The notes beneath the pieces were generated by a model. It was not told the DNA's origin. It saw only the letters and a program-made list of their open reading frames with translations, and ran no database searches. This document shows positions 1 through 64,000 of a stretch of 64,000 nt of DNA, one piece after another. The position numbers were made by a program, and so were the translations under genes. Origin of the DNA: Thiotrichaceae bacterium UBA4486 (GTDB taxonomy: Bacteria; Pseudomonadota; Gammaproteobacteria; Eutrophobiales; Eutrophobiaceae). Positions within the stretch are counted from its first letter, which is position 1; the number at the start of each line of letters is the position of its first letter. The stretch is from NCBI GenBank assembly GCA_002389045.1, contig DGNS01000015.1, positions 376,894 to 440,893 on the forward strand. The letters are read 5' to 3'.

Positions 1-112
1 ATTCGTCAAATTCCTTCTTATTCCCCACAGACGGATGCTGCTTGATGAAGCGTTTCAGCTTCTTGGGATCGTCTTTGACTTCTTCCAGGGAGATGTATTT
101 ACCTGTGGACAT
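1..112 (-). CDS. Hypothetical protein, 5' part only (N-terminus MSTGKYISLEEVKDDPKKLKRFIKQHPSVGNKKEFDE...). The gene continues past the left edge of the window.
   Basis: The reverse strand of 1-112 reads as an open frame starting at ATG 112..110. That ATG lies directly after the stop (TAG 115..113) of the upstream minus-strand gene. The region is low in GC. Confidence 0.35.
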   Translation of the reverse strand, partial: MSTGKYISLEEVKDDPKKLKRFIKQHPSVGNKKEFDE

Positions 113-619
113 CTATTTAAATACCTCGTTTTCAAAATAGCTTCTTAGGCTTTCTATTGTAACAAGTGTATTTCGATTTACATTTTGACCGCCAGGGGGA
201 TTAACAGTTGTTATTAGTTGCCTGGATGCGCTAGCTTTTAATTTTCTAAAACATAAGTGCCTATTAACAGATCCCTCTTCTCGTGTGTTCGCCCATATTG
301 CCGCAGCTGTTGGTAAGTCTATCATTGGATACCCAGAATTCTCGTATCCATCCAGCTCCCCGAGTATTCTATTCTTTTCTGATAATGTTCCTATCTTGGC
401 CGCAGCGTAATCCCACCCCTTAATGCCGTGATATATAAATGCCATCGCAAGCGCCGCAACACCCGTAGTCATATATATGATGGATGACCAGGGCTGCCCC
501 TCGATTAGCGAGGTCAAGAGCGTCCCCGCAGAGGGGATGCCAACCCCAGAAAACCATATCCACCCCGATACTGATCGGAAGAACTGCCCCGCTTTCCCGA
601 GATTCGAGAAAATGTCCAT
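113..619 (-). CDS. Hypothetical 168-aa protein with two predicted N-terminal transmembrane helices and a soluble C-terminal domain of about 100 aa.
   Basis: ORF in the six-frame track. A GGGGGTGG Shine-Dalgarno lies 4-5 nt upstream of the ATG at 619. Hydrophobic stretches VSGWIWFSGVGIPSAGTLLTSLI and SSIIYMTTGVAALAMAFIY. GC is about 40% against about 60% in the surrounding DNA. I recognise no family. Confidence 0.5.
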   Translation of the reverse strand: MDIFSNLGKAGQFFRSVSGWIWFSGVGIPSAGTLLTSLIEGQPWSSIIYMTTGVAALAMAFIYHGIKGWDYAAAKIGTLSEKNRILGELDGYENSGYPMIDLPTAAAIWANTREEGSVNRHLCFRKLKASASRQLITTVNPPGGQNVNRNTLVTIESLRSYFENEVFK

Positions 620-912
620 AATCCACCCCCTGCTCTCAGGTTAGCCCATATAGCACGGTATGTGCTATTGAGAGAGCATTTCCAGATGGGTAGATTCATG
701 GATTACCTCATTTATTTGAGGTATTCATCTCTCCACCCATGTAGTGCCCTATTATAGGACATAATACATGAGCAGAGGGGATAAACACCCATATGGATCC
801 CCCTCCGTTTATGTACCCGGATTATTGGCTGGCTGATATGGCTTTATGACGTAATTGCGGGTCACGACCGGCAGCCCGCGAATTATCCAAAAAGCCTATC
901 CAGGCAGCGGAT

Positions 913-1599
913 CTAGGGAGCGGGCGGTTTCGGCGGATTGGTCGGACTGACGCCGGGAGCGGGCGGTTTCGGCGGATTGGTCGGGCTGACGCCGGGAGCG
1001 GGTGGCTTCGGCGGATTGAGTGGGCTTACCGTATTGGGATCCTGCCCCTGCGGGGAATCAATGAGGACGGATTCACGCTGGAGGTGAAAGGTGACCGCTG
1101 ATGATCGGAGCAGCTCCTCTCCCTCATCGTCGATGACTGAGGCATACAGCCGGTGTGTGCCACGGTCAAGTTCAGTCAATGTAAATGACGTCTCCGAACC
1201 TTCCCCTACGAGTTGTGAATCCAGGTAGAGTTTGACTCGATCCTGTTTTCTCAGGCGCGGCTCGACTTTTACCTCGACACTGATATCACCCGCATTGGCC
1301 CGGATTGCTTCATCATTGCCCGGGCTGGTGATCATAAGACCGGAATACCAACCGGATTTCGAAGTTTCCCTTTTTGTGTATTCGAATTTCGCATTAGTTT
1401 CCGCCGGTACGGTCTGTACATCCCCTACATCGATGGACTCGGAACCAACCGATGGTTCGTCGGAAAACACCGGGTTACCGTCCGCATCGTAGGAACGGTA
1501 AATACTGGTTTCAGCCATCAGTTGGCCGCCAGACAGCAACAGGACGCAATAAAGGAGAGTTCGCATATTGGTAAAGATACTGTGTTTTCTTGTTTTCAT
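913..1599 (-). CDS. Secreted DUF4124-domain protein with a proline-rich C-terminal tandem repeat.
   Basis: Signal peptide MKTRKHSIFTNMRTLLYCVLLLSGGQLMA followed by ETSIYRSYDADGNPVFSDEPS, a motif typical of DUF4124. C-terminal PAPGVSPTNPPKP repeats. Alternative starts at 1566 and 1668; none has a clear Shine-Dalgarno. Confidence 0.6.
   Translation of the reverse strand: MKTRKHSIFTNMRTLLYCVLLLSGGQLMAETSIYRSYDADGNPVFSDEPSVGSESIDVGDVQTVPAETNAKFEYTKRETSKSGWYSGLMITSPGNDEAIRANAGDISVEVKVEPRLRKQDRVKLYLDSQLVGEGSETSFTLTELDRGTHRLYASVIDDEGEELLRSSAVTFHLQRESVLIDSPQGQDPNTVSPLNPPKPPAPGVSPTNPPKPPAPGVSPTNPPKPPAP
916..1032. repeat. In-frame 39-bp tandem repeat, about 2.7 copies, encoding (PAPGVSPTNPPKP)n at the C-terminus of the DUF4124 protein.
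   Basis: Direct repeats gggagcgggcggtttcggcggattggtcgg(a/g)ctgacgcc at 916-954 and 955-993, with a degenerate third copy from 994. They match the C-terminal protein repeats SPLNPPKPPAPGV/SPTNPPKPPAPGV. Confidence 0.8.
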
Positions 1600-1754
1600 A
1601 AACGATTTGATTAGCACAACGAAGATTAATTCTCGACAGGATCGTGAACCATCCCCGCACGTGTTCACTGCAAATATTCCGGCTCAGTTCTAACTGATTG
1701 AAATTTGTAAATTAATTAAGATACAACACGGTGAGGTGTAGTGTCTGTTTTGAT

Positions 1755-1783
1755 AATAAAAAAGCCCCCTTGCGGGGGCTTTC
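1755..1783 (-). terminator. Rho-independent terminator downstream of glnA.
   Basis: Hairpin gccccc-ttgc-gggggc at 1764-1779, followed on the minus strand by a T-run (the plus strand shows taaaaaa before the stem). It sits 25 nt after the glnA stop. Confidence 0.65.
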
Positions 1784-1806
1784 CACAATGAAGTGTGAAT
1801 CAATGC

Positions 1807-3216
1807 CTACAGGCTGTAGTACATATCGAACTCCGCCGGATGGGTCGACATGCGCATGCGCGTGACTTCTTCCATTTTCAGCTTGATATAACCATCGATC
1901 ATATCGTCGGAGAACACACCACCGGCCTTGAGAAACTCCCGGTCTTTGTCCAGTGCGTTCAACGCGATATCGAGCGCGTGAGCCACGGTCGGAATGTCTC
2001 TTTCTTCTTCCGGTGGCAGGTCGTAGAGGTCCTTGTCCAGCGGACCGCCCGGATCGAGCTTGTTCTGAATGCCGTCCAGTCCGGCCATCATCATGGCCGC
2101 AAAGGCGAAATAGGGATTGCCGCAGGAATCCGGAAAACGCACCTCGATGCGCCGGGCCTTGGGGCTGGACACCCAGGGAATACGGCAGGATGCCGAGCGA
2201 TTGCGGGCTGAATAAGCCAGCAGGACCGGGGCCTCGAAGCCCGGAACCAGGCGCTTGTAGCTGTTGGTGCTGGCATTGGTAAAAGCGTTGAGAGCCCTGG
2301 CGTGCTTGAAAATACCGCCGATGTAGTTCAGGGCCAGTTCGGACAAGCCGCCGTACTGATCACCGGCGAACAGGTTTTCTCCGCCCATGGCCAGCGATTG
2401 GTGTACGTGCATGCCGTTACCGTTATCGCCAACCAGGGGTTTGGGCATAAAGGTCGCTGTCTTGCCGAAGCCGTGGGCAACGTTCTGCACAACGTACTTG
2501 AGGATAAGGCTTTCATCCGCCTTGCGGGTCAGGGTATTGAATCGGGTGCCGATTTCCGCCTGCCCGGCCGTCGCTACCTCGTGGTGATGTACCTCGACGC
2601 CGACGCCCATTTCCTCGAGGATCTGGCACATGGCGCTGCGGATATTCTGCATGGAGTCTACCGGCGGGACGGGGAAGTATCCTCCCTTGACCCCGGGACG
2701 ATGACCGATATTGCCTTCTTCGCCAAGCAGTTCGCTGTTCCAGCTGCCTTCGTTGGAATCCACTTCGTAGAAGGCCATGTTCACGTCATCGCCCCAGCGC
2801 ACGTCGTCAAAGATGAAAAACTCGGGTTCCGGGCCGAAGTAGGCCGTATCGGCGATACCCGTGGATTTCAGGTAGGCTTCCGCACGCTTGGCCAGTGAGC
2901 GGGGGTCGCGCTCGTAGCCCTGCATGGTGCTGGGTTCGAGTACGTCGCAACGGATGATGACGGTCGGATCGTCGTAGAAAGGATCGAGAACGGCTGTCTC
3001 CGTATCAGGCATCAACACCATGTCGGATTCATTAATACCTTTCCAGCCCGCGATCGAGGAACCGTCAAACATTTTGCCGTTTTCAAAAAAATCATCATCA
3101 ATGGTGGATGCGGGTATGGTGACATGCTGCTCCTTGCCCTTGGTGTCACAAAAGCGCATATCCACAAATCCGGCCTCGCTTTCCTTCAGCAGCGATTTCA
3201 CTTGTTCTTTGGACAT
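1807..3216 (-). CDS. glnA: Glutamine synthetase type I.
   Basis: 469-aa product ([35 protein letters not shown]...) with GSI hallmarks throughout. AGGAGA Shine-Dalgarno upstream of the ATG at 3216. Confidence 0.95.
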
Positions 3217-3328
3217 CTTGATTTCTCCTGGTGTTAGAGTGTTCGGGAAAACAGTTGGCCGCGTTCGCTGGCTGCCCTCCCTGCGGTTGAAGTAACTTAA
3301 GAAGTGTTAAGTTCTGAGCTATCCGTGG

Positions 3329-3344
3329 TGCATGATGTGTGCCA
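3329..3344 (-). promoter_or_regulatory. Sigma54 (-24/-12) promoter for glnA, of the glnAp2 type.
   Basis: The minus strand reads TGGCAC-acatc-ATGCA, which has GG-N10-GC spacing against the consensus TGGCAC-N5-TTGCA. It lies about 115 nt upstream of the glnA ATG. Confidence 0.55.
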
Positions 3345-3406
3345 CTCGTCCAGCATTATAAACTCATTCTCGATCAAGCACCTACGGTGTTAATCCGTCG
3401 ATTTAA

Positions 3407-3454
3407 AGCACTATTATAGTGCATCATATCTTTCTTATGCATGATATTAGTGCA
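3407..3454 (-). promoter_or_regulatory. Two NtrC-type enhancer sites upstream of the sigma54 promoter.
   Basis: aGCACtattataGTGCA at 3407-3423 is a perfect dyad that fits TGCAC-N7-GTGCA. TGCATgatattaGTGCA at 3438-3454 is a second copy with one mismatch. Their centres are about 72 and 103 bp upstream of the -24 element. Confidence 0.5.
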
Positions 3455-4118
3455 AATCGATTTCACCGAATACGCACAGGTGCCGGTCGGACAGAATTTC
3501 GACTGTCAGATAGCCCAATCCCGCCTCATGAAGTTGATCGTTCACCTCGGCGGGAGTAAACGCCGCCAGCAGGGAATGGTAAAAGTCGCGCTGCAATATG
3601 TCAGGCGAGTCGGCAGCGTATGCCTTGACGTATTTTCGGGCTTCTTTCGTGCTTCGGGGACGCATCAGGTCCATGATGAAAATTCCGGTGCCCTGACGGC
3701 ACAGTGAAATGAGACACTCCCAGAGTGTCGCGGGTGAGTGCAGGTGGTGCAACAGGCTGTTACAGATGATGAGATCATAGTGTGCGTTGGGCAGCTGCAG
3801 TTGCGGCAGATTCTGTTCAAACGTCATGATGCGATCCTCCAGCCCTGCGCCGGCAATGGCCCTGGCGGCTTCAGCCAGCATGGTCGCTGCGCCGTCAACG
3901 GCATGCACAATGGCATCCGGGAAGCGCCGGGCAAAACGAATGCTGATATCCGCCGGGCCACAGCCGAGATCCAGTACACTGCGGGCCTTGTTCGCCGCGG
4001 GCAGGCGATCGCACAAGGCCTCAATGAACATGTTATGCGGCTCGCTGAAGTCGGCCTGCGCGTAGGCCAGTACCTGATCGGGGTCATTCATGAGTTCCGG
4101 TTCGGTGATGCGTTTCAT
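3447..4118 (-). CDS. Class I SAM-dependent methyltransferase.
   Basis: VLDLGCGPADISIRFARRF (glycine-rich motif I) together with the acidic motif II LICNSLLHH. Its start ATG overlaps the lysA stop as ATGA. Confidence 0.8.
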   Translation of the reverse strand: MKRITEPELMNDPDQVLAYAQADFSEPHNMFIEALCDRLPAANKARSVLDLGCGPADISIRFARRFPDAIVHAVDGAATMLAEAARAIAGAGLEDRIMTFEQNLPQLQLPNAHYDLIICNSLLHHLHSPATLWECLISLCRQGTGIFIMDLMRPRSTKEARKYVKAYAADSPDILQRDFYHSLLAAFTPAEVNDQLHEAGLGYLTVEILSDRHLCVFGEIDLH

Positions 4119-5365
4119 TCCGGCAGCAGCGTTTCGTGCTGAAACAACTCCTCGAGGGTTTCGCGGCGGCGGACGAGCCAGGTTTGTGCGCCGTCCACCA
4201 TGACCTCGCTGGCCCGCGGCCGGGAATTGTAGTTGGAACTCATGCTATAGCCGTAGGCGCCGGTGGAACAGACCGCGAGCAGATCACCCTGGCGCAGTGA
4301 CAGGTGTCTTTTCCTGCCGAGGAAATCCCCGGTTTCGCACACTGGCCCGACCACATCGTAATCGGCGGTCAGGCCATCGGAGGCTTCGCTGACCGGCAGG
4401 ATGGCGTGCCAGGCATCGTACAGCGAGGGCCGGATCAGATCGTTCATGGCGGCATCGACGATGGCAAAATGGTGGCCGTCGTTGTGCTTCAGGTATTCGA
4501 CCCGGGTCAGCATGACGCCGGCATTGCCGACAATAGAGCGTCCCGGTTCGATGATGATCTCGATATTGCGCTTTTCGAACAGGGTGCGGATGGCGCTGAC
4601 ATAGTCGCCCGGAGCCGGTACCCGGGTATCCATGTAGGGAATGCCCAGGCCGCCGCCGACATCGATGTGCTGTATGTGTATGCCCTGCTGTTCAAGGGCA
4701 TCGAGTAACCCGAGCAGACGGGCGAGGGCATCCTGAAACGGTGTCAGTGTCGTGATCTGGGATCCGATATGACAATCGATTCCGATCACATTGATGCCGG
4801 GCATGGCGGCAGCGTCCTGGTAGGTCGATAGCGCTGCCGCGTATTCAATGCCGAATTTGTTTTCCTTCAGGCCGGTGGCAATATAGGGATGCGTGCCGGC
4901 GTCGACATCCGGGTTAACCCGGATGGAAACGGGAGCCACAGTACCCGTTTCCAGGGCGATATCGTTGATGCGAGCCAGTTCGGCTACGGATTCCACGTTG
5001 AAACAGCGAATGCCGCATTCAAGCCCGCGTGCGATTTCATCATGCCGCTTGCCGACCCCGGAAAAGACCACTCGGGAAGGATCGCCGCCGGCGCGGATCA
5101 CTCGTTCCAGTTCACCAATCGAAACGATGTCAAAACCGGAACCCAGTCGTGCCAGCAGATTCAGGATTGCGAGGTTGGAGTTGGCCTTGACGGCATAACA
5201 GATAAGATGCGGCAATTTGCCGAAGGCGCGGTCGAAAGCCTGCCACTGCGTTTCTATGGCATGACGGGAGTAGACAAATACCGGCGTGCCGTAAGCTTCA
5301 GCCACGGCGGACAGCGGCATGGACTCGAGACAGAGTTCGCCGTCCCTGTATTCCGGTGCGCGCAT
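4115..5365 (-). CDS. lysA: Diaminopimelate decarboxylase.
   Basis: MRAPEYRDGELCLESMPLSAVAEAYGTPVFVYSRHAIETQW..., PLP-binding YAVKAN, and a C-terminal CETGD...GAYG motif. I chose the start at 5365 by alignment to Pseudomonas LysA. The track ORF extends further to 5494. Confidence 0.9.
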   Translation of the reverse strand: MRAPEYRDGELCLESMPLSAVAEAYGTPVFVYSRHAIETQWQAFDRAFGKLPHLICYAVKANSNLAILNLLARLGSGFDIVSIGELERVIRAGGDPSRVVFSGVGKRHDEIARGLECGIRCFNVESVAELARINDIALETGTVAPVSIRVNPDVDAGTHPYIATGLKENKFGIEYAAALSTYQDAAAMPGINVIGIDCHIGSQITTLTPFQDALARLLGLLDALEQQGIHIQHIDVGGGLGIPYMDTRVPAPGDYVSAIRTLFEKRNIEIIIEPGRSIVGNAGVMLTRVEYLKHNDGHHFAIVDAAMNDLIRPSLYDAWHAILPVSEASDGLTADYDVVGPVCETGDFLGRKRHLSLRQGDLLAVCSTGAYGYSMSSNYNSRPRASEVMVDGAQTWLVRRRETLEELFQHETLLPE

Positions 5366-5372
5366 GACCAGG

Positions 5373-5516
5373 TCAGGTATGCTGGCGGTACAACCCGTCG
5401 CTCGCGGCGGATTGTTCGGGGAGATACAGATCACCTTTCTGGCCGCAGGCACTGATGCCGAACAGGCAAACGAGCAGTGTGATGGCCGAAGCAATTCTTG
5501 CCAGGTGTCTTTGCAT
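5373..5516 (-). CDS. lptM: LPS-assembly lipoprotein LptM (YifL family).
   Basis: MQRHLARIASAITLLVCLFGISACGQKGDLYLPEQ. This has a lipobox (ISAC) and the YifL signature CG.KG.LY.P. It sits upstream of lysA as in other gammaproteobacteria. GGGGA Shine-Dalgarno. Confidence 0.75.
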   Translation of the reverse strand: MQRHLARIASAITLLVCLFGISACGQKGDLYLPEQSAASDGLYRQHT

Positions 5517-5713
5517 AATGGTTATCCCCGATGTATCAGCTGTGCAGAATAGCAAATAATTACGCCGGAAAAAATCAGCAAGCTCCTGAATCAATCACAG
5601 GATCCCTGTACTGTCGCCTGTGTCTGCCGCGATAGCTGTCGTGGACAATTCCTGGATGAATTATTCGCTACTTCCTGAGATCATGGCGCTTTGAAAAAAA
5701 ACACGACCCGCTC

Positions 5714-6382
5714 ATGTCCGAAGCAGAAAACCCGTTAATCATCCAGCCCACCGCCGGGCATACAGCCACTGTCATCTGGCTGCACGGCCTCGGCGCCGAC
5801 GGCAGCGATTTTGCGCCCATCGTGCCGGAGTTGAAACTGCCGGTGAAGAACGGCACCCGGTTTATTTTTCCGCACGCGCCGAGGCGCAGCATCACCATCA
5901 ACGGCGGTATGGTCATGCGCGGCTGGTATGACGTCAGGGCCATGGATTTGACGGTGAACGAGGACGCGGCCGGAATCGAGTCATCGGCGGCATTGCTGAC
6001 GGAGTTGCTGGATCGCGAGACGCGTCAACTGGACAGCGATCGCGTTATCCTGGCCGGTTTCTCGCAGGGTGGGGCCATGGCCCTGCATACCGGTTTACGC
6101 TACCGGCAACGACTGGCGGGGATGATGGCGCTGTCCGCCTATCTGCCGTTGTCTGACCGCCTGGCCGAGGCCGATGGCGGCAGTAATCGCGCCACGCCGA
6201 TATTGATGATGCACGGTGTTTACGATCCGGTGATCCCGCTGCGGACTGCCGAGCAGTCCTGCGCCCTGTTACGGGCTCGTGAATACCAGGTCGAGTGGAG
6301 CCAATACGCCATGCAGCATGCGGTGTGTCCACAGCAGATTGACGATATCAGCCAGTGGATGTCGCGGGTGCTGTCAGCCTGA
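5714..6382 (+). CDS. Alpha/beta-hydrolase carboxylesterase / phospholipase (YpfH-like).
   Basis: VIWLHGLGADGSDF...GFSQGGAMAL...H. This is the Ser-Asp-His esterase pattern of the phospholipase/carboxylesterase family. Confidence 0.8.
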   Translation: MSEAENPLIIQPTAGHTATVIWLHGLGADGSDFAPIVPELKLPVKNGTRFIFPHAPRRSITINGGMVMRGWYDVRAMDLTVNEDAAGIESSAALLTELLDRETRQLDSDRVILAGFSQGGAMALHTGLRYRQRLAGMMALSAYLPLSDRLAEADGGSNRATPILMMHGVYDPVIPLRTAEQSCALLRAREYQVEWSQYAMQHAVCPQQIDDISQWMSRVLSA

Positions 6383-7642
6383 AGTGGATTTATGGTGATG
6401 ACGGCGTTTGGATTCGTGACCGCTTCTTCGCCGCGGTGGTTTGCGGTCCGATTTGATTTTCGCCGGTGGTTCGGGCGTTACCAGCAGATCGCCGGTGACC
6501 TGAAGGGTCGGGATCTTCTGACCGAGCAATTCCTCGATTTCGATCAGTGAATAGACAAATTCCTCGCAGGCGAAACTGACGGCGATACCACTGGCGCCGG
6601 CGCGTGCGGTGCGGCCGACGCGGTGCACGTAATCCTCGGCGTTTTGCGGCATGTCAAAATTAAAGACGTGACTGACATCCGGGATGTGCAGTCCACGCGC
6701 GGCGAGATCCGTGGCTACCAGTAAATCCAGTTCACCCTCGGAGAATTCCCGGAACAGGCGCTGGCGCTTTGTCTGCGGCACATCGCCGGAGAGAATGGCC
6801 GCCTTGTAGCCGTTACCAATCAGGTAGGCGTTGACTTTCTCGGCGGTGCGCTTGGTGTTGACGAAGATAATGGTACGCGTCTGACCGGTGTGTTTCAGCA
6901 GACCCAGCAGCAACTGTATTTTCTCGTCTTTGCCGACGTGATAAAGCTCCTGGCGAACCTTGTCGGCCGTGACTTTTTCCGGATTGATCTTGATGAATTG
7001 CGGATTGTTCATGTGTTCGTAGGCCAGTTCCATGACCCGGTAACTCAGCGTTGCCGAAAACAGCATGCCCAGACGCTCCTCCGGTTTCGGGCAACGCCGT
7101 AACAGAAAGCGAATGTCCTTGATAAAGCCGAGATCAAACATGCGGTCAGCTTCATCCAGGACCACGGCCTCGATGGCATTCAGGTGGTAGGATTTCTGCC
7201 GGTAGTAATCGATCAGCCGGCCGGGCGTGCCGATAAGAACATCCACGGGCTGCTCAAACCGGTCCTGCTGTTTCTGGTAATCGACGCCGCCGTAGACCAG
7301 GGCCGTGGTCAGCGGGGTGAACGGTATCAGGGTCTGCGCATCCTTGTGAATTTGTATGGCCAGTTCCCGGGTCGGCGAAATGACAATGGCGCGGGGAGCG
7401 CCCGCCCGGGTAGTCTTGCCGCTGGTCAGGAGTTGATGCATGAGGGCGAGCAGGAATGCGGCGGTCTTGCCGGTTCCGGTCTGTGCCTGACCGGCGACGT
7501 CTTTTTTATCCAGAAGCAGCGGCAGGCATGCGGCCTGAATGGGCGTGCAGTATTCAAAACCCACCTGTTCAATGGCCTGCAACAATCGCGGCTCCAGGGG
7601 GAATTCCGGAAATTTTACCGGTGAAAGGCTGGTCTGATCCAT
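6374..7642 (-). CDS. rhlB: ATP-dependent DEAD-box RNA helicase RhlB.
   Basis: Helicase motifs: Q-motif, [15 protein letters not shown] and HRVGRTAR. Conserved neighbourhood rhlB-trxA-rho. Ends in a basic, His-rich C-terminal tail. Overlaps the esterase convergently by 9 nt. Confidence 0.85.
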
Positions 7643-7729
7643 CAGGCGCTCATTCTTTGCAGTATGGGTATGGCTGACTTACAATCCGCACAGTTCAATA
7701 GTGATTCTTCGAGAGGTTTCATAAATATA

Positions 7730-8056
7730 ATGAGTGACAAAATAATTCATGTTACAGACTCCAGCTTTGAAGAGGAAGTCCTCAAATCAGACAAGCCGGT
7801 ACTATTGGATTACTGGGCAGAATGGTGCGGACCCTGCAGGATGATTGCCCCTATCCTCGAAGAAATCGCCGATGAGTACGGCGACAGGGTCACCGTGGCC
7901 AAGATCAATATTGATGAAAACCAGGAGACACCACAGAAATACGCCGTCCGCGGCATACCCACGCTGATGATCTTCAAGGAAGGTAATGTGGCTGGAACCA
8001 AGGTCGGGGCCTTGTCCAGGTCACAGCTGTCCGCGTTCATTGACAGCACCCTCTGA
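7730..8056 (+). CDS. trxA: Thioredoxin 1.
   Basis: [45 protein letters not shown]... with the WCGPC active site. Confidence 0.92.
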
Positions 8057-8215
8057 ATTCACTGGACGTCATTTGGATTACATGCTAGATTTTGTTACAA
8101 ATAAGCTCAGAAACCTGTCTTCTGCACGTTCCCCATAAACTGATTTTTTTTACTAGATAGATCGTTTTTCGCGGCCTTTCCCGGGCCCGTTACTTACCGT
8201 CCTGTATTGGAGGCC

Positions 8216-9472
8216 ATGAATCTCACAGAACTCAAACAGCAACCTGCGTCTGAACTGATCACCCTTTCCGAATCCCTGGGACTTGACGGTCTCGCACGTT
8301 CCCGCAAGCAGGACGTCATATTCGAAATACTCAAAGCCCAGGCTAAAAAAGGTGAGGACATCTACGGCGACGGTGTGCTTGAAATCCTGCAGGATGGTTT
8401 CGGGTTCCTGCGTTCCGCGGGCAGTTCCTACCTGGCCGGTCCCGATGATATTTATGTCTCTCCCAGCCAGATACGACGCTTCAATCTACGCACCGGTGAT
8501 AACGTTGCCGGCAAGATCCGCCCGCCCAAGGACAGCGAACGCTATTTTGCCCTGCTCAAGGTGGCCGAGATCAATTTTGAGCCACCGGAGAAAGCCAAAC
8601 ACAAGATCCTGTTTGAAAACCTCACCCCGCTGTTTGCCCAGGATCGACTTAAACTGGAAATCGGCAACGGCAGCACCGAGGATCTGACGCCGAGGATCAT
8701 CGACCTGGCTTCACCCATCGGCAAAGGGCAGCGCGGTCTCATCGTATCGCCGCCGAAAGCCGGCAAGACCATGATCCTGCAAAGCATTGCCCAGTCCATC
8801 ACCACCAACCATCCCGAATGTCACGTTATAGTTTTGCTCATCGACGAGCGGCCTGAAGAGGTCACCGAGATGGAACGGTCCGTGCGCGGTGAAGTGATTT
8901 CATCCACCTTCGATGAACCGGCCAGCCGCCATGTACAGGTGGCCGAAATGGTCATCGAGCGGGCCAAGCGTCTGGTCGAACATAAAAAGGATGTGGTGAT
9001 CCTGCTCGATTCCATCACCCGTCTGGCGCGGGCTTACAACACCGTGGTGCCGGCCTCCGGCAAGGTGCTGACCGGTGGTGTCGACGCTAACGCCCTGCAA
9101 CGACCGAAGCGGTTTTTCGGCGCGGCGAGAAATATCGAGGAAGGTGGTAGCTTGACCATTCTCGCCACGGCGCTGGTGGATACCGGTTCACGGATGGATG
9201 ACGTCATCTACGAGGAATTCAAAGGTACCGGCAACATGGAGTTGCACCTGGAACGCGAAATCGCTGAAAAGCGCATTTACCCGGCCATCAACATCAATCG
9301 TTCGGGCACGCGTAAGGAAGAGGTTTTATGCGATGCCGATGAGTTACAGAAAGTCTGGATCCTGCGCAAACTCCTGCATCCCATGGAGCCCATCGCGGCC
9401 ATGGAGTTTCTCCTCGAGCGTCTCAAGGGCACCAAGAATAATGCCGAATTCTTTGATGCCATGAAGCGGTAG
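8216..9472 (+). CDS. rho: Transcription termination factor Rho.
   Basis: [17 protein letters not shown]... is collinear with E. coli Rho over its whole length. ATG at 8216 is preceded by GGAGG. The track ORF starts at TTG 8207. Confidence 0.95.
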
Positions 9473-9530
9473 TTATCGGATCAGTCCGGAATCCGGATCC
9501 CCGCAAGTTGGTTGTCCAGGGTCACCAAAA

Positions 9531-10178
9531 TCAGTTCAGTGCATTAATTCGCCTCAATTTATCCGCCAGCGGCAGGCGGTAGAAACGCCGCAATTCCCTG
9601 AGCATGTTCCGCGAATCATCCCGGTGAATGTACAGCCTTTCCAGCGCCCGGCAGTACTTGCCGGCATAGTGGTTGGCGCACTGGTAACGCTCAAGTTCCT
9701 GCATATGAAGATCGGCGTGAAAATCCACCGTATCAAACAGCAGCTTGCGGATTTCCCGGCTTTTAACCCGGCTCGTCTGTTCGGATGAATACATGTGCAT
9801 GAGAACAAACTTGTCGATCTCGGCCTGTAACTCAAGCTCGATAAGTGAAACGGAGCGGTCGTACTCACCGTGCCATACGAGTTTGAGAAAATGACTGATA
9901 CCTTCCGTGGCCAGACAGAAGTCTTCAACGTTACCGCTGTGCAAACCCTGTTCCGGGTTATCGTCCAGCAGATGCGTGACAATATCGGCGTGCAGGTAAA
10001 CGGTAATGTCCAGATGTTCATCAAGTTCACTGATGAACACGGTTTCCCGCAAGTGACTTGATCCGCCGGTGAGCAGGTTCTTTACCGCTTCATCCGATAC
10101 CAGGAAATCCGCGACCGCATGTCCGGTTTCAATTTCGTAAATCGATTGCAGCCGTTGTTGCAGCTGGTGTATGGCCAT
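9531..10178 (-). CDS. Hypothetical 215-aa acidic, His-rich protein. Second gene of the coupled pair.
   Basis: Its ATG at 10178 lies 2 nt from the upstream stop (TGA 10183..10181). I recognise no family. Confidence 0.55.
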   Translation of the reverse strand: MAIHQLQQRLQSIYEIETGHAVADFLVSDEAVKNLLTGGSSHLRETVFISELDEHLDITVYLHADIVTHLLDDNPEQGLHSGNVEDFCLATEGISHFLKLVWHGEYDRSVSLIELELQAEIDKFVLMHMYSSEQTSRVKSREIRKLLFDTVDFHADLHMQELERYQCANHYAGKYCRALERLYIHRDDSRNMLRELRRFYRLPLADKLRRINALN

Positions 10179-10180
10179 AC

Positions 10181-10807
10181 TCAGTGACGCAGACCGGGGC
10201 CGGCAATCGGCACAATACCTTCTCGTTGCAGACGCTCGGCTGCCAGCCGACTGCCTGTCTGCTGCCAGATTTCGTATAGTCGCATGATGTCGCGGTTATT
10301 CCCGCAGTTCATCTGTTCCCCGACCTCGGTAAGGATGTCGATTGCAGCTATAAATTTATCGGCCAGCTCATTGAAGATTTCACAAAAAGCCTGGCTGTTG
10401 AATGTATTCCGGCTGTTAGTGGCGAGATAACTGTAGGCATTGCCACCCATGGCGACATAGTAATCCACATCCACGAGGCTGCGATGCAGGCTGTAGGAAA
10501 ACAGACCGGAAACAAACAGGGACAGATCACCCAGTCGCTTCAGGCAGACGATGCGTTCCCTGCGCGTTCTGGCTTCGACCGCCTCGGCATAGATCATCGC
10601 CAGTGCCGGTGTGCTGTTACCCTCGGCGTGTTTATCGAAAAGCTTGCTGGTCCGGGTAAAATCAGTAAGCAGGTTGGCAAGATAAAAAACAGTTTCCGGC
10701 AACATATCCTGGCGCTGGCGCTCGACTGCCCTGTTGACACTGTCCTGGAAGTATTCCCGCAAACCGGTTTGGCTGATCAGGCGTTCTCGTTCAGATAAAT
10801 CATTCAT
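10181..10807 (-). CDS. Hypothetical 208-aa protein. First gene of a coupled pair.
   Basis: Clean ORF with typical GC. Its stop lies 2 nt from the start of the next gene. I recognise no family. Confidence 0.55.
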   Translation of the reverse strand: MNDLSERERLISQTGLREYFQDSVNRAVERQRQDMLPETVFYLANLLTDFTRTSKLFDKHAEGNSTPALAMIYAEAVEARTRRERIVCLKRLGDLSLFVSGLFSYSLHRSLVDVDYYVAMGGNAYSYLATNSRNTFNSQAFCEIFNELADKFIAAIDILTEVGEQMNCGNNRDIMRLYEIWQQTGSRLAAERLQREGIVPIAGPGLRH

Positions 10808-10966
10808 AACCCCGTTGCTCCGAAATGTGAAATGATATTACCCAAAGTAAACTCTGATGAATCTGTTCAGAGTCCCATATCTATATTCAGCGGAACATTA
10901 CCCGCATTACTTTAAAAGCTATACAGGTTATTGAGTTTTGTGAAGTTAGCAGTCACGGGGGAATGC

Positions 10967-11090
10967 TGATAACAGACTACAGACTACAGACTACAGACGA
11001 CAGATAACAGATAACAGTGAAGCGGGTGTCTGGCTTCAGGCTGACGGCGACCATATTTGGTGAACGTTGAACGGTGAATGGTGAACGGGA
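10967..11090. repeat. Heptanucleotide microsatellite arrays: (AGACTAC)3-(AGACGAC)-(AGATAAC)2, then (G/T)TGAA(C/T)G x4, then TGGGGA x2.
   Basis: Tandem 7-mers at 10968-11017 and at 11060-11087. They lie in the intergenic region between the 10807 start (its promoter side) and the groEL terminator. Confidence 0.7.
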
Positions 11091-11107
11091 TAGTGGGGAA
11101 TGGGGAT

Positions 11108-11140
11108 AAAAAAAGCCCCGCTTCGTGCGGGGCTTTTTTA
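11108..11140. terminator. Bidirectional rho-independent terminator (groEL 3' end).
   Basis: aaaaaaa-GCCCCGC-ttcgt-GCGGGGC-tttttta. It is flanked by an A-run and a T-run, so it can act on either strand. It sits 25 nt after the groEL stop. Confidence 0.75.
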
Positions 11141-11164
11141 CGAACCTTAACAGCAGATGGCGAA

Positions 11165-12829
<1,665 letters not shown>

Positions 12830-12848
12830 TCATGAACAGGGCCGGGTG

Positions 12849-13139
12849 TTAACCCTCGATGACACCCATGATGTCTTCTTCACGCATGACCAGGAGTTCC
12901 TGGTCATCGACCTTGACCTCGGTACCGGAGTACTTGCCGAACAGCACCTTGTCTCCGACTTTCAGGTCGATGGCGCGGACTTCGCCACTGTCCAGTACCT
13001 TGCCGTTACCCACGGCGATGACTTCGCCCTTGATGGGTTTCTCGGCAGCACTGTCCGGAATCACGATACCACCAGCGGAGGTTTTTTCTTCCTCCATGCG
13101 CTTGATAATCACGCGATCTTGTAATGGACGTATTTTCAT
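12849..13139 (-). CDS. groES: Co-chaperonin GroES (Hsp10).
   Basis: 96 aa, [44 protein letters not shown]... Confidence 0.95.
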
Positions 13140-13203
13140 CTTTGCAACTCCTCTATTAACTTATTGATATTTATGGAATTTTATTAAATCCCAAGTAATC
13201 CTG

Positions 13204-13230
13204 TTAGCACTCTACTTTAACGAGTGCTAG
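13204..13230 (-). promoter_or_regulatory. CIRCE operator (HrcA binding site) in the groES leader.
   Basis: TTAGCACTC-tactttaac-GAGTGCTAg. This is 9 bp, N9, 9 bp with one mismatch to the consensus TTAGCACTC-N9-GAGTGCTAA. It lies about 65 bp upstream of the groES ATG. Confidence 0.75.
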
Positions 13231-13231
13231 A

Positions 13232-13259
13232 AATATAGCGAAATATTTCCCTGTGTCAA
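13232..13259 (-). promoter_or_regulatory. Sigma70-type promoter for groESL.
   Basis: The minus strand reads TTGACA (13259..13254), a 16-nt spacer, then TATATT (13237..13232). The predicted transcription start falls inside CIRCE. Confidence 0.5.
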
Positions 13260-13324
13260 TCCGGGAGGAAAAAAACAGGTGTCCGCCCTGCAGATGGGGC
13301 CGGACAGCAGGATTTCAAGGGAAT

Positions 13325-13365
13325 ACAGGTTCGAAGTTCAAAGTTCGAACCCAGAACCTGGAACG
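13325..13365. repeat. Nested GTTC/GAAC palindromic element (REP-like), copy 1, just downstream of sat.
   Basis: caGGTTCGAAgttcaaaGTTCGAACCcaGAACCTGGAACGTTCC. Three nested or adjacent dyads built from GGTTC/GAACC units. Confidence 0.5.
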
Positions 13366-13368
13366 TTC

Positions 13369-14562
13369 CTACCGTCCCGCTTCGCTTTGATAAAAGCCCA
13401 TGAGTATGTGTGCGACCTCGGGACGGGCGAATTCTTCCGGGAGTTCCTCGCCGGCGGCCAGCATTTCCCGGACCTTCGTGCCCGAGAGCATGACAAAATC
13501 GTCCTGGGTGTGATCCTCCGCATCGCGCAGCATGACGACCCGGTTGAGTTTTTTCGAGTAGGCGGTGTGATCGGCCATGAAGATTTCGATTTCCAGGGTG
13601 CCCTCCGGGATATCATTGAAAATAGCCTGGGCATCGAAAGGCCCGTAATAATCACCAACGCCGGCGTGATCGCGGCCGACGATCAGATGCGTGCAGCCGG
13701 CATTTTGCCGGAAAATGGCGTGCAATACCGCTTCTCTCGGGCCGGCGTAGAGCATGTCAAAGCCGTAGCCGGTGATCTCGACCGTATTTTCGGGGAAATA
13801 GAGTTCCACCATCTTGCGGATGGCGGCGTCGCGCACATCGGCGGGAATGTCGCCGGGTTTGAGTTTTCCGAGCAGCATGTGAATGAGAATGCCGTCGGCA
13901 TTAACGGTCTCCCGGGCCATTTTGCAGAGTTCCTCGTGGGCCCGGTGCATGGGGTTACGGGTCTGGAATGCGACCACCTTTTCCCAGTTGTTTTTACTGA
14001 TCAGGTCACGGATCTGCGGGGCTGTGCGGAAAGTAGCCGGAAAATCCTTCTCGAAATAGCTGTAATTTAGCACCTGTATGGGACCCGAGATGGCATACCT
14101 GCCAGAACTCATGAAGGTCGCAACTCCCGGATGACCGGTGTCGGTAGTGCCGAAAGTATGCTCGGCGATTCGTTTCAGCAACTCGTCCGGGATTTCCTCT
14201 ATTTTCTCGACGTTCTGCACGGCCAGAACCGGATTTCCCTCTACGTTCGGGTCCAGCAGGGCGATGCGGTGGGCATCACGCAGGGAATCGATAGCATCTG
14301 TCCGGTTCATGATGGGCACCGGCCAGAACAGGCCATCCGTTGTGCGCATGTTCTCCGCCACGCTGAGAGCGTCGGCCAGGTTCATGTAACCGAAGAGAGG
14401 AGAGAAGTAACCCGCTCCGAGCATCACGGCGTTGGCCGCGGCGGCGGAATCGAGCAGCAGCGAAGGCAGTTCCGCGGCCACTTTTTCGAGTGCGGCACGT
14501 TGCTCGGGGTCTTCCACATACAGTGGCGTCAGCTCTTTTGAGCCATGGGGTTTGATCATCAC
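13369..14562 (-). CDS. sat: Sulfate adenylyltransferase (ATP sulfurylase), homo-oligomeric dissimilatory type.
   Basis: 397 aa, QTRNPMHRAHEEL and GRDHAG motifs. Length and architecture match the Sat of sulfur oxidisers rather than CysDN. Confidence 0.85.
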   Translation of the reverse strand: MMIKPHGSKELTPLYVEDPEQRAALEKVAAELPSLLLDSAAAANAVMLGAGYFSPLFGYMNLADALSVAENMRTTDGLFWPVPIMNRTDAIDSLRDAHRIALLDPNVEGNPVLAVQNVEKIEEIPDELLKRIAEHTFGTTDTGHPGVATFMSSGRYAISGPIQVLNYSYFEKDFPATFRTAPQIRDLISKNNWEKVVAFQTRNPMHRAHEELCKMARETVNADGILIHMLLGKLKPGDIPADVRDAAIRKMVELYFPENTVEITGYGFDMLYAGPREAVLHAIFRQNAGCTHLIVGRDHAGVGDYYGPFDAQAIFNDIPEGTLEIEIFMADHTAYSKKLNRVVMLRDAEDHTQDDFVMLSGTKVREMLAAGEELPEEFARPEVAHILMGFYQSEAGR

Positions 14563-14639
14563 TCTCTCCGTTCTGTTAACTGTTGCAAAATGGGCGCTTA
14601 CGATAATGTACCTGCCGATTATTTCAAGTAGTCAATGCA

Positions 14640-14715
14640 AGGTTCTACGTTCAAGGTTCGAGGTTCAACGTTATCTCGTGCTTTCCTGAACCCAGAACCC
14701 TGAACCTTGAACCTT
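14640..14715. repeat. Large imperfect palindrome of GGTTC/GAACC units (REP-like), copy 2, just upstream of sat.
   Basis: The left arm is AAGGTTC-tac-GTTCAAGGTTC-ga-GGTTCAAC and the right arm is GAACC-ca-GAACC-ct-GAACCTTGAACCTTGAAC-tt-GGAACC, with about 20 nt between the arms. Confidence 0.5.
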
Positions 14716-14733
14716 GAACTTGGAACCCTGAGC

Positions 14734-15306
14734 TTATCCATCCCCCGGTCCCGGTTCAAACCGGAAACCGTTCGACTCCCTGATAATGTTGCCCGTGCGC
14801 AGCGGATACCGGTTCGAAGGCCGGTCCTGGAAATAAAACCGCAGTGTCTGGCGTATGGTTGTGAATGCAAGATCATCCCAGGGTATGTCTTCTTCGCGGA
14901 ACAGTTGCACATCCTCGCTTTCCTGACCGGGTCTGAAATCCAGATCCAGCAGCCTGGAGCGAAACATGATGTACACCTGGTTGATGTGGGGCAGGTTAAA
15001 CATGGAATAAAGTCCCTGAACCTCGACCCGGGCAGTGGCCTCTTCCCAGGTCTCGCGGATCGCGCCTTCGATACTGGTTTCATCGAGTTCCATGAAGCCG
15101 GCGGGCAGGGTCCAGTAACCCCGCCGCGGTTCGATGGAACGTTTACACAACAAAATCCGGTCTTCCCATACCGGCAGGCAGCCGGTGACAATTTTCGGAT
15201 TTTCATAATGCACTACATCGCATCGTTCACAGACGAAGCGCGGGCGATCATCCTGTTGTGGTATTTTCCGGACTACGGGTTCACCGCACCAGCAGCAGAA
15301 TTTCAT
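14734..15306 (-). CDS. NUDIX hydrolase with an N-terminal zinc-ribbon.
   Basis: CCWCGEPV...CERCD zinc ribbon. Nudix box GYWTLPAGFMELDETSIEGAIRETWEEATARV. Confidence 0.8.
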   Translation of the reverse strand: MKFCCWCGEPVVRKIPQQDDRPRFVCERCDVVHYENPKIVTGCLPVWEDRILLCKRSIEPRRGYWTLPAGFMELDETSIEGAIRETWEEATARVEVQGLYSMFNLPHINQVYIMFRSRLLDLDFRPGQESEDVQLFREEDIPWDDLAFTTIRQTLRFYFQDRPSNRYPLRTGNIIRESNGFRFEPGPGDG

Positions 15307-15944
15307 GATGCCGGCACTCCTGCTGTCAACAGCGGTTTCAGCACCGGCCAGAGGTGATCGAGAATCATGGGTTGAGCCACGGCTTTCGGGTGCAGTCCGT
15401 CGTCCTGCATCAGTGCAGGGTCGTCGAACATGTCCCGCAGGATAAAGGGGGCCAGTGCAATGCCGTGCTGTTCGGCCAGCGATGTATAAATCGCGTCGAA
15501 ACGCCGGTTGTAAGCGGGGCCGTAGTTGGGTGGCAGGTGCATCTGTACCAGGATAATGCGTGAACCGGTATCGGCAAGCCGGGTGATAATTTCGGTAAGG
15601 TTATCGCGAATGGTGGCTGGTGGAAAACCGCGTAACCCGTCATTGGCGCCGAGTTCGACCAGGGTGATATCGGGCCGAACCCGATCCAGGATTTCGGGCA
15701 GGCGGACGAGTGCCCCGGTGGTGGTTTCGCCGCTGATGCTGGCGTTAATGACTTCGTATGGACAATCCTGATCCTGTAACCGCCGTTTCAACAGGCTGAC
15801 CCAGCCGCTGTCCACGGGTATGCCGTAGGCCGCGCTGAGACTGTCACCCAGAATCAGTATGTTTCCACCGCCCGCCTGAACCGGTGTGACAATTGCGGGA
15901 CAAATAAGCAGAATGACAACAAGGCAGAGTGAATACAATCGCAT
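15303..15944 (-). CDS. tesA: GDSL-family acyl-CoA thioesterase I / lysophospholipase L1 (TesA-like).
   Basis: Signal peptide, then ILILGDSLSAAYG (the GDSL motif) and a C-terminal DGLHP. Its stop overlaps the NUDIX start as ATGA. Arranged divergently against ybbA as in E. coli. Confidence 0.8.
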   Translation of the reverse strand: MRLYSLCLVVILLICPAIVTPVQAGGGNILILGDSLSAAYGIPVDSGWVSLLKRRLQDQDCPYEVINASISGETTTGALVRLPEILDRVRPDITLVELGANDGLRGFPPATIRDNLTEIITRLADTGSRIILVQMHLPPNYGPAYNRRFDAIYTSLAEQHGIALAPFILRDMFDDPALMQDDGLHPKAVAQPMILDHLWPVLKPLLTAGVPAS

Positions 15945-16608
15945 GATACAGGTAGAAAATCTGGGCAAAGTGATAAATGGTCCGGCTCAACGTCTGACCA
16001 TACTGGATAATATCAGTTTTTCCATTAATGCAGCGGAATCCGTCGCCATTGTCGGGGTGTCCGGCTCCGGCAAGTCCACTTTACTGGGTCTGATGGCCGG
16101 GCTTGACCTTCCCTCCCACGGCCGCGTCTGCCTGGATGGAGCGGATTTGAATCAACTGGATGAAGACGGGCGCGCCCGCGTGCGCCATCAGCGCGTCGGA
16201 TTCGTTTTTCAGTCTTTTCAACTGCTGCCCGGATTGACCGCCCTGGAAAACGTACTGTTGCCGCTGGAGCTCAACGGAACGGCGGGCAGCGAGCAGATGG
16301 CCCGGGACTGGCTGCAACAGGTTGGGTTGAAAGATCGCATACATCACTATCCCAATCAGCTTTCCGGGGGTGAACAGCAGCGTGTAGCGATTGCCCGGGC
16401 GTTTGTCGGCGGACCGAAAATTCTCTTTGCCGATGAACCGACCGGAAACCTGGATCAAACCACGGCGGCACAGATCATCGAACTGCTGTTTCGGCTGAAT
16501 ACCGAGGAAGGCACGACGCTGGTGATCGTTACTCATGATGAAAATATTGCCGATCGCTGTCTGCGACGGCTGACGCTGGCGGGTGGAAGGTTGCAAGACA
16601 GCACATGA
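15943..16608 (+). CDS. ybbA: ABC transporter ATP-binding protein (YbbA/LolD-like).
   Basis: Walker [10 protein letters not shown], the ABC signature LSGGEQQR, and Walker B ILFADEP. Its start overlaps the tesA start by 2 nt on the opposite strand. Confidence 0.85.
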
Positions 16609-19085
16609 ACCGGATCGTCTTTTCTCTGCGTTACCTGCTGCGCGACTGGCGCTCCGGTGAGTTACGCATCATTGCCCTGGCGCTGGTTATCGCGGTCGCC
16701 AGCCTGACGACGGTGGGCTTTTTTACCGATCGTATCGAACAGGCCATGGAAATACAGGCAACCGAACTGCTGGCCGCCGACCTGGTGTTGTCGTCCAGTG
16801 CGCCGATAGCGGAGCCGGTGCGCCGCCGCGCCGAAGAGATGAATCTCGTCACCTCGCTGAGCAGTGGATTCCGCAGTGTGATCATGGCCGGGGAAACCCT
16901 GCAAATGGCCGAGGTCAAGGCGGTGGATGAAAGTTATCCGATCCGCGGCGCACTGAAGGTCGCGGACGTATTGTTTGCTCCGGATCGCATCACCCGTGAA
17001 GTGCCCGCGCGGGGAGAGGCCTGGGCCGACGCCCGCCTGCTGCAACTGCTGAACCTGTCCGTCGGCGACACGCTGGAAGTGGGCGCCTCAACGCTCAAGG
17101 TCACTCGCGTATTAACCTTCGAGCCGGACCGCGGCGGCGATTTGTTCAATATTGCCCCGCGGTTGTTGATGAACCGAGCCGACGTGGATGCCACCGGGCT
17201 GATCCTGCCCGGCAGCCGCGTCAGCTACCATCTGCTGCTCGGCGGCCAAATCGCCGATCTCAACAGTTTCAGGGCATGGGTGAGTGACAACCATGGCGGC
17301 AATATCAAGGTGCGTGGGATCCGCGACGCCCGCCCGGAGCTGAAAACGGCGCTGGACCGGGCCAGTCAGTTTCTCGGCCTGGCCGCGCTGGTAAGCATCG
17401 CCCTGGCCGGGATGGCCGTGGCCATGAGTACCCAGCGCTATGTCAGCCGGCACCTGGATCACTGCGCCATCATGCGTTGCCTGGGTACAAGTCAGGCCGT
17501 GGTGCTGCACATATACCTGATCCAGTGCCTGGTGCTGGCACTGGTCAGCAGCGTTATCGGCAGTGCGATCGGCTATCTTTGCCAGCAAGGTCTGGCGGTA
17601 CTGATGAGCGGCCTGGTGCAGGGGCAATTACCGCCGCCGTCGCCGTGGCCGGTATTGACCGGCATTCTGACCGGCATCATTACGGTCTGTGGTTTTGCCG
17701 TCCCGCAACTCCTGCGCATTCGTGCCGTTTCACCGATGCGGGTATTGCGCCGCGACCTGACTCCGCTGCCGGTCAGCGGCGTACTGGTCTATGCTGCCGC
17801 CATTGTGGCGCTGGCCTTGTTGATCCCGTGGCAGTCGGGTGAACCGCGCCTGTCCGTGTACAGTCTTGCCGGTCTGCTGATCACGGCTCTGGCCCTGGCC
17901 GGCGGCGCCCGCCTGATCATCGCCGGAATACGCCGCTTGAAACTTCGCGGCGCCGCGATTCGCTACGGTCTGGCCAATGTTTCGCGACGTGGTGGCCAGA
18001 GCGTGGCCCAGATCATCGGCATCGGGCTCGGCTTTACGGTCATGCTGTTGCTGGCCCTGATCCGCACCGACCTGCTGGAAAACTGGCGTGACCGTCTGCC
18101 ACCGGGAACGCCGAATTATTTCCTGATCAATATACAGCCGGAGGAAGTACGCAGCATTCAAAACACCCTCTATGAACAGGGGCGCGTGGTCACCGATTTC
18201 TTCCCCATGATTCGTGGTCGCCTGGTGCGCATTAACGACTGGCAGGTGGAAGTGGACGCATACGGGGATGACCGCGCCCGGCGCCTGGTATCGAGGGAGT
18301 TTAACCTGTCCTTTACCGAAACCATGCAATCGCATAACCGGCTGGTGGCCGGAGACTGGTGGCAGACGGGCGAGGATCACGTGTTTTCGGTGGAAGAGGG
18401 TATCGCCGAAACCCTGGGAATCAACATGGGCGATTCGCTGACCTATGAAGTGGCCGGTCGCGAGGTCAGCGGTGTGGTGAAAAATCTGCGCTGGGTGGAG
18501 TGGGATTCGTTCAACGTCAATTTCTTCGTCATTTCCAGTCCCGAGACGCTGGAAGGTTATCCGGCGACGTACATTACCAGCTTTTACCTGCCGCCCGGTG
18601 AGCGCGAGGTATTGACCACGCTGGTGCGTAATTATCCCAGCGTAACCGTTTTTGACGTGGACGCTGTGCTCTCCCAGGTACGGTTGCTCATGAACCAGGT
18701 CATTCGCGCCGTCGAATACGTTTTCGGATTTACCCTGCTCGCCGGCCTCGCCGTGCTCTTCGCCGCCCTGCAAACCACGCACGATGAGCGTAGACACGAA
18801 TCGGCATTACTGAGCGCCATGGGTGCTACCCGTCGGCAGATCCTGTTTGGTCTCATTGCTGAATTTGTCTGTCTCGGCCTGGTTGCCGGTCTATTGGCGG
18901 CACTGGGAGCCACCTTCGTGCAATGGCTGCTGGCCGAGTTCGTATTCAACCTCAGTGTCAGTATCAACCCCTGGGTGTGGATCGCGGGGCCGCTGCTGAG
19001 TGTCGCCGTGATCGTGATCGGCGGCCTGGCCGGAACCCGGCGGACCCTCACCTCTCCGCCCATGCTGGCGCTGAGGCAGGTCTGA
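16605..19085 (+). CDS. ybbP: ABC transporter permease with duplicated FtsX-like domains (YbbP).
   Basis: 826 aa, multiple transmembrane segments arranged as a duplicated MacB/FtsX architecture. Overlaps the ybbA stop by 4 nt. Confidence 0.85.
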   Translation: MNRIVFSLRYLLRDWRSGELRIIALALVIAVASLTTVGFFTDRIEQAMEIQATELLAADLVLSSSAPIAEPVRRRAEEMNLVTSLSSGFRSVIMAGETLQMAEVKAVDESYPIRGALKVADVLFAPDRITREVPARGEAWADARLLQLLNLSVGDTLEVGASTLKVTRVLTFEPDRGGDLFNIAPRLLMNRADVDATGLILPGSRVSYHLLLGGQIADLNSFRAWVSDNHGGNIKVRGIRDARPELKTALDRASQFLGLAALVSIALAGMAVAMSTQRYVSRHLDHCAIMRCLGTSQAVVLHIYLIQCLVLALVSSVIGSAIGYLCQQGLAVLMSGLVQGQLPPPSPWPVLTGILTGIITVCGFAVPQLLRIRAVSPMRVLRRDLTPLPVSGVLVYAAAIVALALLIPWQSGEPRLSVYSLAGLLITALALAGGARLIIAGIRRLKLRGAAIRYGLANVSRRGGQSVAQIIGIGLGFTVMLLLALIRTDLLENWRDRLPPGTPNYFLINIQPEEVRSIQNTLYEQGRVVTDFFPMIRGRLVRINDWQVEVDAYGDDRARRLVSREFNLSFTETMQSHNRLVAGDWWQTGEDHVFSVEEGIAETLGINMGDSLTYEVAGREVSGVVKNLRWVEWDSFNVNFFVISSPETLEGYPATYITSFYLPPGEREVLTTLVRNYPSVTVFDVDAVLSQVRLLMNQVIRAVEYVFGFTLLAGLAVLFAALQTTHDERRHESALLSAMGATRRQILFGLIAEFVCLGLVAGLLAALGATFVQWLLAEFVFNLSVSINPWVWIAGPLLSVAVIVIGGLAGTRRTLTSPPMLALRQV

Positions 19086-19093
19086 GAGCCGAC

Positions 19094-19390
19094 ATGACGT
19101 CGGTTTATTTCGGCGATTTCCGGGCCTATGTGAGCGAACATCGAAAAGCCGTGGAAGCCATGGTCGAAGAGTCCCACACCACCGCGTGGTTCCTGCTGCG
19201 TTATCTCAGGCGCATCGAGAAACAGGCCGCCGAACCCGGGAGCAAGACGCGTATGGAAGGGCTGATGCGTTCCATGATCCGGTTTTACGTCGATAACATC
19301 GATGAGCAATCGGAGCTTGGCGATCGTTGCCAGAAAATCTACGCCGAGTATCGTCGCACGCTGAGGGTGTATCAGGACCCGGGCAGCTGA
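19094..19390 (+). CDS. Hypothetical 98-aa protein.
   Basis: ORF with typical GC starting 9 nt after the ybbP stop (MTSVYFGDFRAYVSEHRKAVEAMVEESHTTAWFLLRYLRRIEKQAAEPG...). I recognise no family. Confidence 0.45.
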   Translation: MTSVYFGDFRAYVSEHRKAVEAMVEESHTTAWFLLRYLRRIEKQAAEPGSKTRMEGLMRSMIRFYVDNIDEQSELGDRCQKIYAEYRRTLRVYQDPGS

Positions 19391-19526
19391 ATCAGGTGAT
19401 TCATGATGGTCAGCAAACCATGACATTGCGGCAGCCGCTTTTGTTATCATGGGTTCGCAGGAGACTGCGAGATGCTTTAAACATTCCGGAGTCAATTAAC
19501 CACAATATGTAAATAAGGAGATTGCC

Positions 19527-19712
19527 ATGGCCTCCCAGCAAATCAGCGAATACCTGCTGTTAACCAATTCCAACCCGATGCAGTTATCCATGAAAGTGAA
19601 TGAAAAAATCCAGGAGGGATGGCTGCCGTTCAACGGCGTGGCCGTGGGCCTGGCGCTGGATGCGGGCAACAGTCTGACCAGTTATGCGCAGGCCCTGGTG
19701 AAGTATCAGTAA
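19527..19712 (+). CDS. Small DUF1737-like protein (61 aa).
   Basis: AAGGAG Shine-Dalgarno 6 nt upstream. The pattern YLLLTNSN...KIQEGWLPFNGVAVG resembles the small DUF1737 family (Y.LLTG...GW.L.G). Confidence 0.5.
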   Translation: MASQQISEYLLLTNSNPMQLSMKVNEKIQEGWLPFNGVAVGLALDAGNSLTSYAQALVKYQ

Positions 19713-19747
19713 CCTCTGCCGGAGCCAGAGTACCGTCGGGTGATGAT

Positions 19748-20752
19748 TCACTCATGCGTCATGGGATAACGCTCCATGATGTAGCAAAAGCAGTCCTTGC
19801 GAATGACATCGGTATTGACGGTGATCATGGCCGGAACGATGCTGCGCCGGGTGCGCAGTTTGCCATCCTCGATACAGAAATACTGTTCGCCGACCTCGTT
19901 GCCCTGTTCATCGAGAATATCCAGTACCCGTTCAATACCGGGCCTGACCCGGCCCATGACGGTAGCTTCGGGCAGTTCGCGAAAGTTGAATTTCTCTATC
20001 CCCTTGTCGAAACACAGGTCGTGGTCGCCGTCATCAAAACCGAAATTGATACTACCGGGGATCTTGACGATGGCCACGGTGTGGTAGAGATCGATATGCT
20101 GGCTGCTGACCGTGTGATCCGAAAGCGCTTCCAGTTCGAGGCAACGGACAAGAAAATCCAGCGCATGCCGGGTGCTGTTGCTGTCACCGGAGGTCCCGCA
20201 CTCCACGGTGACGGCGGGACAGAGTTCGGCAAAGGTCATGCTCTGTACACCCTTGGGACGGATAAAATACACCACCGTCCGTGAAAACAGGATCGCCAGT
20301 TGCAGGTATCTTGAGTAGGTATTGTTGACGCAGGCGTAATGCGGATTTTTCCCGGTGTTGTTATGGATGTCGATACTGAGAAACACCTCGCGCTGTTTCA
20401 TTTCGCTGACTACCTGTTGCATCATTTTGTGCTCGGGTGTTTCTCCCGTTCCCCAGATGCGGTTGTAGTCCGGCTGATGATCCAGAAAACGCTGGTTGTA
20501 ACGGGCGGCTTCTATGTTGCCGATGAACACGGAGACGGCGCGCGGTAACCGGCGTCCGGCGTAACCGGCGAGCAGACGGCGCACGGCCTCCCAGCCCGTA
20601 TGTTCGTTACCGTGCAGTAACACCGACACGAACATGGGCCGGCTGCGAAGCCCCGGGAGGTGCAGCAGAGTCGGGCCGGGTAACAGGGTATGCAACTCCG
20701 GCGCCGGTGTGTCGAGTAATCCCGCGGGGATCTGGTCGATGATATTCAACAT
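19748..20752 (-). CDS. Succinylglutamate desuccinylase / aspartoacylase family (M14-like zinc hydrolase).
   Basis: VSVLLHGNEHTGWEA metal-binding motif. Its start at 20752 lies 1 nt after the upstream GCS2 stop. The alternative start at 20800 overlaps that gene. Confidence 0.75.
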   Translation of the reverse strand: MLNIIDQIPAGLLDTPAPELHTLLPGPTLLHLPGLRSRPMFVSVLLHGNEHTGWEAVRRLLAGYAGRRLPRAVSVFIGNIEAARYNQRFLDHQPDYNRIWGTGETPEHKMMQQVVSEMKQREVFLSIDIHNNTGKNPHYACVNNTYSRYLQLAILFSRTVVYFIRPKGVQSMTFAELCPAVTVECGTSGDSNSTRHALDFLVRCLELEALSDHTVSSQHIDLYHTVAIVKIPGSINFGFDDGDHDLCFDKGIEKFNFRELPEATVMGRVRPGIERVLDILDEQGNEVGEQYFCIEDGKLRTRRSIVPAMITVNTDVIRKDCFCYIMERYPMTHE

Positions 20753-20753
20753 G

Positions 20754-22166
20754 TCAAAGCGGCCACTCGTGTACGGGTATGCCGGTATGCTGTTGTTCAA
20801 GATAGGCGCGGCTCAGCACCTGCATGTCACGGCCATGACGAAGAACAAATCCGCGTTGCCAGGCAGCGCCGTTGCGCCCGGTTTTTGTGCGTTCGCGGAT
20901 GATCTCGAGATAGTGGTCGCAATCAGCTGCATTTACTTCAAGGTTGACAAGGCCGGCCCTGGCCAGGGGGATCAGCTGATCGATGATCAACTTGCGAACC
21001 GGGTATATTCTGCCGTCCAGCCAGCGCAACTCACAGTCAAGGCTGTCGCGGGCGGCGCGGTAAAAATTCTCACGCGCGGTCGTGAAATCCATGCAGCTTT
21101 CCGGCGCCACGTCCTGATCGGTGAGCGATCGTGTCAGGCCCCAGAAAAACACGGCATTGGCGATCATGTCATTCAGTGTCGGGCCGGAGGGCACGACACG
21201 GTTTTCAACCCGCAGGTGTACCGTGTCATCGTCTCCAAAACCTATAAGCGGCCGGTTCCAGCGCCACACCGTGCCGTTATGCAGACGCAGATGGGCAAAT
21301 TTTTCGGCAGGCGTGTTCATGTCCATGGGCAGCAACGCCGGAAAATCCCCGAGGTTCTGCTCGAAGCAGGTGAGCAGGCTGTCATGGATATAATCGCGGC
21401 CGAAACTTACGCGTTTGCAAGTCGAGCCATCATCGACGGACTGTTCAAACAGCGGTATCCGGCTTTCATCCCAGAGGTCGTGTCCGAACAGGTAGGGAGA
21501 ATTCGCGCTCATGGCCAGTAGTGGCGCGGAGACAATGGACGCTGCGTTAATGGCGCGGACCGCCTTCTCCGGCCGCACCTGCAGGTGGATCTGGAAGGAG
21601 GTGGTGGCCGCCTCCAGCATGACATCATAATGGCGAACATCCAGATGCTCGCGGCCCTGTATGTCCAGCACCAGCGGCCGGCCGCGACGCTGTGACAGCA
21701 CCTGTTCATTGAGGGCTGTATAACGGGGGCTGAATGACATGTTGGCCAGGCATAACTGGTCGTCGGTGACCGCGGGATGAATACCGATAGTCATCAGGTC
21801 AGCATTCATCCCGGTTGCCACCTCACGACAATGATTCCAGGTAGCTTCAATATCACTGTGTAAAGTACGAAGGGCACGATCCCTGAGGATCTGTGGCGGG
21901 ACATTCAACTCGATGTTGAAGCGCGACAGTTCCATGACCACCATCGGATTGTTCAGCGCCTGCAGAAAGCGATCATTGATGGGGCAGGGCAGTGCCCGAT
22001 CATCAACCAGCCAGGCCTCGATTTCAAAGCCGCCGACATTATGCAGGCTGCAAAATCGGTCATTGCGAAAATATTCCGCGAGTAATTGCGTTTCCGCCTG
22101 TAATTTTTCCGCGAAAACGTCGAAGTCATTTTCAGTGAAATTGCTGGTTGGTATTTCCTGTCCCAT
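20754..22166 (-). CDS. GCS2-family carboxylate-amine ligase (putative plant-type glutamate-cysteine ligase).
   Basis: 470 aa, with the length and conserved blocks of the GCS2 family as found in proteobacterial GshA of group 2. Forms an operon with the M14 gene. Confidence 0.7.
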   Translation of the reverse strand: MGQEIPTSNFTENDFDVFAEKLQAETQLLAEYFRNDRFCSLHNVGGFEIEAWLVDDRALPCPINDRFLQALNNPMVVMELSRFNIELNVPPQILRDRALRTLHSDIEATWNHCREVATGMNADLMTIGIHPAVTDDQLCLANMSFSPRYTALNEQVLSQRRGRPLVLDIQGREHLDVRHYDVMLEAATTSFQIHLQVRPEKAVRAINAASIVSAPLLAMSANSPYLFGHDLWDESRIPLFEQSVDDGSTCKRVSFGRDYIHDSLLTCFEQNLGDFPALLPMDMNTPAEKFAHLRLHNGTVWRWNRPLIGFGDDDTVHLRVENRVVPSGPTLNDMIANAVFFWGLTRSLTDQDVAPESCMDFTTARENFYRAARDSLDCELRWLDGRIYPVRKLIIDQLIPLARAGLVNLEVNAADCDHYLEIIRERTKTGRNGAAWQRGFVLRHGRDMQVLSRAYLEQQHTGIPVHEWPL

Positions 22167-22278
22167 GAATATTGTCGCTGTTCAGTGTCTATACTTGCTA
22201 TATGGTTATGCGATTTGACGGCTGTAATTTCACCCGCACTGGCGAGATCATGGTACCATGCGGCAGCAGGGAGTACGG

Positions 22279-23043
22279 ATGATTCGTGGTATTCTGCTGG
22301 ATCTGAGCGGCGTTCTCTATTCCGGTAACGAGGTCTTGCCGGGGGCGCTGGATGCCGTGCGCAAAATCGACGCTGCCGGTTTGCCGGTACGTTTTATCAC
22401 CAATACCACGCGCAAGACCTCGCGCACTATTCTGGATCAACTGCGCGGCATGCAGTTCGATATACACCCGGATCAGTTGTTTACCGCGCCGCTGGCGGCG
22501 CGTGATTATCTCGACAGTCATCGACTCAATCCCTGGCTGCTCGTGCACCCCGAACTGGTTGATGAATTCCCGGCAGCCGACAGCACAAAAAAGATCAATG
22601 CCGTGCTGGTGGGCGATGCAGCCGATGCCTTTTCTTACGCCAGTATGAATACCGCGTTCCGCTATCTGCTGGACGGCGCGCTGTTGCTGGCCATGGGGGA
22701 TAATCGCTATTTTCGTGATGGCGATGCATTCAGCCTCGATGCCGGCCCATTCGTGCATGCGCTTGAATACGCCACTGACAGCAAGGCCACTGTGATCGGC
22801 AAGCCGGCCGCTGATTTCTATCACAGCGCCGTGCGCAGTCTCGGTTGCCGCCCGGAAGAAACCCTGATGGTCGGGGATGATGTCGACGCGGATGTGCTTG
22901 GCGCGGTGGCCGCCGGCCTTCAGGCCGCGCTGGTCAGAACCGGTAAATACCGCCCGGGTGATGATGAAAAACTGCACGGCAAGGCAGTCTGTGTGGCCGA
23001 TGTTGCCGCGGCGGTGGCGCTGGCGCTGGATAACCCTGCCTGA
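22279..23043 (+). CDS. HAD-superfamily hydrolase, subfamily IIA.
   Basis: GILLDLSGVLY (motif I DxD-like), TN(T/S)T, and GDD..D near the C-terminus. GGAG Shine-Dalgarno 6 nt upstream of the ATG at 22279. Confidence 0.75.
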   Translation: MIRGILLDLSGVLYSGNEVLPGALDAVRKIDAAGLPVRFITNTTRKTSRTILDQLRGMQFDIHPDQLFTAPLAARDYLDSHRLNPWLLVHPELVDEFPAADSTKKINAVLVGDAADAFSYASMNTAFRYLLDGALLLAMGDNRYFRDGDAFSLDAGPFVHALEYATDSKATVIGKPAADFYHSAVRSLGCRPEETLMVGDDVDADVLGAVAAGLQAALVRTGKYRPGDDEKLHGKAVCVADVAAAVALALDNPA

Positions 23044-23148
23044 AAAATAAAGCAGCCGTTTTTTTCAGCGCGTGGTCGGCGCGTGTCTTCCTGTCGAAAT
23101 TGAATATTTCAAAACTTGCCCCGATATTACGGGTCTCACTGGCGGTTA

Positions 23149-23169
23149 AACCCTGACGTTGCATAAATT
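23149..23169 (+). repeat. 25-bp motif copy A (AACCCTGACGTTGCATAAATT) in the htpX promoter region.
   Basis: Matches 24 of 25 positions of the reverse-complemented copy at 24326-24354. It is closely related to the copy at 24159-24185. Confidence 0.6.
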
Positions 23170-23185
23170 ATCGAGGTAACGAATC

Positions 23186-24067
23186 ATGCTGCGAATCGTT
23201 CTGTTTCTGGCGACGAATATCGGTATTTTGCTGGTGCTCAGTGTCACCATGCGGCTGCTCGGCATCGACAGTATGCTCGAACAGCAGGGGGGCGGTCTGA
23301 ACCTGACCGGGCTTTTGATTTTCGCTGCTCTGTTTGGCATGGGGGGTGCGTTCATATCGCTGGCCATGTCCAAATGGCTGGCAAAAAAAACCATGGCTGT
23401 ACAGCTGATCGAAAGACCGGCCAACGCCACCGAACAGTGGCTGACGGCAACGGTGCAGAGCCAGGCCAGGCAGGCCGGCATCGCCATGCCGGAAGTGGGG
23501 ATTTTCAATTCGCCCGCGCCCAACGCCTTTGCCACGGGGATGAACAAAAATGCGGCGCTGGTGGCGGTGAGCAGCGGTTTACTGGAACAGATGAACCGCG
23601 ATGAAGTGGAAGCGGTTCTCGGCCATGAAATCAGTCACGTCGCCAACGGCGACATGGTGACGTTGACCCTGGTGCAGGGTGTGGTCAACACGTTCGTGAT
23701 TTTCTTTTCACGCATCATCGGGCATATGGTCGATCGTCTGGTCTTCAAGGTGCAGCGCGGTCACGGCCCCGGCTTCTGGATAGGCACCATTGCCGCCCAA
23801 CTGATTCTTTCCATAGTGGCCAGCATAATCGTCATGTGGTTTTCGCGTTACCGGGAGTTCCGGGCGGATGCCGGTGGCGCCCGTCTCGCCGGTCGTGAAA
23901 AGATGATTGCGGCGTTGAGGCAACTGCAGCGATCCAGTCAACCGCCTTCCATGCCCGACGAGATGCAGGCATTCGGAATCGCCGGCGGCAGGAGTGCCGG
24001 TTGGAAGAAGCTGTTCATGACCCATCCGCCGCTGGAGGAGAGGATCGCGGCACTGGAGCGATCCTGA
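23186..24067 (+). CDS. htpX: Heat-shock protease HtpX (M48).
   Basis: HEISH zinc motif, four transmembrane segments, and a C-terminal [13 protein letters not shown]. Confidence 0.9.
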
Positions 24068-24149
24068 ATGACTGTTGTGAAGCAGCGGTGAATCAGCCGC
24101 CTCCCGGGGTTGTGACAGCTGTTTCTATGCCCGGATTGTGACATTGGGC

Positions 24150-24354
24150 ATCAGGGTTTACCCCTAACGTTGCATAAATTTTTGGATGCAGGGGCTTTTA
24201 GAGCGGTATTTTCCGGGTCGCGCGCAGATTTTTCCAACCGGAGCATAGCTCACTCTATGTGAGGATTGGAAAAAGCGAGCACGGCCCGGAAAATGCTGCT
24301 ATAGAAGGAGCGGAGCTGTCCTGCGCCAAAAATTTATGCAATGTCAGGGTTTAC
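24150..24354. repeat. MITE-like, highly structured intergenic element bounded by inverted copies B and C of the 25-bp motif.
   Basis: Left end CCCTAACGTTGCATAAATTTTTGG (24159-24185). Right end, reverse-complemented, CCCTGACATTGCATAAATTTTTGG (24326-24354). Between them are the nested inverted repeat attttccgggtcg/cggcccggaaaat and the hairpins gagc-ata-gctc and ctcac-tctat-gtgag. Confidence 0.55.
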
Positions 24355-24713
24355 TCAAGGCGGATGTCATCGGCTTTTGTCCAGGGCGGGCTGACCAGGG
24401 CGAGGAATACCAGATCCCCCTGACCCGTATTCTCAATCCACTGTACGGCATCCGGTGGAATGTAGACAACATCGCCTTCGCTGACGTCTTCTGCACTGTC
24501 ATCGATATGCATCCGCCCGTGTCCCTTGAGTATGTAATAGACTTCCGCCTGCTTCAGTTTGTGGCGGTAGGAATGATGCGCGGGCGCTACCCGGGCATGG
24601 GCTATGGAATAGGGAAGGTCGACAGGCTCTTTCGCCGGATGCAATACCTCGCGAATGCGGCAGCCATCGTTGGCGATGAATTCCGGACACGCACCGATAT
24701 TTTTTACAAACAT
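24351..24713 (-). CDS. Cupin-domain protein (120 aa).
   Basis: C-terminal block HSYRHKLKQAEVYYILKGHGRMHIDD....GDVVYIPPDAVQWIENTG is typical of the cupin_2 fold. The upstream extension offered by the ORF track is unlikely to be real. Confidence 0.6.
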   Translation of the reverse strand: MFVKNIGACPEFIANDGCRIREVLHPAKEPVDLPYSIAHARVAPAHHSYRHKLKQAEVYYILKGHGRMHIDDSAEDVSEGDVVYIPPDAVQWIENTGQGDLVFLALVSPPWTKADDIRLE

Positions 24714-24737
24714 GAACGACTCCGTTATAACGTGCCT

Positions 24738-25850
24738 ATGCCGAAGTATACGGGTAATCCCGATTACCAACACGACTCGATACCCCGCATCGGGATCCTC
24801 ATGACCAATCTCGGTACGCCGGATGCACCCACGGCGGCGGCCCTGCGTAAATACCTGGCGGAGTTTCTCGCCGATCCGCGCGTCATCGAGGTTCCGAAAA
24901 TACTCTGGTGGCCGGTATTGCACGGCATTATCCTGCGTACCCGCCCGCGCCGCTCGGCGGAAGCCTATGAAAAAGTCTGGACATCCGAAGGTTCACCCCT
25001 GCTGGCCATCACCCGCAGGCAGGGTGATGCGGTGCAGCGTCTGCTTCGTGAACGCCTTGGCGATAGCGTGAAAGTGGTAATCGCCATGCGCTACGGTGAA
25101 CCGTCCATCCGCCAGGGACTGGAGGAATTGCGCGCCGCCAACGCCCGCAGGATCCTGTTGTTGCCACTGTATCCGCAATACGCGGCGGCAACCACGGCAT
25201 CCACCTTTGATGCCGTCAGTGCCGTGCTGAAAACCTGGCGCTGGCTGCCCGGTCTGCGCATGATCGATCATTACCATGATGATCCTGGCTACATTTCGGC
25301 ACTGGCCGCCGCCATTGAGCGACATCAGGCCACACACGGCAGACCGGACAGACTGATCTTTTCCTTTCACGGTATTCCACGTCATTACTTCGACGCCGGT
25401 GATCCCTATCATTGTGAATGTCAGAAAACCGCGCGCCTGGTTGCGGAAAAAATGCAACTGGGTGATAACGACTGGCAGTTGACGTTTCAGTCGCGTTTCG
25501 GACCGCGTGAGTGGTTACAACCCTATACCGATGTCACGCTGAAAGGGCTGCCCGCACAGGGTGTCCGGCATGTCCAGGTTGTCTGTCCGGGCTTTGCCGC
25601 CGACTGTCTGGAAACACTGGAAGAAATCAATATGCAGAACCGGGAATTTTTCATCAACGCCGGCGGTGAAACATTTTCCTATATACCGGCCCTGAACGAT
25701 GACGAATTGCACATCCAGGCGCTCGCTGATCTGATCACACTGCATCTCGGCGGCTGGATTAACGAAGATGATCAACCCTCGCCGGAATCCCTTGCACAGT
25801 CCGGTGCAACGAGCCGCCAGCGCGCGCTGTCAATGGGTGCAAAAAACTGA
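24738..25850 (+). CDS. hemH: Ferrochelatase.
   Basis: MPKYTGNPDYQHDSIPRIGILMTNLGTPDAPT...FSFHGIP...QSRFGP. This is collinear with HemH. Confidence 0.9.
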   Translation: MPKYTGNPDYQHDSIPRIGILMTNLGTPDAPTAAALRKYLAEFLADPRVIEVPKILWWPVLHGIILRTRPRRSAEAYEKVWTSEGSPLLAITRRQGDAVQRLLRERLGDSVKVVIAMRYGEPSIRQGLEELRAANARRILLLPLYPQYAAATTASTFDAVSAVLKTWRWLPGLRMIDHYHDDPGYISALAAAIERHQATHGRPDRLIFSFHGIPRHYFDAGDPYHCECQKTARLVAEKMQLGDNDWQLTFQSRFGPREWLQPYTDVTLKGLPAQGVRHVQVVCPGFAADCLETLEEINMQNREFFINAGGETFSYIPALNDDELHIQALADLITLHLGGWINEDDQPSPESLAQSGATSRQRALSMGAKN

Positions 25851-25860
25851 ATCGTCATTT

Positions 25861-25888
25861 GCGGATTTCGTTGAAACTGCCGGGGTTC
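25861..25888 (+). promoter_or_regulatory. Sigma70 promoter upstream of cspA, giving a long 5' UTR.
   Basis: TTGAAA (25861-25866), a 16-nt spacer, then TATAAT (25883-25888). This would give a 5' UTR of about 150 nt, as is usual for cold-shock mRNAs. Confidence 0.45.
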
Positions 25889-26043
25889 CGGCTATAATCG
25901 AATTAGCTTATAAAAATCCAGGCCATGGTTTATGTCGTGCATCACGAAGTCCCGCCAGCAGTTCCTCGTAGTGTATTGCATAATGATTAACCGGTTTTTT
26001 ACAGGCGAAAATGCTTCAATCAAGTGCAATACAGGATAATATA

Positions 26044-26253
26044 ATGTCAGAAACAGTAACTGGTAAGGTTAAATTCTTTAACGAATCGAAGGGTTTTGGT
26101 TTCATCACGCAGGCAGATGGACCGGACGTTTTCGTTCACTTCAGTGCAATCCAGGCCGATGGTTTCAAAACCCTGGCCGAGGGGCAGGAAGTAGAATTCA
26201 CCATTGTCGATGGTAAAAAAGGTCCCCAGGCTGAAAACGTAAGACCGCTGTAA
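26044..26253 (+). CDS. cspA: Cold-shock protein, CspA family.
   Basis: [21 protein letters not shown]...[12 protein letters not shown]1 and RNP2 motifs present. Confidence 0.9.
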
Positions 26254-26337
26254 GCGGTCCGCGACGTGCCCCGTTTCGGGGCAGTAGTCTATTGCGGTTT
26301 TGCCTGCAGGTGCGGGGCAAGACGGTTATGAACCGGC

Positions 26338-26622
26338 TTACTCGCTGACCTCAACGCCTTTCCAGAAAGCGACGTGGTTCTGTATTTTTTTTGCCAGTCT
26401 TGATGGCGACGGATAATACCAGGCTGCGTCCCTGTTAACCTTGCCGTCGATTACTACGTCATAATACTTCGCTTTGCCTTTCCAGAAACATCGTGTCGTG
26501 GTGTCACTGTCAAAAAAATATTCGCGGTTCAGTGATTCGGGCGGAAAATAGATATTGCCCTCGACTTTCTCGTAGTCATCCGATTGCGCCAGGACGACAC
26601 TGTTCCATTGTGCTTTTGCCAT
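26338..26622 (-). CDS. DUF427-domain protein.
   Basis: MAKAQWNSVVLAQSDDYEKVEGNIYFPPESL...CFWKGKAKYYDV...AAWYYPSP. The last gene of a four-gene operon. Confidence 0.6.
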   Translation of the reverse strand: MAKAQWNSVVLAQSDDYEKVEGNIYFPPESLNREYFFDSDTTTRCFWKGKAKYYDVVIDGKVNRDAAWYYPSPSRLAKKIQNHVAFWKGVEVSE

Positions 26623-26624
26623 GA

Positions 26625-27041
26625 TTACTCCCCGTACAGAGTCACTGTAAATTTTCGGGAATGTCCACTTGTCCTGTGTTCCCACAGGTAGATGCCCTGC
26701 CAGGTGCCGAGCAGGCAGCGCCCGCCCTGTACGGGTATGGATAACCCGGAACCGGTTAATATACTGCGTATATGGGCCACCATATCATCGGGACCCTCCG
26801 CGCTATGCCGGAAATCGGGGTCACCGTCAGGCACGTTCCTCGACATGTAGGTTTCCAGGTCGTCGCGGACCACAGGGTCGGCGTTTTCACACAGAATCAC
26901 CGAAGCACTGGTGTGGTGAACAAAGACATGACATATGCCTGAGTGGATTTTGGCGTCGGCGACAATGTTATTCACATCAGCGGTAATATCCCGGGTGCCT
27001 CGACCGTCCGTCCGTATGCTCAGGGTTTTTTGAATAACCAT
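26625..27041 (-). CDS. yjbQ: YjbQ/UPF0047 family protein (secondary thiamine-phosphate synthase-like).
   Basis: 138 aa, ...ITADVNNIV...ICHVFVHHTSASV...NADP.VR.D... Its start shares a nucleotide with the upstream stop (TAATG). Confidence 0.8.
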   Translation of the reverse strand: MVIQKTLSIRTDGRGTRDITADVNNIVADAKIHSGICHVFVHHTSASVILCENADPVVRDDLETYMSRNVPDGDPDFRHSAEGPDDMVAHIRSILTGSGLSIPVQGGRCLLGTWQGIYLWEHRTSGHSRKFTVTLYGE

Positions 27042-27445
27042 TATTGATACGCCTTCAGTCTGTTCAGTATGAGCCCGAAAAACCGCGTGCCGTTGCTGAA
27101 AACCCAGCCCAGATGCTCATGACAGTTTCCACAAACGGCAATCTGCCACCGATAACCCGCAAACCAGGTATGCTCGGCAGTAGCCGGGCCGATAGCCAGG
27201 CATCCGGGCGCATGGTCAAAGCATCCGATATGGTATTCGACACCGGCCGGGTTGATACACCGGTGTTCATGTGCTGCATTGACCGGGATCCGATCTGCGT
27301 TTGTGGTAATCGAATACCCGCAGAATATGCATCTGAGCTCATGTTCACTGTCCGCGGTCACCTGTTCGTATTGTGATTTTCTCTGCTTTCGTGTTGAGGT
27401 ATCAAGCAGATAACAGCGCAGGAAACGGGCGGATAAACCTGACAT
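27041..27445 (-). CDS. Cereblon-like CULT-domain / Mss4-like zinc-binding protein.
   Basis: CxxC...CxxC pattern (RCIFCGYSI ... AVCGNCHEHLGW) with conserved Trp/His residues, as in bacterial CULT domains. Confidence 0.5.
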   Translation of the reverse strand: MSGLSARFLRCYLLDTSTRKQRKSQYEQVTADSEHELRCIFCGYSITTNADRIPVNAAHEHRCINPAGVEYHIGCFDHAPGCLAIGPATAEHTWFAGYRWQIAVCGNCHEHLGWVFSNGTRFFGLILNRLKAYQ

Positions 27446-27449
27446 GTTT

Positions 27450-28253
27450 CTACATCACCATGCGTATACCGATGAATAACAGGAATACAGAGAAAATGCG
27501 TTTCAGGGTCATAACCGGAAGTGTGTGTGCAAGGCGGGCTCCCAGCGGCGCAAACATCACGCTGGCCAACGCAATCATCGCGGCGGCAGGCCAGTAGACA
27601 TAACCGGTGCTGTAGGGTGGCAACATTTCATTGTCCAGGCCGGTAACCATCATACTGCCCGCCCCGGCAAGCGCGATGGGTAAACCACAGGCGGCGGAGG
27701 TTGCCACTGCCTTGCGAATATCCGTATTACACCACATCAGAAACGGCACCGTCAGCGTGCCGCCGCCAATGCCCAGAATCGTTGACATGGAACCGATAAT
27801 GGTCCCGGACGCCAGCATGCCTGTCGTCTCCGGTAGCACACGTTCCGGCCGTGGTTTCAACCCGAATCCGATTTGCATCGCCACGGCGATTTCAAACACG
27901 CCAAACGCACGACGTAACAGTTCACTGGGCAAGCGGTCGGCGATAATGGCGCCGAGTATGGCGCCGGCAATGATACCCGGCACCAGTTGTCTGACCTCGC
28001 GCCACATGACGGCGCCCCGGCGATGATGTGAGCGGGCCGAGGAGATGGAGGTAAAAATGATCGTTGTCAGCGAGGTGGCGACAGCCACGTGCATGAGATG
28101 TTGCGGTGAAAAATCCTGGGCATGAAACAGGTATACCAGGGCCGGGACGATGACAATCCCGCCGCCCAGTCCCATCATCCCGCCGGTAATCCCCGCCAGG
28201 GCGCCGAGGAGGAGATACAGGATCAGTGTAAGAATGGTGATGTCGGAAACCAT
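27450..28253 (-). CDS. TauE/SafE family (DUF81) sulfite/sulfonate exporter-like membrane protein.
   Basis: 267 aa with 7-8 transmembrane helices and duplicated GxGGG motifs (GLGGGIVIVP, GIGGGTLTVP). Confidence 0.8.
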   Translation of the reverse strand: MVSDITILTLILYLLLGALAGITGGMMGLGGGIVIVPALVYLFHAQDFSPQHLMHVAVATSLTTIIFTSISSARSHHRRGAVMWREVRQLVPGIIAGAILGAIIADRLPSELLRRAFGVFEIAVAMQIGFGLKPRPERVLPETTGMLASGTIIGSMSTILGIGGGTLTVPFLMWCNTDIRKAVATSAACGLPIALAGAGSMMVTGLDNEMLPPYSTGYVYWPAAAMIALASVMFAPLGARLAHTLPVMTLKRIFSVFLLFIGIRMVM

Positions 28254-28593
28254 GATGTGCCTATGTTGTCACTATGATGTCATCATCACAAATAAGGTTC
28301 TGCGGCAGAATCTGTGCATGGAAGTTTTCTCGCCGTGATCGCCAGTGGCATGAAATTGGGGAATTATCGATGACCAGGACAACTATTGTTTGCCGCCATT
28401 TTTCTGCCTTTGCGTTCCTGTCATTCCGGCGAGAGAGCCTGATTTTTATCCATACCCGCAAATACTGCCGCTGAGCCATAATCAGGACTCCGTGCGGGAA
28501 TGGTTACTATGTCAGCATTACGATGCGCCGGTTAACAACAGTTGCTGCGGATTCATTCACTAATTCGCTGCATTAAAGTAAAGTAGGCGTCAT

Positions 28594-30612
28594 ATGTGTT
28601 CGCTACTTGTGAAAATCAATATCAGCCATTTCCATTCCCTGAAACAGATGCTGGTGCTGTTCGTATTTTTCATAATCGTGTTGCCGGTATCCGCAACGCA
28701 GGCTCAAACACTGGATGAACAGCGTAAACTTTATAACCGGGCGATGGAGAGTTTACGCAGTGGTGACATCATGCGCTTCCGGGAGATCTTGCCGCAACTG
28801 GGTGACTATCCGCTGACGCCCTATCTTCACCACGCCTGGCTCAAACCCCGTCTGGGCCAGGTGCGTATTGAAGAGGTGCAATGGTTTTTTGAGAATTTTG
28901 ACGATCTGCCCGATGCGGACAGCTTGCGTACACGATGGTTGTTGCACCTGGCCAGGAAAGGCCTGTGGCAGGAGTTCCAGGATTTTTATACGCCACAGCG
29001 TGACGAACGCCTGCAATGCCTGCACCTGCAGGCCAGAATCAATACAGGTAACCGCATCTACCTGCTGGAGGATATCCGCTCACTCTGGCTGCGCGGCGAT
29101 TCCCTGCCCGATGAGTGCGATGCGCCTTTCAGCCTGCTTTATGCAAGTGAGTTTATGGATAACGATCTGGTCTGGCAACGTGTTCGCCTGGCCATGGAGA
29201 ACGGCAAAACGGGACTGGCCGCTTACCTCGGACACATGCTGGGACCGGAACTGAAGGCGCTGCAATCACAATGGGTGCAAATGCACCATAATCCCCGCAG
29301 TCTGACTTCGGCGCCATCGCTGCCGGATACGGTCCAGGGTCGTGAAATCCTGCTTTACGGGATGCAGCGCCTGGCGCGACAGGACATTGGGCTGGCCCTG
29401 AAGCGCTGGGCGGTTAGCAGAGACAATTACAGTTTTACCGGCGCGGAAGTGGCACAACTGGAACGTTATCTGGCCATCCGTGCCGCGGAGAAGGATCATC
29501 CGGATGCCATTGCACTGCTGGACAGGGTGAGCCCGGCACAGGTAGACGAGGAAGTGTTCCTGTATCGGCTCAGGTATGCCCTCAAGGGGCCGGACTGGGG
29601 ACGATTATTAATATGGACGCAAGGCTTCCCGGCCTGGCCAGAAATGGGCAATCAATGGTGGTACTGGCATGGCCGCGCTCTTAAGGAAACCGGGGATGCC
29701 GCCGCCGCCCGCAAGGCGTACCAGAGGATTGCCGGCGAGCGGGACTATTACGGTTTCATGGCGGCTGACCGCCTGGGCATACCGTATCGAATGAATCATC
29801 ATCCCTTGCCCGAGAACCTGAAAGACAAACAGGTAGTGCTGGAGACGCCGGCCATTCGCCGGGCGCACGAATTCTACAAGCTCGGCAAATATTTTCCCGC
29901 CCGCCGCGAATGGCACCACGCCCTGAACCGCATGACCGTGGTGCAGATGCAGATGGCGGCCTCCATCGCCAGGGAATGGGGCTGGTATGATCGTGCCATT
30001 TTTACGCTCGGCCGGGCGAAAATGTATGATGATCTGGTACTGAGATTCCCGGTGCTGTATGACGATCTGCTCAGGGAATATTCGCGCCGGCGCGACCTGG
30101 ATCTGGGCTGGGTCTATGGCCTGGTGCGCGCCGAAAGCGCGTTTGTGGAAGACGCACGATCTCCGGCAGGCGCCCTCGGCCTGATGCAGGTTATGCCGGC
30201 GACCGGCAGGGAAACGGCACGCGCCATCGGCCTGAAACATTTCAGTACAAAAAAACTGCTGCAGGCAAAGGTGAATGTTCCCATCGGCAGTGCCTACCTG
30301 AAACAGATGCTGGATCGTTTTGCCGGCAACCGGGTGCTGGCCACGGCCGCTTATAATGCCGGTCCGCACCGTGTGCGCCAGTGGTTGCCGGGCCACTGTC
30401 AGGCTGCCGATGTCTGGGTGGAAATGATTCCTTTTCGTGAAACCCGCAAATATGTCAAGCGGGTACTGTCCTACGCCACGATTTATGACTGGCGACTCGA
30501 GGTGGAACCGTTGCAGGTCAGCCAGCGTATGGCACCGGTAACACCGACCGGGCAACAGGGTAGCGTGGCCGATCTGAGCACCTGTCCGGCATACAGGGTT
30601 TCATTCAACTGA
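28594..30612 (+). CDS. slt: Soluble lytic murein transglycosylase (Slt70 family).
   Basis: Superhelical N-terminal domain. C-terminal lysozyme-like core ...VRAESAFVEDARSPAGALGLMQVMPATG...AYNAGP. Signal peptide present. The alternative start at 28648 is less likely. Confidence 0.85.
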   Translation: MCSLLVKINISHFHSLKQMLVLFVFFIIVLPVSATQAQTLDEQRKLYNRAMESLRSGDIMRFREILPQLGDYPLTPYLHHAWLKPRLGQVRIEEVQWFFENFDDLPDADSLRTRWLLHLARKGLWQEFQDFYTPQRDERLQCLHLQARINTGNRIYLLEDIRSLWLRGDSLPDECDAPFSLLYASEFMDNDLVWQRVRLAMENGKTGLAAYLGHMLGPELKALQSQWVQMHHNPRSLTSAPSLPDTVQGREILLYGMQRLARQDIGLALKRWAVSRDNYSFTGAEVAQLERYLAIRAAEKDHPDAIALLDRVSPAQVDEEVFLYRLRYALKGPDWGRLLIWTQGFPAWPEMGNQWWYWHGRALKETGDAAAARKAYQRIAGERDYYGFMAADRLGIPYRMNHHPLPENLKDKQVVLETPAIRRAHEFYKLGKYFPARREWHHALNRMTVVQMQMAASIAREWGWYDRAIFTLGRAKMYDDLVLRFPVLYDDLLREYSRRRDLDLGWVYGLVRAESAFVEDARSPAGALGLMQVMPATGRETARAIGLKHFSTKKLLQAKVNVPIGSAYLKQMLDRFAGNRVLATAAYNAGPHRVRQWLPGHCQAADVWVEMIPFRETRKYVKRVLSYATIYDWRLEVEPLQVSQRMAPVTPTGQQGSVADLSTCPAYRVSFN

Positions 30613-30654
30613 ATATGAATTAGCCTACACTTCTGATTATCAACCGGGAAAAAC

Positions 30655-31611
30655 ATGATCATCAAACAGGTTTGCATTCTTGGCGGTAGTGGTTTCGTGG
30701 GTCAGGTTCTGTCGAACCGGCTCGCGCGTGACGGTGTGCGCATGATTATACCGACACGGCGCCGGGAACCGCGCCGTGATAACCTCATCCTGCTTCCCGA
30801 TACCGATCTCGTCGAGGCCGACATACAAGATACCGGGCAACTCACGCGCCTGTTCGAGGGTTGTGACGCCGTTATTAACCTGGTTGGCATCCTCAACGAG
30901 AAAGGACGGCGCGGCGAGGGTTTCCGATATGCCCATGTGACCCTCGCCGAAAAAATCATTGATGCCTGCCAGGCTGCGGGTGTCGGGCGCCTGCTGCAAA
31001 TGAGCGCGCTCAATGCCGATGCCGATAATGGCAGCAGTTATTACCTGAAAACCAAGGGTGAGGCCGAGGACCTTTTGCATTCAACCGGGACATTGAAAGT
31101 CACCAGCTTCCGGCCTTCGGTGATTTTCGGCCCCGGCGACAGTTTTTTTAACCGTTTTGCGGGATTGTTGAAAATCGCCCCGTTTTTTTTCCCGCTGGCC
31201 TGTCCGAAGGCCCGCTTCGCGCCGGTTTATGTGGGCGATGTGGCCGAGGTAATGGCCAGGACCCTGGGCGACCCCGGAAGCGTTGGCCGGCGTTTCGAGC
31301 TCTGCGGTCCGCGTGAATACACGTTACAGGAGCTTGTGCAATACACGGCGCATTGTCTGGGCATCAGGCGTTGCATCGTCCCGCTCAACGATCTGCTGTC
31401 GCGCATGCAGGCCGCGGTGTTTGATTTCGTCCCCGGCAAACCGTTTTCCACTGATAATTACCTGTCCACCAAAATGCCCAGTGTCTGTAACTCGTGTGAC
31501 TGGAGTGAATTTGCCATACAACCGACGGCCGTGGAGAGTCTGGTCCCCGGCTACCTGGCCGGGCACAACTGGCGTTCGCGTTATGATGATTATCGCAGAC
31601 ATCTCGAGTAG
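30655..31611 (+). CDS. NAD(P)H-binding epimerase/dehydratase-family protein (complex I NDUFA9-like).
   Basis: N-terminal ILGGSGFVGQVL Rossmann motif. 318 aa, atypical SDR. Confidence 0.75.
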   Translation: MIIKQVCILGGSGFVGQVLSNRLARDGVRMIIPTRRREPRRDNLILLPDTDLVEADIQDTGQLTRLFEGCDAVINLVGILNEKGRRGEGFRYAHVTLAEKIIDACQAAGVGRLLQMSALNADADNGSSYYLKTKGEAEDLLHSTGTLKVTSFRPSVIFGPGDSFFNRFAGLLKIAPFFFPLACPKARFAPVYVGDVAEVMARTLGDPGSVGRRFELCGPREYTLQELVQYTAHCLGIRRCIVPLNDLLSRMQAAVFDFVPGKPFSTDNYLSTKMPSVCNSCDWSEFAIQPTAVESLVPGYLAGHNWRSRYDDYRRHLE

Positions 31612-31651
31612 TGTGTTGCACTTGCCTCCCGGCTGTGCCAGCGTGTAACGC

Positions 31652-32869
31652 ATGAAAATCTATAAAGTGGGAGGCGCCGTTCGCGATCAGATGCTGGGCC
31701 TGCCGGTTAAGGATACGGACTGGGTCGTGGTCGGCAGCACACCCGAAGAAATGGCAGCGCTCGGCTTCAAACCCGTGGGCCGCAATTTCCCGGTCTTCCT
31801 GCACCCCGAAACGCACGAGGAATACGCACTGGCGCGCACCGAACGCAAGACCGGGATGGGCTACAAGGGTTTTGAATTTTTCACCTCTCCGGCGACCTCA
31901 CTGGAAGACGATCTGAAACGCCGGGATCTGACCATCAACGCCATGGCCATGGATGCAGACGGCCGTCTGATTGATCCCTTCAACGGCGAAGCCGATCTCC
32001 GCCAGGGCCTGTTGCGTCATGTATCCCCGGCCTTCGCCGAAGATCCGTTACGGGTGCTCAGGGTGGCGCGCTTTGCCTCGCGATTCGGTTTCAAGGTGGC
32101 TCCCGGGACGATGGATCTGATGAAGCAGCTGTGCACGAGGGAAGAATTATTGAGCCTGACGCCGGAACGTGTCTGGACGGAAATTGAAAAAGCCCTGCAG
32201 GGAAAATACCCGGGACGTTTTGTACTGGTCATGCGGGCGTGCGGAGCCCTGGCCATCCTGTTCCCGGAGATCAATTGCCTGTTTGGTATTCCACAACCGA
32301 AGGAATATCACCCCGAGATCGACACCGGTCTGCATACGCTCATGGTGCTGAACCAGGCCGCCAGGCTCAGCGATGACCCCGAAGTTCGCTTCGCGGCCCT
32401 GGTTCATGACCTGGGCAAGGGTGAAACACCGCCCGCGCAGTGGCCCTCGCACCGCGGCCACGAGGAACGCGGTGTACGGCTGGTGGAAGCGCTGTGTAAT
32501 CGATACTCGGTGCCTAACGCCTTCCGCGATCTGGCGGTCATGGTCTGCCGGCATCATCTCGATTGTCATCGAGTGAATGAAATGAAACCGGAAACCATTG
32601 TTAAAAAGCTGGAACAAATGGACGTATTCAGGCGGCCGGAACGCTTTGAAAAATTTTTGCTCGCTTGCGAAGCCGATGCCCGCGGGCGTAGCGGTTTTGA
32701 ATTTCGCGACTATCCACAGGCCGGGCTATTGCGTGAAGCGCGACGGGTGGCGGCGGATCTGGATACCCGGACGCTGGCTGCGCAGGGCTTGAAAGGACAG
32801 GCCATGGCCCGGGAAATCCGCAAGCATCGTATCGAGAATGTCTCCAAAGTTTTTAAACCCGGCCAGTGA
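31652..32869 (+). CDS. cca: Multifunctional CCA-adding tRNA nucleotidyltransferase with an HD domain.
   Basis: MKIYKVGGAVRDQMLGLPVKDTDWVV... head domain plus the HD motif HDLGK. Confidence 0.9.
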   Translation: MKIYKVGGAVRDQMLGLPVKDTDWVVVGSTPEEMAALGFKPVGRNFPVFLHPETHEEYALARTERKTGMGYKGFEFFTSPATSLEDDLKRRDLTINAMAMDADGRLIDPFNGEADLRQGLLRHVSPAFAEDPLRVLRVARFASRFGFKVAPGTMDLMKQLCTREELLSLTPERVWTEIEKALQGKYPGRFVLVMRACGALAILFPEINCLFGIPQPKEYHPEIDTGLHTLMVLNQAARLSDDPEVRFAALVHDLGKGETPPAQWPSHRGHEERGVRLVEALCNRYSVPNAFRDLAVMVCRHHLDCHRVNEMKPETIVKKLEQMDVFRRPERFEKFLLACEADARGRSGFEFRDYPQAGLLREARRVAADLDTRTLAAQGLKGQAMAREIRKHRIENVSKVFKPGQ

Positions 32870-33082
32870 CCCTGACCCTGTGCCAGTGTCGGTCGAAAAA
32901 ATTCATACCGATGAATCATTTATGACTAATGCTGCATAATTACTTTAACTTTATCATTTAACTTAATGATAAAAATCAGGATCCAAATAACATTCCTGTA
33001 AAACCGTGGCCGATTCTTCATTTATCTACCATAAGTAATTGTTAATTAAGGCAGATTTCCTCGAAAAAAATACAAACATTGC

Positions 33083-33112
33083 TTGACACACGGTTGACCT
33101 AATACCTATAGT
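33083..33112 (+). promoter_or_regulatory. Pmra-like sigma70 promoter of the dcw cluster.
   Basis: TTGACA (33083-33088), an 18-nt spacer, then TATAGT (33107-33112). Confidence 0.5.
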
Positions 33113-33118
33113 TCGCTA

Positions 33119-33146
33119 GTGGGGAATTGTGGGTAAATGTGGGTAA
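33119..33146 (+). promoter_or_regulatory. MraZ operator (direct GTGGG repeats).
   Basis: GTGGGgaattGTGGGtaaatGTGGGtaa. Three GTGGG boxes with 10-bp periodicity immediately downstream of the -10 element, as at E. coli Pmra. Confidence 0.55.
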
Positions 33147-33170
33147 TCAGACCTTTCAAGGGGAGCCGAT

Positions 33171-33629
33171 TTGTTTCGAGGATTTACCACCTTAAGTGTC
33201 GACAGCAAGGGGCGGATGGCCATTCCGAGCCGTTATCGCGAGCGCCTGATGGAACTGGCCGATGGCGCCCTGGTATTGACTCTGAATCCCCTGGACCACT
33301 CCCTGTGGCTGTACCCGTTAACCGAGTGGGAACTCATCGAGGCCAAGCTGGCCGCACTTTCCGATTTTGACCGTCAGAGCCGTCGCGCCAAGCAGATGAT
33401 GCGCGGCTACGCCTGCGATTGCCAACTGGACAGCCAGGGTCGCATCCTGCTGCCGGTGGAATTACGGGATTACGCCAGCATCGGCAAACAGGTGGTCATA
33501 CTGGGGCAGGGCAACAAGTTCGAACTCTGGGATGAGACCTGCTGGAAACAGCAACGCGATGAATGGTTGCAGGAAGTCGGCAATGACAACGGCCAGCCCT
33601 CCGACACGCTCAAGACCTTATCACTGTGA
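33171..33629 (+). CDS. mraZ: Transcriptional regulator MraZ.
   Basis: (M)FRGFTTLSVDSKGRMAIPSRYRERL... The first in-frame start is TTG at 33171, 6 nt after the strong Shine-Dalgarno AAGGGGAG. Confidence 0.9.
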   Translation: MFRGFTTLSVDSKGRMAIPSRYRERLMELADGALVLTLNPLDHSLWLYPLTEWELIEAKLAALSDFDRQSRRAKQMMRGYACDCQLDSQGRILLPVELRDYASIGKQVVILGQGNKFELWDETCWKQQRDEWLQEVGNDNGQPSDTLKTLSL

Positions 33630-33647
33630 CGGCGGTAACCATGTTGC

Positions 33648-34592
33648 ATGAACAATCATGATGCATACGGGCACCAACCGGTTTTACTCGAGCCGGCCAT
33701 TGCGGGTCTGGCCATCAAAGCCGATGGTTTCTACGTCGACTGTACCTTCGGGCGCGGCGGCTACAGTGCCGCCATCCTGGCCCGGCTGGGCGACGGCGGC
33801 CGATTACTGGCCTTCGATCTTGACCCGGAGGCCGTGAAAGTGGCCGGGCAGCGTTTTCAATCGGAACCGCGCTTCTCGATCATCCACTCCTCGTATACTC
33901 GACTGCAACAGGAACTGGAAGACCGTGATCGGCTGGGCCGCGTGGATGGCCTGGTGCTGGATCTGGGCGTGTCTTCGCCGCAACTGGATGATCCGCGGCG
34001 CGGTTTCAGCTTTCAGAAAGACGGTCCCCTGGACATGCGCATGAACAACCAGGGCGGCATCCCGGTGTCGCGCTGGCTGAAGTCGGTGAGTAAAAAGGAT
34101 CTGGCCGACGTGATTCACAGTTACGGTGAGGAGCGCTACGCCAACCGTATCGCCGCTGCGATCATCGCGGCGCGGCAGGAAGGCGAGATTGATTCCACCC
34201 TGAAGCTCGCCGACATCATCCAGAAAGCAGCGCCCACACGGGAGAAAGACAAACATCCGGCGACGCGTACCTTCCAGGCGTTGCGGATCTACATCAACCG
34301 TGAATTGCAGGATCTGAAAACCGTGCTGGACCAGGTGGTGGATGCCCTGGCCCCGGGCGGCCGCCTGGTCGTGGTCAGCTTCCATTCGTTGGAAGACCGC
34401 CTGGTCAAACGTTTCATTCGCAGCGAGGTCAGGGGCGATCCCTACCCGAGCAGTCTGCCGGTGATGCAATCTCAATTACAACCCAGACTGAAAACCATCG
34501 GTAATCCCGTGGTTGCCGATGCCGACGAGATCGCCGCCAACCCCCGTGCACGCAGCGCCACGTTACGCATCGCCGAGAGGCTGGCGGTATGA
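33648..34592 (+). CDS. rsmH: 16S rRNA (cytosine1402-N4)-methyltransferase RsmH (MraW).
   Basis: HQPVLLEPAIAGL...DCTFGRGGYS...DLGVSSPQLD. Confidence 0.92.
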   Translation: MNNHDAYGHQPVLLEPAIAGLAIKADGFYVDCTFGRGGYSAAILARLGDGGRLLAFDLDPEAVKVAGQRFQSEPRFSIIHSSYTRLQQELEDRDRLGRVDGLVLDLGVSSPQLDDPRRGFSFQKDGPLDMRMNNQGGIPVSRWLKSVSKKDLADVIHSYGEERYANRIAAAIIAARQEGEIDSTLKLADIIQKAAPTREKDKHPATRTFQALRIYINRELQDLKTVLDQVVDALAPGGRLVVVSFHSLEDRLVKRFIRSEVRGDPYPSSLPVMQSQLQPRLKTIGNPVVADADEIAANPRARSATLRIAERLAV

Positions 34593-34852
34593 AAACCCTG
34601 CTGTTTCTCGCACTCACTGTCGGTGTTTTTGTCTCGGCCATGCAGGTGGTTATCGCCAGGCATGATGCCCGTACCCTGTTTGTCGAAATCCAGAAGCTGG
34701 AAAAAATCCGCGATGAGTTAAACGAGGAATGGGGCCGGCTGCAACTGGAGCAGAGCACCTGGGCCACCGATGTGCGCGTGGAAAACCTGGCCAGGTCAGA
34801 ACTCGGCATGAAAATGCCGGAACGCGATACGCTGGTGCTGTTAAAACCATGA
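34589..34852 (+). CDS. ftsL: Cell division protein FtsL.
   Basis: 87-aa bitopic protein with a transmembrane segment and a coiled coil. ATGA overlap with rsmH. Conserved position in the dcw cluster. Confidence 0.8.
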   Translation: MKTLLFLALTVGVFVSAMQVVIARHDARTLFVEIQKLEKIRDELNEEWGRLQLEQSTWATDVRVENLARSELGMKMPERDTLVLLKP

Positions 34853-36570
34853 TTATCCGGGAATCAGAACAGGTTTATCACGGTCGCCGCTGGCTGGTAT
34901 TTTCGCTGCTGGGCGGATGCATGGCCGTGTTGCTCTGGCGTGCTGTGGATTTGCAAATCGTACACCAGGATTTTCTGCGCGATCATGGCGATGCCCGCTC
35001 CGTGCGGGTTGTCAGTATACCGGCTCACCGCGGCATGATAACGGATCGTAACGGGGAACCGCTGGCCATCAGTACGCCGGTGCAGTCGATCTGGACCATG
35101 CCACGCCGCTTGCTGGACAGCGACCAGGATCTGGCGCCGCTGGCCGGACTGCTGGGTATGGAGGAAAAGCAACTGCTTACCCTGTTAGGTGAGCGCAGCG
35201 GTCGTGAATTCGTTTACCTGAAGCGCCATACCGAACCGGACCTGGAGCAGAAAATCATGGCGCTGAACCTGCCCGGTGTGTACCGGCAGCAGGAATACCG
35301 GCGTTACTACCCGGCTGCCGAGGTCGCCGGTCACGTGGTCGGCTTTACCAATGTCGACGATGAGGGTCAGGAAGGTCTGGAGCTGGCTTATGATGACTGG
35401 CTGAAGGGCACTCCCGGCGCCAAGCGTGTGCTCAAGGATCGCCTCGGCCGCGTGGTGGAAAATATCGAAAGTATCGAGGCGTCCGATCCCGGCCGCAATC
35501 TGCAACTGAGTATTGATCTGCGCATCCAGTACCTGGCCTATCGTGAACTGAAGCTGGCCGTCGCCCAGCACCGGGCCCGGTCCGGTTCGCTGGTGTTGAT
35601 GGATGCCCGTAACGGCGAGGTGCTGGCCATGGTCAGTCAACCCTCGTACAACCCCAACAACCGCAGTGTTATGGAAAGCGATCATGTCCGCAACCGCAGT
35701 ATTACCGATGTATTTGAACCGGGCTCGACCATGAAACCTTTCACCATCGCCGCGGCGCTGGAGTCCGGGTTGTATCGCCCGGATACGTTCATTGATACCA
35801 GTCCTGGTTTTTACAGGGTCGGGGAACACACCATTCGTGATCTGCGTAATTACGGTTCCATTGATGTGGCCGCGGTGATCAGGCATTCGAGTAACGTCGG
35901 CGCCAGCAAGATCGCCATGTCACTGGAACCGGCGCAGCTATGGAATTTCCTCACCGGTGTCGGCTTTGGCCAGCCCACCGGCAGCGGTTTTCCCGGCGAG
36001 TCGAACGGCAAGCTCAATGGCTATAACAGCTGGTCGGACGTGGAACTGGCCACGCTGTCCTTCGGTTACGGGCTCTCCGTAACCGCCCTGCAACTGGCGC
36101 AGGCCTACTCGGTGCTGGCCGCCGATGGCGAACTGCGCCCGGTAACCGTACTCAAGACAAGACAGGAGCCGGCCGGCGTGCGGTCCATGTCCGCGCAAAC
36201 AGCCGGCCATGTGCAGAGGATGATGCAGGCTGTGGTGACCAACGGTACCGGTAAACTGGCAGCCATCAATGGCTACAAGGTGGCCGGTAAAACCGGCACG
36301 GTGCATAAATCCACCCGCGGCGGTTACGCCGAACACCGCTACCTGTCGTTGTTTGCCGGCATGGTGCCGCTGTCCGACCCGCGCCTGGTCATGGTGGTGA
36401 TGGTTGATGAACCTTCGGGCGATCAATATTTCGGCGGCCAGGTGGCTGCGCCGGTATTCTCCAGAGTGATGTCCGGGGCTTTGCGCCTGATGAATATCCC
36501 CCCCGATGATCTGCCCTCATTGCCCGGGCAGGTGATTGCGGGCCATGGTGAATCCGGGACGGTGCATTGA
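34849..36570 (+). CDS. ftsI: Peptidoglycan D,D-transpeptidase FtsI (PBP3).
   Basis: N-terminal transmembrane segment. Transpeptidase motifs STMKP, SSN and KTGT. Its start overlaps the ftsL stop by 4 nt. Confidence 0.92.
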   Translation: MIIRESEQVYHGRRWLVFSLLGGCMAVLLWRAVDLQIVHQDFLRDHGDARSVRVVSIPAHRGMITDRNGEPLAISTPVQSIWTMPRRLLDSDQDLAPLAGLLGMEEKQLLTLLGERSGREFVYLKRHTEPDLEQKIMALNLPGVYRQQEYRRYYPAAEVAGHVVGFTNVDDEGQEGLELAYDDWLKGTPGAKRVLKDRLGRVVENIESIEASDPGRNLQLSIDLRIQYLAYRELKLAVAQHRARSGSLVLMDARNGEVLAMVSQPSYNPNNRSVMESDHVRNRSITDVFEPGSTMKPFTIAAALESGLYRPDTFIDTSPGFYRVGEHTIRDLRNYGSIDVAAVIRHSSNVGASKIAMSLEPAQLWNFLTGVGFGQPTGSGFPGESNGKLNGYNSWSDVELATLSFGYGLSVTALQLAQAYSVLAADGELRPVTVLKTRQEPAGVRSMSAQTAGHVQRMMQAVVTNGTGKLAAINGYKVAGKTGTVHKSTRGGYAEHRYLSLFAGMVPLSDPRLVMVVMVDEPSGDQYFGGQVAAPVFSRVMSGALRLMNIPPDDLPSLPGQVIAGHGESGTVH

Positions 36571-38072
36571 TGATGCCCGCCGCACGCCTTGAACAGGGGA
36601 TACGCCTCGCCGAACTGCTGGATGGACTGGTGGATACCGGCAACGATACCCGCGTGATCAGCGGGCTTTGCCTCGACAGTCGCAAGGTGAAGCCGGGTGA
36701 CCTGTTTTGCGCGCGCAAGGGCAGCCGGGTGAACGCGGCGGATTATATTGCCCAGGCTGTAGGATCCGGGGCCGTGGCCGTGTTGCTGGAAGACGCTACC
36801 CCGCCGGGCGACCTGCCGCGCGTCGGCGTGCCGGTCTTCAGTTGCAGGGACTTCGCTCGCATACTCGGTGAGGTGGCATCGCGTTTTTTTGGTCGGCCGT
36901 CGGAACAGGTGCCGGTCGTGGGTATTACCGGTACCAACGGCAAGACCTCCATTGCCTGGCTGCTCACCCATGCCATGACCGATAACGTCCATGCCGCCGC
37001 GATGATTGGCACGCTGGGTATTGGTTTTGCCCGTAATATCACTGAGAGTGTCAACACCACGCCCGATGCCATTACCGTGCACGGCAGTATGTCAAGATTG
37101 ATAGACCAGGGCGCGGATCGGGTGATCATGGAAGTCTCGTCCCATGCGCTGGAACAGCAACGCATTGCCGGGGTGCGATTCAACCAGACCCTGTTTACCA
37201 ACCTCAGCCGTGAACATCTCGATTACCACAGTTCCATGCACACCTACGCGCTGGCCAAGCAAAGGCTGTTCAGGGAATACATGGCGGACTACCGGATACT
37301 GAACATCGATGATGCTTTCGGGCGCGAGCTCTGGCGCAGCCTGGGCAATGATCAATCGGTGTATGCCTACACCCTGCAGGAATCCATGGGCAGCGATACG
37401 CGTATTCTCAGCGCTCGCATCGTCGACAATAACCTTAACGGGATCACGCTGGCCATTCACTCACCCTGGGGTGAAGGGGAAATTCATACGCATCTGCTGG
37501 GCGAATTCAATGCCTATAATGTACTCGCCTGCACGGCATCCCTGTGCCTGGCCGGCTATCCACTGGACGCGATCGAACAGCGCCTGGCGCAATGTCCCGC
37601 GGTTCCCGGACGCATGGAGCGTTTCGGTCGCGAGGACACGCCGCTGGTGATCGTGGACTATGCACACAGTCCCGACGCACTCGAAAATGTGCTTCGCACC
37701 CTCAAGCCGCACACCCGCGGCAAGCTGTTTTGTGTCTTCGGGTGCGGGGGAGAGCGCGACACCGGCAAGCGCGCGGAAATGGGCCGGGTCGTGGATCAAC
37801 ATGCCGATGTGATCGTGGTCACCAACGATAATCCGCGCGGCGAGGATCCCGAAGCCATATTGCGTGCAATCCTCGAAGGCATCGATCAGTGCCGGCATGT
37901 CACGGTGGAGCCGGATCGCAGTGCCGCCATCACCCTGGCCATACGCCAGGCCGGACCCGAGGATACCGTGCTGGTGGCCGGCAAGGGTCATGAAACCAGC
38001 CAGCTGATCCAGGGCGAATACCTGCCGTTCAGCGATCGCAACCTCGTTCGCACCTGCCTGGAGGCGTGGTAA
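36567..38072 (+). CDS. murE: UDP-N-acetylmuramoyl-L-alanyl-D-glutamate--2,6-diaminopimelate ligase.
   Basis: Mur ligase P-loop GITGTNGKTS, DNPR motif, 501 aa. Confidence 0.93.
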   Translation: MMMPAARLEQGIRLAELLDGLVDTGNDTRVISGLCLDSRKVKPGDLFCARKGSRVNAADYIAQAVGSGAVAVLLEDATPPGDLPRVGVPVFSCRDFARILGEVASRFFGRPSEQVPVVGITGTNGKTSIAWLLTHAMTDNVHAAAMIGTLGIGFARNITESVNTTPDAITVHGSMSRLIDQGADRVIMEVSSHALEQQRIAGVRFNQTLFTNLSREHLDYHSSMHTYALAKQRLFREYMADYRILNIDDAFGRELWRSLGNDQSVYAYTLQESMGSDTRILSARIVDNNLNGITLAIHSPWGEGEIHTHLLGEFNAYNVLACTASLCLAGYPLDAIEQRLAQCPAVPGRMERFGREDTPLVIVDYAHSPDALENVLRTLKPHTRGKLFCVFGCGGERDTGKRAEMGRVVDQHADVIVVTNDNPRGEDPEAILRAILEGIDQCRHVTVEPDRSAAITLAIRQAGPEDTVLVAGKGHETSQLIQGEYLPFSDRNLVRTCLEAW

Positions 38073-39433
38073 TGATCCACATGAACCTGCGCCAGGCTGC
38101 TCTGCACGTGGATGGTCATATGCACGGTGAGGATGTGCTGTTTAACGGTTGCAGTACCGATAGCCGCAGTTTGCAAGTCGGTGAACTGTTCATCGCCCTG
38201 ACCGGCGAGCGATTTGACGGCCATGATTTTATCGGCCAGGCGGTGGCTGCCGGCGCCAGTGCCGCCATGGTGGAGGACCTGCCAGCGGCAGACCTGCCGG
38301 TCATCGTTGTCGATGATTGTCGCCAGGCGATGAACGATCTCGCCCGCGCCTGGCGGCAACAGTTTGATATTCCGGTGGTGGCGATCACCGGCAGTAACGG
38401 CAAGACCACGGTCAAGGAAATGGTCGCCGCCATCCTCTCGCGACAGGGTGCGGTATTGAGTACACGTGGCAATCTCAACAATGACATAGGCGTGCCCCTG
38501 ACGCTGTTCGGTCTTGACCGCGAGCACCATTACGCGGTGGTGGAAATGGGCGCCAATCATCCCGGCGAGATCGAAATTCTCAGTCATACGGCAGTGCCGG
38601 ATGTGGCCGTGATCACCCAGTGTGCCCCGGCGCACCTGGAAGGCTTCGGAACGGTTGCCGGCGTTGCCGCGGCCAAGGCGGAAATCTACGGTGGCCTGCA
38701 GTCCGGTGGCACCGCCGTGATCAACCTGGACGATGACTTTGCGAAATACTGGTTAAGCAAGACCCGTCACCTGCGGCAGATCACCTTCGGTCTGAACCCG
38801 CGTGCCGCTGTCATGGCGCGGGCTGTTTCGCTGGATACGAACAGCGGCTGTCCGGCTTTTTATCTTTGTCATGAAAACGGTGAAATAAAAATTGTTCTGG
38901 CTACGCCCGGGCAGCATAACTTGCGTAACGCTCTGGCCGCCGCGGCCTGCGCCCTGGCGCTGGGTTTTGAACTTGCCGACATCAAGCAGGGACTGGAGCG
39001 TTTCACGGGTGTGTCCGGCCGTTTGCAGATGAAGGCCGGCATCGGCGACAGCCGGGTGCTCGATGATACCTACAACGCCAATCCCGGTTCCCTGCGCGCC
39101 GGTATAGAGCTGCTGACCAGTCTCGGTGGCCGGCACTGGCTGGTGCTCGGGGACATGGGGGAACTGGGGTCCGAGAGCCGCGAACTGCATTACGAAATGG
39201 GTGAATCCGCGCGCGAGGCCGGTGTCGAAAGGCTGTATGCACTGGGTCCGTTGAGCCGGGAAACCGTGGCCGGCTTCGGTGAAGGTGCGCGCCACTTCGA
39301 AGACCACGACAGTTTGATCCATTGCCTGAAGCAGGACATGCAGGCGGATGTCACCGTGCTGGTCAAAGGATCGCGGGCCATGAAGATGGAACAGGTGGTG
39401 GTGGCTATCAGCCGGGAGGAGGCGACATGCTGA
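38072..39433 (+). CDS. murF: UDP-N-acetylmuramoyl-tripeptide--D-alanyl-D-alanine ligase.
   Basis: P-loop ITGSNGKTT. The 30-aa N-terminus aligns to E. coli MurF when started at ATG 38072, which overlaps the murE stop as TAATG. The track ORF begins at GTG 38066. Confidence 0.9.
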
Positions 39434-40509
39434 CCTGGCTGGCGGAATATCTGACGCAGTTCCACAGCGGATTCAATGTCTTTCAATACATCACATTGAG
39501 GACCATTCTCGGCACGCTGACTTCGCTGTTCGTGGCCTTTCTCATCGGTCCGCGACTGATCCGGCAACTGAGCACCCAGCAGATCGAGCAAAGCATTCGC
39601 GATGACGGCCCGCAGACGCATCTGGAAAAGACCGGTACGCCGACCATGGGCGGGTTGTTAATCCTGGTGTCGATCATGGCCGGAACGCTGTGCTGGTCCG
39701 ATCTCTCCAACCGTTTTGTCTGGGTGGTGGTGCTGGTAACGCTGGCCTTCGGTCTCATCGGTTGGGTCGATGATTATCGCAAGGTAGTGCAGCGTAATCC
39801 GCGCGGCCTGCCGGCGCGTTATAAATATTTCTGGCAATCCGTGGTCGGTTTTGTCGCGGCACTGTTTTTATATCTTTCCGCCACTGTTCCGGCGGAAACC
39901 CAGTTGATTGTGCCGTTCGTGAAAGCCATTGTCATCGATATGGGCTGGGTCTACGTGCTGTTCAGCTATTTCGTGATTGTCGGTACCAGCAACGCAGTCA
40001 ACCTGACCGACGGTCTCGACGGTCTGGCGATCCTGCCAACGGTCATGGTTGCCGGCGCGCTGGCGATTTTTTCCTACGCCACCGGGCATCTGTATTTTTC
40101 CGATTACCTCGGCATTCCCTACGTGCCCGGCGCCGGTGAAGTGGCGGTGTTCTGTGGCGCCATGATGGGCTCCGGGCTCGGCTTCCTCTGGTTCAATACC
40201 TATCCGGCACAGGTGTTCATGGGCGATATCGGCGCCCTGGCGCTGGGCGCGGCCCTGGGTGTGGTTGCGGTGGTGGTGCGCCAGGAACTGGTGCTGGTGA
40301 TCATGGGTGGTTTGTTTGTGATCGAAACCGTGTCGGTGATTTTGCAGGTCGGATCCTTCAAATTGACCGGGCGGCGGATATTCCACATGGCCCCGTTGCA
40401 TCATCACTATGAGCTCAAGGGCTGGCCGGAGCCGCGCGTGATCGTGCGCTTCTGGATCATTACATTCATCCTGGTGCTGGTGGGTCTCGCCAGCCTGAAG
40501 ATTCGCTAG
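39427..40509 (+). CDS. mraY: Phospho-N-acetylmuramoyl-pentapeptide transferase.
   Basis: [29 protein letters not shown]... with 10 transmembrane helices. AGGAGG Shine-Dalgarno. Overlaps the murF stop. Confidence 0.93.
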
Positions 40510-40550
40510 GGGAGCGGGTTTTGTCACATGCAGCCATACAGGGGCAAGCA

Positions 40551-41900
40551 ATGAACGACAGCAGTACGGCATTCGATACTGTGGTCATCGGTCTGGGCCA
40601 GACCGGGCTGTCCTGCGCCCGTCACCTGCAGCGTCTCGGTCTGCGCTTTGCCGTCACTGATAACCGCGACCTGCCGCCGCAACTGGCGCAGTTCAGGAAA
40701 GAATTTCCGGATGTCACGCTGGCCACCGGCAGCTTCGACGAAGGCCTGCTGGAAAATGCCCGGGAGATCCTGCTCAGCCCCGGAATTTCCCTGCAGGAAC
40801 CGGCCATCGCCAGGGCGCTTGCCCGGGGTACGCCGGTGCTGGGCGACGTGGAACTTTTCTGCCGCACGGCCGCGGCGCCCATCATTGCGGTCACCGGCTC
40901 CAACGGCAAGAGTACCGTGGTCAGCCTGGTCCATGCCATGGCGTTAAAAGCGGGACTGGCCTCGCAACTCGGCGGTAACATTGGCACCCCGGTACTGGAT
41001 CTGCTGGCAGCGGACCAGGCCGATCTCTACGTACTGGAATTGTCCAGTTTCCAACTCGAATTGACCCGTTCCATGAACGCCCGTGCTGCGGTGGTTCTGA
41101 ATATCAGTGCAGACCACATGGATCGCTACGATTCCCTGGCCAGCTACACGCAAGCCAAGGCTGCCGTATACAACGGCACGGGTGTCATGGTGATCAACCT
41201 GGATGATCCATTGGTGAACGCTATGCGCGAGCCGCAACGTTCGTGGATCGGTTTTTCGAATTCCGCACCCGGCGGAGACAATTTCGGTTTGCAAACCGTC
41301 CGCGGCGTGACCTGGCTGATGCACGGTCAGAGGCGATTGATCCAGGCTGCTGATCTGCGCCTTCGTGGTCAACACAATCACCTGAACGCCCTGGCGGCGC
41401 TGGCGCTGGGTCAGGCTGCCGGATTACCCATGCCGGTCATGCTCGATGCCTTGCGAGCGTTCGAAGGCCTGCCGCACCGCTGTCAGCGTGTACGGGTGCT
41501 GGGCGGTGTGGACTGGATCAACGATTCCAAGGGTACCAACGTCGGCGCCAGCTGTGCCGCCATCGAGAGCCTGGCGGGTGAAAACAACCTCATCCTCATA
41601 GCCGGTGGCGAGGGCAAGGGCGCGGATTTTTCACCGCTGATCGCGGCCATGCAAGATCGGGTGCGTGTGGTCATTACCCTGGGTCGTGACGGGCCGGCTA
41701 TTGCCGGGTTGCTACCACCCGGCATGCCGCATCAGCCGGTAACGACCATGGAGGAAGCGGTACAACATGCCGCGGAACATGCCCGGCCCGGTGATACGGT
41801 GCTGTTGTCACCGGCCTGCGCCAGCCTCGATATGTTTACGGATTATGCTGAACGGGGCCGTTGTTTTGCAGCGGCTGTGCACGCCCTGGGAGATGCATGA
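40551..41900 (+). CDS. murD: UDP-N-acetylmuramoylalanine--D-glutamate ligase.
   Basis: MNDSSTAFDTVVIGLGQTGLSC... aligns to the E. coli MurD N-terminus. P-loop GSNGKST. Confidence 0.9.
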   Translation: MNDSSTAFDTVVIGLGQTGLSCARHLQRLGLRFAVTDNRDLPPQLAQFRKEFPDVTLATGSFDEGLLENAREILLSPGISLQEPAIARALARGTPVLGDVELFCRTAAAPIIAVTGSNGKSTVVSLVHAMALKAGLASQLGGNIGTPVLDLLAADQADLYVLELSSFQLELTRSMNARAAVVLNISADHMDRYDSLASYTQAKAAVYNGTGVMVINLDDPLVNAMREPQRSWIGFSNSAPGGDNFGLQTVRGVTWLMHGQRRLIQAADLRLRGQHNHLNALAALALGQAAGLPMPVMLDALRAFEGLPHRCQRVRVLGGVDWINDSKGTNVGASCAAIESLAGENNLILIAGGEGKGADFSPLIAAMQDRVRVVITLGRDGPAIAGLLPPGMPHQPVTTMEEAVQHAAEHARPGDTVLLSPACASLDMFTDYAERGRCFAAAVHALGDA

Positions 41901-43099
41901 TGGCCGGTAGAACACAGGCGGTTCTGAAACAAGCGCCGGATTCCGAACGGGACTTCATCCAGCGCTATGATGGCTGGCTGATTACCGTCATCCTGTTCCT
42001 GCTCTGCCTTGGTCTGACCATGGTGGCCTCGTCATCCGTGGCCATTGCCGATCGCGCCTACCACGATCCGCTGTTTTTTTTCTGGCGGCAACTGGTGGCG
42101 GTGATCGCAGGTGTCAGTGCAGGTCTGGTAGTGATGCACATTCCGATGAAAATCTGGCAGTCGATGAGTGTGCCCTTGCTCGCTGTTGGTGTACTGCTGT
42201 TGATCCTGGTGCTGGTGCCCGGTGTGGGCAAGGAAGTCAACGGCAGTATGCGCTGGATCAGCCTGGGTCCGGTGGCGTTTCAGGCTTCAGAGCCGGTGAA
42301 GCTGTGCATCATCGCCTACATCGCCGGCTATCTCGTGCGTCAGAACGAGCAGGTCAAGACCACGTTTGCCGGTTTCATCCGGCCGATTCTTATCGTCACG
42401 ATGATTTCCGGCCTGCTGTTGCTGGAACCGGATTACGGCGCCTGCATTGTTCTGTTTGCTACCACGCTGGGTATGCTGTTTCTGGCCGGTGTACCCTTGA
42501 GCCGGTTTTTTTCCTGGGTGCTGGTGGCCTCGACGGCGCTGGCTTCGCTGGCGGTGTTATCACCCTACCGGATGCAGCGGCTGATGAGTTTCGTTGATCC
42601 CTGGCAGGACCCTTATAACACCGGTTTCCAGTTGACCCAGGCCCTGATTGCCTTTGGCCGCGGCGAATGGTTCGGTGCCGGACTGGGCAGTGGTGTGCAA
42701 AAACTGTTTTATCTGCCCGAGGCGCATACCGATTTCGTCTTCGCCGTTATCGCCGAAGAGCTTGGCCTGGTGACGGTGGTGGTGGTCATTTTACTGTTCG
42801 GTTTCCTGGTCATCCGTTCACTCATCATCGGTCAGGTAGCCGAATCCAGTGGTCGCCTGTTTGCCGGTTATTTCGCCTACGGCATCGGCCTGTTACTGGG
42901 AGTACAAAGCTTCATCAATATCGGTGTCAATATGGGACTGTTGCCGACCAAGGGGCTGACCCTGCCGCTGCTGAGTTATGGCGGTAACAGCGTTTTCATC
43001 ACCTGTATCCTGCTCGGGATCCTGTTGCGTATCGAGTATGAAAATCGTCATGCCTCGTTGGCCGAGGCCTCAAAAACGGTGACCACCTATGTTGCTTAG
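41897..43099 (+). CDS. ftsW: Peptidoglycan glycosyltransferase FtsW (SEDS family).
   Basis: 10 transmembrane helices, SEDS signature. ATGA overlap with murD. Confidence 0.9.
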   Translation: MMAGRTQAVLKQAPDSERDFIQRYDGWLITVILFLLCLGLTMVASSSVAIADRAYHDPLFFFWRQLVAVIAGVSAGLVVMHIPMKIWQSMSVPLLAVGVLLLILVLVPGVGKEVNGSMRWISLGPVAFQASEPVKLCIIAYIAGYLVRQNEQVKTTFAGFIRPILIVTMISGLLLLEPDYGACIVLFATTLGMLFLAGVPLSRFFSWVLVASTALASLAVLSPYRMQRLMSFVDPWQDPYNTGFQLTQALIAFGRGEWFGAGLGSGVQKLFYLPEAHTDFVFAVIAEELGLVTVVVVILLFGFLVIRSLIIGQVAESSGRLFAGYFAYGIGLLLGVQSFINIGVNMGLLPTKGLTLPLLSYGGNSVFITCILLGILLRIEYENRHASLAEASKTVTTYVA

Positions 43100-43166
43100 C
43101 CCGCATTTCACACCAGTGTTTGTCACGGCGAGCGGATCGGCGTCTGCAGTAGAGGGGTGGTGAGAA

Positions 43167-44264
43167 ATGCCGGCTAAAACGATCCTGATCATGGCGGGCG
43201 GTACCGGTGGGCATGTCTACCCGGCGCTGGCCGTGGCCCGTGAACTGCTGCATCGGGGTGAAACGGTAGAGTGGCTGGGCACCCGGCAGGGACTGGAGGC
43301 GCGTATCGTTCCCGAGCAGTGTATTCCACTGCACACGATCCATATTCTGGGATTGCGCGGCAAGGGTCTGTTACGGCTGTGCCTGGCGCCGGTACTGGTC
43401 CTGCGGGCCATGATCGAGTCCATGCAGATCCTGCGTCGCGTGCGTCCTGCCGTGGTGCTGGGCATGGGCGGTTTTGTCAGCGGACCCGGTGGCATCGCTG
43501 CCTGGTTGTTGCGGTTACCCCTGTGCATTCACGAACAGAACGCCATTGCCGGCCTGACCAATCGCCTGTTACGACCCCTGGCCCGGGTGGTGTTGCAGGC
43601 CTTCCCCGGTACCTTTACTCCGGGTCAAAACGTCTATACGCCGGGGAACCCGGTGCGCGCAGAATTTCTCGATATTCCACTACCGGCACAACGTTTCCGG
43701 CAGCGGGATCATGAGACCGTCAGGTTACTCGTGGTCGGCGGCAGTCTGGGGGCTCTGACCCTGAACCGGGTAGTGCCGGCCGCGCTGGCCGCGTTGCCGG
43801 CCACGATGCATTTCCAGGTTCGTCACCAGACCGGGCCGCGGCACATTGAGATGACCAGAAACTGCTACAGGGACAACGGGATGGAGGCCGAAATCGTTGA
43901 TTATATCGAGGACATGGCAGCGGCCTACAGCTGGACCGATCTGGTGGTTTGCCGCGCCGGCGCCATGACCATTGCCGAGCTCGCCGCCGTGGGCGTGGGG
44001 TCCATACTGGTACCGTATCCCCATGCCGTGGATGATCATCAGACGGCGAACGCCTGTTACCTGACCGACACCGGCTGCGCCGTATTGATACCGGAGCATG
44101 AACTCAGCGCCGCTAAACTGGCCGCGGTGCTAACAGAACTGTGTGCGTCACGGCAGCGGCTGCTGAGCATGGCCGAAGAGTGCCGGTCGCTGGCCAGACC
44201 TCACGCTACCCGTGAGGTCATCAACCACTGCCTGGAGGTGGCCTGTGCCCGGTCTGCAAAATGA
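43167..44264 (+). CDS. murG: UDP-N-acetylglucosamine--N-acetylmuramyl-(pentapeptide) pyrophosphoryl-undecaprenol N-acetylglucosamine transferase.
   Basis: [18 protein letters not shown], a G-loop characteristic of MurG. Confidence 0.93.
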
Positions 44265-44268
44265 ACTC

Positions 44269-45696
44269 ATGGGCCGGGTCAAGCACCTGCACTTCGTCGG
44301 CATTGGCGGTGCCGGTATGAGCGGTATAGCTGAAGTCATGCACAACCTGGGCTACCAGGTGAGCGGTTCCGACCTGCGTGCCGGACGGACCACGGAATAT
44401 CTGCAATCCCTGGGGATAGACGTAGCCATCGGTCATCATGCAGCCAACGTCAAGGGTTGCGATGTCGTGGTCTACTCCAGTGCAGTTGACCAGGACAATC
44501 CGGAAATGCTGCAGGCCAACGAATTACGCATCCCGACCATACCCCGGGCGGAGATGCTGGCTGAACTGATGCGTTTCCGGATCGGTATCGCCGTGGCCGG
44601 AACGCATGGCAAGACCACCACGACCAGCCTGATTGCCAGCCTGCTGGCCGAGGACGGTCTGGATCCGACCTACGTCATCGGCGGTTTGTTGAATAGCTCG
44701 GGTACACATGCCCGGCTCGGCGCCGGTCGTTACCTGGTGGCCGAGGCCGATGAAAGCGATGCCTCCTTTCTGCATTTGCAACCGGTGATGGCGGTACTCA
44801 CCAATATTGACGATGACCATCTGCAGACCTACCAGGGGGACTACCAGTGCCTGCGTGACAATTTTCTCGAATTTCTCCATCACCTGCCGTTTTACGGTCT
44901 GGCAGTCGTCTGTGTGAATGACCCCGGGGTGCGTGCCGTTTTGCCCCGGATCAGCAAGCCGGTCCTCACCTATGGCATCGATTGCGAGGCTGACGTCTAT
45001 GCCCGCATTACCCGGCAGGATCAGCACCGGACCTGGTTCGAGGTCATGCGACCGGGATCACGGGACTGGCTGCAGGTGGAACTGAATCTGCCCGGCGCCC
45101 ACAACGTCCTCAACGCGCTGGCCGCCATCGCCATCGCCAGCGAACTGCAGGTATCCGATGCGGCGATTCAATCGGCGCTGGCCGGCTTCCAGGGCATCGC
45201 GCGGCGCTGCCAGGTTGTCGGTGAAATTGCTTGCGCTCAGGGTCAGGCCCTGTTTATCGATGATTACGGTCATCATCCCAGCGAGATCGCCGCGACGCTG
45301 GCCGCCATCCGCGAGGGCTGGCCCGGCCGGCGGCTGGTGGTGATCTTTCAACCGCATCGTTATACGCGCACCCGCGATTTGTTCGAGGATTTCACCCAGG
45401 TTCTGAGCGATGCGGATATTCTGCTGATCCTGGAAGTCTACGGAGCTGGCGAATCGCCGCTGCCCGGCGCCGACAGCCGTTCCCTGTGCCGCGCCATCCG
45501 GCTGCGTGGCCAGGTGGATCCGGTCTTTGCCGAGGATCGCGGCGAAGTGCCGGAACTGCTGCGCACACTGGTGAAAGATAACGATATTGTCCTGACGCTG
45601 GGCGCCGGTGATGTGGGGCAACTGGTAGCCGAGATCAAGTCCGCATTTGCACCGCTGTTGCAAGAAGTCGGGAACTCGACGGGGGCTACGGAGTGA
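44269..45696 (+). CDS. murC: UDP-N-acetylmuramate--L-alanine ligase.
   Basis: [16 protein letters not shown]...[10 protein letters not shown]. The start at 44269 lies 4 nt after the murG stop. Confidence 0.93.
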
Positions 45697-46631
45697 ATGT
45701 GCCGGCTTTACGCACAGACCCGCGAGAGTCCGCTTTACCGGTGGTCAATGCTATGAACAGCAGCAGTGGCATTTTGCGACAGGATGTGTCGATGGAACAG
45801 TATTGCTCATGGCGCACGGGTGGCCTGGCCCGGCAATGGTACGAACCCGCGGACCTGGACGATTTGTGCCGCTTTATCGCCACCCTGCCGCATACCGAGC
45901 CGCTGTTGTGGCTGGGACTGGGTAGCAACCTGCTGGTGCGCGACGGCGGATTCCCCGGCACAGTGATCAGTATTGCCCGGGTCCTCAATCGCATTGAGCC
46001 ATTGGCGGATCACGGTGTTCGAGTGGAGGCCGGCGTGCCGTGCCCGAAGCTGGCGCGCTACTGTGCCGCCGAAGGGCTGGCCGGAGCCGAATTTCTGGTC
46101 GGTATTCCCGGCACCATGGGCGGCGCCCTGGCCATGAACGCCGGCGCCTTCGGTGGTGAAACCTGGGATATCGTCGACAGCGTGGAAACACTGGACCGGT
46201 ACGGGATTCGCCATGTACGCCGGCCGGAGGATTTCGTCATCGACTATCGGCAGGTGCGGTGCGGTCACGAAGAATGGTTTGTTGCCGCCTGTTTACGCCT
46301 GCGCCCGGATACGGATCACAAGGCCCGCGAGCGCATGCGCGGCTGGTTGCAGCAGCGTGCCGAAACCCAGCCCATGGGCCAGCCCTCCTGCGGTTCGGTA
46401 TTCCGCAATCCGCCGGGTGATCATGCGGCACGTCTGATCGAGGCCAGTGGGCTGAAAGGCCATTGCATCGGCGGTGCCTGCGTTTCGGACAAGCACGCCA
46501 ATTTCATTATCAACCGCGGCGGCGCCAGCGCTACCGACATAGAACAGTTGATAGAACTGATCCGGCAAACCGTGAAGGCGGATCACGACATTGAATTGCA
46601 ACCCGAGGTCCACATTGTTGGTAATCCCTGA
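45693..46631 (+). CDS. murB: UDP-N-acetylenolpyruvoylglucosamine reductase.
   Basis: FAD-binding PCMH domain ...GLGSNLL...SCGSVFRNP. Starts at GTG 45693, overlapping the murC stop as GTGA. In-frame ATGs at 45753 and 45792 are alternative starts. Confidence 0.85.
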
Positions 46632-46644
46632 ACTGGAACAGCGC

Positions 46645-47595
46645 ATGAGCGAGGCAAACGACAAATCCGTACTGTCAGCGCATCCGCATGACTACGGCAA
46701 GGTGGCCGTGCTGATGGGCGGTCATTCCGCCGAACGGGCCATTTCACTACAAAGTGGTGAAGCCGTGCTCAACGCGTTGCGGCAAAGCGGTGTGGATGCC
46801 CATGCCTTTGACCCGGCCAACATCGCGCTGACGGAATTGCTCAAGCAGGGTTTTGATCGCGCATTCATCGCCCTGCATGGTCGCGGTGGAGAAGATGGCC
46901 GCATCCAGGGTGCGCTGGAATCGCTGGGAGTACCTTACACCGGCAGTGGCGTGCTGGCCTCGGCCCTGGGAATGGACAAGTGCCGAAGCAAGCGCCTGTG
47001 GCAGAGTGCCGGTCTGCCGACACCGGATTTCATGCCGGCGACGGCTGCCAGCGATGCCGCCGCCATTATCGACAGGCTGGGTTTGCCGCTGATGGTCAAA
47101 CCATCGCGGGAAGGTTCCAGCCTCGGCGCCAGCAAGGTCAAGACCGTGGCTGAATTCGAACCGGCGCTGCAGCAGGCACTGGCTTTGGATGACGAGGTGC
47201 TGGCCGAGGTCTGGATTACCGGCGCCGAATACACGGTGCCGATCCTGAACGGGCGGGTGTTGCCCATCATTCGCCTGCAAACGCCGCGTGAGTTTTACGA
47301 CTACGTCGCCAAGTACGAAGCCGACACGACGCAATACATCTGCCCCTGTGGCCTTGACGGGGCGGTCGAGCAGCAACTGGGTGAACTTGCCCTGGAGGCG
47401 TTTGCCATGCTCGATGCAAGCGGTTGGGGCCGGGTTGACCTGATGCTCGATGAGCAACAGTCGCCGTGGCTGATCGAGGTCAACACGGTGCCGGGCATGA
47501 CCAGCCACAGTCTGGTGCCCATGGCGGCGAAACAGGCGGGAATCGAATTCAATCAACTGGTACTGGAAATACTGCGCGGGAGTCTGCAGCCATGA
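46645..47595 (+). CDS. ddl: D-alanine--D-alanine ligase.
   Basis: [20 protein letters not shown]... with an ATP-grasp core. Confidence 0.92.
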
Positions 47596-48392
47596 GTGCC
47601 GGCCTGGCCGAAGTCCTGCGTCACGAAGAGGGCCCGGCAGCGCCGAAAACGGCGCCGTTACGGGCCGCGCCACAGGCCGGGGAAGCACCGTCGCGTAACC
47701 GGCTGCAGCACCTGGTGTTGCTGGTCTTCGTGTTGCTGGTGGGGTGGGGCGTGTACCAGTTGTCACTGCCGGGGACATTACCCATCAAGCATGTGCGCAT
47801 CAGCGGTGATTTCCGGCAATTGCAACCGGAACATATGCAGACACTGGTCACGAACGCGGTGCGCGGCGGGTTTTTCAACGTCAACGTCGGCACGATTCGC
47901 GACATCCTGCTCGAGGATCCCTGGGTGCAGGATGTGGTGGTGCAACGGGTCTGGCCGGAGACGCTGCGCGTCAAGGTAATTGAACACAGACCGTTGACGC
48001 GTTGGGGTGAGGACAGCCTGTTGAATACCGAGGGCCGGCGTTTCATGCCGCAGGCAGACACGATACCGGAGGGTTTGCCATTGCTTGACGGCCCCGACGG
48101 CAGCGAGGCCGTGTTACTGAGGCGGTTTAATGAAATCAACAAGCGCTTGCAACCCCTGGGATTGTCGGTGACACGGCTGCAGCAGGACTCCCGGCGTTCC
48201 TGGCGCTTTGCCGTGGATGCCGGTTTCCAGGTGATGCTGGGGCGCAAGGATTTTGCCCGGCGCCTGGCTCGTTTTGTTGAGAAGGCGCCACAGGCGTTGA
48301 TCGGCAGAATCGAACAGGTAGACGAGGTGGATATGCGTTATACCAACGGTTTTTCAGTGCGCTGGAAAAAGCAGGATTCAAAGCAGAATTAA
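47592..48392 (+). CDS. ftsQ: Cell division protein FtsQ.
   Basis: Bitopic protein with POTRA and FtsQ beta domains. ATGA overlap with ddl. The upstream part of the track ORF is not a real extension. Confidence 0.8.
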
Positions 48393-48402
48393 CGAGTGAA
48401 CT

Positions 48403-49638
48403 ATGGCGAAGAGAACTGATAAAAAACTGATCGTCGGTCTGGATGTAGGCACCTCCAAGGTCGTGGCTATCGTCGGCGAAATCACACCGGACGACGAGGT
48501 CGAGGTGATCGGGATTGGCTCAAGCCGTTCCCGCGGTCTGAAAAAGGGTGTAGTGGTCAACATCGAATCAACGGTGCAGTCCATTCAGCGTTCCATCGAG
48601 GAAGCGGAACTGATGGCGGGATGCGAGATCCATTCGGTGTTCACCGGTATCGCCGGCAGCCATATCCGCAGTCTCAATTCCCACGGTATTGTCGCCATAC
48701 GTGATAACGAGGTCTCGATCGGTGATGTCGACCGCGTCATCGACGCCGCCAAGGCCGTGGCCATTCCGGCGGATCAGAAGATCCTGCACATCCTGCCGCA
48801 GGAATTCATTATCGATAACCAGGAAGGTGTGAAAGAACCCATCGGCATGTCCGGGGTCCGGCTCGAGGCCAAAGTGCATATGGTCACCGGCGCCGTCAGT
48901 GCCGCCCAGAACATTATCAAATGCGTGCGCCGCTGCGGTCTGGAAGTGGACGACATCATTCTTGAGCAGCTTGCCTCCAGTTACTCGGTACTGACCGACG
49001 ACGAGAAGGAACTCGGCGTGTGTATGGTGGACATCGGTGGCGGGACCACGGATATCGCCGTGTTTACCGAGGGCGCCATTCACCATACAGCGGTCATTCC
49101 CATCGCCGGTGACCAGGTTACCAACGACATCGCCGTGGCCCTGCGTACCCCCACCCAGCACGCCGAGGACATCAAGGTGCAGTATGCCTGCGCGCTGACC
49201 CAGCTGGCCAATGCCGAGGAAAGTATCGAAGTGCCCAGTGTCGGTGATCGGCCGCCGCGGCGGCTCGCGCGCCAGACCCTGGCCGAGGTGGTGGAACCGC
49301 GCTACGAGGAACTGTTTACGCTGGTCCAGGCCGAGCTTCGGCGCAGTGGCTTCGAGGACCTGATTGCGGCCGGCATCGTCCTCACCGGGGGCAGTTCGAA
49401 GATGGAAGGCGCCATCGATCTGGCCGAGGAGATTTTTCATATGCCGGTGCGCATGGGCCTGCCGCAATACGTATCCGGTCTTTCCGACGTGGTGAAGAAC
49501 CCGATCTACGCAACCGGCGTCGGTTTATTACTGTTTGGCAGGAAGCATGCCCAGGACGCAGTACCGCATTACCGGATGGATGCCGGTGTCCAGGGCGTGT
49601 GGCAAAGAATGAGGAGCTGGTTCCAGGGTAATTTCTAG
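48403..49638 (+). CDS. ftsA: Cell division protein FtsA.
   Basis: MAKRTDKKLIVGLDVGTSKV... is collinear with E. coli FtsA. Confidence 0.95.
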   Translation: MAKRTDKKLIVGLDVGTSKVVAIVGEITPDDEVEVIGIGSSRSRGLKKGVVVNIESTVQSIQRSIEEAELMAGCEIHSVFTGIAGSHIRSLNSHGIVAIRDNEVSIGDVDRVIDAAKAVAIPADQKILHILPQEFIIDNQEGVKEPIGMSGVRLEAKVHMVTGAVSAAQNIIKCVRRCGLEVDDIILEQLASSYSVLTDDEKELGVCMVDIGGGTTDIAVFTEGAIHHTAVIPIAGDQVTNDIAVALRTPTQHAEDIKVQYACALTQLANAEESIEVPSVGDRPPRRLARQTLAEVVEPRYEELFTLVQAELRRSGFEDLIAAGIVLTGGSSKMEGAIDLAEEIFHMPVRMGLPQYVSGLSDVVKNPIYATGVGLLLFGRKHAQDAVPHYRMDAGVQGVWQRMRSWFQGNF

Positions 49639-49724
49639 AGGGCGCTGATTGTTGATCCTGAATCAATCAGGGAACTCTGACTGAAGTACACATAACAGAA
49701 GTATACATTGAGGAGGATAGGACT

Positions 49725-50864
49725 ATGTTTGAACTGGTCGATGCTGCAAACAGCACAGCGGTAATCAAGGTCGTCGGTGTCGGCGGTGGTGGCGGCAATG
49801 CCGTACAGCACATGCTGTCATCCTCGATAGAAGGGGTGGAATTTATTTGTGCCAATACCGATTCACAGGCACTGAAAAATTCCACTGCGAAAACCGTCCT
49901 GCAACTGGGTAGTAACATGACCAAGGGACTGGGCGCCGGGGCCGACCCCGATATCGGTCGCCAGGCGGCACTGGAAGACAGAGACCGCATCATGGATGTG
50001 CTGGAGGGGTCCGATATGGTGTTTATTACCGCCGGTATGGGCGGTGGCACCGGTACCGGTGCCGCACCGATTGTGGCGCAGGTGGCCAGGGAAATGGGCA
50101 TTCTCACCGTGGCAGTCGTTACCCGCCCGTTTGTATTCGAGGGTAACAAGCGTGCCAAGGTTGCCGATGACGGCATCAAGGATCTGAGCCAGTTCGTGGA
50201 TTCGTTGATCACGATTCCCAACGAAAAACTGTTGAGTGTCCTCGGTCGCGAGGTCAGCCTGCTGAATGCCTTCGGCGCCGCCAACGATGTTCTACTCGGT
50301 GCGGTTCAGGGTATTGCCGAGCTGATCACCCGGCCCGGACTCATTAATGTTGATTTTGCCGACGTACGCACGGTCATGTCCGAGATGGGTATGGCCATGA
50401 TGGGCTCCGGCAAGGCCCAGGGTGAGGGTCGGGCCAGGATGGCCGCCGAGTCGGCGATTTCCAGCCCGTTGCTGGAGGACGTGAACCTGTCCGGCGCCCG
50501 CGGTATCCTGGTCAACATTACCGCCGGTATGGATCTCGCGATCGGTGAGTTCGATGAGGTCGGCAACACCGTCAAGCAGTTCGCTTCGGAAAATGCCACC
50601 GTTGTCGTGGGTACCGTGATCGATGCGGAAATGAGTGGTGATATTCGCGTTACCATTGTTGCCACGGGCCTCGGCGTTGAGAAAAAGTCAGTCGAGGAAC
50701 CGGTCAGGCTGGTGGAAAATACCGTGGAAAAGGTTGATTATCGTGATTTTGATCGGCCGACGGTGATGCGCCAGAAAAATGCCGGTGAGCAGGGACATGC
50801 CGTGGACAACAATGATCCGGATTATCTGGATATTCCGGCTTTTTTACGTCGGCAGGCAGATTGA
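49725..50864 (+). CDS. ftsZ: Cell division GTPase FtsZ.
   Basis: [27 protein letters not shown] with the tubulin signature GGGTGTG. Confidence 0.97.
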
Positions 50865-50919
50865 TGTAGAATATCGACGCTTCACCAGCGCGGGGGAATG
50901 GCGAAAAACAAACTGTCGC

Positions 50920-50948
50920 TTGACAGAGTGTAACTTTCGCAGTTAAAT
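50920..50948 (+). promoter_or_regulatory. Putative sigma70 promoter of lpxC.
   Basis: TTGACA (50920-50925), a 17-nt spacer, then TTAAAT (50943-50948). Confidence 0.35.
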
Positions 50949-51008
50949 CCAGTAGTTACGTAGGATTGCGTCACAGCATAATGGATAATAAAGGGCCAAG
51001 TACGCTAA

Positions 51009-51920
51009 ATGATAAGGCAACGCACGCTTAAGAATGCCATACGGGCAACCGGGGTCGGATTACACACTGGCAAAAAAGTCTTCCTGACCCTGCGGCCGAG
51101 TCCTCCCGATACGGGGATTATTTTCAGGCGCACGGACCTGGATGAGCAGGTTGAAATCAAGGCCTGTCCGGATAATGTCGGCGATACCCAGTTGTCCACC
51201 ACGCTTGTCAACGGGGATGCCCGGATTTCCACGGTAGAACACCTGTTATCGGCATTGGCGGGTTTTGGCATCGACAATGCCTACATTGATGTCAGTGCCG
51301 ACGAAGTGCCGATTATGGATGGCAGCGCCGGACCGTTTGTTTTTCTCATCCAGTCCGCCGGCGTCGTTGAACAGAATGCGCCCAAGCAGTTCATGCGCAT
51401 TCGCAAACCGGTAAAAGTCGAGGAAGATGACAAGTGGGCGCGTTTCGAGCCCTTTGACGGTTTCAAGGTGGGCTTCACTATCGAATTCAATCACCCCGTC
51501 TTTCATGAAGAAAACTGTCACGCCGAGATCGATTTTTCAACCACCTCTTTTGTCAAGGAAGTCAGTCGCGCCCGTACCTTCGGCTTCATGCGAGAAGTTG
51601 AATTGCTGCGCGAACGCAACCTCGCCCTGGGCGGCAGTCTCGACAACGCCGTTGTTGTGGATGATTACCGCATTCTGAACGAAGACGGGTTACGATATGA
51701 TGACGAGTGTGTGAAACACAAGATCCTCGACGCTATCGGTGATTTGTATCTGTTGGGGCACAGCCTGATCGGCGCCTTTCATGGTCACAAGTCCGGTCAT
51801 GCGCTTAATAATCACCTGTTGAGAGAATTGCTGGCTGATGAGGATGCCTGGGAACTGGCTACATTTGATGATGAACGGATGTTGCCGATTTCCTTCATGC
51901 AGGCCTTATCAGCAACCTGA
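51009..51920 (+). CDS. lpxC: UDP-3-O-acyl-N-acetylglucosamine deacetylase.
   Basis: [24 protein letters not shown]... is collinear with E. coli LpxC. Confidence 0.95.
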
Positions 51921-51950
51921 GTACCATTAACAACTTATAATAAAGAATAA

Positions 51951-52460
51951 TTACTGCTTCATGGATGAATGTCGGCACAGCCGTTTGATACTGGCGCTGA
52001 GTTCGCTATCATCGATGGAATCGGCTATCTGTTGCAGCACTTCTGCAGTAGCGAGACTCATACACGGCTCTTGTGATGGCTGTTCGTTCCTTGTCGATTG
52101 TTCCGGAGTGACGATTACACGGATACTTTTAATCGGCAGCGACGCCGGCTTGTCACGCAGCGAATCAAGGATCTCCGGGACAGTATAGCGAAGCCTGGAG
52201 GCCCAGGCGGCCGTAGTCGTGGCCAGTGTGAGGCTGCCGTTTTTGCAGTTGGCGATCCGGCAGTGTTGCATCAGGGCGGGCTCGATATGTTCCTGCAGGA
52301 CTTCCTGAAGCCGGCGCAGCGATTCAATGTGTAATAAAACAGGATCACCATTTGAGGTGGACTGTTTCGAGATCAGGGTGCCAAGGAGTTGAGGTTCCTT
52401 GTTTCGGGTTGTAGACATAAGCAGAAGATAAAACAAAACCGGGGAAACTTGAACTGTCAT
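51951..52460 (-). CDS. dciA: DUF721 / DciA-like protein.
   Basis: The conserved block LLHIESLRRLQEVL...NGSLTLATTTAAWASRLRY is typical of DUF721. It sits between lpxC and secA, as in Pseudomonas. The start may instead be at 52418. Confidence 0.55.
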   Translation of the reverse strand: MTVQVSPVLFYLLLMSTTRNKEPQLLGTLISKQSTSNGDPVLLHIESLRRLQEVLQEHIEPALMQHCRIANCKNGSLTLATTTAAWASRLRYTVPEILDSLRDKPASLPIKSIRVIVTPEQSTRNEQPSQEPCMSLATAEVLQQIADSIDDSELSASIKRLCRHSSMKQ

Positions 52461-53393
52461 ATGAATCTCATCGTAATCACACGATCACGTAAAACCTTTA
52501 ATATCCGCTATGGAACGGCCATGGTGGCCATGGCGCTGGTAATCTCGGTGGTTATGGCGGCTTCTTTTTTCTACCTGGGTACACGCTATGGCTCGGAGCA
52601 AACCGTCCACGATGTGTCCGCAACCTATGCCCGTGCCGGTGATATCTGGACACAGGAATTATTACAACAAAAGCAACTGATAGCCGAATCACGGGATGAG
52701 GCTCAAAAGCACCTGGATTCATTGGCGGCACGGCTCAGCAGTCTGCAGGGTCATGTCATGCGTCTCAATGCTCTCGGTTCCCGGCTGGCGTCAATGGCCA
52801 AACTGGATGAAATCGACTTCTCCGTGTCACAGCCTCCGGGCATGGGTGGTCCGGCACCGGCGGACGGGCAGGCATCACTGTCGGTACCCGATTTTCTTGA
52901 AGCCATGGATCGACTGGCCCGGGAAATAGAGGATCGCAACGATAAACTCGTGGCCATTGAATCCATGTTGCTGAATCACAATCTGCAGTCGGAGACAATC
53001 CCGACGGGGCGGCCCATAGAGGGTGGCTGGATTTCCTCGTTGTTTGGCTGGCGCACCGATCCCATTACGGGCCGAAAGGAACTGCACGAGGGAATGGATT
53101 TCGCCGCCCGTTATGGCACCCGCATCCATTCCGTCGCCGCCGGAATTGTAACCTGGTCAGGCCGACGTTCCGGTTACGGTAACATGGTCGAAATTGACCA
53201 TGGAAACGGTTATATCACCCGTTATGCCCACAACCGGGAAAACCTCGTAAACGTCGGTGAAAAAGTACAGAAAGGCACCGTCATTGCCTCACTGGGATCC
53301 AGCGGTCGCTCCACCGGGTCGCATGTGCACTTCGAGGTCCTCAAGGACGGCAAGTTTGTCAATCCTGTCAAGTTTATCGCTGCCAACCAGTAA
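52461..53393 (+). CDS. M23-family metallopeptidase (LytM domain), membrane-anchored.
   Basis: Transmembrane anchor, a coiled-coil region, then HEGMDFAA...GNMVEIDHGNGYITRYAHN...STGSHVHFEV, which is the HxxxD and HxH motifs of the M23 family. Confidence 0.8.
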   Translation: MNLIVITRSRKTFNIRYGTAMVAMALVISVVMAASFFYLGTRYGSEQTVHDVSATYARAGDIWTQELLQQKQLIAESRDEAQKHLDSLAARLSSLQGHVMRLNALGSRLASMAKLDEIDFSVSQPPGMGGPAPADGQASLSVPDFLEAMDRLAREIEDRNDKLVAIESMLLNHNLQSETIPTGRPIEGGWISSLFGWRTDPITGRKELHEGMDFAARYGTRIHSVAAGIVTWSGRRSGYGNMVEIDHGNGYITRYAHNRENLVNVGEKVQKGTVIASLGSSGRSTGSHVHFEVLKDGKFVNPVKFIAANQ

Positions 53394-53472
53394 AACCATT
53401 TCCGGACCTTTTTGTCTCTTGTTACTCTGGTCAAAGCTGCTGAAGCTTTCTTAACGTTTTTTCATTCGGATC

Positions 53473-56169
53473 ATGCTTAAAAAAATTCTCAAACTGGTCG
53501 TCGGTAGCCGTAATGAACGTGTGCTGAAACGCATGAGCAAAACGGTCACAGCGATCAATGCACTCGAAGACGATATCAGGCAGTTCAAGGATGAGGATTT
53601 TCCGGTAAAAACCGGCGAACTCAGAGACAAGGTCGCCGCGGGTACATCGGTCGATGAGATACTGCCCGAGGCTTTTGCCCTGGTCCGTGAGGCGGGGCAA
53701 CGCGTGCTGAACATGCGTCATTTCGATGTGCAGTTGATCGGCGGTATGGTATTGCACGAAGGCAATATCGCCGAGATGCGGACCGGTGAAGGCAAGACAC
53801 TGGTGGCCACGCTGGCGGCCTATCTGAATGCCCTGAGCGGTAAAGGTGTGCACATTGTTACCGTCAATGATTATCTGGCCCGTCGCGATGCCGAGTGGAT
53901 GGGCAGTCTGTATGAATTCCTGGGACTGACCACCGGCGTTATCATTTCCGGTTTAAGCCCTGCGCAGCGCCGCGAAGCCTACGCGGCGGATATTACTTAC
54001 GGCACCAATAACGAATTCGGTTTTGATTACCTGCGCGACAACATGGCCTTCAGTAACGAGGATCGTGTCCAGCGTGGACATCACTTCGCTATTGTCGATG
54101 AGGTCGATTCCATTCTCATCGATGAAGCGCGAACACCACTGATTATTTCAGGTCCTGTGGATGATCGCTCCGACCTCTATATCAGCATGAATAAAATCAT
54201 TCCGCAGTTGACCCGGCAGGAACAGGAAGACGGGCCGGGCGACTATACACTCGATGAGAAAAGCAAGCAGGCCTATCTCACCGAGGAGGGCAATGAGAAA
54301 GTCGAACAATTACTGCGCAAGGCCGGCATCATCGCGGCCGATCAGAGTCTCTACGATCCGGTGAACCTGCCGGTGCTGCATCATCTGAATGCGGCGCTGC
54401 GCGCGCATACCCTGTTTCATAACGATGTTGAATACCTGGTGCAAAACAATGAAGTCGTGATCGTGGATGAATTCACCGGTCGCACCATGCCGGGACGGCG
54501 CTGGTCTGACGGCTTGCATCAGGCGATTGAAGCCAAGGAGGGTGTGCCCATCCAGAATGAAAACCAGACCCTGGCCACGATTACTTACCAGAATTATTTT
54601 CGTCTTTACGAGAAGCTTTCCGGCATGACCGGTACCGCCGATACCGAGGCCTACGAGTTCCAGCAAATCTATGGTCTGGAGGTTATTGTCATCCCGACAC
54701 ACATGGAGATGATCCGCAGGGATGCCCCCGATATGGTTTTCCTCAAGGCCGAAGACAAGTTCCGCGCCATTATGGAAGACATCAAGGACTGCCACCAGCG
54801 CGGCCAGCCGGTCCTGGTGGGCACGGCCTCTATCGAGGTGTCGGAATACCTGTCCAACCTGATGAAGAAAGAAGATATTCCCCATCGGGTGCTGAACGCC
54901 AAGTTTCATGAAAAAGAGGCCGAAATCATCGAACAGGCCGGCCGGCCGGGCACGGTGACGGTAGCGACGAATATGGCCGGCCGCGGTACAGATATTGTTC
55001 TTGGCGGCAATCTGGATGCCGAACTCAAGGCGCTGGATAACCCGGATGAAGCCACCCGTGTTCGCGAAGACTGGCAGAAGCGCCACGACAAGGTTATTGA
55101 AAGCGGCGGCTTGCATATCATCGGCACCGAGCGCCACGAGTCGCGGCGTATCGATAACCAGTTGCGCGGCCGTTCCGGCCGCCAGGGTGACCCGGGTTCC
55201 AGCCGCTTCTACATTTCGCTGGAAGACAATCTCATGCGCATCTTTGCCTCCGAGTGGGTGAGCAACATCATGGGCAGGCTGGGCATGGAGGACGGTGAAG
55301 CCATCGAATCAGGACTGGTGTCGCGGGCGATTGAAAACGCCCAGCGCAAGGTCGAGGCTCACAACTTCGATATTCGTAAACACCTGCTCGATTTTGATGA
55401 TGTCGCCAACGACCAGCGCAAGGTTATCTATGAACAGCGTGACGAATTGCTGGGCGCGGATGATGTTTCCGAAAATATCCAGGCCATACGCGAAGATGTC
55501 ATCAACAACATGATCAATACCTATATACCCCCGGGCAGCCTGGACGAGATGTGGGATATAGACGGCCTGGTTACGGCGTTTGAAAATGAACTGGGTCTGC
55601 AAATGAATATCCGCGAATGGCTGGACTCGGAACCGGAACTCGACGAGGAAGCCTTGCGTGAACGCATCTGGCAACAGGTGAATCTTGCAGTTGAGGAAAA
55701 AAACCGGATGTTGCCGCCGGAGATGATGCGGCGACTGGAAAAGCAGATCATGCTCGACGTTCTGGATCGTTACTGGAAAGAACACCTGATCTCGATGGAT
55801 ATGCTGCGCCAGGGTATTCATCTGCGCAGCTACGCAGCCAAGAATCCCAAGCAGGAATACAAACGCGAAGCCTTCGAACTGTTTGTGGAAATGCTCGAGG
55901 GCATCAAGCAGGAAGTGGTGGGGATCCTGTTCAAGATACAGATTCGGGATCCGGAATCCGTAGAGGCCGTGGAGCACAAGGAACCCGCCCGGAACATGCA
56001 GTTCAACCATCCGGATGCGCCGGATGCCCTGAACAAAACGGGCACAGCGGAACAGGCGGATAACCGTCCCGCGCCTTACGTTCGCGGGCAGCGCAAGATC
56101 GGCCGCAATGAACCCTGTCCCTGCGGTTCCGGAAAAAAATACAAGCAATGCCACGGCAAGCTGAATTGA
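53473..56169 (+). CDS. secA: Preprotein translocase ATPase SecA.
   Basis: 898 aa, [21 protein letters not shown]... with a C-terminal zinc finger [14 protein letters not shown]. Confidence 0.97.
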
Positions 56170-56378
56170 ATATCCGCTTTCGACACCGCATTTATTTGAT
56201 CTCGCCAGGACGACATGAATGCCAGGATAAAAATGACGAAAGCGGAATATAGAATCTGGAATATTTCTCCCCTTTGTCCATCTGACAGAATCCGGCTTCA
56301 TGAATCAAAGTGATGACTTCCCTGGCGTCTCCGTATCGTTGCCCGGGGAAGCCTGGTGTGAAATGGAGATTTTTGTCT

Positions 56379-57629
56379 GTGACCACAAATTCTCTCGATG
56401 AGCCATTGCCTGTGAGTGTCAGCCTGACCGAACCTGATCATTTGCTGCCCGTCGCCGGGATCCGGCTGGCTACGGCAATGGCCGGACTGTACCGCCAGCA
56501 AAGAGATGATGTGCTTGTCATTGAAGCACCGGCCTCCGCTACAGCCGCCGCCGTGTTTACCCGTAACCGTTTTGCCGCTGCACCGGTCATTGTCGCCAGA
56601 AATCATCTTTGCAAGGCACAGCCGCGTTATCTGCTGGTCAATGCCGGTAATGCCAATGCCGGCACCGGTCAGCAGGGGGTGGAGGATGCCGTACAATGTT
56701 GTGAACAAATCGCCCTGGCTGCCGGTTGCATCAGTGAGGAAGTGTTGCCGTTTTCCACCGGCGTTATCGGTCAGCGATTGCCGGTTGAGCGAATAACGAC
56801 GGTGATTCCCGATTGTCTGCAGAATTTGCGGGCCGATGGCTGGTTGCAGGCAGCGCGAGCGATCATGACCACGGATACCGTGGCCAAGGGTATATCCAGG
56901 CAGGTTGATATCAACGGCAGGACCCTGACTATCACCGGTATCGCCAAGGGCTCAGGCATGATCCGGCCGGATATGGCAACCATGCTGGCATTCATGGCCA
57001 CCGATGCCGGTATTGACGCCTCCCTGTTGCAAAGCTGTTTACAGGCATCCACTCACCACTCGTTCAATCGCATCAGTGTGGATGGTGATACTTCCACCAA
57101 TGATGCCTGTGTGCTGCTGGCCACCGCACAGGGCCCATTGACCATTACATCCGCCGATACAACCGCGCTGAAGAAATTCCAGGATTGCCTCAATGAAGTC
57201 TGCCTCCATCTGGCACGGGCAATCATCCGGGACGGTGAGGGCGCAACCAAGTTTGTAACGGTGCAGGTCGAGAGGGGGCATGATGAGGAGGAATGTTTGC
57301 AGGTTGCGTATACCATCGCCCATTCTCCGCTGATCAAAACCGCCCTGTTCGCATCCGATCCCAACTGGGGCAGGATCCTTGCAGCGGTGGGTCGATCGGG
57401 ACTGGACGAGCTGGACATCAACCGGATCCGGATTTACCTGGGTGATGTCTGTATTGTCGAGGATGGCGGTGTTGCCGGTAGCTATACCGAGGAACAGGGT
57501 CAGAACATCATGAATGCCACCGATATCCTCATACGCGTGGTGCTGAACCGGGGCAATGAAGTCGCGACAATCTGGACAACGGACCTGTCATATGAGTATG
57601 TAAAGATCAATGCAGAATACAGGACATGA
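56379..57629 (+). CDS. argJ: Bifunctional glutamate N-acetyltransferase / amino-acid acetyltransferase ArgJ.
   Basis: ...PVAGIRLATAMAGL...ATML(A/G)FMATDA (the autoproteolytic site) and a C-terminal ...YVKINAEYRT. I set the start at GTG 56379, which is 9 nt after GGAGA. The track ORF begins at 56310. Confidence 0.85.
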   Translation: MTTNSLDEPLPVSVSLTEPDHLLPVAGIRLATAMAGLYRQQRDDVLVIEAPASATAAAVFTRNRFAAAPVIVARNHLCKAQPRYLLVNAGNANAGTGQQGVEDAVQCCEQIALAAGCISEEVLPFSTGVIGQRLPVERITTVIPDCLQNLRADGWLQAARAIMTTDTVAKGISRQVDINGRTLTITGIAKGSGMIRPDMATMLAFMATDAGIDASLLQSCLQASTHHSFNRISVDGDTSTNDACVLLATAQGPLTITSADTTALKKFQDCLNEVCLHLARAIIRDGEGATKFVTVQVERGHDEEECLQVAYTIAHSPLIKTALFASDPNWGRILAAVGRSGLDELDINRIRIYLGDVCIVEDGGVAGSYTEEQGQNIMNATDILIRVVLNRGNEVATIWTTDLSYEYVKINAEYRT

Positions 57630-58626
57630 GCAAGGACGCATCCATGTCGCGGTGGGCGTGGTCAAAAACCCGCGGCAGCAGATCCTGATCGCACGGCGTC
57701 CGGCCGAAAAGTCGCACGGCGGTTGCTGGGAATTTCCCGGCGGCAAGGTCGGCAAGGAAGAGACTGTCACCGCTGCGCTGCATCGTGAACTGCTGGAAGA
57801 GTTGAACCTGGACACGATCGCTTTCCGGCCGCTGATTGCTATTGATCACGATTACTCTGATTACAGTGTACGGCTGCATGTGTATCTGGTTTACAAATGG
57901 CGGGGCGATGTTTACGGCCGGGAAGGACAATTGCTGCGCTGGGTGGAAATCGACAGTCTGGATCGTTACCGCTATCCCCGCGCCAACCGCCACATCCTGT
58001 CGGCGTTGCAGCTTCCGGAACTTTACCTGGTTACCCCCGAGCCTGAGATCCACAGTCCCGGTTTTCTAACGGCCTGCGAGGATATCCTGCGCGGCGGTTG
58101 TCGTATGATCCAGTTCCGCAACAAGTCTGTTGCTTTTGAACAGGTCCGGCCGCAATTCAATGATCTCCGTGAGTTATGCAACCATTACCATGCAAGGCTG
58201 ATACTCAATTCAACCGTGCAACAGGCAATCGAAGCCGGTGCGCACGGTTGTCATCTCAGTGTAAATAATCTGATGCAGCACAGGGACAACAAATTGCCTG
58301 AAAGCTTTCTACTGGGCGCATCGTGTCACAATCACCGGCAACTCGAACGGGCGCGTGAGTGTAACGCCGATTTCGTGGTAGTGGGTCCGGTCAAGCCCAC
58401 GCCAACTCATCCTCGGGCACAGGAACTCGATTGGTCCGGGCTGGAAGAGCTGACCGCTGTAACAAATCTGCCGGTTTATGCCATTGGGGGAATGCAACCG
58501 GCTGACCTGGAAACTTGCTGGCAACATGGCGCCCATGGTCTGGCAGCCATTACCGGTATCTGGAACAGCGGATCAGAAATCGTTCGTGCAACCGGAGTGG
58601 CTGAACAACTGATCAGTGCCTGGTGA
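57610..58626 (+). CDS. mutT: MutT-like NUDIX hydrolase fused to a ThiE/TenI-like thiamine-phosphate synthase domain.
   Basis: N-terminal Nudix box GGCWEFPGGKVGKEETVTAALHRELLEELNL. The C-terminal half (about 180 aa) has a ThiE-fold pattern (...VVVGPVKPTPTHP...AIGG). Overlaps the argJ stop by 20 nt. Confidence 0.8.
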   Translation: MQNTGHEQGRIHVAVGVVKNPRQQILIARRPAEKSHGGCWEFPGGKVGKEETVTAALHRELLEELNLDTIAFRPLIAIDHDYSDYSVRLHVYLVYKWRGDVYGREGQLLRWVEIDSLDRYRYPRANRHILSALQLPELYLVTPEPEIHSPGFLTACEDILRGGCRMIQFRNKSVAFEQVRPQFNDLRELCNHYHARLILNSTVQQAIEAGAHGCHLSVNNLMQHRDNKLPESFLLGASCHNHRQLERARECNADFVVVGPVKPTPTHPRAQELDWSGLEELTAVTNLPVYAIGGMQPADLETCWQHGAHGLAAITGIWNSGSEIVRATGVAEQLISAW

Positions 58627-58798
58627 TTTCCTGGCCGGTTTCGACGAAGTCGGCATCTCCATCCGTGCTGATGCGATGTTCCTCGGCCAGCCACTCACCG
58701 AGGTCTATCAGCTTGCAGCGTTCGGAGCAGAACGGGCGAAAGGGATTTTCCCGCGTATAGTCTGTGAACGTTTTACAGTTCGGGCAGCGGCATTTCAT
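58613..58798 (-). CDS. yacG: DNA gyrase inhibitor YacG (zinc-binding).
   Basis: MKCRCPNCKTFTDY...RPFCSERCKLIDLGEWLAEE. This is the four-Cys zinc ribbon characteristic of YacG. Confidence 0.8.
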   Translation of the reverse strand: MKCRCPNCKTFTDYTRENPFRPFCSERCKLIDLGEWLAEEHRISTDGDADFVETGQEITRH

Positions 58799-58800
58799 TT

Positions 58801-59571
58801 TTATAAAATACAACAATGCAAAACAAATCGCACGTTATCCCTGCACTGCAGCGGTCGCGCCGAGCTGTCGGGTTGTTCCATGAAACGGATGGTAAAGCGG
58901 TGTTTGCCGCCGCTGATTTCCGGATAAAAGCGGCTCTCCGGCGGTATCACAACACGCACCAGGTGACATGAGAGATTGCTGTCAAAAGGTTTCTGGAAAA
59001 AACCGTTTTCCGCTTCCTCGCTGGTGGGGACGGTGCTGTTACGGATCATGTGCAGGGATAAGGAAATACCCTCCTGGATGACCTGCAGGTCACTGCCCAG
59101 ATGATTGATAACCATGACCCGATCATTGTGCGGCCGGTTCAGCCAGTGATGAAAGCCGGGTAAATCGAAACTGCATGACCCGCCCGGTATACTGCTTCTT
59201 TGTTTCACCGAGTTCATCAGTTCACTCTGGCGGATCAACTGCCCCGGCTGACAGGCCTTGTCTTTCAGTTTTACCAGCAAGCCGTTAATTCTTTCGAGGA
59301 TGGAATCGAGTCGTTGCGGATCCACCCCGGGATTACGCCGTAATCCCTCAAGTGTGGATGCATGCCGCTCGAGTTCCTTGATCAGTTCGCTCTTGATGTC
59401 GGATCGGGACAGCAGATCGGTGATGTTAAGAAGACTTGTCATGGCATCGCGGGTGTCCCACTCGCTGCTGCCGGTGACCCGGTAATTCAGGGCATCAAAC
59501 AGATACTCCAGCCGCAGGAAAGTGCGTACTCGCTCGTTCAGTGGCTGTTCGTAGATAATATCGTCTGTCAC
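58801..59571 (-). CDS. zapD: Cell division protein ZapD.
   Basis: YEQPLNERVRTFLRLEYLF... is collinear with E. coli ZapD (YacF). Confidence 0.85.
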   Translation of the reverse strand: MTDDIIYEQPLNERVRTFLRLEYLFDALNYRVTGSSEWDTRDAMTSLLNITDLLSRSDIKSELIKELERHASTLEGLRRNPGVDPQRLDSILERINGLLVKLKDKACQPGQLIRQSELMNSVKQRSSIPGGSCSFDLPGFHHWLNRPHNDRVMVINHLGSDLQVIQEGISLSLHMIRNSTVPTSEEAENGFFQKPFDSNLSCHLVRVVIPPESRFYPEISGGKHRFTIRFMEQPDSSARPLQCRDNVRFVLHCCIL

Positions 59572-59649
59572 CTGGTGCCTCGGAAGCCGGTAAAATGCGC
59601 AATTGTCACCCAGTTACGGCTGACTGGCAAATTACGGAATGTGAACTTG

Positions 59650-60279
59650 TTACTGATTCGCTGAGGCCGCCATGGCCCGGTAGCGGCTATCCAGGTCTGC
59701 TACCTGTTGTACAAGGTAGCTGATATCCCGGTCATTACGAATGATGTCATCGGCTTTAGCCAGCCTTCGTTCACGAGTGACCTGGGTGGCCATAATACTC
59801 ATAATGTCATCACGGTCGGTGTTATCCCTGATTATGGCCCTTTGTATCTGATCCTCTTCATCACAGTCAACTGCCAGTACACGATCAACATGTCGCTCGC
59901 CACCGGTTTCCAACAGCAGTGGAATTGCGATGATGCAGTAGGCAGAATCGATCGTGGCAATCCTGTTTTCAATTTCATTGTATACGAGCGGGTGCAGGAT
60001 ACTTTCGAGGGCCTGCTTTTTTTCCGGATCGGAAAAAACCAGTTGCCGCATCCGCTTTCTGTCTAGCGTGCCGGATGCGCCGGCTATATCCCTGCCGAAA
60101 AACTCAAGTACTGCCTTGTATCCCGGCTGACCGGGTTCGACGAGTTCGTGGGCAATGTCATCGGCGTCAATGACTGTAACACCCTGTTGATGAAACAGCC
60201 CGGCAACAGTGGTTTTGCCGGAACCGATTCCCCCGGTCAGGCCGACACGAAACGGGCGGTTCACGCGCCGTTTGACCAA
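59650..60279 (-). CDS. coaE: Dephospho-CoA kinase.
   Basis: VGLTGGIGSGKTTV P-loop, 209 aa. Confidence 0.9.
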   Translation of the reverse strand: MVKRRVNRPFRVGLTGGIGSGKTTVAGLFHQQGVTVIDADDIAHELVEPGQPGYKAVLEFFGRDIAGASGTLDRKRMRQLVFSDPEKKQALESILHPLVYNEIENRIATIDSAYCIIAIPLLLETGGERHVDRVLAVDCDEEDQIQRAIIRDNTDRDDIMSIMATQVTRERRLAKADDIIRNDRDISYLVQQVADLDSRYRAMAASANQ

Positions 60280-61136
60280 AGCAGATACTGATTGGTGATT
60301 GCCGGTCCCCAGATCAGTGCAATCCAGCCGGCAACAGCGATGTAGGGACCAAAAGGAATCGACTGGGAGCGTTCATGCCGGGTCAGTACAATCAAGCTGA
60401 TGCCGACGATGGCGCCAACCATGGATGAGAGAATAATAATTAACGGCAACATCTGCCATCCCAGCCAGGCGCCGAGCATGGCCAGCAGTTTAAAGTCGCC
60501 GTACCCCATGCCTTCCTTGCCGGTGGTGAATTTAAACAGAATATATATTGACCAGAAGGCCAGGTAACCGGCCACCGCACCGATCAGCGAAGAATGTAAA
60601 TCGGTGAACAGGCCGAACATATTGGCGATGAGCCCGAGCCATAACAGGGGCAGGGTTATATCATCCGGTAACAGCTGGTGATCCATGTCGATCAGGGTCA
60701 GGCAGATCAAGGCCCAGGATAACAGCATGGCCAGGACGGCCTGCAGGCTGACGCCGAATTTCCAGGCCACGATAACTGCAACAGCCGCACTGGTTAATTC
60801 AACCAGCGGATAACGCGGCGAGATCCTGGCGGCACAGGCCGAGCACCGTCCTCTCAAAAAAAGGTAACTGATAACAGGTATGTTCTCGATCGCCTTGATG
60901 CGGTGACCACAGTGAGGACAGTTTGAACGCGGATGGCTCAGACTGAGCGGGGATTCGGATTGATCAGCGTTCTCGATTTCGAGCAGTTCACAACATTGCT
61001 GCCGCCATTCTGCAAACATCATCAGCGGCAGTCGATGGATCACGACGTTGAGAAAACTGCCAAAGGCCAGGCCGACAACAGCTACGGTGACAAGATACAG
61101 GGGAGGCCAGGCTTCAAGGGTGGCGATAAATGTCAT
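60261..61136 (-). CDS. pilD: Prepilin peptidase / N-methyltransferase (A24 family).
   Basis: N-terminal CxxC...CxxC zinc motif (CPHCGHRIKA...CSAC) and GMGYGDFKL. Confidence 0.9.
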   Translation of the reverse strand: MTFIATLEAWPPLYLVTVAVVGLAFGSFLNVVIHRLPLMMFAEWRQQCCELLEIENADQSESPLSLSHPRSNCPHCGHRIKAIENIPVISYLFLRGRCSACAARISPRYPLVELTSAAVAVIVAWKFGVSLQAVLAMLLSWALICLTLIDMDHQLLPDDITLPLLWLGLIANMFGLFTDLHSSLIGAVAGYLAFWSIYILFKFTTGKEGMGYGDFKLLAMLGAWLGWQMLPLIIILSSMVGAIVGISLIVLTRHERSQSIPFGPYIAVAGWIALIWGPAITNQYLLWSNGA

Positions 61137-61213
61137 TGTATGAAACTCATGCGGTCAGTCGCCGGCTCACGCAACCCGGATAGCACGGTGTGGACGGTGA
61201 ACGGGTTTAGCGG

Positions 61214-62437
61214 CTAGACCACCGCACCCATCTTGAAGATTGGCAGATACATGCCGACGACAATGCCACCGATGACTACACCGAGGAATGCCATGATCAT
61301 GGGTTCAAGCAGACTGGTCAGCGCTTCAACGGCATCGTCCACTTCCTGCTCATACCAGTCAGCCACCTTGCCAAGCATGGTGTCAATGGCGCCGGATTCC
61401 TCACCGATAGCCACCATCTGTACCACCATGTTCGGAAACAGTCCGGTGTCACGCATCGCTGATTGCAACTGGGTACCGGTGGAGATCTCGTCACGCATTC
61501 TCATGACCGCGTCGTAGTAAATGATATTACCGCAGGCGCCGGCAACCGAGGTCATGGCTTCAACCAGCGGTGTGCCCGCGGCGAACATGGTTTCCAGGGT
61601 GCGTGCATAACGGGCGATGGCGGACTTTTCCAGGATCATGCCGACGACCGGAATTTTCAGCGATATGCGATCCAGAAAATGGGCGAATGCCTTGGATCGT
61701 TTCTTGCCCTCAATAAAGGCAAATATTACTGCGATGATTGCGCCGAAGAGAATGTACCAGTTGCCCACGAACCACTGCGAGGTATCGATGAGAAACTGTG
61801 TCAGCGCCGGCAGGTCGGCTCCGAAACCCGCAAACAGATCCTGGAACTGTGGAATAACAAAGATCATCAGGATGGTGACAATGATGAATGCCACCACGAT
61901 AACCGCGGCAGGATAGAACAGAGCGGATTTGATCTTGGATTTCAGGGCCTCGGTTTTTTCCATATAGGTGGCCAGCTTGTGCAGTATGGCCTCGAGAATA
62001 CCGGCGTGTTCGCCGGCCTGAATCAGGTTGCAGTACAGGTCATTGAAATATAAAGGATGCTTACGTAATGCATCGGTCAGGTTATTACCGGCCTCGACAT
62101 CGGACTTGATACTCAGTATCAGTTCCTGCATGCCTGCATTTTCATGGCCGCGACCGACAATCTCGAAGGCCTGTACCAGTGGTACGCCCGAGGACATCAT
62201 GGTCGCCAACTGTCGGCTGAACACGGTGATATCCTTGGGTGTGATTTTTTTCTTGCCGCCTCCGCCAAGCAGTGGTTTGGGTTTTTTCTTGACCTTCAGC
62301 GGTTTGATGCCCTGGCGTCGCAAGGTGGCCTTGATGAGCGCATCGCTCTGTCCGGACATCTCGCCCTTGACGCGTTTGCCCTGTTTGTCGGTGCCTTCCC
62401 AGACAAACATGTCTTTTTTGACTGCAGCTTCTGCCAT
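61214..62437 (-). CDS. pilC: Type IV pilus assembly platform protein PilC (GspF family).
   Basis: MAEAAVKKDMFVWEGTDKQGKRVKGE... with duplicated GspF domains. Confidence 0.92.
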   Translation of the reverse strand: MAEAAVKKDMFVWEGTDKQGKRVKGEMSGQSDALIKATLRRQGIKPLKVKKKPKPLLGGGGKKKITPKDITVFSRQLATMMSSGVPLVQAFEIVGRGHENAGMQELILSIKSDVEAGNNLTDALRKHPLYFNDLYCNLIQAGEHAGILEAILHKLATYMEKTEALKSKIKSALFYPAAVIVVAFIIVTILMIFVIPQFQDLFAGFGADLPALTQFLIDTSQWFVGNWYILFGAIIAVIFAFIEGKKRSKAFAHFLDRISLKIPVVGMILEKSAIARYARTLETMFAAGTPLVEAMTSVAGACGNIIYYDAVMRMRDEISTGTQLQSAMRDTGLFPNMVVQMVAIGEESGAIDTMLGKVADWYEQEVDDAVEALTSLLEPMIMAFLGVVIGGIVVGMYLPIFKMGAVV

Positions 62438-62443
62438 GTTGCT

Positions 62444-64000
62444 TTACTCGACGGTGACCCGGTTGACTTCGGTCAGACTGGTGATGCCCGCCCTGACTTT
62501 GGCCAGGCCGGATTTACGGATGTCCCAGATCCCCTCGGAGGCGGCCTGGTCAGCCAGCTGTACGGCGTTGGCGCCCTCGATGATCAGGCGTTTGGTGGCA
62601 TCGGAAATGGGCATGACCTGGTAGATGCCGGCGCGGCCCTTGTAGCCGCTGGGGCAGTCCTCGCCGCCATCACCGGGACCGAAGACGGTAAAGCCCTCCT
62701 CGATTTCCTCCTCGGTGAAACCCTCTTCCAGAAGCGCTTCCCTGGGCATGTCGATAGGCACCTTGTAATCCGGATGCAATCTCCGGCACAACCTCTGGCC
62801 GGTGATGAGATTGATACTGGTGGCCACGGCGAAGGCCTGAATACCCATGTCCTGCAGACGTGTCAGTGTCTGCGGTGCATCGTTGGTGTGCAGTGTTGAC
62901 ATAACCATATGGCCGGTCTGCGCTGCCTTGACGGCGATGGATCCGGTTTCGACATCGCGAATCTCGCCGACCAGGATGATGTCCGGGTCCTGACGCAGGA
63001 AGGCTTTCAGCGCCTTCGGAAAAGTCATGCCGGTGCGCTCGTCGACCTGCACCTGGTTGACGCCGGGCAGGTTGATTTCCACCGGGTCTTCGGCGGTGGA
63101 AATGTTGATATCCGACTGGTTCAGGATATTAATGCCGGTATACAACGACACGGTTTTACCACTGCCCGTGGGTCCAGTGACCAGGAACATGCCATAGGGT
63201 TTGTGCAGGTTGGTGAGAAACAGTTCTTTCTGGAAATCCTCGTAGCCCAGTTGATCGATTTGCAGGGCGGCGGCATCGGAATCCAGGATACGCATCACCG
63301 TTTTTTCACCGAACAGTGTCGGGCAGGTACTGACGCGAAAGTCGATGGCCTTGGTCTTGGACAGTTTCAGTTTGATGCGGCCGTCCTGGGGTACACGGCG
63401 TTCGGATACATCGAGACGGGACATGACCTTGATACGGGCGGCGATCTTGGCGGAAAGGCTTAACGGCGGTTTGGCGACTTCTTCCAGCACACCATCGATA
63501 CGAAAACGCACCCGGTAGTATTTTTCATAGGGCTCAAAGTGCAAATCCGAGGCGCCCTTCTTGATCGAATCCAGCAACACTTTGTTGACGAAACGTACCA
63601 CCGGCGCATCGTCGACATCACCATCATCCTGTTCCTTCTCCTGATCTTCGGCCACTTCCAGATCATCAAGGTCTTCGAAGTCATCGTCATCCATGTCACC
63701 CAGGCCGCCTTCGGCTTCTTCCAGCGCCTTGTCAATAGCCTTGACCAGCTTGTCGTCCTCGACGGTAATAGCTTCCGTGGTCAGCCCCACGGCAAACTTG
63801 ATTTCGTCCAGGGCAGCCAGATTGGTCGGATCCGATAGAGCGACATAAAGGCGGTTGCCGCGCTTGAACAGGGGCAGGGCGTGATGCTTTTTGATGAGGT
63901 CATCTTTAAGCAGTTTTATGGTATCGACATCAATTTCAAATGTACTCAGATCCACCAGCGGGGCGCCGAATTCCTGTGAGGCAGCGAGGGCGATCTTGTC
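62444..64000 (-). CDS. pilB: Type IV pilus assembly ATPase PilB (GspE family). The 5' end runs off the window.
   Basis: Walker A GPTGSGKT, Asp box, His box, and a tetracysteine. The frame stays open up to the window edge, so the track ORF's GTG 'start' at 63955 is internal. Confidence 0.92.
   Translation of the reverse strand, partial: DKIALAASQEFGAPLVDLSTFEIDVDTIKLLKDDLIKKHHALPLFKRGNRLYVALSDPTNLAALDEIKFAVGLTTEAITVEDDKLVKAIDKALEEAEGGLGDMDDDDFEDLDDLEVAEDQEKEQDDGDVDDAPVVRFVNKVLLDSIKKGASDLHFEPYEKYYRVRFRIDGVLEEVAKPPLSLSAKIAARIKVMSRLDVSERRVPQDGRIKLKLSKTKAIDFRVSTCPTLFGEKTVMRILDSDAAALQIDQLGYEDFQKELFLTNLHKPYGMFLVTGPTGSGKTVSLYTGINILNQSDINISTAEDPVEINLPGVNQVQVDERTGMTFPKALKAFLRQDPDIILVGEIRDVETGSIAVKAAQTGHMVMSTLHTNDAPQTLTRLQDMGIQAFAVATSINLITGQRLCRRLHPDYKVPIDMPREALLEEGFTEEEIEEGFTVFGPGDGGEDCPSGYKGRAGIYQVMPISDATKRLIIEGANAVQLADQAASEGIWDIRKSGLAKVRAGITSLTEVNRVTVE

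Follow-up and report, generated by a model that had tools for sequence, protein, structure and literature searches.

At the left edge of a 64,000-nucleotide stretch of contig DGNS01000015.1 from Thiotrichaceae bacterium UBA4486 (the window, meaning the whole stretch at its full length), two adjoining minus-strand ORFs lie in a patch of low GC content. The features identified there are listed with their coordinates in the window, strand and basis.

1-112, minus strand: first 37 codons of a small conserved accessory ORF, 53 aa in full (MSTGKYISLEEVKDDPKKLKRFIKQHPSVGNKKEFDELLGRMAKNQPPKKSSK), which continues left of the window (translation; extension on contig L001)
113-619, minus strand: ORF-X, 168 aa, with an N-terminal helical hairpin of two TM helices, a stalk helix and a cytoplasmic domain of about 70 aa predicted to be weakly winged-helix-like (ORF translation, hydrophobicity, AlphaFold2)
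626-631, minus strand: Shine-Dalgarno sequence AGGGGG, 6 nt 5' of the ATG at 617-619 (read from the sequence)
704-723, minus strand: hairpin UACCUCA-AAUAAA-UGAGGUA, with a stem of 7 bp and a loop of 6 nt, in the leader that runs from the inverted repeat to the start of ORF-X (folding)
765-789, no strand: left terminal inverted repeat, GGTGT-TTATCCCCTCTGCTCATGTA on the element strand (L001 9831-9855)
790-797, no strand: copy of the 8-bp target-site duplication, CATATGGA on the plus strand and TCCATATG on the element strand (L001 9823-9830)
798-912, no strand: host intergenic DNA 3' of the DUF4124 gene, not part of the element (outside the target duplication; GC rise)
913-1668, minus strand: DUF4124-domain gene of the host flank, downstream of glnA (1807-3216) (Pfam DUF4124, 24.2 bits)

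Genes and base composition at the left edge

Analysis of base composition revealed a GC content of 45.8% at positions 1-900 against 56.4% over the whole window. This segment is the minimum among all 900-nt segments of the window (mean 56.5%, sd 3.5%), and hence the drop is real and non-random. The original prediction had recognized the drop but overstated its size as about 40% against about 60%; values of 37-41% are reached solely by 200-nt stretches. The low-GC islet that it placed at 1-900 does contain a foreign patch, but this stops at 789, with GC climbing to 0.62-0.66 from about 800, and the rest is host intergenic DNA. Comparison with the flanking core genes sets the foreign DNA apart, GC3 being 0.45 in the 168-aa gene vs 0.67-0.72 in glnA, ntrB, ntrC, rho, lysA and hemB. 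The full element described below has 44.1% GC vs 55.4-55.7% in its flanks, and its GC3 is also low.

The gene arrangement agrees with the original prediction: the two-TM ORF, its Shine-Dalgarno sequence and the upstream hairpin are all present, and the TAG stop of the 168-aa ORF (113-115) abuts the ATG of the small ORF (110-112) with zero spacing. The second gene, which runs off the window edge, was recovered by leftward extension as an ORF of 53 aa (L001 10508-10669). ORF-X contains two hydrophobic 19-mers, at about residues 17-39 and 43-66. A 119-aa gene call (P0002) was rejected as having a truncated start, the N-terminus from residue 4 being conserved across homologues. The AlphaFold2 model of the 168-aa protein, built from a 50-sequence alignment (pLDDT 94.3), predicts a small globular domain (99-166) C-terminal to a helical hairpin (H3-39/H44-94). 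Foldseek searches with this model returned weak matches only, mostly to winged-helix domains (best E 0.22), and the C-terminal cytoplasmic domain is predicted to be basic and weakly winged-helix-like.

The version of ORF-X found in the window belongs to a rare, unannotated family with the motif IDxPTAAAIWAGT...RHLxFRxLKxA. At E<1e-3, 71 representatives of the family were found, and at least six proteins were recovered by a word-indexed protein search with its 50-sequence profile. Comparison of the 168-aa gene with a 79%-identical homologue (L004) gave pN 0.135 vs pS 0.81, which shows the gene to be under purifying selection; dN/dS between the homologues in L004 and L005 is 0.30. Neither the 168-aa nor the 53-aa protein matched any model in Pfam (SLATT models included), PADLOC, PHROGs or NCBIfam. 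Pfam searches with 50 members of the 168-aa family and 56 homologues of the small protein returned sub-threshold noise only (SieB, Plectin, DUF6887), and PDB sequence searches with alignments of both proteins gave nothing meaningful. No match to the 168-aa protein was found by tblastn in plasmid and phage records, and a three-sequence alignment of its family found no relatives in viral, metagenome and genome collections.

The 51-nt segment with the leader hairpin has a folding energy of -14.5 kcal/mol (z = -3.6), and none of 200 shuffled sequences folded equally well. The hairpin is missing from the compact sister element L086, where the start codon comes just 23 nt after the left repeat; hence it is probably not essential. 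No Rfam match was found in positions 1-1000 of the window; the search of the coding strand revealed neither a sigma-70-like promoter in this region nor a terminator-like site.

Structure of the IS1595 element and its insertion site

Metagenome contig L001 matches positions 1-10619 of the window with 0 mismatches, and the leftward extension that it provides is therefore reliable. Leftward of the small ORF, this contig carries an ORF of 79 aa, a gene for a Doc toxin and an ORF of 65 aa, and then, in convergent orientation, the gene for a DDE transposase (L001 11601-12452, left of the window). The transposase matched the ISXO2-like catalytic domain DDE_Tnp_IS1595 (PF12762) with 123.9 bits (cut-off 27), NCBIfam NF033547 with 212.4 bits (cut-off 75) and, at its N-terminus, Zn_ribbon_IS1595 (PF12760) with 31.9 bits (cut-off 25.4).

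The inverted repeat listed above has its partner, TACATGATGTAAAGGGATAA-TTGCG, at L001 12499-12523. The two 25-nt repeats are imperfect, matching at 16 of 25 positions, with the cores TTATCCC and TCATGTA; the 20-nt core of the left repeat occurs once in the window, with 0 occurrences expected by chance. The second copy of the target duplication TCCATATG lies beyond the left edge of the window, at L001 12524-12531. Inverted repeats were also found in L086 (25 nt, 88% complementary) and L094 (21/25), and the ends TTATCCCC...CATGTA are common to these two elements and the one on L001. Target duplications were read for three of the four elements compared (L001, L086 and L094, not L092), being GAAAAATT in L086 and TCCGCTGA in L094; both keep the geometry of 8 bp, 5 nt and TTATCCCC. 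A composite element, suggested by an internal repeat 'ATAGGCACTACA', was considered and rejected, the repeat being too short as support.

The whole element measures 2,693 bp, and positions 1-789 of the window are its left end. Like other IS1595-family elements with passenger genes, it combines a zinc-ribbon and DDE_Tnp_IS1595 transposase, short terminal inverted repeats and an 8-bp duplication with extra genes inside the repeats; the elements compared here span 1.6-2.7 kb. Unlike them, it is not known to be a registered element, and it has a specific conserved accessory operon, consisting of a variable membrane ORF and a protein of about 50 aa encoded convergently with the transposase, plus a Doc module. 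Its ends, GGnnTTTAT / CGCGATTAT, presumably fit the ISNwi1-group terminal consensus 'ggnnatTAT' of ISfinder, and we take this group to be its closest within the IS1595 family. The literature searched on passenger genes of IS1595, ISNwi1 and ISPna2 gave general definitions of transporter ISs only, and no description of the small protein or the membrane ORF was found in it. Transporter ISs are IS derivatives carrying passenger genes (PMC9330008, PMC7986276). Here, five non-transposase ORFs lie inside the repeats of a single IS, the independence of the ORF-X/small pair from transposition being presumed. Overall, our analysis indicates with high confidence that positions 1-789 of the window are the left, cargo-bearing end of an IS1595-family insertion sequence of the transporter IS type.

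The element is inserted between the DUF4124 gene and ntrB, in the gammaproteobacterial glnA-ntrBC region. Two relatives (L006 and L007) show the same synteny, glnA-DUF4124-ntrB-ntrC, without the insertion; the L086 element splits sdhE from cptA. The original prediction had taken the patch for horizontally acquired DNA, and this holds, since it is part of a transposable element with inverted repeats, target duplication and transposase that is absent from these relatives. An insertion sequence had not been foreseen.

In this copy, 931 bp of extra cargo (the 79-aa ORF, the Doc gene and the 65-aa ORF) separate the small gene from the transposase gene. The Doc-family toxin has 129 aa and matched TIGR01550 with 55 bits (cut-off 38.65) and Pfam Fic with 41.9 bits (cut-off 24); its motif, read in the sequence as HGFTDGNKR, fits HxFx(D/N)(A/G)NKR. 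The 79-aa ORF lies upstream of the Doc gene and overlaps it by 14 nt, which fits the pattern of type II Doc/Phd modules. These two are the third and fourth genes of the element, and their module differs from the 168-aa/53-aa pair in lying outside the window. No Phd/YefM or other antitoxin model in Pfam or NCBIfam matched the 79-aa ORF. A homologous ORF of 65 aa is encoded on the opposite strand. Extra cargo of toxin-antitoxin type was also found in other elements, with PemK/MazF in L101 and L104 and SocA/Panacea in L102.

Conservation and distribution of the accessory genes

Comparison of related loci revealed that the two genes, coupled as the original prediction had supposed, are a conserved pair, and that they form a conserved accessory operon of one IS1595 clade. 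Homologues of the small ORF (48-63% identity) occupy the same position in L086, L092 and L094, and the layout of ORF-X, small ORF and convergent transposase recurs in four independent elements. Among these four, identity is 25-47% for ORF-X, 48-63% for the small protein and 55-67% for the transposase, the small protein being about as conserved as the transposase. The small protein is basic, has about 50 aa and belongs to at least 819 sequence clusters without a Pfam family. The gap from ORF-X to the small ORF is about -29 to +36 nt, and as a rule the small gene and the convergent transposase gene meet tail to tail, overlapping at the 3' end of the latter.

The survey sample comprised 72 distinct loci carrying the small protein. 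A convergent IS1595 transposase was found in 46 of the 50 loci with enough downstream DNA; in 38 of these 46 the small ORF overlaps the transposase gene by 26-98 nt, and the other eight carry 364-999 nt of extra cargo. An ORF-X abuts the small ORF in 51 of the 57 loci whose upstream DNA was long enough, and in 45 of these 51 it is hydrophobic near its N-terminus. The 168-aa family of the window accounts for just one of 68 ORF-X proteins in the survey. Comparison of these sequences indicates that ORF-X is hypervariable yet usually membrane-anchored, with a conserved small partner.

Most copies of the module reside in insertion sequences and not in phages: in 2.9 million viral contigs only 11 relatives of the small protein turned up, and no member of the 168-aa family. 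An ORF-X with its small ORF occurs without a transposase in a phage (L174/L183), and members of the 168-aa family occur without the small ORF, which indicates that the genes are not strictly bound to the IS. The homologue of the 168-aa gene is intact in L004 and L005, where the partner is truncated after about 12 codons, and in L087 and L090, where it is absent; these cases argue against an obligate toxin-antidote pair. The nearest plasmid IS1595 transposases are 45-47% identical and have different neighbours, namely a weakly Cas2/VapD-like protein just below the Pfam cut-off and a two-TM protein without a family match.

Possible roles of the accessory pair

The original prediction had seen in the pair a toxin/immunity or phage-defence module, and found some support as to the toxin in that the same element carries a Doc gene beyond the window edge. 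The 168-aa/53-aa pair itself was not so identified, there being no family match in PADLOC, Pfam, PHROGs or NCBIfam for either protein or for 50 family members. A SLATT-like effector, which had been named as one possibility, was not recognized either: the 168-aa protein gave no Pfam match at E<=1 and no PADLOC match, and no SLATT model was among the Pfam matches (E<=0.1) of the 50 members. The 168-aa protein resembles SLATT effectors in its small size, its two N-terminal TM helices and its place on mobile DNA beside a partner gene. It differs from them in that its family conserves the cytoplasmic C-terminal domain and not the TM hairpin, and no nucleotide-signalling or sensor gene adjoins it.

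Four other readings of the pair were weighed. Co-orientation of the two genes with glnA, the DUF4124 gene and ntrBC, and their place between them, would suit a native low-GC host operon encoding a small membrane regulator of the glnA-ntrBC region. This reading is extremely improbable, as the genes lie with a transposase inside inverted repeats and a target duplication, are missing at this position in L006 and L007, and have homologues at unrelated sites (sdhE-cptA, phage genomes); the element boundaries and the empty sites led us to reject it. We consider it unlikely that the genes are a toxin-antitoxin or addiction pair, in which ORF-X would be a membrane-acting toxin and the small basic protein an antitoxin and repressor, together stabilising the element. 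The tight TAG-ATG coupling is in favour of such a pair, as is a cargo slot that gathers genes of this kind. The MazF-like gene of L101 and L104 comes about 50 nt after the small ORF, and no other ORF of at least 40 aa stands before it, which puts the small protein in the position of an antitoxin, and the ORF-X of L120 is an ImmA/IrrE M78 peptidase, a class usually paired with a small DNA-binding partner. Neither protein matched a toxin or antitoxin family in Pfam, NCBIfam or PADLOC, however; the 168-aa homologues persist intact where the partner is truncated or absent, and a conserved antidote is hard to square with specific neutralisation of unrelated ORF-X domains.

Phage defence or superinfection exclusion is a rather unlikely reading, under which the membrane-anchored protein would sense or block phage DNA or protein at the inner membrane and its hypervariability would reflect an arms race. 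Members of the 168-aa family, or pairs of ORF-X and small ORF, do occur at moron-like positions in phages and integrative islands: L087 (terminase contig), L090/L091 (integrase and DUF3987), L092 (RecT/NinB/Lar phage) and L174 (integrase, tail genes). ORF-X is also extremely diverse yet keeps its membrane anchor, and the predicted cytoplasmic domain is basic and winged-helix-like. By analogy only, P22 SieB, HK97 gp15 and T4 Imm are likewise small, highly diverse inner-membrane accessory proteins of mobile elements. There is no homology to them, Pfam SieB being touched by just two of 50 members of the 168-aa family (E 0.047), and the module resides mostly in insertion sequences. PADLOC (PADLOC-DB v2) matched neither the protein of the window nor one compact (P0004) and nine long relatives; among 10 sampled ORF-X proteins, its sole strong match was the M78 peptidase of L120, as capP, and viral relatives are few. 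That both proteins are dedicated transposition accessories, acting in membrane localisation, target choice or transposase inhibition, is possible though doubtful. The small ORF almost always adjoins and overlaps the transposase 3' end, it is conserved to about the same degree, and its motif F(D/E)xLLGRM resembles the transposase C-terminus MF(E/D)RLL. A sequence as little conserved as that of ORF-X would be unusual for a catalytic or structural partner, though, and the pair is also found without a transposase, while the nearest plasmid transposases have other neighbours.

The reading that we prefer is that of a transporter IS with a constant and an exchangeable accessory gene. The transposase would bind the conserved ends and move the whole unit, leaving 8-bp duplications. 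ORF-X and the small ORF would be co-translated, from transcripts that may start at a promoter within the element's left end or come by read-through from the host operon upstream. The small protein would be the constant partner; its divergence, about as slow as that of the transposase, suggests that it is most likely a regulator acting on a constant part of the element, either the DNA at the ends or the transposase. ORF-X would be exchangeable cargo, the version in the window tethering a domain that is basic and winged-helix-like to the inner membrane, on its cytoplasmic face, and it probably benefits the element through exclusion, defence or maintenance and not by catalysing transposition. Less probably, the pair may exemplify an undescribed, widespread cassette of a hypervariable membrane-anchored protein and a conserved basic partner of about 50 aa, standard in the IS1595 clade and also present in phages. 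Such a cassette could be a new IS-borne conflict or exclusion system, with invaders recognised by the variable cytoplasmic domain and the small protein serving as the shared regulator, or could be a new kind of transposition control through a membrane tether.

For the host, landing of the IS between glnA and ntrBC may uncouple read-through transcription of ntrBC from glnA. For the family, the search revealed a large IS1595 clade in which nearly every copy carries the small protein and a diverse upstream membrane-anchored ORF, and in which toxin-antitoxin genes (Doc, MazF, Panacea) have repeatedly entered a cargo slot. Should the accessory operon prove to have a defined role, whether the regulation of transposition or the exclusion of competitors or phages, a very common IS family would gain a further functional layer, and two 'dark' protein families would receive names.

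Boundaries and insertion site of the low-GC element

Analysis of the left edge of the window revealed that the low-GC islet is an IS1595-family insertion rather than a native operon, because of its boundaries, its composition and the empty site in relatives. Among the distant homologues of the 168-aa protein, P0004 is the closest (about 47% identity); it is encoded on contig L086 between sdhE and cptA, within an element of 1,594 bp that has 25-nt inverted repeats CGCGATTATCCCCTTGGGGCATGTA and TACATGTGTCAAGGGGATAATCGCG (88% complementary) and the 8-bp direct repeat GAAAAATT on both sides. Boundaries on L001, a metagenome contig identical to the window's left part and reaching further left, were read by matching the geometry of this sister element. 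The 8-bp direct repeat TCCATATG at 9823-9830 and 12524-12531 encloses an element of 2,693 bp (9831-12523). Another sister element, on L094, spans 1,612 bp between copies of TCCGCTGA. An 8-bp repeat followed by 5 nt and TTATCCCC...CATGTA is common to all three contigs, and a subterminal second copy of this end sequence is present on the transposase side in L001 and L086. The ends presumably resemble the ISNwi1-group consensus. The 20-nt inverted-repeat core occurs once in the window against zero occurrences expected by chance.

Features at the left edge of the window
1-789: element, part inside the window
113-619, minus strand: 168-aa ORF
704-723: hairpin, 7-bp stem and 6-nt loop (-14.5 kcal/mol, z = -3.6 against shuffles)
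765-789: left inverted repeat
790-797: target duplication, one copy

The original prediction had extended the islet to position 900; the element ends at 789. Its GC contrast of 40% against 60% was overstated, yet the effect is real: GC is 45.8% over 1-900 against 56.4% for the whole window, the lowest value among all 900-nt windows (mean 56.5%, sd 3.5%). Further local minima (0.49-0.50 over 900 nt) occur at about 25,350-25,900, 7,450-7,600, 10,200-10,300 and 51,650-51,800. The proposed composition comparison gave a GC of 44.1% in the element against 55.4-55.7% in the flanks, and a GC3 of 0.36-0.55 for element genes against 0.67-0.72 for host genes.

In the nearest two GTDB genomes, a Gammaproteobacteria MAG (NtrB 65% identical) and a Thiocapsa MAG (47%), the DUF4124 gene is followed by ntrB-ntrC across an unbroken spacer of 230-325 nt; glnA lies upstream in the Thiocapsa MAG. 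A native operon was rejected on the inverted repeats, the 8-bp duplication and this uninterrupted spacer, and together with the transposase they bear out the predicted horizontal acquisition.

The IS is located between glnA-DUF4124 and ntrB-ntrC (window 790-3216; L001 12524-15157), with the cargo co-oriented and first and the transposase convergent. About 150 nt upstream of ntrB is retained beside it, including TGCACTAAAATAGTGC, an NtrC-type site by appearance. Placed here, the IS may prevent read-through from glnA into ntrBC. The DUF4124 gene (913-1668, minus) carries at its 3' end (913-1030) three tandem 39-nt repeats encoding the C-terminal PTNPPKPPAPGVS, with a local GC of 0.62-0.66; other assemblies annotate a 201-aa version.

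Gene content and the extra cargo slot

The sequence features on which the original prediction rested are present in the window: the two-TM ORF has a TAG stop (113-115) abutting the start codon of the next ORF (ATG, 110-112), which exits at the left edge, AGGGGG lies 6 nt 5' of its own ATG, and the hairpin is upstream. Within window 1-1000 no Rfam family matched and no sigma-70-like promoter was found on the coding strand. An exact look-up identified 12 contigs encoding the 168-aa protein. L001 is the longest (116 kb), with no mismatches to window 1-10619, and the same 3 kb occurs at 100% identity in two more assemblies. This leftward extension, as had been proposed, completed the second gene, which encodes just 53 aa, and revealed four more genes downstream of it.

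Genes downstream of the 53-aa gene on L001
79-aa ORF: starts 3 nt past the 53-aa gene
129-aa Fic/Doc protein: 14-nt overlap with the 79-aa ORF; motif HGFTDGNKR; TIGR01550 55 bits, Pfam Fic 41.9 bits
65-aa ORF, opposite strand: homologue of the 79-aa ORF (54% over 37 aa, E 2e-10)
283-aa transposase, convergent: Pfam DDE_Tnp_IS1595 123.9 bits, Zn_ribbon_IS1595 31.9 bits; NCBIfam IS1595 212 bits

Past the transposase lie ntrB and ntrC, with the DUF4124 gene and glnA on the other side. The 79-aa ORF is a putative Doc antitoxin (module at L001 10673-11486, left of the window) with two copies of the motif RDxxTG(R/K)F(I/V) and no Pfam or NCBIfam family match; besides its 65-aa homologue, a third relative occurs in the cargo slot of contig L154.

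The Doc module occupies the same slot, between small ORF and transposase, as extra cargo in other elements, which is of toxin-antitoxin type.

Slot cargo in other elements
L101 3213-3638 and L104 1001-1426: PemK/MazF
L102 392-1339: SocA/Panacea and a 128-aa ORF of no assigned family

A conserved accessory operon in an IS1595 clade

Four independent elements (L001, L086, L092/L093 within a phage-like contig, and L094) share one layout: a two-TM family member, a gap of 0-1 nt, an ORF of 49-58 aa, and a convergent IS1595 transposase overlapping the small ORF tail to tail. Compared in pairs, the elements have two-TM proteins that are 25-47% identical, small proteins that are 48-63% identical and transposases that are 55-67% identical. 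The proposed search for the pair elsewhere found it in independent elements; the locus itself is uninterrupted in the two nearest genomes.

The small protein, with the consensus MxxGKYLSLEEARKxKKLDRFAKEHPSKGDKKxFDxLLxRMAK, is represented by at least 819 clusters (E <= 0.01), none with a Pfam domain, and is far commoner than the two-TM family. A total of 72 distinct metagenomic loci encoding it were surveyed. A convergent IS1595 transposase was found downstream in 46 of the 50 loci whose sequence continued for 900 nt or more on that side, with a gene overlap of 26-98 nt in 38 and added cargo of 364-999 nt in eight. Upstream, where 57 loci offered 450 nt or more of sequence, a complete ORF (ORF-X) ended <= 45 nt from the small ORF start in 51, and 45 of these 51 ORFs contained a strongly hydrophobic 19-mer within the first 140 residues. 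The upstream ORFs are otherwise extremely diverse, the window's family accounting for only one of 68. ORF-X and the small ORF form a conserved accessory operon of an IS1595 clade, in which the membrane ORF is hypervariable and the small ORF constant.

The F(D/E)xLLGRM motif of the small protein mirrors the transposase C-terminus MF(E/D)RLL(G/K)xF in all four elements (L001 10610-10626, 11611-11627); this may be mimicry, or chance. Among IS1595 transposases on plasmids, the nearest (45-47% identical; L096, L097) have different convergent neighbours, and no small GKYLSLEE protein is annotated beside them. The neighbour on L096 (3512-3835) is a 107-aa protein, VapD-like by eye, with a Pfam CRISPR_Cas2 score of 23.5 bits, below the 23.8 cut-off; that on L097 (3466-4056) is an unrelated 196-aa two-TM protein, coiled-coil by eye, with no Pfam match. 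At L120 706-1176 the upstream ORF encodes, in place of a membrane protein, an M78 peptidase of the ImmA/IrrE type (Pfam 80 bits; PADLOC capP 95 bits), a type that normally pairs with a small DNA-binding repressor.

Occurrences outside the IS indicate that the membrane ORF can persist without its small partner, and the pair without the transposase. Two-TM family members occur in phage contig L087, beside terminase and structural genes, and in island L090/L091, alongside integrase and DUF3987 genes. In the relic copies L004 and L005 the small ORF breaks off at about codon 12, with no transposase in the vicinity. In phage L174/L183 the pair has an integrase gene on one side and tail genes on the other, again with no transposase. 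REP/MITE-like repeats (GTCCGCTTTCGCTGGAAAGCAGACGTTC...) surround the relic genes (L004 1-100, 1100-1197; L005 1393-1460, 1780-1820); at the L004 contig ends they make up a perfect inverted repeat some 95 nt long, which is a foldback element or else an artefact of assembly.

The membrane protein and possible roles of the pair

The 168-aa protein has hydrophobic segments at about residues 17-39 and 43-66. Positive charges flank them (K9 and R15 N-terminally, K67 and K75 past the second helix) and are absent from the connecting loop EGQPW, which by the positive-inside rule points to an N-in/C-in arrangement that would place the C-terminal domain in the cytoplasm. The AlphaFold2 model, a confident one (50-sequence alignment, pLDDT 94.3), has a long helical hairpin (3-39/44-94), the second helix prolonged into a stalk; residues 99-166 then form a beta-alpha-alpha-beta-alpha domain. 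The top conserved positions, A106, W109 and K128, lie inside IDxPTAAAIWAGT...RHLxFRxLKxA, and helix 118-132 is basic.

An exhaustive profile search identified 71 representative family proteins (E <= 1e-3), about 45 of them 160-190 aa with the window protein's architecture; longer relatives (272-665 aa) have the C-terminal domain alone in common, after TM segments of their own. Pfam searches of 50 aligned members and 10 long relatives gave nothing significant except pentapeptide repeats in one N-terminus. A second module, with the C-terminal motif EWFxTLDxVPxPR...REHDxxxxKLDxLI, occurs in the ORF-X of another element (L175 1984-3000) and fused past the window-type domain in long relatives P0044, P0049 and P0060, which indicates domain swapping among these predicted membrane proteins. 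Judged by substitution patterns, the gene is under purifying selection (window against L004, pN 0.135 and pS 0.81, saturated; L004 against L005, dN/dS 0.30).

The transposase would recognise the conserved ends, and ORF-X and the small ORF, predicted to be translationally coupled, are probably expressed by read-through from the host gene upstream, whose orientation matches that of the pair in five of six contexts inspected. Since variation in the small protein follows that of the ends and the transposase and not that of ORF-X, its target would be a constant part of the element: it would either bind DNA and regulate the ends or modulate the transposase. ORF-X would be exchangeable cargo bearing a membrane tether.

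A transposition-related role for ORF-X can be put forward only tentatively. A role in exclusion or defence is unlikely: PADLOC matched neither the window protein nor P0004 nor nine long relatives, and with no Pfam match either, the predicted toxin/immunity or SLATT-like defence function is unsupported for the pair itself. It is rather improbable that ORF-X is an addiction toxin, as intact partner-less homologues of the membrane ORF exist; slight support for such a role comes from L101 and L104, in which the small ORF is immediately followed by a MazF-like toxin whose only evident antitoxin candidate is the conserved small protein. The element does carry a true Doc toxin module, just outside the window.

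Transporter IS are IS derivatives with passenger genes (PMC9330008, PMC7986276), and the IS1595 family is cited as the case on which their frontier was discussed (Siguier 2009, as cited in PMC7986276). The element described here is apparently a new, unregistered IS1595-family transporter IS. Both accessory protein families are uncharacterised and the clade is large and regular; these two points are the sole part of the finding with potential beyond routine annotation.

Follow-up and report, generated by a model that had tools for sequence, protein, structure and literature searches.

The motif that occurs three times around htpX is, as read from sequence comparisons, the terminal inverted repeat (TIR; CCCTRACRTTGCATAAATT) of a widespread group of IS1380-family insertion sequences (ISs) and of their miniature derivatives (MITEs). 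It is almost certain that the 188 bp between htpX and the convergent cupin gene represent a MITE of this group and that the upstream copy is a relic of another, older event. The element, being geneless, would have been moved in trans by an IS1380-family DDE transposase, which would recognise ends of ~19-24 bp, insert at T-W-W-A tetranucleotides and duplicate 4 (sometimes 5) bp, and it would have landed in a TTTA that overlaps the stop codon of the cupin gene. The relic would be a 25-bp stump of a related MITE, the remainder of which was presumably deleted, possibly with its junction at a GAG microhomology that adjoins the Shine-Dalgarno sequence. The positions of all features are listed in Table 1, in which the window means the whole 64-kb stretch of DNA that was analysed.

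Table 1. Features of the htpX-cupin region, with positions in the window and the basis of each assignment
Feature	Positions	Strand	Basis or remark
Candidate promoter, sigma-32-like, TTGAAT-N13-CCCCGATAT	23100-23127	+	Inferred from reading the sequence
Motif AACCCTGACRTTGCATAAATT, copy 1	23149-23169	+	0 mismatches
Solo relic of a related MITE end, CCCTGACGTTGCATAAATTATCGAG	23151-23175	+	Outer tip on the left, preceded by TAAA; between candidate promoter and Shine-Dalgarno sequence
htpX (M48 protease, 293 aa)	23186-24067	+	Pfam PF01435; JGI name 'heat shock protein HtpX'
TIR-tip-like TCAGGG (CGTCAGGG in haplotype C)	24151-24156	-	Also seen in haplotypes B and C, where the site is empty
Left target-site duplication, TTTAC (5 bp), or TTTA (4 bp) with an extra C at the element tip	24157-24161	.	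Empty-site comparison
Motif AACCCTGACRTTGCATAAATT, copy 2	24160-24180	+	2 mismatches
Intact MITE, non-autonomous IS1380-family element, 188 bp	24162-24349	+	Empty sites with identical flanks; copies elsewhere; fold and covariation
Left TIR CCCTAACGTTGCATAAATTTTTGG	24162-24185	+	Same 19-24-nt end on MITEs and full-length ISs of many genomes
Right TIR CCCTGACATTGCATAAATTTTTGG (minus-strand reading)	24326-24349	-	Identical right end in copy L124, in unrelated context
Motif AACCCTGACRTTGCATAAATT, copy 3	24331-24351	-	0 mismatches
Right target-site duplication, holding the complement of the cupin stop codon	24350-24354	.	Empty-site comparison; T-W-W-A target of the family
Cupin gene (120 aa), convergent with htpX	24351-24713	-	Pfam PF07883 Cupin_2; ORF

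The repeat motif and the 188-bp element

The three copies of the motif reported around htpX in the earlier note were all recovered, against an expectation of 0 by chance, as 100 dinucleotide-preserving shuffles of the window yielded 0 matches. A motif scan and BLAST of the element against the 64-kb window revealed no further copy, and the window contains one intact element and one relic. The repeat unit proper begins at CCCT (23151, 24162 and, on the minus strand, 24349), and the bases preceding CCCT are target-site sequence and not repeat. The gap between the upstream copy and the htpX ATG (23186) is 16 nt instead of the 15 bp first given. The overlap of the third copy with the cupin stop codon holds for the motif as it was drawn and fails for the element, since this stop codon (TAA, 24351-24353, minus strand) lies 1 nt outside the element, within the duplicated target. 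The two distal copies, described as inverted repeats around about 140 bp, proved to have 24-nt arms that are 92% complementary and 140 nt apart, and the interior between them is itself an imperfect palindrome with 45-nt arms (24195-24239 and 24263-24307). As a whole, the element is a full-length imperfect foldback, and its better-folding 'top' strand is the plus strand of the window. Its coding content comprises one mechanically called ORF of 54 aa, in partial overlap, and no transposase gene.

The insertion point is separated by 1 nt from the cupin reading frame and follows the htpX stop codon at a distance of 94 nt, and both genes are intact; the closest named relatives of HtpX, at 77% identity, belong to uncultured Gammaproteobacteria. 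Landing at a stop codon is unsurprising, because T-W-W-A targets often contain TAA. For the MITE Nezha, the criteria were TIRs as in a full-length IS, direct repeats, a stable foldback, and filled and empty sites (PMC3184786). The element described here is short (188 bp, below 500 bp), lacks a transposase gene, has TIRs in common with autonomous ISs, is flanked by a target duplication with a corresponding empty site, and has copies at unrelated loci on public metagenome contigs. These observations uphold the earlier suggestion of a miniature inverted-repeat element.

Filled and empty sites and the upstream relic

The state of the locus was read from a public-assembly look-up of the exact HtpX protein and its nearest relatives, and three haplotypes were distinguished. 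Haplotype A (the window, L001-L003 and L006) has both the upstream motif and the 188-bp element. Haplotype B (L142-L147), which comes from Namib salt-pan mat metagenomes (bioRxiv 10.1101/2022.02.18.481119), has the upstream motif with one substitution (CCCTGAGG) and no element at the downstream site, which is readable in L142-L146 (L147 ends before it). Haplotype C (L004, L005 and L148) has neither the upstream motif nor the element. Up to 24161, haplotype B and the window share 98.8-99.1% identity, and across 24002-24161 and 24350-24401 the two are identical, except that haplotype B lacks exactly 193 bp; haplotype C is ~95% identical to the window. The empty site reads TCAGGGTTTACTCAAGG, or GGGCATCAGGGTTTACTCAAGG when read more widely, and the filled site consists of TCAGGGTTTAC, the element (CCCTAACG...CAATGTCAGGG) and TTTACTCAAGG. 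The 193 extra bases of the filled site amount to 188 + 5 (TTTAC) or 189 + 4 (TTTA), and the duplication in the window is accordingly 5 bp long (or 4 bp with an extra base), compared with a family norm of 4 bp. The gain of the MITE is probably recent and would postdate the split from a sister strain that is ~99% identical over htpX and its upstream region. With the opposite polarity, an identical empty site would result if haplotypes B and C had lost the element by precise excision.

Directly left of the TTTA target lies the TIR-tip-like sequence listed in Table 1, and its haplotype C form, CGTCAGGG, is the reverse complement of the TIR tip CCCTGACG. The 11-bp direct repeat of the filled site arises because this tip-like sequence and the duplicated target combine. 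A target duplication of 11 bp (TCAGGGTTTAC) was considered as well and rejected, as other copies have 4-bp duplications and full CCCT...AGGG tips. A tip match of 6-8 nt at this exact position is unlikely by chance. On the simplest reading, the tip-like sequence may be the stump of a still older, almost fully deleted insertion at the same tetranucleotide; alternatively, the transposase may have been attracted to an end-like sequence.

Relatives with 85% identical HtpX (L149-L153) carry no such motif. According to the earlier note, a motif unique to this locus in the genome and absent from orthologous htpX regions would argue against a mobile element; this test was mis-aimed, since absence from such regions is evidence for mobility here.

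The relic is present in haplotypes A and B and absent in haplotype C and upstream of htpX in the outgroup L149-L152. Haplotype B, with the relic but no MITE, shows that the relic is the older of the two and that they were acquired independently. The relic agrees with the left end of an Exilibacterium MITE (L043) at 23/25 nt, including the subterminal ATTATCGAG, and with the right TIR of the intact MITE at 22/23 nt. As the intact downstream element has TTTTTGG in place of this subterminal stretch, the relic is the stump of a related but different copy. The TAAA before it is a typical target tetranucleotide. Haplotype C reads GGTTAA-CTGTTTA-GAGG where haplotypes A and B read GGTTAA-ACCCTGACGTTGCATAAATTATC-GAGG, and the upstream sequence of A and B would result if a deletion had run from within the element as far as the host GAG. 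The candidate promoter further upstream is one that we take to be sigma-32-like by the E. coli sigma-32 promoter consensus, and both of its boxes are found again, as TTGAAA-N14-CCCGATTAT, in the upstream region of L149, which cannot otherwise be aligned. If this candidate is real, the relic would lie in the htpX leader (5' UTR) and would lengthen it by 16 nt. With the relic on one side and the MITE on the other, htpX is bracketed by two transposon ends in the correct orientation.

The relic end at 23151 and the right MITE end at 24349 could also be taken as the two ends of a 1.2-kb transposase-less cassette that carries htpX and is movable in trans, an arrangement that we consider improbable. 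The two ends are inverted with their tips outward and complementary at 22/23 nt, and mobilisation of adjacent DNA as 'transposable modules' has been described for the IS1380 family (PMC3281130). However, no direct target duplication encloses the segment (TAAA on the left versus TTTA on the right), haplotype B indicates that the two ends arrived separately, and the order HAD hydrolase-htpX is kept in a relative with 85% identical HtpX. The bracketing of htpX thus appears accidental, and the flanks, haplotype B and synteny led us to reject a composite element with htpX as its cargo.

Copies elsewhere and IS1380-family partner elements

When species-representative genomes were scanned with CCCTRACRTTGCATAAATT, more than 115 stretches were found among the matches listed. 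Most of the matches listed are at contig ends in the metagenome-assembled genome of the Olavius-associated Delta-1 symbiont, and others listed belong to Desulfobacterales, Cellvibrionaceae, other Gammaproteobacteria, Thermoguttaceae, Psychromonas and Nostoc. The location at contig ends is expected, because repeats break assemblies. Where both ends share one contig, the elements fall into two classes, of 187-268 bp and of ~1.54-1.59 kb. Perfect 4-bp duplications flank eight of the nine small elements (187-268 bp) found outside the window among the matches listed, and the duplications seen at small elements are TTAA, TTGA, TTTA, TACA, CTAA, TCAA and TCTA. A scan of metagenomes with the 24-nt TIR returned 20 loci. 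At least 14 further complete copies (186-190 bp, 86-98% identical to the window element) were identified on public metagenome contigs with unrelated flanks, three of the 14 on a single 467-kb contig. A duplication was recognised at 11 of the 14, being 4 bp long in nine cases, 5 bp in one (L130, the 5-bp duplication outside the window) and 3 bp in one. Internally deleted versions of 55 and 69 bp (L128 and L136) contain little beyond the two TIRs. The target preference is clear from 128 distinct flanks next to CCCT, with T at position -4 in 115 and A at position -1 in 116, and the commonest targets among them are TTAA (23), TTTA (19), TAAA (16) and TATA (15). At the Cellvibrionaceae copy L049, the neighbouring gene runs into the element, so that its last five codons and its stop codon are TIR sequence; a 293-aa open frame beside this copy was considered as a second htpX and rejected as unrelated.

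Elements of ~1.54-1.59 kb with the same ends were found complete in L135 and L062 and at contig ends in L070, L078 and L117, and a similar repeat, CCCTCTGGTTGCATAAAAA or CCTTCTAGTTGCATAAATT, forms the other end. The ORF of L070 scored 239.7 bits against NCBIfam NF033539 (IS1380-family transposase equivalog; cut-off 180) and matched Pfam PF13701 (DDE_Tnp_1_4) with E = 2e-42; the ORFs of L078, L117 and L135 are ~464-480 aa long and 74-78% mutually identical, and L062 gave only a tblastn match of 132 aa at 43% identity. In L135 (1539 bp), the end distal to the transposase gene is CCCTAACGTTGCATAAATTTTTGG, identical to the left TIR in the window including its TTTTTGG extension. A tblastn search of the 64-kb window with the L135 transposase as query gave chance matches only and no IS1380 transposase gene.

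In plasmid records, the 188-bp element had no match, and no named IS could be assigned to the transposase, which matched annotated IS1380-family genes of plasmid-borne members (ISKpn23-like among them) at only ~24-26% identity. The parent would accordingly be placed in a distant clade of the IS1380 family, with a transposase above the curated cut-off and direct repeats of 4-5 bp; a 5-bp direct repeat is listed for IS1247 (PMC3281130), which agrees with the 4-5-bp duplications seen here. Like IS1380, IS1247, ISEcp1 and ISKpn23, the partner elements are ~1.5-1.6 kb in size and have a single ORF, short TIRs and a transposase above the cut-off; unlike in these ISs, the transposase shows the low identity given above and the window element is entirely without a gene. 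In contrast to ISEcp1, no outward promoter was detected in the window element by a consensus scan.

IS1380 transposases have been used as the prokaryotic outgroup of piggyBac (PMC10813416). As in piggyBac, the target here is T-W-W-A with TTAA commonest, the duplication is 4 bp and the tips are CCC...GGG; unlike the strict TTAA of piggyBac, the target is relaxed (TTTA, TAAA, TATA, TCTA and others), and the elements are prokaryotic and one quarter the size. The tip sequence of piggyBac is CCCTAGA..., and the T-W-W-A target together with the CCC...GGG tips would fit a kinship.

The distribution of these ends also bears on the proposal that the motif is an operator for a regulator coordinating htpX and the cupin gene. 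One copy does lie between the candidate promoter and the htpX start codon, and the copies are well conserved; nevertheless, we regard this as very unlikely. The same sequence ends transposase-encoding elements and MITEs with duplications in Desulfobacterales, Cellvibrionaceae, Nostoc and others, beside unrelated genes, whereas htpX of haplotype C and of the outgroup has no copy at all, haplotype B lacks the two downstream copies, and its relic is already substituted (CCCTGAGG). Instead of being conserved at orthologous promoters, the motif is found beside unrelated genes in many phyla. A shared regulator site linking htpX and the cupin gene, as the earlier note had envisaged, is contradicted by the missing copies in haplotype B (the downstream pair), haplotype C (all) and the 85% relative. 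The idea that the element carried a promoter or operator motif likewise gives way to a transposase-recognised end, and a consensus scan of the element detected no sigma-70 promoter or intrinsic terminator beyond background. The IS1380-group MITE is probably ordinary selfish DNA that would have no regulatory role.

The known prokaryotic MITEs (Nezha of Anabaena and Nostoc, Correia, ERIC and Chunjie) resemble the element in being small, non-coding and intergenic, with IS-identical TIRs, flanking direct repeats and a foldback predicted to be very stable, and in having sites that are filled in some close relatives and empty in others. It differs from them in having a sequence unrelated to the MITEs named in PMC3184786 and PMC10969869, as far as checkable, and no match in plasmid records or Rfam. 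Because a 2024 review of prokaryotic MITEs (PMC10969869) makes no mention of IS1380 as a MITE parent and plasmid records gave no match, the window element appears to represent an undescribed family of a well-known kind.

The foldback, its possible role in RNA and significance

The plus strand of the region 24140-24365 is predicted to fold as RNA into one rod-like hairpin with -110.5 kcal/mol (z = -9.0), and the minus strand folds with -87.2 kcal/mol (z = -7.3). In each of the 16 aligned copies the strand that corresponds to the plus strand of the window folds better, by 10-24 kcal/mol, and more distant subfamilies have a preferred strand too. In a 71-pair consensus structure of the 16 copies, 97.1% of the cells are paired on the top strand versus 87.9% on the bottom strand. 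Compensatory changes were counted at 15 pairs, whereas column shuffles gave 6.4±1.8 (none of 500 attained 15) and controls with slid partners gave 0-5; 13 of the 15 pairs are in interior helices, outside the TIRs. Among non-Watson-Crick pairs common to at least two copies, 13 sites have G·U on the top strand and 0 have A·C, and singleton mismatches are balanced (11 vs 12). These covariation figures are to be read with two points in mind: the copies share descent, so that the common G·U sites may stem from few events, and the favoured strand was the one used to predict the structure. The discrete small RNA between the convergent genes that the earlier note had envisaged gained no support from the Rfam, promoter or terminator scans, although covariation and strand bias point to conservation of the hairpin. 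At the gathering score, Rfam gave no match in the region, and at E<10 only chance-level matches. The only Rfam match in the window is a cspA thermoregulator.

An intergenic, strongly palindromic repeat might also be a palindrome of the REP/BIME type that a RAYT (IS200/IS605-like) transposase has spread, or a small-RNA gene in its own right, and we give hardly any credence to either. REP/BIME units are palindromes of 20-40 bp without TIRs or duplication, whereas the present element is 188 bp long, with long (24-nt) TIRs, target duplications and ends in common with DDE-type IS1380 partner ISs. No Rfam match even at E<10 and no promoter or terminator of its own speak against a small-RNA gene.

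The assignment of the element to the IS1380-group MITEs leaves room for a later use of its transcript. ERIC-type and similar MITEs have been reported to act as mRNA 3' hairpins or blocks. The window element is like the ERIC-type mRNA-hairpin MITEs in being a whole-length imperfect palindrome that lies 3' and intergenic between convergent genes and has a strand-biased fold; it differs in having no sequence relationship to them, and its hairpin is a predicted one. It is possible, though in our view rather doubtful, that the MITE has been co-opted at the RNA level, with a hairpin of ~70-bp stem that would form the 3' end of htpX transcripts (top strand) or of cupin transcripts (bottom strand) and serve as a barrier to 3'-exonucleases or as a block to transcription between the convergent genes. 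MITE transcripts can form such regulators (PMC10969869), and the uniform strand preference of the 16 copies and of the distant subfamilies, the excess of top-strand pairing, the mainly interior compensatory pairs and the G·U-only shared mismatches would be consistent with it. On the other hand, no U-tract follows the hairpin and no intrinsic terminator is predicted there, haplotype B lives without the element, the kinship of the copies and the prediction of the structure on the top strand weaken the covariation argument, with shared G·U sites that may reflect few events, and maintenance of the foldback could serve transposition and not the host. A transcript function might exist in so far as interior helices that the transposase would presumably not need keep their pairing and the shared mismatches are all G·U on one strand. 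More speculatively, and on balance unlikely, the whole-length foldback could be selected as a single-stranded molecule, so that a hairpin transcript would be functional either for the host (3'-end protection, insulation of convergent genes) or for the spread of the element.

For htpX, the main consequence of the IS1380-group reading is that a motif near a stress-protease gene is transposon debris and is unfit for inferring co-regulation of htpX and the cupin gene. The locus offers a clean, datable gain of a MITE, with filled and empty sites in strains that are ~99% identical over htpX and its upstream region. A MITE family from a divergent clade of IS1380 is now documented, and its parent family is absent from the recent MITE review (PMC10969869). 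The element also causes practical trouble, as it breaks assemblies (contig ends, N-gaps) and misleads gene callers by the start and stop codons that it contributes. Should the covarying hairpin with its strand bias turn out to have a function, the element would be a further example of a MITE that shapes the 3' ends of mRNAs.

Insertion site and target preference

Among the matches listed, 128 TIR flanks (L007-L141, public loci carrying the same terminal inverted repeat, TIR) showed that this IS1380 clade inserts at T-W-W-A, most commonly TTAA, which is duplicated as 4 bp, and that its elements have CCCT...AGGG tips. Both features closely echo piggyBac, with its TTAA target and CCC/GGG tips. 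Two mini-elements consisting of almost nothing but two TIRs still have T-rich flanks, and TTTA is found at both sides of the one in L128.

The target of the 188-bp MITE between htpX and the convergent cupin gene is TTTA, which is adjoined in the window by 6-8 nt identical to the TIR tip (CGTCAGGG). The same nucleotides are present in the empty sites of L004 and L142, loci that lack the MITE. This tip-like sequence predates the arrival of the MITE and may be a remnant of a previous insertion at this position. Haplotype B loci, which have only the relic MITE end upstream of htpX, were also compared with the window (L142-L145), and identity is about 99% up to 24401 but falls to only about 95% in the stretch that begins at 24402 and runs through cupin and hemH; this drop suggests a recombination boundary near the MITE insertion site.

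Coordinates of features (window positions unless a locus is named)
Feature	Position	Remarks
Candidate sigma-32-like promoter	23100-23127	TTGAAT-N13-CCCCGATAT, upstream of htpX
TIR-tip-identical nucleotides	24149-24156	adjoin TTTA target
504-aa open frame	24336-25850	antisense through cupin gene, into hemH; start ATG within MITE right TIR
hemH	24738-25850	370 aa
RF01766 match	25912-26290	cspA thermoregulator
Cold-shock-domain gene	26011-26253	
TIR at gene end	L049 6902-6917	
Mini-element, 55 bp	L128 62-116	almost only two TIRs
Mini-element, 69 bp	L136 288-356	almost only two TIRs

Candidate regulatory elements

Both boxes of the promoter candidate upstream of htpX are retained in L149, a relative with 85% identical HtpX, while the rest of its upstream region has diverged. 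The only Rfam match across the whole 64-kb window was the cspA thermoregulator (90.2 bits against a gathering score of 78), which spans the leader and the first part of the cold-shock-domain gene.

Consequences for gene calls and assemblies

In some public annotations (L001 and L004), the 504-aa open frame is called as a 'ferrochelatase' of 504 or 491 aa that replaces cupin and hemH; it looks like a gene-calling artefact. On a Cellvibrionaceae chromosome (L049), a TIR of a same-family MITE provides the final five codons and TAA stop (...YPNVA*) of the adjoining 316-aa gene.

In two JGI scaffolds of the same locus as the window (L002 and L003), the MITE loop was replaced by ten-N runs, as was most of the upstream relic in L003, and the scaffolder evidently broke at these inverted repeats. 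Among the matches listed, very many contig ends of the Olavius-associated Delta-1 symbiont MAG (CACVKW01 contigs, L007-L121) fall within a MITE of 228-268 bp that carries the same TIR, and this element is a major cause of fragmentation in that assembly.
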